Source: Eledone cirrhosa (lineage: Eukaryota). Taken from it: a stretch of DNA of 64,000 nucleotides. The number at the start of each line of letters is the position of its first letter. Positions within the stretch are counted from its first letter, which is position 1. The translations under genes and the position numbers were made by a program. The stretch spans positions 87,358,001 through 87,422,000 of the forward strand of contig OZ024744.1 in the NCBI GenBank assembly GCA_964016885.1, given 5' to 3'. Under the pieces are notes generated by a model. It did no database searches and was not told the DNA's origin. It worked only from the letters and a program-made list of their open reading frames with translations. Shown one piece after another: positions 1 to 64,000 of the stretch.

Positions 1-755
1 AATGAGGCATGATGTAGTGGCCAAAACACTGTACAATGCAGTTCGTAAAAAAGATAATAAACACATTAAAAGCTACAGCTATGTGGAAGACATCCATGTA
101 CATAATATGAAAGAGTAATGGTGGAATGTTCTATTAAAAACCCCAATAAAATGCAGGCATAACAGACCAGATATTATGATATGGGAGGACAGGGAGAAGA
201 AAGCATGCACAGTAGTGGAAATTAGCTGCCCAGCAGATGCCAATATAATATCAAAGATTAGTGAAAAGGAGAATATTCATGCAGAGCTGATGAGAAATCT
301 GCAGATACTTCACCCTGATTATACCTTCAGATTTATACCTGTGATTATTGGGGCACTGGGATATGTTAGTAACTGTTTCAATACAAATCTTGAGAAGCTA
401 GGCTTCACAGGAACAGAAAGAACACGACTACATAGGAAATTACAAGTACAATCCATTAATGGAACAGTAAAAATATGTAAAACATTACAAACATTTTGCA
501 TCTAATAACTGCACATACACATGTACAGATACTAAGCATATACACATGTACAGATACTAAGCCTATACACATGCACACATGCAACTAAAAACATACACAT
601 ACACACATACAATAACATCCATATCTACACATGCATGCATACATACATAACTACCTAGTTGATGTGCAAATTCCAATGAGAGTCTTGTGTCTATGTTAGA
701 AACCGACTCTCTCTCTATTGGTAAATATTTATGAAATTATAAAACCAGAAGAACA
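1..755 (+). mobile_element. 3' end of an RLE-type non-LTR retrotransposon (R4/Dong/NeSL-like) with 3' UTR, ending in (CATA)n
   Basis: RHD motif at the window start, RPD just before ORF 176-505, then EISCP...K..K...PVIIGALG, typical of the restriction-like endonuclease. In-frame stop near 117. The 3' UTR ends AAACCAGAAGAA-CATA and recurs at 10710, 15815 and 16358. Confidence 0.85.
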
Positions 756-1155
756 TATATGCATATATATATATATGGGTGTGTGTATGTATATATATAT
801 GTGTGTGTGTGTGCGGCAATTGTGTGCGTGTGTGTGGATTTATGCATGCATTATTGTATGATGTATGTATCTATGTAAATATAAATATGAATAGATATAG
901 AAATAGAACAATAAAAATTGGAGTTTAGTTAATGAGCATACAGCGAAATACATTTGAATATCATATCGTAGCTGACATTGAAGAACAAAATGGCAAGTCA
1001 TTAATGTATGTTCTATATTTGTGGTTTGGTCCTTAGCGTAGTAAGTGTTAGGATATTTGATAGAAAGCAATGTGGTAAGCATAACAACACATACGCACAC
1101 ACACATTCATACCTACAGGCTCCCCACACGCATATACATGAATATATATATATAG

Positions 1156-1346
1156 TAATAATTGTTTCTACTTAAGGCACAAGGCCAGCAATTATCCAGT
1201 ACATTACTGGTACTTTATTTTATCGACCCCGTAAGGATGAAAGGCAAAGTTAACCTTGGCGGGATTTGAACTCAGACCGTAAAGGGACGTAACTATGCTA
1301 GAAAGCATGGCGTCCAACCCTCTACCAATACTGCCAATTCACCGCC
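1156..1346 (-). mobile_element. tRNA-derived SINE (family A), full length with 12-bp TSD; truncated 3' copy at 1361-1431
   Basis: Minus strand begins GGCGGTG with A-box TGGCAGTATTGG and B-box GAGTTCAAATCC. Body GCCTTTCATCCTTACGGGGTCGATAAAATAAAGTACCAG. TSD TATAGTAATAAT at 1151-1162 and 1347-1358. Confidence 0.9.
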
Positions 1347-1574
1347 TATAGTAATAATAGTAATAATTGTTTCTACTTTAGGCACAAGGCCAGCAATTAC
1401 CCAGTGCATTACTGGTACTTTATTTTATCGACAGTAATAATAATAACAAATTTGAAGACTAAATTCCAGAGGGCTCGATAAGGATATGCTTGAAGCGAAA
1501 TTTTATTTCTCTCATATATATATATACATATATATATATGAGAGAAATAAAATTATATATATATATATGTATGC

Positions 1575-1610
<36 letters not shown>

Positions 1611-1614
<4 letters not shown>

Positions 1615-2297
1615 GGAAAAAATGAAACTAAATTTCATTTCCCACTCTTAGTACGGCTGTTACTTAAATATAAGTATGTATACGTACATACATATATGTA
1701 TACAGACGTACAGTAGTATGTATATATATATACATACACACATATATATATGTACGTATGGATTCACCATACTATTATTATAATGCTCGGTGTGTTTGTA
1801 AACAAACATCCCGTATAAAGCCGCAGTGTCTAGCAACCATCGTTGCTCGTTTGTTCAACACTGACAAATACACCGAGCATTATAATAAATGTTTGGTGAA
1901 TCCATACGTACATATATATATGTGTGCATGTATGTATACATATATATAAATACTACTGTACGTCTGTATACATATATGTATGTACGTATACATACTTATA
2001 TTTAAGTAACAGCCGTACTAAGAGTGGGAATTGAAATTTCGTTTCATTTTTTCCGTTTATCGTTTTCGGTGCACCCGGCCGATTAACCCACCCGATATGC
2101 AAATTGGGCTACTCAGCCGTTAATATGCATAAGGTAAGTATATACTTTCGGACGTTCAACAATCTGGCAGGAAGGTATACGTTGCTGACGATAGCTAACA
2201 AGCTATCCATACGTACATATATATATGTGTGTGCATGTATGTATATATATACATACTACTGGTCGTCTGTATACATATATGTATGTACGTATACATA

Positions 2298-2300
<3 letters not shown>
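1611..2300. mobile_element. Fold-back copy of HHR-bearing non-coding repeat (same family as 30194-31066); HHR truncated in stem II
   Basis: Inverted arms about 1611-1797 and 1865-2058. The + strand continues to GTTG-CTGACGA-TAGCTAACAAGCT (2181-2204), then jumps to a downstream part of the monomer. Clear homology to 30194-31066. Confidence 0.8.
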
Positions 2301-2377
<77 letters not shown>

Positions 2378-2684
2378 TATATGCGTGTGTGTGTGTATGT
2401 GTTAATATTTAGACACACACACACATATATATATACACATATATATATATACATATACATATATAACTTTATATATATATATATACACACATATATATAC
2501 ATATATACATATATATATATACCTACATATATATAAAGAGAGAGATACATATATATATGAATAGATATTTTATTTATATATAAATTTGGTATTTCTCTAG
2601 AAACACGGTTTTATAGGAAGCCGTAACCATGCAAACACCGGGGCTAGCGCCCTCTGCTGGTGTCCAGCAGAAGCAAGGGGGACA

Positions 2685-2728
2685 ACCGTCTATTCATTTC
2701 AGGCTTAACTGGCCTTCGTCAGGACGGT
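2685..2728 (-). ncRNA. Minimal type I hammerhead ribozyme, intact core
   Basis: Minus strand ACCGTC-CTGACGA-AGGC-CAGTTAA-GCCT-GAAA-TGAA-TA-GACGGT: 6-bp stem I, CUGANGA core, 4-bp stem II, GAAA, minimal stem III, UA cleavage site. Confidence 0.85.
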
Positions 2729-2931
2729 GCCTCCCACCGCTTGCTACTGCTGGACTTGAATACAGTCGAGAATATATAGTTTTCTCGTCTGAATAAATGA
2801 GGTGATCAATCTCATTTGCATATGAAGCTGCATAAGTTGGCTCAAATGAGATTAATCACCTCATTTGCACAGACAAGAAACTATATATTCTCGACTGTTT
2901 TCAAGTCCCGCAGTAGCAAGCGGTGGGAGGG

Positions 2932-2975
2932 ACCATCCTGACGTAGGCCAGTTAAGCCTGAAATGCATAGACGAT
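2932..2975 (+). ncRNA. Degenerate hammerhead copy (A9U, stem I mismatches)
   Basis: ACCATC-CTGACGT-AGGC-CAGTTAA-GCCT-GAAA-TGCA-TA-GACGAT; palindromic loop III TGCA. Confidence 0.7.
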
Positions 2976-3122
2976 TGTCGCCCTTGCATCTGCTGCACAC
3001 CAGCAGAGGGCGCTAGCCCCGGTGTGTGTATAGCTACAGCTTCCTAAAACCGTGTTTCTTTAGAAATACGAAATTTCTATACATATTTGTATAAAGCTAT
3101 GCTTGAAGCGAAATACTATTTC

Positions 3123-3166
<44 letters not shown>

Positions 3167-3168
<2 letters not shown>

Positions 3169-3357
3169 CGAAGGAAATGTGGTAAGGAACCAGGTGGACC
3201 ATAACGCACCAAAGTACTCAATACTTAGGGTAGTAGAGTAGGTAATAGGAACGAGTAAGACCCGACGGCTGAGCTCAAGCCGTTTCGACGGCTAATTCTC
3301 CGTCTGAGAATTAGCCGTCGAAACGGCTTGAGCTCAGCCGTCGGGGTCTTACTCGTT

Positions 3358-3362
<5 letters not shown>
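3167..3362. repeat. Near-perfect palindrome (56-bp arms, 3245-3362) made of two hammerhead 3' halves, plus pLTR-like tail
   Basis: Arms 3245-3300 and 3306-3362, loop CGTCT. Each strand reads GAAA-CGGCT-TGAGCTC-AGCCG-TC-GGG (stem III plus GUC site). Flanked by (TA)n on both sides. Confidence 0.8.
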
Positions 3363-3398
<36 letters not shown>

Positions 3399-3867
3399 AT
3401 ATGAACAAACGTTTACATGTGTATAAAGGTACATTCACCGAATGTATGTACGTATATATTCTTTCATTCTGTTGTTCTTTAACGTGAGACTTTACTGTTT
3501 ACATCCCCACACAATTATCCTACCAACCTAGCATATAGTGAAAAATTAGATATATTACGCTGAAATATCTTTTGTTCATAGATCTGCATAATCAGTAATA
3601 AATTCGGTGGTAAAAAAAACAAAGACAAAAATTAACAACACTATATTATAACTAGAAAAAGAATAAGTCCCTATGTTTCTTCTTAATCTATTAGAAATAG
3701 CACCCATATTTCCATTAAATCACACAAACGAAGAAGACGTAAACATAGTATATTTAAAAAAAAACATGATGTCCGCGGCTGAAATGCTTTATGCATTGGC
3801 TTTACTTGAGGTTAGACAAGAACTATACAATAACAAATTACAACGAAGTCAGATATTACAAGAACAG

Positions 3868-4062
3868 TAATAATTGTTTCCACTTTTGGCACAAGGCCAG
3901 CAATTATCTCAGTGTATTACTGGTACTTTATTTTATCGACTCCGTAAGGATGAAAGGCAAAGTTAACCTCGGCGGGATTTGAACTCAGATCATAAAGGGC
4001 CGTAACTCTTTGCTGCAAAGCATGGTGTCAGACCCTCAACCGATATTGCCAATCCACCGCCC
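3868..4062 (-). mobile_element. tRNA-derived SINE (family A) with TSD
   Basis: A/B boxes and family body; TSD GAACAGTAATA at 3862-3872 and 4065-4075. Confidence 0.9.
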
Positions 4063-4287
4063 AGGAACAGTAATATCAACCGCAGGAATACGCAGGAATA
4101 ATGTTAAGAAGTCCAAATTCAAATTACGTAATATCAATCATCAACTGTAAAATCGACTATGGAAATAGTAATTTTGACAGTTTGTTGTTTCAGGATACAA
4201 ACAATGGTTGAGCTTAGCGATGTAGTTGTCATTGGTGTTGTTGTTGGTTTCTCATACTCGTCTTGTTTCCGATGACATTATTTTTAA

Positions 4288-4912
4288 GGGCGGTGGATAG
4301 GCAGTATCGGTAGAGGATCGGACGCCATTCTTTGAAGCATAGAAGAGTTACGGCCCTTTGTGATCTGAGTTCAAATCCTGTCGAGGTTAACTTTGCCTTT
4401 CATTCTTACGCGGTCGATAAAATAAAGTACCAGTAACGTACTGAGGTCGATTCAATCGACCCCCCACCACCACCACCACCTCGAAGCCTTGTGCCTATAC
4501 TAGAAATCATTATTATTTTTGAAGGTCGGTGGATTGGCAGTATGGGTAGAGGGTCGGTCGTCATGCTTTCCAGCATAGTTACGTCCCTTTACGATCTGAG
4601 TTCAAATCCCGCCGGGGTCGACTTTGCCTTTCATCCTTACGGGGTCGATAAAATAAAGTACCAGTGATGCACTGGGTAATTGCTGGCCTTGTGCCTAAAG
4701 TAGAAACAATTATTTTTGATGGGTGGTAGATTGGCTGTATCGGTAGAGGGTCTGACGCCATGCTTTGCAGCATAGAGTTACAACCCTTTGCGATCTGAGT
4801 ACAAATCCTGCCGAGGTTAACTTTGCTTTTCATTCTTACGGAGTCGATAAAATAAAGTACCAGTAGTACACTGAGATAATTGCTGGCCTTGTGCCAAAAG
4901 TAGAAACAATTA
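4288..4912 (+). mobile_element. Three head-to-tail SINE family A copies (4288-4510, 4523-4712, 4721-4912)
   Basis: Each has a GGC(A/T)GTAT(C/G)GG A-box-like and a GAGT(T/A)CAAATCC B-box motif and ends in AGTAGAAACAAT-like sequence. The first is the longer GTCGA-hairpin variant. Confidence 0.9.
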
Positions 4913-4919
4913 TTATTTT

Positions 4920-6720
<1,801 letters not shown>

Positions 6721-6870
6721 TTCGCACGAAACATTGTGAAGCCAACTTACGTCCTTGTTGCTGGTTATGTAACATTACACGCAATTAATTCGGTCATGTG
6801 TGCATATATATATATATATTATATATATAATTATATATATATATATGTATATATATATATTATATATATA

Positions 6871-6967
<97 letters not shown>

Positions 6968-7284
6968 TAAATATATTCCACGAGGCTTTGAGGGAAAAAA
7001 GCATTGCGGTAACCAGTTGTTCTCATCTTGGCTCTACGCCTTTGAGTCAATATATATATATATATATATTCATTGTAGTTTAAACAATATAATTGTAAAT
7101 GAAAATATATGAGAAGAGTGACACTGAATTATAAATACCTGTATTGCCATGAAACTTCAAGGCATTTGAACACCCCCTCTCATATATATATGTGTGTGTA
7201 TGTGTGTGTGTCTATGTATGTGTGTATGTGTATGTATATATACATACACATACAAACATATATATATATATATGTATATATATC

Positions 7285-7387
7285 AATGATATTAATAAAT
7301 GGAAACTATATTTATAAAACCATATTTATTCTATTATATATATTTCAAGGGTACCATTAGATAAAATACAAAGTTGTTTTATAAATA
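7285..7387 (-). mobile_element. pLTR-like fragment of the 26272-26480 family with an internally deleted hammerhead
   Basis: Minus strand TGTATTTTAT-CTAATG-[gap]-GTACCCTT-GAAA-TATATA-TA-ATAGAATA...GGTTTTATAAATATAGTTTCCATTT, homologous to 26340-26460 and 57585-57650. Confidence 0.7.
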
Positions 7388-8647
7388 GTGACATTCCCCG
7401 GAATCAGACCTTAACGGTTGAAGTTCCGTTTCACTAGAAAGAAAAGGTGGAAGAAATGAAAAAACAAATATTTCAAATTATTTTGATGAATATGCAAATG
7501 AAATGGAAGAAAAAATCGTTATTTTTAGACGCTAGGTAGATTTAAATAATTACTAGGATATATATATGATAGAAGAAGAAAGAGAAGCTTATATTAAAAG
7601 TATTAAAATGTACATGAATTTAAAAATTAAAACGTTAAAAATTAAAAGTTTGTTGAAGTGGTGGAATATCAATCCAGAATTAAAAAAATATTTAACTAAA
7701 TCATGAGTTATAATATTATATATATAATCATTATAATTAGATTATATGAAGAATTATGGTTGTAAGTATATTTTATCTTATTATATTACAACAGGTTGTA
7801 AATATATAAATCTCTATAACGATTAATAGATATATAAATATACATATTATTGGTGATTATATGCTGTTATTTTTTATAGATACATAACGCACGTATTAAT
7901 TTGTTTACATTTCTAATGTAAAATAACGAAGGATGTTGAGTTTACATTTTAAATATATATTTAAGAAAAAAGACGTACTTCAAGTTTTAAGAGAACATTT
8001 TGTACTTTCAAATAGTTTCATCAAAAATTAAAAATATATACAGAAACTTATTAAGTTAGCGAAATTACATAGAATTTAACATACAAGTTGTTATGTAATA
8101 TATCCATGTTTGCTCTATTATAAAGGAAAAGATAACTCCAATAGTATTTGTTAAACTATTAATGTTAGATTTGATGAATAAATTTCTTAGAAAATGCGGA
8201 ATATATGTAGAGAAAATTATATATTATTTTATGTGAGATTATGAGGTATTTTATATTACATGTTTTCAAGGATTAGAATTTCAATTATATATGCATTTAG
8301 ATACCATCTACGTCGATGGATGTGTGAAAAGTTTGAAAATTTAACAGAAGAAAAAAATATATTATTAGATGCGTCAAGAGTGCATTTAGAAAAACTATCG
8401 TAAAGAGGATATCATTCAAAGTATCAATTAAAAAGTATCAATCTAAAAAATACATTAAGAAGAGTATCATTTGGAAAAGAATACCATTGGTAAAAATATT
8501 AATTTAAGAATAAAAAGATCATTTCAAAAAAACATCACTAAACAACAGAAGTATTGTAAAGACATATAAGATGTAGTCAAGTGTAATGAATATTATAGAT
8601 AAAAAATACTTCGGAAGGTCGTACTTTGGCGATGTCTGCAAGAACTG

Positions 8648-8952
8648 AATAAAGGTTATGTTTCCGATGGAATCCAAATTGAATCGACATGGAAACGGAC
8701 AAAGCGTGTGCTCTTGAATTCTTCGCCCGTTCCCTTGTGAGTCCCATTACACCCCCACCGGTCTGCGCAGGCGCAAGTCCGAAGGAAGTTGACGGGGTAG
8801 TTGATGGTCAACTTCCTACGGATTTGCGCCTGCGCAGACCGGTGGGGGGTAAATTGGGACTCACAAGGGAACGGGCGAAGAATTCAAGAGCACACCGTTT
8901 GTCCGTTTCCATGTCGATTAAATTTGGATTGCCTCGGAAACATAACCTTATT
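8648..8952. repeat. GC-rich inverted repeat (~146-bp arms, 13-nt loop) directly upstream of a hammerhead
   Basis: 8648-8793 is the reverse complement of 8807-8952; loop GGGGTAGTTGATG; TGCGCAGGCGCA in each arm. Confidence 0.9.
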
Positions 8953-8961
8953 ATGTAAGGA

Positions 8962-9036
8962 GCTGTCTGATGATGTCACGGCACTGGGCGCACCGAATCG
9001 TGTGGGCACTGTCGTCATTGAAATATGTATCACAGC
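8962..9036 (+). ncRNA. Type I hammerhead ribozyme with long (~20-bp imperfect) stem II
   Basis: GCTGT-CTGATGA-[TGTCACGGCACTGGGCGCAC-CGAATC-GTGTGGGCACTGTCGTCATT]-GAAA-TATGTA-TC-ACAGC. Stem I is 5 bp and extendable; AUC cleavage site. Confidence 0.8.
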
Positions 9037-9163
9037 ATTATCATTAAAGGACTTTAACATCTGAAACTACTTCGCTTTTTTTTATTCGATATATACTCCG
9101 TCACTCCTATGTGGAAAATGTACGTTGAGTGCTTGAATGTAAATGCATCAATGTTTACCTTAA

Positions 9164-10430
<1,267 letters not shown>

Positions 10431-10709
10431 TAGTTCGTATATTCCAATAAGCAAACTGATGTTAACACGTGATGGGCAGAAATATGACCTCCATATTATT
10501 GAAGCTGACATTAGGCAATCGTATTTCTCATATAGGCTTTCTTTAAACACACCGTTAAGATCGTTGACACTTAAAATTAATGACGCTCTGCAAGTCATCA
10601 ATATTTGGCTTTCAATGTTTGCCGGCACGTAACAACTATCGCGTTAAATGCTAGATACCATGTCGGACATATTCGTATGTATGTATGTATGTATGTATGT
10701 ATGTATGTA

Positions 10710-10920
10710 TGTTCTTCTGGTTTTATAATTTCACAAATTTTTACCAATAGAGAGAGTCGGTTTCTAACATAGACACAAGTCTCTCTCATTGGAATTTACA
10801 CAACATCAACAAGGTAGATATGTATGTATGTCTGGATGCATGCATGTGTAGATATGGGTGTTATTGTATGTCTGGATGTGTTTGTTTTGTATCTGTACAT
10901 TTATGGATTGTACTTGTAAT
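10710..10920 (-). mobile_element. 3' UTR fragment of the RLE LINE at 1-755
   Basis: Reverse complement of about 440-755 with an internal deletion; abuts (TATG)n. Confidence 0.85.
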
Positions 10921-10935
10921 TATGTATGTATGTAT

Positions 10936-12613
10936 ATTCTAGGAGAAGGAAAACTCTGACATAACACCTACAACCCTGCAGGACTAAAAACAAAACCTGT
11001 CAAAGGGCAAAGGGTCAATGGCCATCCAAAATCACCGGGAGAGATCATCCCTTATCCTTTGTCAAGGCAGAATTCTATGAGAAGGAAAACTCTGATATAA
11101 CACCTGCAACCCTGATGGTATCCAATGATGTCGACTTGTTCTTCTTTTTGGTAAATATCATCTTGGTTAAGAGAGTGGGACTGGCTTTGCGCAGTGCCTT
11201 TGCTCACTATAAAAGCTTCACGGCACAGGCATTGCTTTATATCTGGAGATCTCTCTGCACTTGTCGTCACATGGTACCATGGGCCCAGCACTATGTGTCA
11301 ATAATTGTCACAAGTGTAGTGTTTGTTCCAGAGTTTTCAAGTCGCTGGCTGGAGTAAAAAGTCAGCGCATCGGTAGGGGTTCTCCTACATAGATATAAAG
11401 TAGTGGCCGTACTCGAAAACGAGTTGGCAGCCACCATGTATATATGTATGCATTTTTGTATGTATGTGTATGTATGTATGTATATGTATATGTTTAGTCG
11501 CCAACGGCCCGACCATGAGACAGGTTGTACTGGGATACATGTTACCAGTAGCACCAACTGGTGACCTGACATAACATATATATATACATACTATGTGTCA
11601 ATAATTGTCACAATTGTAGTGTTTGTAACAGAGTTTTCAAGTCGCTGGCTGAACTAAAAAGTCACACTCGTTCAGCGCATCGGTAGGGGTTCTCCTACAT
11701 GGATATAAAGTAGTGGCCGTACTCGAAAACGAGTTGGCAGCTACCATATGTATATGTATAGAAATAGTCGGGCTGGATACTCGATCGCGCGGTTAAATCA
11801 CTGGGAGTGAAGGACCCCTAACATTTGTCAGGACATTCTTCTAGGAGAAGGCAACTCAGGAAATTGGGATAACTCCGACATAAAATCTGCGGCTCAGTAG
11901 TTACCAATGATGTTGATCATTTCTTCTTTTAGGGTTATAGCTACTGTCGCTCAGAGAGTGGGATTGGCTCAGTGCACAGTCATTCCTCACTTTAAAAAAT
12001 ATCTTCACGCACAAGCATTGCACGATAGAATTAATAAATAATTATTAATAAGGGTGTATCGTTCAATGGCCATACTCGGTAACGAGGGATCAGCCATCAT
12101 CATCATGTATGTATGTATGTTAGGTCTCTCTCGAATACTCCTGGTAACATGTAACCCAATACAACCTGTCTCATGGTCGTGTCGTCCGTGACTAAACCGA
12201 CGGCAACCCCACCAAGCTTGGACACCCTGCGGGATGAAATACAAAACCCGTCAAAGGGCGGAGGAACTCAGCAGAGTCAACGGCCATCCAAATAGTACCT
12301 GGGAGTGAAAGGCTCCAAGTTGTTATCACATCTTTCTAAGAGTCGGAAACTCTGAAAAAACCTGCGGCTTCGGAAGCATCCGATGATGTTGACCAGTTCT
12401 CTTTTTCACGTAGTGTTTTCGATGCTCAGATAGTGGGATTGGTGGAGTGCAAGGCCTTTCCTCACTTCAAAAACCTTCAAAGCACAGGCATTCCTTATTC
12501 AGGATATGTTATAGGTCTGTGTGGCTGGTCGTAGCCTAAAAGTGCACCAAACTCTATAATCTGACAAGCGATTTCAGTACTCTTAGCAGAGTTTGCAGCC
12601 ATCATGTATGTAT
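10936..12613 (+). mobile_element. Cluster of rearranged non-coding repeats with an RTE-5'UTR-like motif
   Basis: TCTAGGAGAAGGAAAACTCTGA-like motif at about 10938, 11075, 11840 and 12335. Direct repeat 11291-11440 / 11591-11750. Inverted piece 11490-11575 matches 12120-12196. Units end in (TATG)n. Confidence 0.6.
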
Positions 12614-12899
12614 TTACGTCAATATTGTTTGACTTTTATCGTTTTGATACTGTTGTTGTTGTTATAGATGTTGGTGTTCGTAATCTCTGACCCCGTCGCT
12701 AAACACCAGGATAAGTCTATTTAAAGATTTTATCCTATTCGTTTCAAAATTCAAAATTGTGGGAAAGGACGTTATATACATTCAGTTAGAGTTAATTTGT
12801 GCTTTCTCGGCTCTTGACCATATTTAAAACATGAAAGTATTATTCAGTTTGAAAAAGTCAAAATCGATAAAAAGTATTTTACCCGTTGCATCAGTGACA

Positions 12900-15543
12900 G
12901 ATTTTTTCAGTATCTTTCTACCATGCTTTGAAAGGTGTTTTAAGCAATATCCTTCAGGCATACAAGATCATCGTGCTGGTGACTTTAATGCTAGAGTGGG
13001 TAGGTATTTTAGCACATGGAAGGTATGGGGTGGGAAAGTGTAATAGCAATGGTATGCTTCAGTTGCAGATGTGTGAGGAGCTGGATGTACGTTTACCAAC
13101 ACCATGTTTCAGCAAAAGAATAAGTTTATGATCACATGGATGCACCCTGCATCTAAAGAATGGCATCTTCTGGACAACATCCTTGCCAGGCTGCATGTTC
13201 GTGTTCTTCGTGGGGCTGAGTGTTGGAGGGACTACCGCCTGGTACGTGCAAAAGTAAAATTAACTACAAAACGTAAAGCCCTTGTTGCTGGTGTTGCCCT
13301 GCCTAAAATACTGAATAATACTCGTCTTAGGGATAATAGTGTGAAGAGGACATTGCGAGAAGAAATGAATGTTGGGGACATTGGTGAGGATTGGACGACC
13401 CTTAAAATATCGGTTTATTATGTAGGCAGGCGTTTTCTGGGATTGGTACAAAGAAAGCATCAAGACTGGTTTAAGAAAATGATGAACATATAGATAAATT
13501 GTTGGCTGATAAGAGGGGTGCTCTGTCACGCTACTTGGCAGCAAAACCACAGGAGAAGAAAATGTTGCATAAGGCACTCAAGAATATGGAATCTCATGTG
13601 AGGTGGAGGCTCTCTCAGATAAAAGATAAATGGTGGAATGAGAAGGCTGATGAGATACAAGCTGCATCAGATTCCAATAACACAAAGTTGTTGTACAATC
13701 TTTTGCATGAAGTTTATTGACCGGCTTCTTCTCTGGTGACACCACTTCGCAGCAGGGATAGCAAGGAACTTCTTCGTGACTCGACTCAGGGAATTCTGCC
13801 GTCAGTCATCAATGAAGAAGGTGAGAGACTTCTGTGACCTCTTCACTCTTTGTTTGGTAGGATATGGGCTAGTGAATCCGTATCTGAAGACTGGAGTGAT
13901 GCAGTAATGGTAGTCGTGTACAAGAGAAAGGGTAACAAGAATGATTGTGGAAACTATAGGGGTATATCATTGCTTTCTGTCGTAGAAAAAAATGTATGTA
14001 GGGTGCTTCTGGAACGTCTGCTGATACACATTGCAGATTGTGTTCTTCCTGAAAGTCAAGCTGGTTTTCGTGCAGGACGCAGCACTAGTGATATGATCTT
14101 CTCAGCTAGACAGCTCCAGGAGAAGTGCATGGAACAAGGATTTGTATCAGGTTTTTGTCAATCTGACAAAAGCTTTCGATACTCTTAACAGGAATGCATT
14201 GTGGAAGATTCTCCAGAAACTTGGTTGCTATGATAAGTTCCTTGCTTTGGTTAGGTCTTTCCATGATGACATGAAGGCTTGGCTTAATGTCAGAGGTAAC
14301 ACGTCGGAGCCTATTTCAGTGAAAAATGGAGTGAAACAGAGGGATATTCCAGCACCAACCCTATTTGCTATATATTTTGCGATGGTTTTCTATATTGCAT
14401 TCAGGAATTGTAAGCAGGGTGTTTACATCTACTATCGAAGCTCTGGCAACATATTTAACATCGACGCTTTGCTGCAAAAACAAAAGTATTTACTTCTATC
14501 ATAAGAGAGCTTTTCTATGCAGATGATTGCGATCTTGTGGCGCACACAGATTGATATGCAGCACATTTTGAATACATTGTTTCATGCTTCCACTGCCCTA
14601 GGATTGAGTATCAGTCTCAAGAAAACCGTTGTCATGCACTAACCTGCTCCGGGTAAGCAGTACAGTGAACCAAATATCTATCTGTATGGTTGATCAGTCT
14701 ACCTGAGAAGCACTGTCAATCGATACAGCAACCTTGATAATGAAATCCCACTCAGGATTAGGAAAGCAAGTGTTGCTTTCGGAAAGCTAGAAAGGCACCT
14801 CTGGAGTGGGCGAGACATATGCAAGAAGATAAAATAAAGGTGTACAAGGCATGTGTGCTCTCTTCTTTTCTTTATGCCTGCGAGACTTGGGTCACATATG
14901 GACACCACCATAAACAATTGGAACGTTTCCATCAGATGTGTCTCAGACGGATCCGTGGCGTTCAGTGGAGGGACCACATCAGTGATGTCGAGATTTTGGA
15001 AAGCCCTCTGTATGAAAGCATAGAAGCTCTTGTGCTTAAGCAAAGACTCCGATGGAGTGGTCACCTTGCCAGAATGAAGTATACCAAAACAACTCTTTTA
15101 TGGAGAGTTAGTTAAACGAAAACGACCTCCACATACACCAAAAAAGTGGTATAAGGATTCCTTGAAAGCCTCATTGAAAGATCCTAACATCTCTGCCGAC
15201 ATGGGAAAGCGTAGCTGTGTTTGAAACATCTCGAATAGCATACGAGAAAGTAAAAAGGAATGTCAGGAAACTTATTGTTGTTACATTTCCAGACAGCAAA
15301 TGTCCTCCTTAATGTAAGACCAGTGGTTGACTACCAGGCTGCTGTTATAAATGCTACTCATCGTATCTGTCAGGCATTTGGGAAAGAGTGTAGATCAGAA
15401 AGAGTGCTCAAACGACATGCAAAGGAACATGAAGTCCAACCACAGCCAGCTATTGCAAGTGACTGTTTCGGTTTCCAACTCTGTGCAAAACATTTTAGAT
15501 CATTGGCTGGGCTAAAAAGCCACATTCAATCACAGCACCATTA
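12900..15543 (+). mobile_element. Decayed RTE-clade LINE (APE + RT + two C2H2-like fingers)
   Basis: GDFNARVG, TWMHPASKEWHLLD, GNYRGISLLS, PESQAGFRAGRSTSDMIF, NLTKAFD, GVKQRD, FYADD, RLRWSGH, C..F.SLAGLKSH...H; many frameshifts and stops. Confidence 0.92.
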
Positions 15544-15556
15544 ATTATTTATATAT

Positions 15557-15743
15557 GCGGTGGATTGGCAGTATCGGTAGAGGGTCGGACGCCATGCTTT
15601 CCAGCATAGTTACGTCCCTTTATGATCTGAGTTCAAATCCCGCCGAGGTTGACTTTGCCTTTCATCCTTGCGGGGTCGATAAAATAAAGTACCAGTAATG
15701 CACTGGGTAATTGCTGGCCTTGTGCCTAAAGTAGAAACAATTA
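15557..15743 (+). mobile_element. SINE family A with TSD
   Basis: A/B boxes; AATTATTTATATATGCG repeated at 15543-15559 and 15739-15755. Confidence 0.9.
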
Positions 15744-15814
15744 TTTATATATGCGTGTGTTCTTTTTTTTATCGCGTAATAACGAAGGGTCAGCGAACAT
15801 CATGTATATATGTA

Positions 15815-16755
15815 TGTTCTTCTGGTTTTATAATTTCACAAATTTTTTACCAATAGAGAGAGTCGGTTTCTAAGATAGACACAAGACTCTCTCATTGGAA
15901 TTTACACAATATCAACTATGTAGATATGTATGTATGTCTGCATGTGTAGATATGGATGTTATTGTATGTTAGGATGTGTATGTTTTGAGCTGTATGTGTG
16001 CATGTGTATATGCTTTGTATCTGTATATGTGTCTATCCAGTTATTAGATGCAACATTTTTGGAATGTTTTATATATTGTAAATGTATGTATGCATGTATG
16101 TATGTATGTATGTATGTATGTATGTATGTATGTATGTATGTATGTATGTATGTATGTATGTGTGTATGTTTTTATGTATGGATGTATGTCTGTCTGTATG
16201 TATGTCTGTATGTATGTATGAGAGTGTATGTATGTCTGTGTGTATGTATGTATGTCTGGATGTCTGTATGTATGTATGCATGAATGTATGTATATATATA
16301 TGTATATATCTATGTCTATATGTATGTATGTATGTGTATATGCATCTATGTCTATATGTTCTTCTGGTTTTATAATTTCACAATTGTTTCCCAATAGAGA
16401 GAGAGTCGGTTTCTAACATAGACACAAGACTCTCATTGGAATTTACACAACATCAACTAGGTAGATATGTATGTATGCATGCATGTGTAGATATGGATGT
16501 TATTGTATGTGTGGATGTGGATGTTTTGAGTTGTATGTGTGCATGTGTATATGCTTTGTATCTGTACATGTGTATATGCAGTTATTAGATGCAAAATGTT
16601 TTGAATGTTTTACATATTTTTACTGTTCCATTAATGGATTGTACTTGTAATTTCCTAACTAGTTGTGTTCTTTCTGTTCCTGTGAAGCCTAGCTTCTCAA
16701 GATTTGTATTGAGGCAGTTACTAACATACCCCAGTGCCCCAATAATCACAGGCAT
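15815..16755 (-). mobile_element. Two 5'-truncated 3' ends of the RLE LINE at 1-755 (15815-16075, 16358-16755) separated by (TATG)n
   Basis: 16358-16755 is the reverse complement of about 340-755 (PVIIGALG...TFCI). Confidence 0.88.
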
Positions 16756-17859
16756 TAATTAATCAGCCAGGAATGTGAATAACTGTCTATTTTTGGAATG
16801 CGATGAAGTTAACGTTTTGCTAAAAATTCGTAACTCACTCAACAGTTATTAAAATAGATTGTTTATATATATACATATATATGTATATGTGCTATGTGAG
16901 TGTGTGTCTGTGTGAATGTGTGTGTGTGAATGTGTGTGTATCATGATATGAGTGTGTGTCGGACGGGATGTTAATCGGGCTCCCTTCCTTTTATGACTTT
17001 TGTGTTTGCTAAACAACGTTATTTATACCAATGTATACCTGTTACAGCCTCTCCTTTGGGTTATATCCTTGGTGTGAAAGGTTTTGCATGCCATTACTAC
17101 CAATACGCTATCCACAATATATGATTCCCACCTTCATTCTCTGTAGCCTTTTTTAAATCTATGTGTTATCTACATATTCAATAAATAGTAATCTCAAAAG
17201 CAAGCGCCAGTAGAATAATAACATCATTGTCACATTCAACCAATTACATTCGCTACAGATATCCAGGAAATATCATCTTACACATTCTTATAATTGTGTG
17301 ACACACCTGTTTTGTATATCTGTACGAGACGAGGGTAAAACGCAAGGAATTCACTAAGTCTAATTCTGAACCACCAACGAGAGACTACGAAACTCAGTAC
17401 ACACAGTCTCCGTGACAGTTCACTTCAGTTCTTATTCATAGGCTTTTCGCCTAGTCAACCTTTAGTTACACGGGATTATTCAGGGCCTTTTTCCCACAAC
17501 ACACGCTTTAAATATGAACTCTGAGTAACTAAAAGCCTAATTTTGCAGCAAGTGTTAGAGTTCATCATCATGTAGAACTTCTTCTGGGGTGCCAAAATAT
17601 TTGCCATAACGATACCTTCATAAAAAAAGACTGGATTTTATCATCAATAGCAGAATCATTTCATCCCCGTCTAAACTCAGAGCCGTTGTTCATTCTATAC
17701 ATAGAGGTAATCCAAACCAAAAAAGAACCCTTAATTCATTAACACGAAGTCACTCCCAAATACACTCCAGTCTGTTACTTACAGACATATTGTCTTCTCT
17801 TCCCCTTTTCTAAATCTATTACAGATGAATGATCTCAAGCCACAGAATCTCATGCCTTT

Positions 17860-18290
17860 CCGTTCGTTACTCATATTCTACATTCCCAGAAGGCCATGCA
17901 AACTCCCCATCCCCAATCTTTCTTCGCAGAACGTTGGCTTTCTGGAATTCCTTGTTGATCATGTTTATCTGCAGCAAACACTTTCCGAGAGTTCGAGAAG
18001 TTGTCAATTGCATTGATCTGATCAGTACATGATAATCTGTGAAGTTCATGAGCGATTTTTATATTTAACTTCTGGACACTGCATAGCCGAATGTTTAAGA
18101 AGTTCGCTTCAAAATGATAAGATTCCGGTGTTGATCCCATTGCATTGAATCTTGAGCCAGTATCATTTACTATAACTTCGTGGTAACCAAAGTTGTGAGT
18201 GAAATTGGCTTGACAGAAATTGCTTGTAAGACCGTCGGATGGATTGTTTCTGTAATTCAAAAGACTATCCTTGTCACACACGTTTCAAAG
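17860..18290 (-). pseudogene. Possible highly decayed Ty3/Gypsy integrase relic
   Basis: FGYHEVIVNDTGSRF resembles FGxPxxIVSDNGPQF and LLNYRNNP resembles LLxYRxTP, but the motif order is atypical. Confidence 0.3.
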
Positions 18291-19784
18291 TGCATCTACT
18301 TACACGGTAATTTCATGAGGAAGTTCGCTCTTTTGTCGTTGACTAACTGGAACACACACTGTTGATATCGATGGAAGTTCATTGTCGAGTGAACACGCAG
18401 AGACTCAACCATGCAGTTGAGTCATTATGAATTTTAATATTTTAATTATACACACGAATACACTGACGATAATTATTTAGGTGTAGATGAGGCAATCGTT
18501 AATTCGAAAGTCAATACCAACAATATAGAAGTATTAGAACAGAGGCAGGACGATTTCTTTTCCCATGGGATACTAACCAACATTTAACTTAATATATAAG
18601 TTGGAAATGTCGACAAGTTATATTCATATGTATTTTTCTGGGTGTTTCCTTTTACAAACCTGCTGTTGAATCTGTTAGCTATTTCAAAATGAGTTCTAGA
18701 TATATTTCACTTAACCAGGTAATTTGTTTAAAAGAGTTTCTTTTGAACTCACTCGTGTGAGTTTTATAATTCCTAAATCCGATTCAATTTGAATGTAGTT
18801 CAAAGAACATTACAAATATCAAAACCGGTTATTTATAATGAAGTCTTCAGTGACACTCACACACGCGCGCAATTTCATTGGTGACTAGTTTATAGATTTA
18901 ATCCTATTTCAGCATTAACTCTATATACAGATTAGGTTATCTCGTTTAAGTAAATTTAAACCTAGTTTCGATACATGTGTATGTTGGTTTAGTTGTTAGA
19001 TTCTGTGGTTATATTTTACTATTTTAACCATTCTGACTATTAGCATACTAGACTGTGTCTAGGCTATCTCGTTTACATACTGGATAGTACTATTCAGACG
19101 GATAACTAGGCTGAAGTATAGGGACACTACGAGGCCTATGTGCCACGCAAGATCTAGAGACACTATAAGGTCTAGGGACCCGTCAATTTATGCAGCCGAG
19201 AGAAAGATTAAAATGCTAAAGGAGGCATGATACATCTAAAGGACTTATGGCTAGGTCATAGGTTAATACAGCTCTGGTTACACATCAGTTAAGGATGGAA
19301 TTTTTTTTTTACAATGCTGTACAAATGAGCTACTAAAACTGAAATAAACACACACGCAATCAAACAAACATACATGTACACACACAACAAAAACGCTTAC
19401 ACAAACTCCTATTGATAATACACAAAAACACACACATATACACACACACATATGCACACACATACACAGACACTCACACGCGCACATACATACATACACT
19501 GATAATACACCCAGATACACACACGCCACTATACGCAACATATTCATCGCTCCAACACATTCACCTTCACACACATGTACACGTTCTCAAGCAAACAAAT
19601 AGAAGCAACACGCACACTTACAAATGCACGGCAGCTACACATAGATTACAGTAACCATGATAGACAGACGATCCGCGTCGACACCCACTCTCGCAAGCCG
19701 GACTAAATGTGCACTCACCTCAGCCATCGAGATAAAGCTTCTTTCCCACAAAATTCCAGCCACCTCTTTCTCCAAACTCTCTTT

Positions 19785-19825
19785 ATTCCTGATGAAGGAA
19801 GGACTAATGTTTGATACGTTTCTTT
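19785..19825 (+). ncRNA. Heavily degenerate hammerhead-like remnant (48816 family)
   Basis: CTGATGAAGGAAGGACTAATGTTTGATACGTT, compared with GAACTAATGTCCGAAACGTT at 28325-28360. Confidence 0.35.
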
Positions 19826-19881
19826 TCCAACAAAGGTGAAACTAACAAGACTTTGTGTTTCTCTTCTTTGTCTTAAACTAG

Positions 19882-19956
<75 letters not shown>

Positions 19957-20091
19957 TGTGTATATATGTGTATGTGTGTGTGCGTATATGTGTGTGTGTA
20001 TGTATGTTCATATATGCATATATGAAAATATGTTAATCCATGCGAAGCGATGGTTCTATATTTCTATACTTCTATTTATTATATATTATAT

Positions 20092-20287
20092 AGGGGTGGT
20101 GGACTGGCAGTATCGATAAAGGGTCGGACGCCATGCATTACAGCATAGAGTTACGGCCCTTGCCATTCTGAGTGCAAATCCCGCTGAGATTAACTTTGCC
20201 TTTCATCCTAACGGGGTCGATAAAATATTAGTACCGGTAATGCACTGGAGTAATTGTTGGCCTTGTGCCAAAAGTAGAAACAATTAT
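20092..20287 (+). mobile_element. SINE family A
   Basis: A/B boxes and family body, ends AGTAGAAACAAT. Confidence 0.88.
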
Positions 20288-20797
20288 GCATATTTCTGAA
20301 GCGTTACACAATGAATAGGTAATGGTTACGTACGCCTAATACATCTTCGTCCAACAGACATAACTAATGTGTTTGATACGTTGATGACAACAACAGTCTC
20401 ATACGCAAGAAGAAGGATATGAGATGTTTTTTTGTCCGAAGATCAGTTCGACAATTAATATCTCGCTTCCCTTTATCAGGCAGATGAGAGACATTATTTA
20501 CATATCTCTGATAGCGGACAACTCACTCGAATTCTTTCTTGTTTGAAGATGTTCACTGATGATTTCAGATTTTTTGCAGCTCAAAATGCTGAGTTTTGCT
20601 CAATGAAACTGCAGTAGGGACGCTCTGAGTAGATAGCTAAACATTTATTTATCCTATTTGCGTTTCCTAAATATAATATGGATTATGCTCTGAATAGTTG
20701 ATTCTTATTAATTCCTACATCGAGCAAAATTGGTATCTGTTAGACTACCTCATATGTAAGACGTGTGTATATATGTATATATCTTCAGTATATTTGT

Positions 20798-20892
<95 letters not shown>

Positions 20893-20901
20893 CCTCACAC
20901 C

Positions 20902-20937
<36 letters not shown>

Positions 20938-20940
20938 AGT

Positions 20941-21062
20941 AGTTCCACAACAGTTATTCACCATACCTGGAATATTGTTTTCACCTTATTCAGATCGTGA
21001 GCTCGGTCTATACCAAACTCATCCATTGGATCGAGGGCTCTACTGCTACGGATATAACCCAC
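20941..21062. mobile_element. Diverged, inverted fragments of the 57186-57442 HHR family
   Basis: Minus 20941-20996 GATCTGAATAAGGTGAAAACAATATTCCAGGTATGGTGAATAACTGTTGTG matches 57264-57315. Plus 21016-21060 matches the reverse complement of 57186-57230. Confidence 0.65.
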
Positions 21063-21114
21063 CAGCGTTCTATTATACACACACACACAAACACACACAC
21101 ATCTATTTATGCAT

Positions 21115-21164
<50 letters not shown>

Positions 21165-22581
21165 ATGTGCGTTTGTGTGTGTCAGTGTAAATGAATGCAA
21201 ATACAATGTCATATTTACGCCAGAAAAAGAGAGATAATTATTGAAGAGATGGAATTGTTATTTAGCTCGTGCAGGTCAACAATTTTGGTGGTGTAACCTG
21301 GGCATGACCTCCGGAAGGATTATCATCTGGGCAGAAAATTCTAGCACACTACTAATACGTGGTTTTGTTTTCGGATTGAATCGTATTACGGAAGTAATGA
21401 GGAGGAAGAGATCTGTTTGAAGTAGAATGCTTTGAGGCGGTTACTCAGTCTTACTACATTATCTTGCTTTCGATAAAACCGATAGATGAAACATTCTTAC
21501 GTTAAGTGGCTGTTTTCTTTCTGTTTTCTTTTTTGCTTTTATCCGAATGACCTTAACTATAGGAAACCCAATAATATAAAATAGAGTTTATGCGAGATTT
21601 TCTCCGGTTTCTTCTATGTACAAAAATTAAGATAAGTGTGATGTAAACAATTACCTAAATACATTACATTCTTAGAGTTTTATGTTAGCAAATTCAGTAA
21701 TTCGATATTTATTGAGATAATGGTAACATATATATTGACGAAAAAAATTCGCATATTGCAACGGTAATTTTATTTCGTCCGAGCAAATTCCTCGTAATAT
21801 ATACAAAAGTTTACAGAAAAAATAATCCTCACTGATACCAGACTAAGCATGTACTGTATGTATTTCCAATACAACAGCAAAACAAGTTAAATAACAATAA
21901 TCTACGAAATTAAAACATGTGAATTTGAGTAAAAACAAACAACTATTTAAATATAAGTTGTCTTTTTTAATGCTTTATTCAATTTTATGCATTTTCATGT
22001 TTTACTGAAGAGGTGTCAGCGGCAGATAAACACTGTTATATGTATGTATGTGTGTGTATGTATGTATGTATGTATGTGAGTATGTATGTATGTGAGTATG
22101 TATGTATGTGCGTGTATCTATGTATGTGTGTATGTATGTATGGATGTATGTATGTATGTATGTATGTATGTATGTATGTATGTATGTATGTGTGTGTGTG
22201 TAAGTCTGTATGTATGTGTGTGTGTGTGTGTGTGTAAGTATGCATGTATGTATGTATGTATGTGTGTGTGTGTAAGTCTGTATGTATGTGTGTGTGTGTG
22301 TGTGTGTGTGTAAGTATGCATGTATGTAAGTATGTATGTATGTGTGTATATATGTATAAACGCAGATATAATATATGTATATGAAGTTACATATAAATAT
22401 ACGCGTGTGATGGTATTTATATGCATTTACTGGTATGTATATAAAAAGAAACACATATAAGCACACACCGCACGCACACACACGCTCGCACATATGTATA
22501 CATATATATGTGTGCGTGTGTGTGTTTGTGTGTAAATATAGCCCCATATACATACTCACACACACATACACACACATACAC

Positions 22582-22625
<44 letters not shown>

Positions 22626-22976
22626 GGCTTGGTGTGTGTGTGCATGTTTCTATATGATATATGTAAATATATACTCACCCATACATTCAAGTATATGCAC
22701 AAACTCAGGGAGAACATTATCCTGTTTCTCTTCAAATATGACAGTTTCGTGTTTTAGTTGTAAATTTTATTTTTATTATCATTAGTGTTGTTGTTATTAT
22801 TATTTTCGTTATTAATTTTGTTATTATTATTATTATTGAATTAAAAAAAATACTCGCATGCATGCAAAAACAGAATTTATTTTCTCTCTTTTATGTTTTT
22901 ATCTCTATGGCTTTCCAGTAAAATCCTACTATCTATTGCTCGAATTAGGAGACACACTTCTCTTCTTTTATTTCAG

Positions 22977-23110
22977 ATTTTTTGCTGCCACATCTGTCAT
23001 TCCATATGTTTGCTTAAAGATTCCTCTTGAGAATAGATTGTAAAGTTCAAATATTCTAAAGTTCTATTGCTGCTGTCTGCCTATTCGCAGCTAACAAGCG
23101 TCTCTGTAAG
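22977..23110 (+). other. Candidate non-coding exon
   Basis: Pyrimidine tract ...CTTTTATTTCAG| at 22976 and donor AAG|GTGAGA at 23110; stops in all three frames. Confidence 0.25.
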
Positions 23111-23442
23111 GTGAGATTTTATTGCAAAATCCAACACTCGGAAACTTGTGCCAGTCGCGTAAGAAGAAACCTTCGTAAACGGAAACAAATTGACAAACGT
23201 CTTTTTATAGTGAAACGTTACTTCATTAGCCAAACAACCCCCTGTCAACTTTTCGACGCCATTTTAGAAACCGCTGTGTCTGGACCGTAGACGAAAAAAG
23301 AAAAAAAAAAGATAAATAAGATAGCATTTTTTTTTTCTATTTTATTCTCAGAACGAGTGCCGCTGTGTGAGGCTAGTAATGGTTGAGTGTTCTTTTTTTC
23401 TCGAATATAACGTTATATGTAGGCACGACAGTGTGTATGTAC

Positions 23443-23496
<54 letters not shown>

Positions 23497-23519
23497 GTAT
23501 ATGTATATACACGTATATG

Positions 23520-23607
<88 letters not shown>

Positions 23608-23617
23608 TATATACACG

Positions 23618-23654
<37 letters not shown>

Positions 23655-23795
23655 GTATATGTATGTGTATATATATATACATATATATAAATATATACAT
23701 ATATGTATATTTAAATATATATATATATACATATATATATACACACACACACACATACACACACATATAAATATATATATATATATTTATATATC

Positions 23796-23835
<40 letters not shown>

Positions 23836-24190
23836 TATACATATGTATGTGTATGAGTAATGTGTATATTTGCTTGCGGGTGTGTTTGTGTGTGAGAGTG
23901 TGAGTGTGCATGTGTGTTTTTGTGTTTGTGTGTATGCATATGAAGTTCGTCCATGTCTGCTGAAATATTTATCATGTATTTATGAATATGTAAGGAAGCA
24001 ACCAAACTTCTTTTACAGGACATATGAATAAAAATAGAGTTTCGTTTTAGCATTCTCATATATTGTCATATTTAACCAATATCCCTACTTTTGCATTTGG
24101 CTGGTACTCTTAGACCCTTTCTAACCACAGATCCTTTTTTTTTTTGTTTAAATTACCATTTTAGCATCTTGCATGTTGACAAATGCATCC

Positions 24191-24280
<90 letters not shown>

Positions 24281-24656
24281 TTTGCGTGTGTATGTGTGTA
24301 TGTGTGTGTGTATGTGTGTGTGTGTATGTATGTGTGTAGTCTAAAGCATAAGATGAGGAATTAAGGAGTATAGAGACAAAGCGAAGAGAAGAAACGACAA
24401 GGGCAGAAAAGCGGGAATGATGGAGCAACATTTTTTTTTGTTTCTTTCTTTGTTTACGAAAGATAAAAAAAAAAAAGAAAAAGGATGAAAGAGAAATTAC
24501 TATAGCGTCGTAATCATCTCATCAGCTTCCTCCTAGATCTACATAGTTCTGCGCGGAAAAGGGAAGTACCATGTATATAAGTCTGGCCTACGCAACAAAT
24601 TCAAAATTTCTGTTGTTATGATGTTGGTATAGTGGATACATTGTATCTAGCAATGG

Positions 24657-24730
<74 letters not shown>

Positions 24731-26060
24731 TACTAAATAAAATCAGTTTAGTGTTTCTGAGGAGGACGGCCGATTGAACAGGGATTTTGAGACTAAAAAT
24801 AAGTAGTAATTTAACCACTACCATGCTAGTCGATACATCAATCGCCATCAATCAATCGACTCTCTGAAACAATCGTAAAACAATGAACTAACTCTCCCCC
24901 TGACTTCTATTTTTATTGCGTAAACACACATATGTATATAAATATATGAAAGTGTTGTAGTTTGCTTGAAGCATTGTTGAATAGAAAATATAAATTTAAA
25001 TAATTTTAAAAGTCATACAATGCATTAGAAAACTAAAGGTGCAAAGATAACGATATAATCTTACCTTAGCAAATTTAATAAAGCAGTTAAGGAAGAGTGG
25101 GAAAATTTGAAATATATGGGCCCAAACATAATGAACGATCACTATAAACAATAGTTGATACAGTTTGACAAAATACTCCTGGAAACAGAGAAATGTGAAG
25201 AGACATGCTTGCGACGAATTAAACCCCTCATCCATCTGACAGCAATGTGTGTGTGTCTATATCTTTTTACGAAGCTGGTGATTTAGTCCAGCTTACAATC
25301 CCTCTGGCTGTGTTATCATTTTGTGTTCGTTCATTATGTCGCCTTAATGACTGAATGACAAACTCTGCGTAGCGACAGTGTAAACCACATGTTTCTTAAA
25401 ACTATAGAATACTACGCATAGAAACACACACTCATATACACACCCAGCCTCATATATGTGCGTGTATGTGTGGGTATACGTGGTTAAATATACTCGCGCG
25501 TTTGTGTATGTGTGTAGATGTAATATTTGCATATATCTAAGTATGTGTAGTGATAAGTGCGTAACTATATATTTACACCCATGTGTTTGCGTATGGAAAA
25601 AAATTCTCCCTTAAGAAATACTAACAAATATAAAATTTAAAATCTTTGAAATCGAAGCCGATGCAGGGAAACAATAAATAAAAATATATAGGTAAAGATT
25701 ACATTAAATAAAAACACGCAACGGAAAGGAAAAAAATATATTTGGCATTGCTTTAATTCGCATATAAGAAAGGAAATTGTTCTGTGCTAAAACAAATTGT
25801 AAATTTCTCCTTCAGTGGACACATTTTAGTCTTTGGCGCCAAGACGTCTCGTGATGAAGTGGCCTATTTGTTTTCTATTTACTTCACAAGTGGAATAGAA
25901 TTGGTAATAATTTCTTTAGCCAATATTCAAACAAGTTTGATAGGAGATGAAATTTAAAGGTGAATAAACGAACATTTATGCTTTAAAAATCTTGAATTAA
26001 AACTTTGTAGACGTGCATCCACACACTCATACAAATATATATATTGTATGTGGTTTATAT

Positions 26061-26188
<128 letters not shown>

Positions 26189-26205
26189 GTGCGTTTGTCT
26201 GTGTT

Positions 26206-26262
<57 letters not shown>

Positions 26263-26271
26263 GTAAAAGTT

Positions 26272-26480
26272 CTATTTAAATTGTTGGGATACAACAAGCA
26301 AATATTTTTATAACTGATATAAAGCACTCAACAACTAATTGGAGTAAAAATACGATATTAACAAATGGAAACTATATTTATAAAACGATATTTATTTTAT
26401 TATACATATTTCAAGGACATCAAGTTAAATTATGGTGTGCTTTCATCAGATAAAATATAATATAGAGCAGTTTTATAAAT
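26272..26480 (-). mobile_element. Solo pLTR-like module carrying a hammerhead, between TA tracts
   Basis: Homologous to 57473-57650 and 7285-7387; contains the HHR at 26393-26457. Confidence 0.8.
26393..26457 (-). ncRNA. Type I hammerhead ribozyme, intact core
   Basis: Minus strand TATTTTAT-CTGATGA-AAGCACACCA-TAATTTAACT-TGATGTCCTT-GAAA-TATGTA-TA-ATAAAATA: perfect 8-bp stem I, 8/10 stem II. Confidence 0.85.
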
Positions 26481-26494
26481 GTATATATATATAC

Positions 26495-28220
26495 ACACCC
26501 ATTGATGCACATGCAAATAACAAAATCAGAGGATTTCTTTGATACCACAGCAATCAATGGAGAAATGGCGACCACCAACCATATAGACAAAACGGAGGAA
26601 GAAGTGATATCCGCTATAGAATAAATTAGAACAAACTCAGCTGCTGGATCTGATGGATACCAATCAGTCCTCCGAAAAACATGTAAACGTGCCTTAGCGG
26701 GACCATTGAAGATCCTCTTCAGAAGTTCATTCGCTAGCCGTAGACTACCCAGAGAGCTAAAAGAAAGTACAATAGGCCCTATCCATAAAGGAGGAGTCAG
26801 AGTGGAGGCCAAAACTACAGGTCAGTCTCCCTGACGTCACATATCAGTAAGGTCATGGAGCAAATCATCAGAAAGAAACTGATCACATCCCTCGAGGAAA
26901 ATGACCGCCTAACTAATATGCAGCATGTCTTTCGCCCAGGAAGAAGTTGCCTTACACAGTTGTTGCATAACTATGACTGGTTACTGAAACAACTGCTAGA
27001 CGGCTCACATGTCGACGTGATATATCTTGAATTTGTGAAGCCCTTTGACAAGGTCGATCATGGAATGAAATGTCACACACTACACAAAGTGGAAAAGTAG
27101 GTGAGTGGCTGCATGGTTTCTTAAAAGATAGAAGCCAGATAATTGCAGCCAAAGCCAGTCAAAGGATAGATCAATAACAAGTGGGGTGCTCCAGGGCTCA
27201 GTCTTGGGACCACTACTGTTTTTGGTGGCTCTCTCAGACATGCCCAGTATAGTACATACAACATCCCTCATTAGCTATGCTGATGACACAAAGTTAGCAC
27301 ATGAAATAAAAATCCGTCTGAAGGTTACCTTTTACAACAGGATCTAGATGCCATATACAAATGCGCTGAGGACAAAAACATGCAGTTTAATGCTGGAAAA
27401 TTTCAAGCTCTACGATACCAACCCGCAAACACAAAGACAATACAACACAGCTACACCGGACCAGGAGGGATCAAAATCCTCATGTCGAAATCAATATGAG
27501 ACCTAGGGATAGACATGAGCAATGATGCATCTTTTTCTTCACACATCATGAGGGTGATGACAATGTACAGACGAGTCGCAGGCTGGATCTTGAAGACTTT
27601 CTGAACAAGAGACCAAGAGACCATGTTGATACAAAGGAGGACTGCTGATCCCAGCGGTGGTCACCCCATAGTATCAAACAAACCATGGAGTTTGAGGCAA
27701 TCCAACGAAGCTACACCAAGAGGATTGCCATGATAAAGGAGATGAACTAAAAGAACTGAATCTTTATTCCTTTGAATGAATACGGGAGAGATACGCAGTG
27801 ATATTCATATGGAAAATCCTGGAGGGATTAACACCAAACTTTGGCATTGAGAGCTCGTCCAACCCCCGAACAGGACGTCACTGTGCGGTGACACATCGGT
27901 CACTGTGCGGTCTTTCTCATCTAGAATAAGGAGCAGATATTTCAATAGGGTTCAAAGGCCCTCAACTCTTCAACAAACTGCCAAGAAATTTGAGAGATAT
28001 GCATGATGTGGACGTGGATGTTTTCAAGAAACATCTTGATACCCTGCTATCTAGAATCCAAAATAAGCCCACAGCACGGTACGAAGGTTACCTAAGGGCA
28101 GCAGCAACGAACTCCCTCTTACATCAATGGCCAGCCAACACGGGCTGGAGATAGAATGTACAGCAACAAGGGTGGTGCCTTGACATGGCCTCAGCCGGAT
28201 GGCTGGAACAGGTAAAACAC
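26495..28220 (+). mobile_element. 5'-truncated decayed CR1-group LINE (RT + 3' end)
   Basis: SAAGSDG, PIHKGG, SLTSHISKVMEQII, QHVFRPGRSCLTQLL, DVIYLEFVKPFDKVDH, SGVLQGSVLGPLLF, YADDTKL, ERYAVIFIWKILEG. Confidence 0.9.
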
Positions 28221-28324
28221 TAAAAGAGTATATATATGCAAAACGTAAGCATAAATAAAATAGAAAATGACACAGTACAATGAAGAAATATATTAGTTTA
28301 ATGCTTGATATAAAAGGAAACGAA

Positions 28325-28360
28325 TCTTAACGTTTCGGACATTAGTTCTTCGTCTGGAGG
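28325..28360 (-). ncRNA. Degenerate minimal hammerhead (U4A)
   Basis: Minus strand CCTC-CAGACGA-A-GAAC-TAAT-GTCC-GAAA-CG-TT-AAGA. Confidence 0.5.
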
Positions 28361-28840
28361 GAGAATGAAAAATAAAAGATGAAATAGAAATATAGAAGAG
28401 TAATGAACGAAAGAAAGATTTTGAGGAAAAACTCGTGTGTAATCAGTCAGCCAATTTGGAAAAATACTGCTCAGTAACCTGGGTATTAGAGAGGTTTACT
28501 AAAACAGGTAATCATTGTATATTTTGAGTAGATATGTGTGTGTGTGTGTCTGTGTGTGCAAGTCTATTCATTTGTTTGTGCAAAGATTAGAAGGGTGAGC
28601 GGCACACCGTGACGAGTTTAACTCATGTGAGATATGGAGGTTTGAGTGAGCGCACGGGGGAACTGACCAACGTATTGAGGTCTATTACTGTGCATATAAA
28701 ATTCTGCGTATACATACATACAGACTTACGTAGGAGAAGTCGCAAATTATTGTATAGAAGGCGGTAACGAATATGATCGTTGCCTTATATATTTCATTTT
28801 GTGGTATGGCCGTAAGATATGCTTTTATATACTGTATATA

Positions 28841-28950
28841 TCATCATCATCAGGCGGCCTCAGCCGAAATGGACCCAGCAATTGATCTCCACGTGGGTCT
28901 GTCATTCATTGGCGTTGCCAAGTCCTGAATTTCAATAACAGAATCTCTGG
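28841..28950 (-). mobile_element. Short 3' end of an RTE-type LINE
   Basis: [18 protein letters not shown]...* followed by a (TGA)n tail. Confidence 0.6.
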
Positions 28951-28970
28951 ATATATATGTATATATATAT

Positions 28971-29078
<108 letters not shown>

Positions 29079-29339
29079 GAATAATCGAGTATCGAAAAAT
29101 CGGCGCACGAGTTCACGATAAACAAAATTCGAAATGAGCGGCAGAGGGCTCAATAATTCAGATAAATCAGAGCTATAACTATCGTTAAAATACCGTCACA
29201 CATAGAACATAGAACATGTCTACAACCATACGACCGAAAAATTGCGATATGGAAGATTCGGGACACTCAGATAAAATATCAATAAATCAAATGAATGTTA
29301 TATATATATATATATATATATATATAACGGCAATGAACG

Positions 29340-29700
<361 letters not shown>

Positions 29701-30436
29701 AGACAGATGCTCATACGTATATATGTATACACATACATACGAACAGATCCTGAAATATCTATCTTTAATTAAGAATTATAAATACACAAATAATTAATAC
29801 GTCAACTACCTTCAATTTCCTATTCACACGTACATATACACTAGAACGTACGTTTTATTTAGTTTTATTTCCGAATAAGCGCTGTATTGAGGTCTAAATT
29901 TGTTCAATGTTAACCTCTCTGGTTTGTCCGCATCGTCTCCGCTATAGGTTGCTCTTTTCTGCATATAGTTCATCTACAGTTGTGCGTTTATAATGAAGCT
30001 TAAACTTTGCAGAGGACATCAATTACAGGTCTTAAACACCTATACATATTTAGATAAGTTCATTATAAAGAATTCTATTTGAATTTGAATGATGTACCTT
30101 GCAGATAGTATATTATCCTAATACCAATTTCATATATGTGAATAACTAGGGAGAAAACGCTTCAGAAGTTTTATTTATATATATATATATATATGTAAGT
30201 ATGTATGTATATATGTATACGTACATACATATATGTATACAGACGTACAGTAGCATGTATATATATATATATATATATATATACATACAGGCACACATAT
30301 ATATATGCACGTATCAGTTTACTGAACATTTATTATAATGCTCGGTTTGTTTGTTTGTAAACAAACAAACAGCCTGAATTACGCCGTACAGTGTTTAGGC
30401 AACCATGTCACCTTTTTGTTCAACACTGACACAGGA

Positions 30437-30479
30437 ACGATGTACTAGTTTCAAGCTTGTTAGCTATCGTCAGCACCGT
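30437..30479 (-). ncRNA. Minimal type I hammerhead ribozyme
   Basis: Minus strand ACGGTG-CTGACGA-T-AGCT-AACA-AGCT-T-GAAA-CTAG-TA-CATCGT; palindromic loop III. Confidence 0.82.
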
Positions 30480-30712
30480 ATACCCTTCTGCCAGATGGTT
30501 GAACGTTCGAAAGTATATACTTTCCTTATGAAAATTAACGGCTGAGCACCCTAATTTGCATATCGAGTGAGTTCAGTCGGCCAGGCGCACCGAAAACGAT
30601 AAATGGAATAGAATGAAATGAAATTTCATTTCTCACTCTTAGTATGGCACTTACTTAAATGTAAGTATGTATGTATACGTACATGCATATATGTATACAG
30701 ACGTACAGTAGC

Positions 30713-30771
<59 letters not shown>

Positions 30772-30920
30772 CAGGCACACATATATATATGCACGTATCA
30801 GTTTACCGAACATTTATTATAATGTTCGCTTTGTTCGTTTGTAAACAAACGAACAGCCTCATTTACGCCGTACAGTGTTCAGGCAACCACATCACCTTTT
30901 TGCTCAACACTGACACAGGA

Positions 30921-30963
30921 ACGATGTACTAGTTTCAAGCTTGTTAGCTATCGTCAGCACCGT
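30921..30963 (-). ncRNA. Minimal type I hammerhead ribozyme (identical second copy)
   Basis: 43/43 identical to 30437-30479, offset 484 nt. Confidence 0.82.
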
Positions 30964-31089
30964 ATACCTTTCTGCCAGATGGTTGAACGTTCGAAAGTAT
31001 ATACTTTCCTTATGAAGTAAGTGCCGTACTAAGAGTGAGAAATGAAATTTCGTTTCATTCTATTCCTATATATATATATATTTATATAT

Positions 31090-33760
31090 ATATATATATA
31101 TATATAAATGAAAGGATTACAAAGGAGAAAACATACTGTTAGAACAGGTTTATACAAAAGCACCTACGTACGTTTCGCCCGAAAATGGCTTCTCAAGGGC
31201 ATACCAATCTAGAGAGTGTTCAGTATAGAACCCAGAAGGGGTTTTAAGAAGATAGGCACACCGAAGTTCATTCTTGATTCAAACAGACATGGTTGATATT
31301 GTCACAGATCAAGGGGAGTAACTCTGACCGGTGTTTGAATAAATGTCCCTAAATGGTTTACTATCCGTTCACATGATGGTTGTTCTCCACTACCGCTTTA
31401 TGGGTGCCACTTTACTGCTGCCTAGTCAAGCCGGATCTGGGAAGAATAGTTGGTGTACAGATGTTTATTTATGCAACCTGCCCACCAGTGCGTTATGGTT
31501 TGGTGCAGGGGGACCCAGTTTATGGTGTTCAGGTCTCAACTGGGGTCCAACCATAGAATGAATGCTGTATTCTGTGTCTGCAGTTTATTTCAGATTCTGC
31601 TCTGCTGTTGATGAGCTCAGGGTGTGCTCTTACGATATGGTAACATTCCATGAGGCAGAGCTGGCACTTCCTCTTGAAGTTGTACGGTGTTGCCCTGCTG
31701 AAAATTTCCCAGTATGTGGAGAAGCTAATGTTGGAGTCTTTTAATGTGTGATGTAGTTGGCGAGTGATGTGGAGTATCTAAGCTTATTGTTTCTAAAAGA
31801 GTGGAGATGCGTTCGAAATCTAGTTTTGAACGAGCCAGAGGTGGCCCCTATATAATTCTTGACTATTATGGCTAGTTACGATGCACCTATAAATAACATT
31901 GTTTGTCAGGCAACTTCCCCGAGCGGACAGCTACTCTGGTCTCCACAGTTGCAGTGTCGGCTGCGGTCGCTGCCGCTACCGTGGCTCATAGTGCCCGAAG
32001 TAAGGCTATTACTATCACTACCAATGTTATTGTCCACGCCACCGCCACTATCACCGTAATTAGTACTATTATATCCTGTAGCGCGCGGGGTAGTACCATT
32101 AGAGGGAGGATGAAACCACAGGACGTTACGTTTACGGTTACGCGTAGCTGTGGGCTTACTACGGGTCGTGTTGGCTAGGTAACCGTTCTTATTGTTGCTA
32201 CTATGAAGCAGCCTACTAAGTGTCCCCTTCGCTTTATGCTCGAGTGCATTTGCCATCCTTGCGTTACGTTTACGTGTAGCTAAACGCCGATTAGAGGGTG
32301 TAGGTGATAGGCCATCGCTATTGTTAATCTTATAGGTAGGGAATAATTCTAGTAGGCTACAGCAGCTACCGTTGCCCATATCATGACCTTATTATGCGGT
32401 CGGCCTTCTACACCACCACCCATGTAGTTAACGCTGCGGTCGTGTTTCTTAGTGCGATTCTCTATACTATAGTTATTGGCTCTATCATGGCCGCTGCGTA
32501 TTCGGTTATAGGTATGACTTAGTATAACATTAGTCCTATAATGAGGGTGGTTTCTAGCCTCAGCGTTAGGGAGGTAGGAGATTCTACGGTTATATCCGGC
32601 ATCCACCAAGGCATTGTTTTAGTAGTCAGCAGCTTGGTTGAAGATGTCCTCGTTGGCGGAAATCCTCGAGATCCTGTGGGATATGCTATATACTATGGAG
32701 TTGAGAGTAGACTTAGCGTGGTTTGATGTATAATTAATATATGATAGAATCTCGCCGGGCCTATGGTATGGCTTGTACAGGCCCGTACCCAACTCCAGGG
32801 TCACGTCTTGGAAGTTGACTATCTGGTGGTTGAGGTCTATAGTTACGGATAGGCCATATGATTTGAAGAACCTGTGTATGCGCTTGTTAAGGTTCTCTAT
32901 CCTGCGGGGGCTATAGTTTCTAACAGTAAATAGGGCGTCTTCCCTATATACACCTCCTTGTAGGACCGGGATCTCGTCCCTAAGGAGGTATATTCCAGCC
33001 AGATCGGTCGCTTTCGCCGGGTCACTAGACCCCATCGTGATATCGAAGATATCAGGACGGTTGGTTCTGGTCCAATGGGAACCCTCGAACTGGATAATAG
33101 TTCTGCGCGCTGCTAGTACTATATCTATCTCTTTTTTAGTGAGGCTAGTGTTAGATTTAGCTAAGATAAGGGCCTTGTTTAATAGTTTGGGGAGATAGAG
33201 GCATAGTAGCTCTCTATGTCAAACTGGATGAACTTTAGAGTTGTCTTATCGGGCAATTATGTGAATCAATTAATGACCTGGTCAGTGTTGTTCCAGAGAC
33301 AGACCTTAGCTTTGTTATTAAGTTCAAGTATTACTATATCGAGGATCACTTTACTAATATTACCTATATCCGATGTAGAGGGACATATTAATCTAATAGA
33401 TGTGCTTTCATTAAAATTACATTTGTGATCCTTAATGACGCACACCTCTTCGTTACTTCTGACAAACCCAAGAAGATGTATAAGATGGACGTGAGCAAGT
33501 ACAAACAATTCCTTTATAACGTATTACACAAACATTATAAAAAAAACACCCATTAGTACCTTAAATGACATTAATAGAGTAGGGAAGGATATAGTGACTA
33601 GCTTAGACAGATAAGTACACTAACCCTATGACACCTAGATTCTCTTTTAAGGTCAAAGCGGCCGAACCATTCCGGGTAAATTCAAAGTGTGAACAAAGGA
33701 TTTTTTCACAGCCTCATATGAGCTCTCAACTAGCTTTACAAACAATCAATTAAATAATTA
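31090..33760 (-). mobile_element. Decayed Penelope-like element (RT, Cys motif, C-terminal GIY-YIG, 3' pLTR)
   Basis: KDHK.NF...RLICP, FIQFDIESYYASIS, FDITMGS.D.A...DLAGIYLL, GVYREDAL, VNFQDVTL, SNH, RKRNVLWFHPP, CNC....CPL, VIYRC...YIGATSGSFKTRF. Confidence 0.92.
31160..31200 (-). ncRNA. Hammerhead variant with U3-A8 compensatory core in the Penelope 3' pLTR
   Basis: Minus strand GCCC-TTGAGAA-GCC-ATTTTCG-GGC-GAAA-CGTACG-TA-GGTGC; palindromic loop III; stem I short and bulged. Confidence 0.7.
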
Positions 33761-33787
33761 GCTATAAGGTCTAGGACAAAGTAATAA

Positions 33788-33880
33788 TAATAATTGTTTC
33801 TACTTTTGGCACAAGGCCAGCAATTACCCAATGCATTACTGGTACTTTATTTTATCGACTCCGGAAGGATGAAAGGCGGG
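33788..33880 (-). mobile_element. 5'-truncated SINE family A
   Basis: Family 3' half between (TAA)n tracts. Confidence 0.85.
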
Positions 33881-35239
33881 ACTTTATAATAATAATAATA
33901 ATGGGTATAAGTCGAAGTCGTAGCTGCACTATAGCAGACCCCCTTCGAATTGTTGGAGGCAGTCATGAAAGCACTCATTGAGGTGAGAAATAATACATTT
34001 TCACTTAGAATGAACTCAAAAAATGTTAATGAAGTGTGACACAAAGAATAAAGCGACCAATAGAATGTTGCGACAATAATACAACAAGATCAATATACAC
34101 AACCAGGTCTAACACTAACCTAAACCACCTCGAGAGGACATGAATCGATATAGATTGATAAAATCTTGCATCTTAGCACATCAGTAACTCCATTCTGCAA
34201 TTTTAGAAATTATGATTATACTTGATATGGACTAATTAATATAATAGTCAATATATTTTTATATTTACTTAATTAGATTTCCTGCACATCAATTTAAATA
34301 CGAGAGGCGATTACAAATTGATCCTGGTCAAGTTGTGATAACCTTATTTAAATTAAAATTTAATTATAATGATGACCATATAAATATTTAACTAAGTATT
34401 GGTAAGTACAGCTCTGTGAATATATTGATATATGATATATAAATTACCTTTCGCGTATTCATGTGAAGTTTTAGTATAACAACACAGCACCCCTTTTTTG
34501 ATATAGAACTCTGTGAATATATTGATATATAAATTTCATATCGCATAATCATGTGTTGCTTTAATTTAAAAACGGAATAACCTCTTTTTTATCTTGTTAT
34601 ATTTATACATAGTTAATATTTATACGCTTTTATACATTAACTGGTCCCTTTTTATTCTTAATTATATATAAATAGTGAATTATCTTAGTTAATTATCCAT
34701 TAAACTTAACTAGATACGTATAAACTTACACTTAATAGTGATTATCTCTTTGAGAGACAAGTTTGTCTGCTGGTTAATTTACTTAGTCAATATAATAAAA
34801 ATATAACTTTCATTAATTATCTCCCTGTCACCACATTATCCTTTAAACTACGATAAGTAAACATGTCGAAAGATACATTACACAAAGTTATAAAAACCCG
34901 GAAAAATTCTTTCGGATTATTTTCTATAAATTCAAATTATAATATCGATTCGTTGAATTTTGTTGCTTGATGTGAATTAATGTTTTATGTGAGAATAAAC
35001 TGAATTTAGTTTGAACTATTCTGAAGTAGGTATTTTGTGTGACTCCCTGGAAGTTTGTTCATTAACGAAAAGAAGTTCATTGTTGACAATACTTAGGCAA
35101 GCTCATTTCACAGTCTACCCGAAACAGTTGTAAGTGATTAAAACTGTTTTAAATGAAAGTAGATTGGTTTCTTTAAATACTTTTAAATGTACATGCTCTG
35201 CTTATTTCTTAAATGCATTACTAACTTTTTCCATACTTG

Positions 35240-36117
35240 TCACCTGTGAGACGTGGGACCGGCTGGGACTTGGCCCAGTAGACGTCCCTCCTCCTTCTCC
35301 CCTGCTGAACACAAGTCCCCCCAAAGCATTTGGGATGCCATCCAGTGCAGCCTGGCCTCAGACAGGCTCACGCGCCAACTCGACCAGCACCGCCTTGCCT
35401 GTTTCGGCGTGGCCTCCAAACCCCACAGTGGTGCCTGGTAACATGCCTTGCCCTCTTTCTCTACTGCTACGAAGCTGGATAATGATAGCCTGCGCATCGA
35501 CGTTTCCTTGATCTCCGGATCTGCGAGCCACACCAATGTCGCTGTGGATCCATCGTGAACTCTCTCGGCCTCCACCCACTTTTCTGTCGACACAGTGCCG
35601 GCCGCCTTCCACGCCATGCTACCCTCAACGAGATCATAAAGCATGGCTTGCAGGCTTCACCTCCCAGCTCGAGCCGGTGGGGTTGGACCGAGGGGACGGC
35701 AAAAAGCCAAATTGTATGACCTTTTTCCAGTTCCGCGGTGGCAAACCCCTCATCTGGGATGCCACTTGCAGCGACATTTTCTCCAGCCGCAACCTGGTGC
35801 AGTCTATGACTAACCTAGGTACTGCTGCACATAGGGCTGAGGAGGCCAAACTCTCCAAATACCGATCGCTCACCGACAGGTTCGCAGTCGTGCCCTTGGC
35901 AGTGGAAACTTCTGGTGTCCTTGACCCTAGGGCTACCTCCTTACTCACCACCACAGGCGCTGACCTGGCCAGCCGCAGGTGTGAACCTCGCGAGTTGGAA
36001 TGTCTCTTCCAGTGCATCTCCCTTACCGTCCTCCGGGGAAACGCCTTCTCCATTCTGTCCACCGAGCTGAATGGGAGGCCAGCACGTGGGACCCCATTTG
36101 CTCACTATACGGATTAA
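35240..36117 (+). mobile_element. 3' part of a CRE-like RLE non-LTR retrotransposon
   Basis: HSGAW, EPVGLDRGDGKKPN, GKPLIWDATC, AEEAKLSKYRSL, VPLAVETSG, SLTVLRGNA; GC-rich island. Confidence 0.85.
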
Positions 36118-36383
36118 GACATATAACCTCTCTTTTTCTTTTATTTATTCTTTTAAGATAAAGATTAAATGTATTAAATGGAAGAATTTTCCTCTTTTAA
36201 CTGAAAGTCTAATGATTTCTTTTATGCCATAAATGTGTTTTTGTCTTTGCAAGAAATTGTTCTTACCAAACTCTTCCCTTAATACCTGTTTTGCACGATA
36301 ACAAACATTGAGCAATTGCTTCTCTCCGAGGGCGGCAAATACAATGTATAAGTCTATCTCTACTCTCATTTGCGAATTTAATG

Positions 36384-36445
36384 TATAGTTCTACATTTGA
36401 TTTATATATATATATTTATATATATAAATCAAATGTAGAACTATA
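36384..36445. repeat. Short palindrome centred on (TA)n
   Basis: ATAGTTCTACATTTGATTTATATA...TATATAAATCAAATGTAGAACTAT. Confidence 0.8.
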
Positions 36446-36446
36446 T

Positions 36447-36479
<33 letters not shown>

Positions 36480-39173
36480 ATGTGTGTGTCTGTCTGCCTG
36501 TGTCTGTGTATGTGTGTATGCGTGTGTGTGTATGTATGTATGTATCGTGTCTTTAAACATTAGATTTACTTTCTCTGTTCTACTGCGCCTTTTTCTTAAG
36601 TTTCTATCAAATCTATTTTCATGTACTTTTTAATTTCCCCGCTACCTCAATATTTTCTCATCTCTTTCGTCACTTATAATATTTCCTAGATATAGCACAA
36701 TCCACTGAAAGCTGCCAAGACCTCAGGACTATTAATACATATATTCATCATTTTCTTCCTCTCTGATCAGGATGTTGTCTCTGAAAACTCTTATAATAAT
36801 TCCACCCGACATCACCGGATATATTTTTGTTTTTTTAATGGAATCTCAATTGCAGAACATAAAATTGCTTTTGATCCAGAGCAGGTTATTTTATTCTTTC
36901 TGCTAGAACTACAATTTATTCAGCTTCTATCATGTTTCTCCCTTCTGCATCGATAACATCTTAAAGTTTGACATGAATAGCCTTTCCTTTGTCATAGCTA
37001 GAGAGCACTGTTATATTACTAACTATTTCTAATTGAGCGTGGATTTATAAGTACTGGTTGAAATTGCCATTCAACATATTATAGCATATATCTGCATAGA
37101 CTCACTTTCTGTACCACTTTTTATCATGTATTGCAATTGTGACGAAACTCCACTAATTCATAGTTGAAAAGTAATAACAGAAATCTCTATGTAATTTGTT
37201 TTACCGTGGTTAATTTGTTTGTTCATGTCGACAAGCCCTTCCAATTTCATCCAACGGTTGTCCCTCATATTTGCTATCGACATCCATACGTCCGCTCACT
37301 TATGCCAATCACGAGGCATCATACGATAATGTTTCTAACCTATTGTCTATTAAAAATTCATATATCGTCCGAGATGCAAACAGTTAGGTTTTCGTACGAA
37401 ATACTTCTTTCAGTGTACGAAAACGATATTTAGATCAGCCTATGTGTAGTTCACAATCTAGTGAACACGTTATGAAAACATTTAAACTAATTAATAGTTA
37501 TAGTTTTTTCCTCATTGGATAGTTGCTTTGTGGAAGGCAAAACAATCCAGCTTAACATATCCAATTTTTGCTACTGTTATTGTTACCCACTTCTGTACTG
37601 ATTGAGTAGATCTACGATCAAAACGTATTTTAACCACGACTATCTCGTGTCTTTGTATATATATATGATTACATCGCCCAATGTTCTCTTCCTTTCAGGA
37701 ATCAGAAGCCTGTGATTTTAGAGATATGTGGCTGTAATATCTAGCTCCCCGCTTGACAGCGTAGGCGTAAGTTTCCGGTTAAATAATCTAACATAATACC
37801 TGAATTAAAAATCCACTCTAAATTATAAGTTATTTGTATCAAAGTCCAGATAAATTTTCGACCAGAAATACTGTTAACTATTTAGAGTCGACCGTTATTT
37901 CGTTCCTTATTCAAATTAGCAGGAAGAACACATAAACAAATAGATTATGTTAATCACTAGGTTTTTCCTACTTTCGAGTATTTTGATTCGTGTTCTTTAA
38001 TCTCATGTGCATATTGTGCATACATGAGCATTTAGACATTGTGGACGACATTTGCCAAATATCTTAGAAATTTGAAGGCATCTTGACAAAGACAGGCAGG
38101 TTAACAGAGACAGCATTGACAATCAGACTGCTGGTTAACTTTCAAGAGACGAGCAACCGAATATTCAAAGTGTTGGCGCTTGATATGTCATAGTCGAATA
38201 ACATGCTGTGTTCGCAACGAGAAGTATAAAGTAAGGAGTTGAAACGAGACTTGCAAAATAACACTTTAATATTTGGTAGCATTCCTCTTTCAATAGCGAT
38301 GAATAACGTGATATTCTACTTTACTTTACAGATTAAAATTTTAACATTTCTTATAGTTTATTGTGCAAACTTAATTTCTTTAAAAATTTGTTTTATTTGT
38401 ATCGGATATCTGATATCTGATCAATTTAGAGCTATCTCCTATATTTTTTTAAAATTCCTTATCCTTCACAGCTTAGTAGTCTGTTATTCATTTATCGATA
38501 TTTTCCATTTGATATTCAGACGATGCGTCGCATTAAAATCAATTATTCTGTCGCCTAATCAATATTGCTTATAATAACATCTAAAACAAATCTTATGTTT
38601 GTTTGTTTTTTCAATGCAAAAGTGATTATCCTCTCTGTTTCTCTCTCTGTTGACGAGTTCGGGTCTCGAAGGAGTGTCAGAGTTATGTTGCTTTTAATAA
38701 TACCCATGTCTGTCCACATGCATGGGAATCTCTAGAAGCTGCGATTAATGAGACATCGACAGGCGCATCTTTTACTGGTCAGCAAGTTTTTTAGCCTTTT
38801 ATTAGGCATGTCTTTCCGATGCTTGTCTCTTTGATGAAAATGCAGCCTGGATTTAGGTGCCTGGCATCTGAAATTCTGTTATCCTCTAAATCGATATCAA
38901 CTTTCAAACAATAAACTTATGATGAAATCGTCCTAGACATGATAATCTCGTCTGGTCAGGTTTGCTTAACGAGAACAACATTACTCAATATAGCCGCCCT
39001 TCTTTTTAACTGAGAAAAGTAGGATTTGAGGGGCATGTGAATGTTGAGTCTTACAGAGGGAGGGACCTGCTGAGTTCTAACCAATACATTTGATTCCTAT
39101 CTAACTCTATATTACTGCTGTTGTTATTTAAATCGAGATCAAACTTAATTAAGCAGACATGTTGTATTAAAAT

Positions 39174-39366
39174 ATAATTGTTTCTACTTTTGGCACAAGG
39201 CCAGCAATTATCCCAGTGCATTACTGGTACTTTATTTTATCGACCCTGTAAGGATGAAAGGCAAAGTTAAACTCGGTGGGATTTGAACTCAAATTGTAAA
39301 AGGCCGTAACTCTATGCTGCAAAGCATGGCGTCCGATGTTCTAACGATACTGCCAATGCACCGCCC
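39174..39366 (-). mobile_element. SINE family A with TSD
   Basis: A/B boxes; TTGTA(T/A)TAAAATATAA on both sides. Confidence 0.9.
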
Positions 39367-39587
39367 TTGTTGTAATAAAATATAAAGAATCTATGACTTC
39401 ATTATTCAACATTGTTTTCTTTTTGTTGTCTTTTTTTTTTTACATAGTAGGATTTTTGCTACTTTTAGAAGGTCATGTAACAACGTAGCAATTTCTTCAT
39501 TTATACGTGTTTATGTCAGTGCGTGTGCATATGTGTATAAGGTATAAGTGTGTATGTAAAAAAGAAAGAAAGAAAGAGAGAGAGAGA

Positions 39588-39653
<66 letters not shown>

Positions 39654-40557
39654 CTATCGTTGTGAATTGAAAGAAAGCTGAGACAGAGAGAGATAGAAGA
39701 CAGAATGAATGAAAAAAGGGAAAGTAAGAATGTGAATGTGCATTTCTGGGTATGTTTGTGTTTGTGTCCTTTTGTGTGTGTGTGTGTGTGTGTGAGTGTG
39801 TAAGTGCATGTGTGTGCACGTTTCTATATGTGTGTGTACGTCTGTATGTGTGTGTGTCTGTATAATGAATATAAGGCGAGAAAGAGAGTGAGAGAGAGGA
39901 GAGAGAGAAAAACAAGTATACAAATAAAGCTAACGATTTATTCTTAATAATTGTTTATTACTATATCACTGGTACCTTTTAGAATTATCAGACTGCAACA
40001 CCTGGTGGTTGATCCCCCGTCAGATTCGATGATGAACTTTTAATTGTTTTATCAACTGACGCCTGCTTTGTAAATTACCAATAAATTAAGTGACAGAATA
40101 TTCCCAAAACACGTTTACAATCATAATATAATAAAGGGAGTAGTGCGGAACTGTGTCCGGAATATATTGTTTTATCCCGTTAGTAAAATAAGTTCGATTA
40201 CTTTGAATAAATAATAAATGAATATTACATAATTTATGTAGTAAATTTCGTAGCTGTTGATTAAACATAAATATTCTGATTCTGATTGCTTATTTTAAGA
40301 TTCACTTCATTTGAACTTTTCAAATGTCTACACTTCCGGTTATGATATAACGGACGCTATATTATAACGCTTATATAAACGTTCATATATTTTCATCGTT
40401 ATATCATAAAGTTTATATTGCGTATAATATCAATATGCACAATACACATGCTAGTTTTTCATGCTAGCAGAAAAACCACCCAAAGGTACAAACGGAAATA
40501 GCGAGATGCAATAAGCTACATGACTGTCTCTTTGTATTACGGATGCAATACAATGAC

Positions 40558-40712
40558 GGGCTTCCATACAACTTCTGTTCTGTTGAATCTCACTTCCAAA
40601 GCTTGGCTCGACATGAGGCTATGTACAACGACACTGACACACGATGTCACTCAGTGAGCTGGAACCTGGAACCTCACGAATGAAAAACAAACTTCTTGAC
40701 CTTTCAGCCATT
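40558..40712 (-). mobile_element. Old tRNA-derived SINE (family B, resembles octopus OR/OK-type SINEs)
   Basis: Minus strand TGGCTGAAAGGTCAAGAAGTTTG...GGTTCCAGGTTCCAG...TAGCCTC...GAAGCCC. Family assignment is from recall, not from a search. Confidence 0.5.
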
Positions 40713-41331
40713 CATGCGTCATCGGCTAATGAAAAACCCCCCAAAAATGAAGACGAAAACTAATCAAGCAACAGAAAGAGAAAACAATTAAAAAAAGAAA
40801 AGAAATGAATAGGCAAACTAAAGTACAAATGAAAAACAACGGTATTGTATGAGTCAACATTTTCTGTCAACATTTTACCACGTCCGTCTCAGTCGGAGAT
40901 CTCTGTCATTGTTGAAATCCCTTACAAAACTACATTAAAAAAAGGGAGCACAATAATCGATTAGGTGTCAGCAATTAACACATACCCCTAAAAATACCCA
41001 TACTTATTCCGTTTCGCTCATATCTGTGTCCAAATCCAGCCACAATTCTAATTTACCATTCATTTTCTTTTTTTTTTCGGTGTCAATAAAGAAGTGACTG
41101 GCGCAATTCTACTGAAGCCCTTTCTTTTTGCAACTACCACAGCATGGATGCTCATTTTTATTAAAAAAAAGATGTGAGAGGGCGTTGGTGCCTCATTGAA
41201 TGCGTACCGAACAACTTTAGCGAAAGCAAGGTACAAACTACCATGTTATATTCCATTGCTAATGGTAGACCTTGTTTACTCAAAATTATATATTTTTGAT
41301 GTACGTAACAAAAACATCTTCAGGGAAGAGC

Positions 41332-41378
<47 letters not shown>

Positions 41379-41387
41379 GGCCCTCAA

Positions 41388-42090
41388 AACGAAGTGGTTG
41401 AAGCACCATATCTACAAGGAGGAGGCCAGCCCACTGTGCAGGATCTGTGGAGAGAGAGAGGAGACTGTGGCTCACATTGTGTCCGAGTGTAAACACCTAG
41501 CCCAGACCCACTATAAGGGCTGGAGACACGATGTGATGGGCAGGGTGATCCACTGGCACCTGTGCAAAGTAAACAATCTACCACATTCTGAGAAATGGTA
41601 TGAGCATAGGCCAGAGGCGGTGATGGAGAACAATCAGGTGAAGGTGCTGTGGGATTTTAGGATACAGACGGACAAAAAACTGGAACACAATAGACCTGAC
41701 CTGGTGGTTGTGGACAAAGAAAAAAGATCGTGCCTGATTGTGGATGTGGCCTGCCCGTTCGACACGAGAGTGCAAGAGAAGGAGAGGGAGAAAATTAACC
41801 GATACCAGGACCTAAAGTGGGAGGTGAAAAGGATTTGGAACTGCCATGAAGTCAAAGTGATCCCGATTGTCATAGGCGCACTGGGGACTATCTCCAAAAG
41901 TTTCCAGGGATGGTTAAAGAAAATCGGCCCCTTCACGCTTTTTGGAACGCTTCAAAAGGCATGCTTGCTTGGAACAGCAAGAACCCTCCGATACGTCCTG
42001 AATATCTGAGGCTGCAGGTAGTGGCTTGATATTCAATCCAACGGACTTTCCAGTTAACCAACATCAATGACTGAGATTCAAGGAATAACA
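41388..42090 (+). mobile_element. 3' end of an R4/Dong-type RLE LINE in (TAA)n
   Basis: CRICGEREETVAHIVSEC (CCHC), RHD, HNRPDLVVVD, DVACP, EKINRYQDL, PIVIGALG; (TAA)n on both sides. Confidence 0.92.
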
Positions 42091-42095
42091 GTAAC

Positions 42096-42141
<46 letters not shown>

Positions 42142-42156
42142 GTAATATTAATAATG

Positions 42157-42672
42157 ATTTCTTTATTGGCCACAAGGGCTGACATCAAGAAAAAACATTA
42201 CAGACGGCACAGGACGGTACAGGACGGTACGATGTGGGTTTTGTGCGTGCAAATATTTTTATTATTTATATAAGAAAAAAAAGGAAATAGAAACATATAT
42301 ATATATAAACAATAAAAATGAAAATTGAAACAATGAAAAATTCCCCAATAGGGAGGAAACCTCCGAGGGTTACTCGTGGCGAAAACCACACAAAAGACCA
42401 CGGCCACCCTGACCACCAGGGCAAGCGCCCTCTCCCAATTTTTCCATCTCTCAAACTACAGACGTATATTCAGAGTGGTCCCGTTCACTCAGACCATTCT
42501 CGCTACATTCACCCACCTTTCAACAAACTTGCTAGAAGGCAGCACTTGCCTCACCACCCTGATTTTCCTCTTCAAGTGAAACTTGAAAAATTTAATTAGG
42601 GATTCGCCGAAGAGGAAAGTGTCTGTCTTTAACCCTTTTAACCTTGTCCACAACAACATCTCTTTCGTCATA
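42157..42672 (-). mobile_element. Additional 5'-truncated 3' end of a Tx1-like element
   Basis: Paralogous to 42677-43135 (WTRLKGLKT, FVERWV); ends AATAAAGAAAT. Confidence 0.88.
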
Positions 42673-42676
42673 ATGC

Positions 42677-45600
42677 TTTCTTTATTAACCACAAGGGTTT
42701 ACATAAAGTAGACATTAAGGACAGTACAGGACAATACAGGACGGTACAATGGGCAATTCTGCGTGTAAAAAAATAAAAACAGAGGATGTAACAAAAAAAA
42801 CAATGAAAAATTCCCCAATAGGGGGGAGACTTCCGAGAGACATTTGTGGAGATAGCCAATTATAGGGCCACAGTGACCCTGACCACCAGGGCAAGTGCCC
42901 TCTCCCAGTTTTCCACCTTTAATTTACAGACACATACTCAGAGTAGGCCCATTCACTCGGGCCATACTTGCTTCTCTCACCCATCTTTCAACAAAATTCT
43001 GGGGAGAGAGCACTTCCCTCACTACCATCATTATCCTTTTCAAATGAAATTTGAAAAAGTTAATCAGGGCATCACCGAAGAGGTAAGTGCTCGTCTTCAG
43101 CCCTTTCAAACGTGTCCCCCATACTATCTCTTTCGCCATGGCCACCAGACAGATAAAAACTGCCTGCCCTTCCCGGCTAAAGGAAGATGGCGGGGCAATC
43201 CTCACGATGGACTCAGCTAATAGCTGGATCCGTCCTACACGTGACAGCAGGTGTTCGACATAAACCCACATGTCAGCAATGCTCGGACACTGGACGAGTG
43301 CGTACAGGACGGTTTCGTCGCCCTGCGCGCATCTCGGACATGTCCGGCTGACGGCACCTCCATGCCTGTAGAGTTTATCCCGAACTGGCAAAGCTCCTCG
43401 GTAGCACTGCCAGGCCAGGGATTTCTGGAAGTTGTCCATAGGCCTCGGCCCGAAAGTTCTTCCGAAGAGATTAGCTAGTTGAATTTCGTCGACGCCTATA
43501 GTTTCTCCAAGTACGTCGTCGCTCTTCCCCTCCACTAATCCTCTACAGAACACCAAGGTGGAGTTTCCACCGATCACATTGCCCGATTGATCGAGGGTTG
43601 TGAGCGCCTGATGACATTCCAGTCTCCAAGTGCTCCCTCTCGGTTTTCGCTTGACAGCAGCTCCGTCAAGGAGACGAGCTGGGGAAAGACGCGTCTAACA
43701 AACGGCGACCACACCTGATCACCGTCGAGGAAGAGGTGGAGATGTCGTAGCCTGAGCGCGTGTCTGCGCATCATCAGCCACTGCATGCCTAGCCCTCCGC
43801 GTAGCGGGTGTTGACAGCAGATGGACCGCCTGACCATCGGAGCGCGTCCCTTCCACATAAAGCGAAAGAGAGAACGCTCCAGTGCAGTCAGGCGGGGCTT
43901 AGGACAAGGTACGACGGTCAGGGGGTAGTAGATGACGGATGCGATGTACGCGTTAGCCACCTCCGCTCGACCTTTCAGGCATAGCTTCCTCTCCGCCCAT
44001 TTCTGGGTGAGAGAAGCCACCCAGCTCATCTCATCGTCCCAGTTTTTGTCCGTCTGGAGGTCCGGACCGAACCAGACCCCTAGCAATTTAACCGGTCAGT
44101 CCGTCCAGCGCCCGACGACGCTGTTGGACGGCATGGACCTGCCTCTCCAGGTGCTGAGCTGCAGGCCCACTGACTTTTCCTGGTTGATCATTGCTCCTGT
44201 CACCGCTTCGTATTCTCTTAGTGTAGTGCCGATCGCCTCGATTTGTTTGGCGTTGGAAACCACTACGGTGACATCGTTCGCATATGCTGAAACAGATCTT
44301 TCGCATTCTAGTTCGCGCGGCACGCCCCTCAACGTCTCCAGTTTGTGCAGTAATGGCTCGAGAATCAATACGTACAAAAAGGACGAGAGGGGACATCCTT
44401 GGCGGACCGAGTGCATGATGTTGAACGGTTCCGAAAGGTGACCGTTCACTTTCACCACAGAGCAGATGTTGCTGTGCATGGCAGCGATCCAGCCTCTAAA
44501 GATGGGTCCAAACGCAGCCTTTCTCAGGACTGCCGCTAGGTAACGATGGTCGACCCTATCGAAAGCTTTCGACTGATCTAAATTGATCAAGGACCCACCC
44601 GTGCCAGGTTCCCTAGCTACCCTCTCTACGATGTATCGCATGAGGTGGAGGTTGTCGAGGATGGATCTGTCTGGAATGGCGCATGTCTGCGCTCTCCCAC
44701 CAGACCACCAACGACAAGCGCCAACCTCTTTGCTAGCACCTTGGCCAAATCTTGAACTCTATGTTTAGCAGAGTTATGGGCCTGCAATTATCTATGTTAT
44801 CCCCCTTGTTCGGATCCTTTCTCAGCAGCGCCACAGCTCCTCGGCTCACAGAGCTGGGAATTCTCCCGTTCTGTTGCCAGTTGCCGTAGACGTCCGCCAA
44901 GAGGCCTCCGAACAAGTCTGGCATATGTACGTATAGTTCATAGGGCAGACCATCCAAACCAGGCGATTTACCCCTTGTGCAGCTAGTCATTGCCTCCCGT
45001 AATTCAGCGGCTGTTATCAGCTTTTCGCAACACCCCGCCTCAGTGGCCGAGAGCCGCGGCAATCCGTCGAAGTAGACACTAAAGTCCATCACTCGATCCG
45101 GCCCGCCGCTGCCTCCGAACAGTTGTGCGAAGTGTCGCTGAAAAGCTTCACACATTTTGCCGGGATCGAGTAGCATACGCCCGTCGTGGTCCACCAAAGA
45201 CCGGATCGTGGCTTTGTTGCCACGACGCGCCTCCGCCACTCGGGCCCATTGAACGGCTTTCGTCCCCTCGTGTTTGAGAGCACGCACCCTAGCTCTGACA
45301 ACGGAGCCTTGGTGCTTTGCATTGAAGAATTGGTCAAGGGCCAATTTCCCCGCAAGTACGTCGGTCGCGATGTCTTTGCTAAGCGCCTCGTCTAATTTTC
45401 TAACTAGTTCTCCCTCTGCTCTATTTTTCTCTATTTCTAAAGCCTTACTAAACCTAATGGACTCTATTGTAATCGATCTTTTCAGAGCAAACCACCACTT
45501 GTTGTTGACGATGGCCCCCGTCAACGCCCGCTTAACTAGTTCGCTAATCCGGTCTCTGTATGTCTTGCGCGCTGGTAAGGACGCGTTTAGCTTCCAGTAG

Positions 45601-48185
45601 CCGGGTCCTCGTCTATGAAGGCTATGCTAGATCTATCTATTTCCATACCAAATACTCTATCTAGATATGATCTGGATGCCCCTATGCGATTTGTCCAATC
45701 CACATTGGCACATTCGGGAAATCCAATCGGTACCTGTCAGACAGTTCAAAACGCCTGAGCAGGTTGGTGAGACTCTTGCACCCTCCTCCTCTATCCACTA
45801 ATTCCACACAGTCCCCAGCGTGTATCTAAGATCCCGTTCCAGTCTCCCACTAACACTAAAGAGCGGGACGTTCCAAGAAAGGTCTCCAGACGCCGGAAGA
45901 AATCAGGCCGCCATGTTCCTTCGGGGCATAGACGGTCACTAGCCTGAAAGCTTGCGCGTCTTCGCTGGTCACGTCCAGCACCACCAACTTACCTTCTGGG
46001 TCCAGGAAGATGGCCCGTATGGCGAGATCCAAACCTCTCCGAAAAGCACAACTCCTCGCCCCGATCCAGGACGGCTGGGAGATGCGTACACATCGTAGCC
46101 GCGGAAGATCGGTGCGAAGGTCCGTGCTTCGGAGATTCTGGTCTCGCTGATGGCTACTACATCTATGTTTAGTGACCTGAGGTCGTTGAGCAGGTGGCCC
46201 TGCTTCCATGACGACCCCAAGCCATGCGCATTTATGCTGGCTATTCTGAGTGAGCTCATGTTCAAATAGAGTGGAAAAGATGGGAAAGACTACTTACCTT
46301 ACTTCTCGTAGAGGAAGGATAGTTTCTCCATCCTTTTCGCTGCTTGTGGCCTCCTCCGGAATTTTTGTTTTAGTGTCGTGTACGTTTTCTATGTGATGCG
46401 AGTGAATTGTATGTGAAGAGGTGGTGTGAACTTTTGGGTTGTTGTGTAATCTTTTTCTGTGATGCTGGTGTTGTGTTGGATGTAGTGTAATAATTGGTTG
46501 TTGTTCAAATTTAATGCTGTGTAGTGTGAATCGTTTTGGTTGTTTTGTTTTGTTTGCGTTTGTTGTTTCTGTTTCGCTTTTCGGTGACTGTTGTGGTGTT
46601 GGTGATGGTGGTGTTGGGGTTAATGATGGTGTTGGTGTTTGTGGTGATGGGGTTGGTGATGCTGGTGTGGATGGTGGCATATGTGTCCTAACTCTTTTGT
46701 TTGTTAATTTACTTTTTTCCCTCTGTATTTTGTTTTTGGAGGGGGAAGAGAAATTTTTCTTTTTTGGTTTCTTTTTCTTTCTCTGATACCGTTTTGGTGT
46801 TGCTACTGTTGCTGGGGTTGTTGCTGTTACAGTTGCTTCTGTTGTTGCTGCTACAGTTGTTGCTGCCATCTCTGCTGCTGGTGGTGTTGATTGTTGAGTC
46901 ACTGGGGTGGGTAAGAGAGGTCGCCTCAACCTTTTAGCCTGAGGGCAGAAAGCCCTTAGGTGGGTTCCTTCACCACAAACGACACACCTAGGTCTTCTGC
47001 CCTCGACGATTACGGTGAGGTGGCTGCCGTCAGTGAGGTCTATTACCTCTGGGATCTCCTCAGTGCTTTTATGGTCCGCTTGGATCAGGAGCTCCATCCC
47101 AGATCCAGACCAGTTCTCCTGCTTTTCTTTTGCGAGGACTGCAGCCATTAGCCAGGGAATTTCGATGGCCGGTGGAACGTGGGTCACCCAGATCTTCACA
47201 AGTCTCTGGCCACAATAGCTTGGGACGAGTGTGAAGTCGTCACTTCTTAATGGGGCCATGGAGTGTTCTCTGGCCTCCTGTGGTGTTTCAAAGAACACGT
47301 CCACGGTTCCATACTTCTGCCCACGTCTGATGTGGGTTTTTTTGCCCACACATGTCCCAAAGCTTTTTGGATTTGGGACTCGGATGCCCGTTCCACTCGG
47401 CGCGATTTTATGTTAATTGTCCGATAAGACACGGTGCATAGGCGACGTTGCTCCATTTTATTAGGTGGGGGGTTAGGCTGACCCTGTACCCATCTTTCTT
47501 TACCATTCCTTTGGCTTCTTCTAATTCCTCCTGAGTTACCAGGATCGCTTCGCACGTTTTTGCTACTCTGGCAAAACTAAGGGTAGTTTTCTTAATTTCA
47601 TTGTTGTTGTTGTTGTTATCGTTGTTTTTGCTATTGTTAATTTTAGTTTCAGTTGTGGTGGTGGTGGCCTCAGTGGTGTTCGGTGTGGAAGAGTTCATTT
47701 TGGTTGAATTCATTTCGATATCACGAGTTAATTTTTTTGTTTTTGTTTCTGTTGTCGCTGTGGTGGTGGTGGGTTGGTGGTTGTCGCGGTGGTGGTGGTG
47801 GTGGTGGCGGCTTTAACACCTGCAGTCAATGGTAATGGCGGGAAATGAACGTCTGCCTGAGACAAATTTAAAATATTGGTACTGCTTACATTTCCAGTGT
47901 TGGCAAACGTAGCAATATTTACAAGGGTGGTGTCGGTGTGAGGTGTTAGAGTGTGAGGAAGGGGTGACTCTGAGACATCCATGATTTTTTAAAGAAAGAT
48001 TTTTGTTTGATAATTATAAAAAGTTTAAATTTTGGGCTCAAGGCCCAAATATTTTTGAGTGTCCTTTTCAGAAATCAATGTATGTGCACTTATATACAGT
48101 TAACAATAAAAAATTTCCATATATGGCAATTTTAAACAACTGAAATTACAAACCATTGCCGAGCTCACGATGATACGAGTTACTA
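42677..48185 (-). mobile_element. Near full-length Tx1 (L1-clade) LINE with frameshifted ORF1 and ORF2
   Basis: ORF1 about 47982-46294 with zinc knuckle CVVCGEGTHLRAFC. ORF2 46265-42924: INAHGL/SET (APE), WWFALK, KSPGLDGLP, RPITLLN, DQSKAFDRVDH, VRQGCPLS, AYAND, CPRC....ET..Y....C. Confidence 0.93.
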
Positions 48186-48214
48186 CGTAGGTAGCCAATA
48201 ATAATAATAATAAT

Positions 48215-48780
48215 AATTTGGTATTAATAAGTGTGGAGTCCTAGTGATGAAGAGGAGTAAATTGAACAGAAGCAACGGAATCCAGGTACCAACACGTAAG
48301 ATGATAAAGGAAATTGACACTGAAGACGGATACAAGTATTTGGGTGTTCTGGAGGCTGATGAGATCAAGAACAAAAAAAATGAAGGAATTGATAAGATCT
48401 GAATACATTCGGAGAATAAGGAGCGTATTAAATCACATCTGAACAGTAGGAATGCCATAAGTGCAGTAAATACCCGAGCTGTGTCTATTATTAGGTACAG
48501 TGCGGGAATTCTGATTTGGAGTGTTGCTGAATAAAAAGAAATAGATATGAAGACTAGCTATTGACTATCTACAACATGTTCCACAAGAGGAGTGATGTCG
48601 ATAGACTCTACTTAAGGAGATCTGAAGGTGGAAGAGGTCTTATCAGCATAGAGGACTGTGTTCAGACGGAGAAAAACAACCTACACAAATACGTGTCCGA
48701 TAGTAAGGAGCCAATGCTCAGAATTGTACTGAAGGAGAGGACATTAGACCAGGGGATGTCCAAGGAGGAAATAACAACAT
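48215..48780 (+). mobile_element. Internal fragment (RT thumb region) of an R4/Dong-type LINE
   Basis: GYKYLGVLE, AVNTRAV.IIRYSAG, H.RSDVDRLYLRRSEGGRGL. Confidence 0.85.
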
Positions 48781-48815
48781 TTTTTACAATTCCAATCTAT
48801 CTTATTTATCATTTT

Positions 48816-48851
48816 TCTTCTGATGAAGGACACACGTCCCAAACGTCAGGA
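48816..48851 (+). ncRNA. Minimal hammerhead with G12C lesion, in a short pLTR-like module (~48790-48930)
   Basis: TCTT-CTGATGA-A-GGAC-ACAC-GTCC-CAAA-CG-TC-AGGA; downstream sequence homologous to the reverse complement of 57670-57760. Confidence 0.65.
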
Positions 48852-48929
48852 CCCTCTTCTTGCTATTTCAAGCGTTAATATATCCCTTCCATATACTGTA
48901 CCAATTGTGTTGTTATTTCTGTCCCTTTT

Positions 48930-48961
<32 letters not shown>

Positions 48962-48978
48962 TATTCACATTAACTAAT

Positions 48979-49054
<76 letters not shown>

Positions 49055-49055
<1 letters not shown>

Positions 49056-49357
49056 TGAGTCTCAGTCATTGATGTTAGTTAACTGGAAAGTTTGTTGAAA
49101 TGAATATCAAGCCACTACCTGCAGCCTCAGATATTCAGGACGTATCGGAGGGTTCTTGCTGTTCCCAGCAAGCATGCCTTTTGAAGCGTTCCAAAAGCGT
49201 GAAGGGGCCAATTTTCTTTAACCATCCCTGGAAACTTTTTGGAGATAGTACCTAGTGCGCCTATGACAATCGGGACCACTTTGACTTCATGGCAGTTCCA
49301 AATCCTTTTTACCTCCCACTTTAATTTCTGGTATCGGTTAATTTTCTCCCTCTCCAT
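49055..49357 (-). mobile_element. Short 3' end of the 41388 R4/Dong-type LINE in (ATT)n
   Basis: Highly similar reverse complement of about 41780-42080. Confidence 0.92.
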
Positions 49358-49379
49358 TATTATTATTATTATTATTATT

Positions 49380-52300
49380 ACAGTTGCATTTATCTTGCTT
49401 TATGTTCATACGAGTTATCACCAAGTCACAACCAGTGACCTCAAGAGACAACAAGGTCCGCCATGTTCAAGAAAGAACATACATATTCACACATGCATCT
49501 TTAGTGTTTAGACTTGTGATGTACTTATATTGACAGAATCTTCCTTAGTATATGGGCAGTTCCCATTAGTACTATCTTTTGTATTTCTCCTATACGCGGG
49601 TTTCCTGGGATTTGCGATAAGTAGTCATTAGAACCCTTAGGTATCATTCCCAGAGCGCCTACAACCACTGGTATTGTTTTAGTTCTCAATTTCCACATTT
49701 TTCCAATTTCTATCTCCAGGTCCTTATACTTGCTCAATTTTTCAAATGTTTTTATAGATACATTCTTGTCTATTGGAACAGACATATCAATTAGCAGGCA
49801 TACCCTCTTTTGAAAGTCCTTCAATATTATATCAGGTCTATTTGTATCTATTTTTCGGTCTGTTTGGATGCTAAAGTTCCACAAGATTGAGATGTGATCT
49901 TTTTCGAGTATGGGAGGTGGTTGATGCTCCCACCAATTCTTTTGATGGGGCAGGTCAAAATGCTTACACATTATCCAATGTATGTATTGTGCAGCTCTGT
50001 CATGCCTGTTTAGGTATTCGGTTAGAGCTATAGGACTGCACATTGAAATTATATGGTCAATGGTCTCTGGTTGTTTTTTGTTTTGCATACACGGCATAAT
50101 GGGCTACACCCAAATTTATTATGTTGGGTTGGTAATTTTTGTTGGCAGACACTGATCTTGTGCCGATATAATCAGTCCTTCAGTCTCCGATTTCAGTCCA
50201 GAGGATGCCAACCACTGATGGGTTAAAGTTTTGTCAACATCAGGATTGTTAGCTCGCTCTGGGTATTTTCCATACAGAGGCTTTTCTTGCCATTTCTTAG
50301 CCAGTTTATGTAGCAGTTCTTTCTTTGCAGTTACTTTTACCTGCTTTGCTTTTTCTGTGTTTTCCATTTCAGCAGTAAATGGGACTTCTGAAATGTGTAG
50401 TCCATTACTGTATCTTTGTGCATCTTTTGTAATGGAATATGATCTTTGGATGCTTTCGTGTTTCAAAACGAGTTTGATCATCCAATCATGTGATTCCCTT
50501 AGATATGTAAATAATCCAATTGTTGCAGTTTTCAACGCAATGTCTAACTGGATTAACCCACGTCCTCCTTCTTTCCTAGGGAGATATATTCTATCTATAT
50601 CTGCCTTAGGGTGATGCATTCTGTGCATGGTTAAGAATTTTCGAATTTTTGTATCGAGCATACGGATCTCTGTGCTTGACCAGTTGATGACATTGTAACT
50701 GTAGGTTACTACTGGTATGGCAAGCGTGTTTATGGCATCGATCCTATTCATTGCATTCAATTCCGTTCTTAAGATTGCTCTTACTCTGCGGTAACATTCC
50801 ATCCTTATCCTTTCCCTCATTGTCGAGTGCTTGATTCCGTCTCCTTCACAAACACCTAGATATTTGTAAGTTTTTTCTTGATCAAGTTCTCTTATCACGT
50901 TCCCCCGATCAAGATTAATGTCTGAACTCTTCAGCAGCTTTCCTCTGGTGAACGTTGCTTTGGCGCATTTATCTAGTCCAAACTCCATTTTAATGTCATC
51001 ACTGAACTGCTTCACAGTGGATAATAGCCCTTGCAATTGTTCATCATTTTTTGCAAATAGTTTCAGGTGATTAATGGTTTTGTCATAGACTTTATATCCA
51101 TGTTTTGTTTCATTGAGCATTTTACTTAATGGTATAAGTGCGATGCAGATAAAAGCGGTGATAAAGAGTCACCCTGAAAAATTCCACAATTAATATTAAC
51201 TTCTCCAGCTTCCAGTGATTTTATTTCACTATTCAAAAGGAGTGTCGTTTTCCATGTCTTCATACTGAATGACAAAAACCTCCTGACAACGGGGGATATT
51301 TTGAAAATCTCTAAACATTTTTCAATCCAACTGTGTGGCAAACTATCGAATGCTTTTTTATAATCTATCCAAGCAATCGATAGATTTTTGTGTCTATTAT
51401 GACAATCTTCCAGTATCATTTTATTAACCAGAAGCTGATCCTTACAGCCATATGAGCCTCGTTTACACCCTTTCTGCTCAATGGGAAATAGGTCATTTGT
51501 TATCAGGTGGTCATATGTGTATTCAGTTAGGACTGATGTTAAAATTTTATACATTGTGGTCAAGCAAGTTATCGGTCTGTAATTTTTGGGATTGTTTGTC
51601 TCATCATTCTTCGGAAGCAGGAATGTAATGCCGCTAACTAGCCATGATGGTATTTTTCTGGCTCATTAACTATTTCATTGTAAAGTTGGGCTAACAGCTC
51701 ATGAGACTCTGTGAAGGCATTTATCCAAAAAATTTGTATTTTGTCTTTTCCTGGGGATTTCCATTTGCTGGTTTTTCTTAGAGCCAAGCGCAACTGTTCA
51801 ACTGTTATATTTTCCCATATTTGTTCCTCAAGGTGAGCTGTATCGTTCATTTGACTGTCTATCCATGGGACATGTATGTTATGAACTTTTTCTTCGGCCC
51901 AGATCTTTTCCCAGAATTCTTGCACTTCCTCCTTGGGTGGTATTGATTTAGCAGTTATTGTTAACTTACCAATTTTTCTGTAGAAGTTTCTTTGGTTGTT
52001 TTTGAACATATTATTGTCCTTATAGAATCTAGATCGTTTTTCAAAGCGCCTTATACGAGCAGCTTTGGCCGACACTTTTTGCTTGATTATTTCTATCAGC
52101 ATGTCTATGTCACATGTTGATTTTATACTGTACTTTTTTTTCAATTTTCTAAGTTTAGTTTGTTTAACATGTTCACCTACTTTATAGTTTGTTAAAATTT
52201 CTATGTCAGATCGGAGAAGGTTTATTTGGCGATTGATGTTCTCTTGCCAAGTAGATTTCTTGTGGGAATTCCTTTGTTGTTTCATCTTCACTCCACATAA

Positions 52301-53325
52301 GTGAGTGGTGACTTTAGCCGATGCATAATAGAGATGATTTAAATCAGTAATGTTTACTTTGTTTGTGATGATAATGTTTTTGAGAATTATGTTAGTCTTG
52401 TGTATTATCTTTTGGTTCTGTTTGGAGTTCTGGATCTTAGGGAGGGTGTCTCGTTGCCCCATGTCAGATTCTTTCATTTTCATCCATTCGATCATAATTT
52501 CATCCTTCAAGTTGGCAAGTTCATTCTCATTCATTTCTTTATCATTTACGATCTCATTATTTTCATTTGGAGTTTTATCCTGAGCATGCACTCCCTCCAC
52601 TTTTTCGATCCTTTCTTTAATTTGTTCTGTTGCCAGTGATTCCGCCCCAACCCTGGGGGTTCGAAGTGTTACAGTTTACCTCGTTTTCACTGACACATGT
52701 TTCATTTTCCCTTCGCTGACTTTGTGCTAATAGCTTGATCTGATCAATTTCTGTATCAGTAAGTAACTTTTTTCTTACAATATTTCTTCGTATATTGGCT
52801 AGTTTGTTACTATCAATATAGCCTCTGTTTTCGGGATGTTTCTTTTTCCAGTTGATATATGTCTGTTCTGTATTCGATGTATTTGATGGGTAGTACATGG
52901 CAGTGTAGAAAGCCTCAAGGACTTCTTTATTATCTTCCCTTGACCATTTTTCTCTCTTTTTCTTTGGATTTCTTGGTGGTGAGCATGGAGGGCCAACAGT
53001 AGGAGTATTCCGGTTATGGGAGGTCTCCAGCTCCGAAGTGATGGGAAGGTTTGAACCATTAGCTGATTTTTCGACCCCAGTCTGGTTCCTCTCTGAGGGA
53101 CGCGGCCCTTTTTTACCCGGGTGACGGCCGATCCGGTATGAGATTTTATCATTAGACATTTACTTTATTTTGTCGCGTTTTATCCTTATCCGCCAAGGGG
53201 TAATCATTTCGTGTTACCACTTCTAGAATGAGTGTCAACCAAGACTAGAGGGGTCGTTCTCCCCTAGAGACACGGCTATCCCCCGCCGGCCGCCATCCCG
53301 GTATTTCTTGGTCACGGGGTTTTCT
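49380..53325 (-). mobile_element. Near full-length R4/Dong-type RLE LINE, single ORF broken by frameshifts
   Basis: ORF pieces 53159-49525: WSREDN, WKSPGKD, YRPITCL, EQKGC, WIDYKKAFDS, GIFQGDSLSPL, YKYLG, GGRGL, AQDQ, ETIDHIISMC, RHD, RPD, EKLSKYKDL, VVVGALG. Confidence 0.93.
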
Positions 53326-53459
53326 TTTTGTTGTTTTTTTTAAATTGTTATTATCATGAGTGGTTCCTTAATGTGAGCATTGCGTGGCTTAAGAATGAAA
53401 TTATTAATAATTGTCTCCACTCCAGGCACAAGGCCAGCAATCACCCAGTGCATTACAAT

Positions 53460-54548
<1,089 letters not shown>

Positions 54549-54553
54549 TTAAT

Positions 54554-55080
54554 GTGAATGACAATAACAATAGTTTAAATACGAATAATAATAGAACACC
54601 TAGAAATAATAATGATAATACGAATAGTTTAGGTTATAGAAATAACATGGAATTGAACTGTAACTGTAGAAGGAAATCTGAATGCCCTTTACAAAATAAT
54701 TGTCTTGACAAGAATATAGTATATAAATGTACCATTAAGACAAATAATAATAATACTTATAACTACATTGGTGCCACTTCATCGAACTTTAAATTTCGCT
54801 TTTCCAATCATAAACATTTTCCATCCAGATAAAAAATTTTCTACATCATTATCACAATTAATATGGTCTTTAAAAGAGAAAAATATTAAATACTCAATTT
54901 CTTGGAGTAAACTAAAGAATTATGATTCCTATCGGAACGCTTCCATTTTACCAAATTGCAATCTTTGCAATTTGGAAACTCTATTAATAATTATAAATTA
55001 TGGTAATTTAATTAATAAGAAAAAATAATTATTCGGAAGTTGTCTACATAAGTCTGGAAGAACATTTCAAGCATTATACA
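54554..55080 (+). mobile_element. Penelope GIY-YIG endonuclease 3' fragment
   Basis: CNCRRKSECPLQNNCLDKNIVYKC...YIGATSSNFKFRFSNH...STSLSQLIWSLK...CNLCNLE. Confidence 0.9.
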
Positions 55081-56208
55081 AATTTCGAAAAAAAATACAG
55101 ACTATGAAGAGAGAAAAAATATTGACTATTAATAATTCTTGAAATATTATTATTATTATTATATGTATATAATGTTTTGACTTACCTTAAAAATTGTATA
55201 TCGTTTTTATATAGTAAATTAATCTCATGATGAGACTCGTTATCTTAAGTTTGGAATCTAGAATGGTCATTGTGTAACTAGAAATTTCTGAATTTGCGGT
55301 TTGAAATATCTTTTGGCTTTCAAAGTACTTAAATATCTTAAATGTTCACATACGTTGAACGAGTTATCTTCCTTTGTTTACATTCTTCGTAAATCATTTT
55401 TTTCTGTCCAAATGGATTGATAATGTATATTTAACATGATTTATACAGTTTAATAATATACGAAAAATCCTTAAAGGGAAACTATATATAATAAGATGTA
55501 ATTACGGACGTTAAATCGAAATAATAATACTTTTAAGAGTAAATATAACTACTAATTAATCCTGTAATGAAATGATAACCAATGAATTGAAATGATTTTA
55601 TAATGAAAATAGAATAATTCAGATAATAATTCTTAACATTCATATAAAATACATATACTGATGGTGATATATGCATAGGTTTTAGTAAATATCTTTATAG
55701 ACTTGCTTTAAAGATAAAAATGTTTTTAAATATTGTAACAAAATATTTAGTAAATATATTAATTAAAATATGCTTCTGATTACTATAGAACATATTTTTA
55801 TATTGTTTAATTTTAATATAATATATTAGTATAATTAGCTTAAACATAACCAAATACAAAAGATATAAAAAAATGTCATGGTATTTAATTGGTCGCTTCT
55901 ATTTGACTTAATATTTGAAAACAACGGTCACACATCATTTCCCTTTCTTTCTTTTTGCCGTTACGTCTTTCTTCTCTCTTCTATTTAAATATTTATGTAT
56001 GTATGTATTTATTTTCTTCTTGCATTTCCTCATACTCACCCCCTCCTTACACCTATATCTCGCTCCACATCCTCTTCTTCATTAAATTTAAGTTTATCAT
56101 CTTATTATTTGTGGTATTTAAATGTTGAAATATGTTGTAATAAATCACTGCCAATACTGGAATTGAACCATCAAGACCGTTGAGGTATGTCATACATCAA
56201 TTCATGTA

Positions 56209-56270
56209 TTTTATCTGACGAGAACGTACTGAAAAAACAGAACTGTACCTTCGAAATATATATAATAAAA
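56209..56270 (+). ncRNA. Type I hammerhead ribozyme, intact core
   Basis: TTTTAT-CTGACGA-GAACGTAC-(15 nt)-GTACCTTC-GAAA-TATATA-TA-ATAAAA; 6-bp stem I, 7/8 stem II, palindromic loop III; about 140 nt before (TA)n. Confidence 0.8.
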
Positions 56271-56411
56271 CATATTTTGATTATGTAAATGTCTTCATTT
56301 ATTAATATTCTGAATAATATTAATAACTCCAGAAAACTTCATTGTAGGGTGCTTTTAATCTATTGTAAAACTATATTCATTGAGTAATCAATAAACCATA
56401 TTAATCTTTAG

Positions 56412-56498
<87 letters not shown>

Positions 56499-57130
56499 AA
56501 TATAAATTAGCGAGAATCGTATTTCGACTTTGGAAATTAGCGAAAAACAACTTCCGAGATGTGTGGCAAGCGCTCAATAATTCTAACGAACCAGAGCTAC
56601 AACATACGTTAAAAGGCCAAACACACTGAGAAGATGGTTAAACCATTATCCGCACAGCCATAGAAACGACCAAGTAATTCGGGTCAAACAAATAAAAAAA
56701 TATGATTGAAAAATTTACCCGGACCCCTGGATGGTTGGTAAAAAATCCAGCATTTGGGTTTCTGCGACTCCTAAATCAAGTACTGTCCGCTTAAACAAAT
56801 AATGTTAGGCTTCTGGTAAGGTGATTGAACAAGGAAGTGACTTTCTCAACAGGCTTTTAGTTCAAGTGCCAGGCCAAGGATTGACCGTTACCAATACCCA
56901 CGTGGGGCTCGACAAGGGAGGCAACCCTTATTTTTTGGCGGATGAATTCAGTATGTGTATATTATTGCAAAATTGCAAAATATCACAAAACGAATTAAGC
57001 TCCCAACAGAATGGTTTTAAAGTTAACAAAAGCTATTCATCAGTCAATAGAATCAACTAAAAAAATCAAGAAAATTATCTGGTCAAAATATATATATATA
57101 TATAGGGAGAGAGAGAGAAGAGAGAGATAG

Positions 57131-57161
<31 letters not shown>

Positions 57162-57185
57162 TGAGAGAGAGTTAGTACACTGGAA

Positions 57186-64000: not shown

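Follow-up and report, generated by a model that had tools for sequence, protein, structure and literature searches.

The insertion at positions 30194..31066 (minus strand) of the window, by which we mean the whole 64,000-nt stretch of Eledone cirrhosa DNA that was analyzed, is probably a non-autonomous non-LTR retrozyme mobilized by Penelope-like elements (PLEs). It belongs to a high-copy family of tandem repeats that encode no protein and carry predicted hammerhead ribozymes (HHRs). A first-pass annotation had already proposed a non-LTR retrozyme family, and this proposal is supported by the tandem non-coding unit, the type I HHR in each unit, the GC content of 35%, the predicted self-paired circle and the high copy number. 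Beyond what that annotation described, we found a U.U mismatch at the base of HHR helix II, an insertion layout of the PLE type and an adjoining decayed PLE.

The insertion consists of an inverted tail followed by 1.7 tandem units, with (TA)n on both sides. The tail (30599..30660, minus strand) measures about 52-60 nt and lies between two fixed 3' ends, E1 (~30660) and E2 (30599-30605). Unit 1 (31016-30659, minus strand) is 5'-truncated and starts the tandem, and unit 2 (30194..30532, minus strand) is partial and ends at E1 in (TA)n. The outer 5' end (31015..31066, plus strand) repeats the ~52-nt tail in inverted orientation (96% to the reverse complement of 30605-30656) and carries the family-majority letters at its two differences from the internal tail. 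This piece is the inverted 5' cap reported in the first-pass annotation, and given the insertion layout described below it is the PLE tail. The internal (TA)n tract, likewise reported earlier, lies at 30716-30771 and is 26 nt longer than in unit 2. Because its length differs between the units, the unit length is variable, about 458-484 nt. As stated before, there is no credible ORF: the longest sense Met-ORF in the insertion has 52 aa, and a 104-aa antisense frame crosses the TA repeat. The units stand head-to-tail, and an LTR/PBS/PPT organization is absent as judged from the layout. No target site duplication was readable at the insertion, where both flanks are (TA)n; runs of (TA)6 or more make up 3.7% of the window.

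A second copy (1609..2307, plus strand) is 86% identical over 302 nt. It starts with an inverted piece (1609-1866), whose outer end is E2 and maps to 30599, and continues with a direct piece (1864-2204) that stops inside HHR helix II, where the sequence jumps to the final piece (2205-2307), whose end is E1, in (TA)n. Template jumps are evident in this copy, and its HHR is cut off in helix II. The earlier claim of a diverged copy at 1611-2300 is therefore upheld, except that the copy is not differently permuted: its two outer ends are those of the main copy, and its HHR is truncated. Both window copies share E1 on the direct side and E2 on the inverted side, and only the 5' break points differ, so the second copy does not read as a random circular permutation. 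Loose ends into TA-rich sequence were also seen in contigs of public sequencing runs, at 30669 in 55 contigs of run X1 (agreement 0.63) and at 30599 in three contigs of run X6. Inverted-tail joints occur in other contigs as well (30590/30672 in X1 and 30569/30647 in organism C, run X5). A partial tandem, an inverted 5' copy, a one-ended tail and a bias to (TA)n are described features of EN+ PLEs (Craig et al. 2021; PMC3846280), and this layout, with a microsatellite target, was found in two of two window copies.

Other repeats occur elsewhere in the window. About 270 nt from the second copy, across (TA)n, an unrelated non-coding hammerhead family forms a head-to-head inverted pair (2577-3081, arms 85% alike) with a canonical type I motif in one arm (C3 at 2722, minus strand) and a changed core in the other. 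A near-perfect inverted repeat with arms of ~58 bp lies at 3245-3360 beside a (TA)n run. A direct repeat of only 81 nt (95%) lies at 57250-57445; a hammerhead is weakly matched at 57259, and related sequence is found at 20921-21065. The minus strand also carries a long LINE-type ORF fragment (49525-53159), whose RT has PF00078 relatives at up to 63% identity (the named relatives are scattered animals, at 54-56%), and a second LINE-type element (43574-47412) with endonuclease- and RT-like frames.

Scanning both strands of the window by structure, we obtained six motifs resembling type I hammerheads. The insertion holds two of these on the minus strand, at 30963-30921 (C3 at 30957, H17 of a GUA triplet at 30927, predicted cleavage after 30927) and at 30479-30437 (C3 at 30473, H17 of a GUA triplet at 30443, predicted cleavage after 30443). 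The two predicted cleavage sites are 484 nt apart, and the scan confirms the two identical 43-nt HHRs with this spacing that were noticed at first. The hammerhead core is complete in both tandem units. The identity of the HHRs amid variable flanks had been considered meaningful. The identical run covers 65 nt (30968-30904, including the 43-nt motif), and over 335 aligned sites the units show 15 differences, besides a 26-nt TA indel. At this divergence the probability of 43 nt without a difference is 0.14, and with P ~0.14 we ruled out the identity as a mark of selection.

Helix I has 6 bp (one G.U) and is lengthened by the flanks into a stem of ~25 bp. Helix II has 4 bp above a U.U mismatch at its base (10.1-11.1). 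Helix III is either one A-U pair with a palindromic tetraloop or, alternatively, 2 bp closing a loop of 2 nt. Two features weaken the motif, the U.U at the helix II base and the near-absent palindromic helix III. The min-HHR of PLEs is described as having a G10.1-C11.1 pair, a long helix II and a short helix I (PMC4209133), whereas the locus motif, with its U.U, 4-bp helix II and 6-bp helix I, resembles the 'canonical' metazoan type I with a short palindromic helix III.

Searches of Rfam with 30310-30660 and 30420-30500 (E<=10) returned no hammerhead family, and no hammerhead was among the 150 of 241 matches listed for the whole window; the miRNA matches were below gathering and were discarded as TA/TG-repeat noise. 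The exact HHR pattern had no match in metagenome contigs and none in viral contigs. A relaxed pattern (letters of the core, helix II and helix III, and none of helix I) had a single match in the metagenome, in contig L001 (L001:1-1153). Its hammerhead agrees with the locus HHR in core, U.U and palindrome but has a fully changed helix I, in which six of six pairs are kept and five are changed on both sides. This covariation was scored in 12 of 500 shuffles, with slid controls lower, in a comparison of only two distinct rows. Next to its hammerhead motif L001 carries short telomere-like repeats, and it contains a direct repeat of 1,076 nt, a combination described for EN-minus PLEs (Craig et al. 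2021).

Among the variable places in the family contigs, three fall within the HHR against 4.0 expected (39 places, 40 of 73 rows listed): one in loop II, one turning the helix I G.U into A-U, and a helix I change at 0.2%. None of the 39 listed places falls on the 13 core bases (1.2 expected; not significant). From newt satellite 2 comes the idea that an octamer-like motif upstream of the HHR serves as an snRNA-type promoter; such motifs occur seven times in the window against 6.9 expected, and we rejected this candidate.

Cleavage at both sites would release a monomer of 484 nt with 35% GC (30926->30443, minus strand). Folded as a circle, the monomer is predicted to be 72% paired, with z = -7.7 for the whole monomer and -4.3 once the TA-rich part is removed (40 shuffles each). 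The two HHRs had also been proposed to pair as a dimer. For isolated motifs the model energies favor this (strand-swapped trans dimer, -19.0 vs 2 x -6.5 kcal/mol). In cis they do not: in an 823-nt precursor the swapped dimer reaches -274.0, two local folds -281.6 and the free fold -285.8 kcal/mol, so that the cis dimer is 7.6 kcal/mol less stable than the local folds, under a model in which neither tertiary contacts nor so small a helix III can be scored. For the inner pairs of helix I the ensemble probability is only 0.13-0.21.

Two axolotl HHRs provide a measure of such weakening. HHR_Amex2, which also has U.U at the helix II base, was 22% cleaved in 1 h as a monomer and more as a dimer, and HHR_Amex1, with a 1-bp helix III, was 6% cleaved in 1 h alone and better as a dimer (PMC7229834). 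Both weaknesses, that of helix III in Amex1 and that of helix II in Amex2, come together in the locus motif. Because the motif is doubly weakened, cleavage would likely need a dimer and may be low; self-cleavage is plausible on these models, but probably low and dimer-dependent. In Xenopus, one of nine predicted retrozyme dimers cleaved in vitro (bioRxiv 10.64898/2026.07.22.740005). In our judgement, the chance that the family makes free unit-length RNA is somewhat short of even, and it is unlikely that this particular locus does.

Directly upstream of the insertion, on the same strand, lies a decayed EN+ PLE that is not of the same family (31110..33500, minus strand). It comprises an RT fragment (33218-32619), a Zn-finger-like motif and GIY-YIG fragments, with several stops and frameshifts, and has its own degenerate hammerhead near 31200-31155. 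A search with the RT fragment gave 3,089 relatives (E<=0.001; 54% identity for the best), and its full-length relatives have an RT, a Cys motif and a GIY-YIG-type C-terminus (Pfam support sub-threshold), the layout described for Neptune/Nematis (Craig et al. 2021). PLEs with the RT-ZnF-GIY-YIG layout are present in this genome. The motif order in the homologues P0003 and P0007 suggests that the decayed PLE is of the Neptune/Nematis type. Pfam gave no RT match for the neighbor's fragments or five homologues, and its only GIY-YIG matches were sub-threshold, in P0006 and in the window at 54533-54829; word-index protein searches with the neighbor's RT gave 0 and 1 matches.

The insertion site is the terminal (TA)n of this decayed PLE, in line with reports that PLEs insert beside older PLEs (PMC6765202). 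The 484-nt unit shows no similarity to the decayed PLE (blastn, E<1e-3), which excludes the latter as the parent of the unit, and it is equally unlike both of the PLE 3' ends that the window contains. Nowhere in the window is a PLE ORF (RT + GIY-YIG) bounded by the unit, there is no ORF between the units, and no autonomous PLE partner for the unit was identified in the window. The other PLE traces in the window are a second endonuclease fragment (54500-56420, plus strand) followed by a hammerhead-like motif at 56215, a motif similar to the latter at 26401-26449 (minus strand), and short related 3' pieces at 7288-7354 and 57587-57648.

Six public sequencing runs, none of them recorded as RNA, contain the stretch, and we aligned the contigs of four of the six to a 423-nt reference. 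This yielded 10,539 contigs in X1, 221 in X6, 4 in organism B and 12 in organism C; one of the organism B contigs, 478 nt long, covers the full 423 nt and shows 19 differences. The family is highly repeated in organism A and apparently low-copy in organisms B and C, and X1 may be the source sample. The first-pass annotation had proposed to check the copy number; the X1 contigs and the second window copy show a multicopy family. As a rough estimate, the copy number would be of the order of thousands, with a bracket of ~1,000-40,000 that assumes single-copy depth and overlap; summed contig depth was not equated with copy number. The word share of X6 is small (0.18), and we did not take its contigs as expression. 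The share of aligned contigs that run on into unlike sequence is 0 in X1, where contigs are short, 0.02 in X6, 0.74 in X4 and 0.4 in X5; the loose ends listed for the last two fall at 30659-30711, the TA-rich edge. With 20 of 256 loose ends listed, a rare ORF-linked copy is compatible with these data, and the zero share in X1 indicates that ORF-linked copies are not common in that run.

The two tandem units are different variants of the family, which bears on how the tandem arose. In the aligned part they differ at 12 sites, and at 9 of the 12 the organism B contig carries the letter of unit 1. At six of these nine sites the majority of X1 agrees with unit 2, and the letter of unit 1 is found in a minority (1.7-19%, 20-79 contigs); the remaining 3 of the 12 are absent from the variant rows listed (40 of 73). 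Because the nine differences are shared with organism B, the units are pre-existing family variants; independent later mutation would not recreate such shared letters. A circular monomer as the template of tandems is a hypothesis of the published retrozyme model (PMC7229834), and a rolling-circle origin was implied by the first-pass annotation. Rolling reverse transcription round one 484-nt circle would fit the intact upstream HHR and the position of the ends, internal to the monomer. However, one circle copied repeatedly would give units that match at insertion, contrary to the shared differences and to the majority and minority letters, so we consider this origin improbable for the present tandem. 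Later gene conversion could rescue it and is compatible with the data. More likely, the tandem came from a template jump from one family RNA to another, from a multimer of mixed units, or from conversion at a later time. The mixed units concern the origin of this locus and are compatible with circles made by the family.

Two further alternatives accept the PLE layout and deny the unit an RNA life cycle of its own or a working ribozyme. In one, the unit is the pLTR (3' end) of an autonomous PLE, of which the copies would be debris left by 5' truncation and template jumps. Copies of autonomous PLEs have exactly this insertion layout (Craig et al. 2021; PMC3846280), PLE insertions are mostly 5'-truncated and PLE HHRs mostly solitary (PMC4209133; bioRxiv 10.64898/2026.07.22.740005), the copy at 1609 has template jumps, and Xenopus retrozymes are homologous to pLTRs in 24 of 57 families (bioRxiv 10.64898/2026.07.22.740005). 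Yet the units join with no coding sequence between them in each of the window copies and in the 478-nt organism B contig, no X1 contig runs on into unlike sequence, the HHR is of the canonical type with U.U rather than a min-HHR with the conserved G10.1-C11.1 and long helix II, and the unit is unlike both PLE 3' ends in the window. We regard this origin as unlikely. We give a little less credence to a PLE-mobilized repeat with an inert or near-inert hammerhead, spread as uncleaved linear read-through RNA with no free 484-nt RNA or circle. The doubly weakened motif, the unfavorable cis dimer and the mixed units would fit such a repeat, as would insertion ends that lie off the cleavage site, with HHR1 copied whole together with 90 nt upstream. 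The same holds for the HHR variants, which are not significantly depleted (3 of 39 listed places vs 4.0 expected), and for the Xenopus assays, in which eight of nine tested dimers were inactive (bioRxiv 10.64898/2026.07.22.740005). Against it, the core is intact in both units with no core variant among the rows listed, and Amex2 is active with the same U.U (PMC7229834). In addition, the inverted piece of the copy at 1609 ends ~11 nt short of the cleavage site (reference 30431 vs 30442), as expected from a cleaved template, in one case only.

The reading that we favor is a PLE-mobilized retrozyme, for which we propose the following course. Tandem copies would be transcribed by read-through, and weak, mainly dimer-dependent self-cleavage would yield monomers of ~460-490 nt, some of which a host ligase may close into circles, as in the mussel and the axolotl. 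The RT and GIY-YIG endonuclease of an autonomous PLE would then act in trans. The endonuclease would nick a (TA)n target, and cDNA would be primed from both target strands at the AT-rich ends E1 and E2, so that a direct array and an inverted tail arise. The tandem itself would be built by template jumps between family RNAs, or by copying of a mixed multimer, and not by a pass round a single circle.

New here are the family itself, the PLE insertion anatomy and the mixed tandem; retrozymes as a class, including those of molluscs, were already known. How animal retrozymes move has been argued on indirect grounds, with PLEs as the proposed helper and circular RNA as the proposed template. This family combines PLE insertion marks without an ORF with enough copies to test the single-circle origin of tandems from one assembly. 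A more tentative and more far-reaching possibility is that it is a young family of thousands of copies that targets (TA)n and makes abundant circular RNA of variable length (~460-490 nt), its copies recording Penelope insertion chemistry in their two fixed primed ends, inverted tail and units from different templates. If this is true, it would provide anatomical evidence in an invertebrate that PLE enzymes mobilize retrozymes and a genome-scale direct test of the circle-as-template model; with a cephalopod as host, it would also be the first such family found in our literature search. That search returned no cephalopod hammerhead or retrozyme, and the supplements of earlier surveys may list one; in the accessible text of PMC13282606, on Octopus vulgaris repeats, the word 'ribozyme' has 0 occurrences.

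Among known systems, the insertion is close to those of EN+ PLEs (Craig et al. 2021; PMC3846280; PMC4209133) in its partial tandem, inverted piece, one-ended tail, (TA)n, HHR and adjoining older PLE. It differs from them in having no ORF, a tail of about 52-60 nt rather than 30-40 nt, and an HHR of the canonical type instead of a min-HHR. Integration driven by a pLTR in trans has been reported (PMC3846280), and non-LTR retrozymes have been argued to derive from PLE pLTRs (Li, Clavereau, Pollet, bioRxiv 10.64898/2026.07.22.740005). That argument is based on co-occurrence and pLTR homology, mostly in vertebrates, whereas ours is based on insertion anatomy in a genome that looks invertebrate, with no homologous pLTR found. 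Chlamys PLEs such as MRC1 likewise are ORF-less, form pLTRs, insert head-to-tail and are mobilized by PLEs, but they come from green algae and belong to a PLE group reported without hammerheads (Craig et al. 2021).

The closest parallels are the metazoan non-LTR retrozymes described by Cervera and de la Pena (2020, PMC7229834) from Mytilus galloprovincialis, Acropora millepora and the axolotl (Rtz_331/Rtz_353). In the mussel there are about 5,000 HHRs with units of 350-390 bp, and circles have been demonstrated (PMC7229834). The present family differs from those of PMC7229834 in its length (484 vs 170-400 nt), its internal variable (TA)n, the union of both weakening features in one motif and the explicit PLE-type tail and inverted end; 484 nt is inside the range of 51-972 bp given in bioRxiv 10.64898/2026.07.22.740005. 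It shares with them (PMC7229834) a non-coding tandem, a type I HHR in each unit, a GC content below 45%, a predicted self-paired circle, a copy number of the order of thousands and coexisting PLEs. The likeness to the axolotl extends to the ribozyme itself, with the U.U at the helix II base of HHR_Amex2 and the 1-bp helix III and palindromic tetraloop of HHR_Amex1 (PMC7229834).
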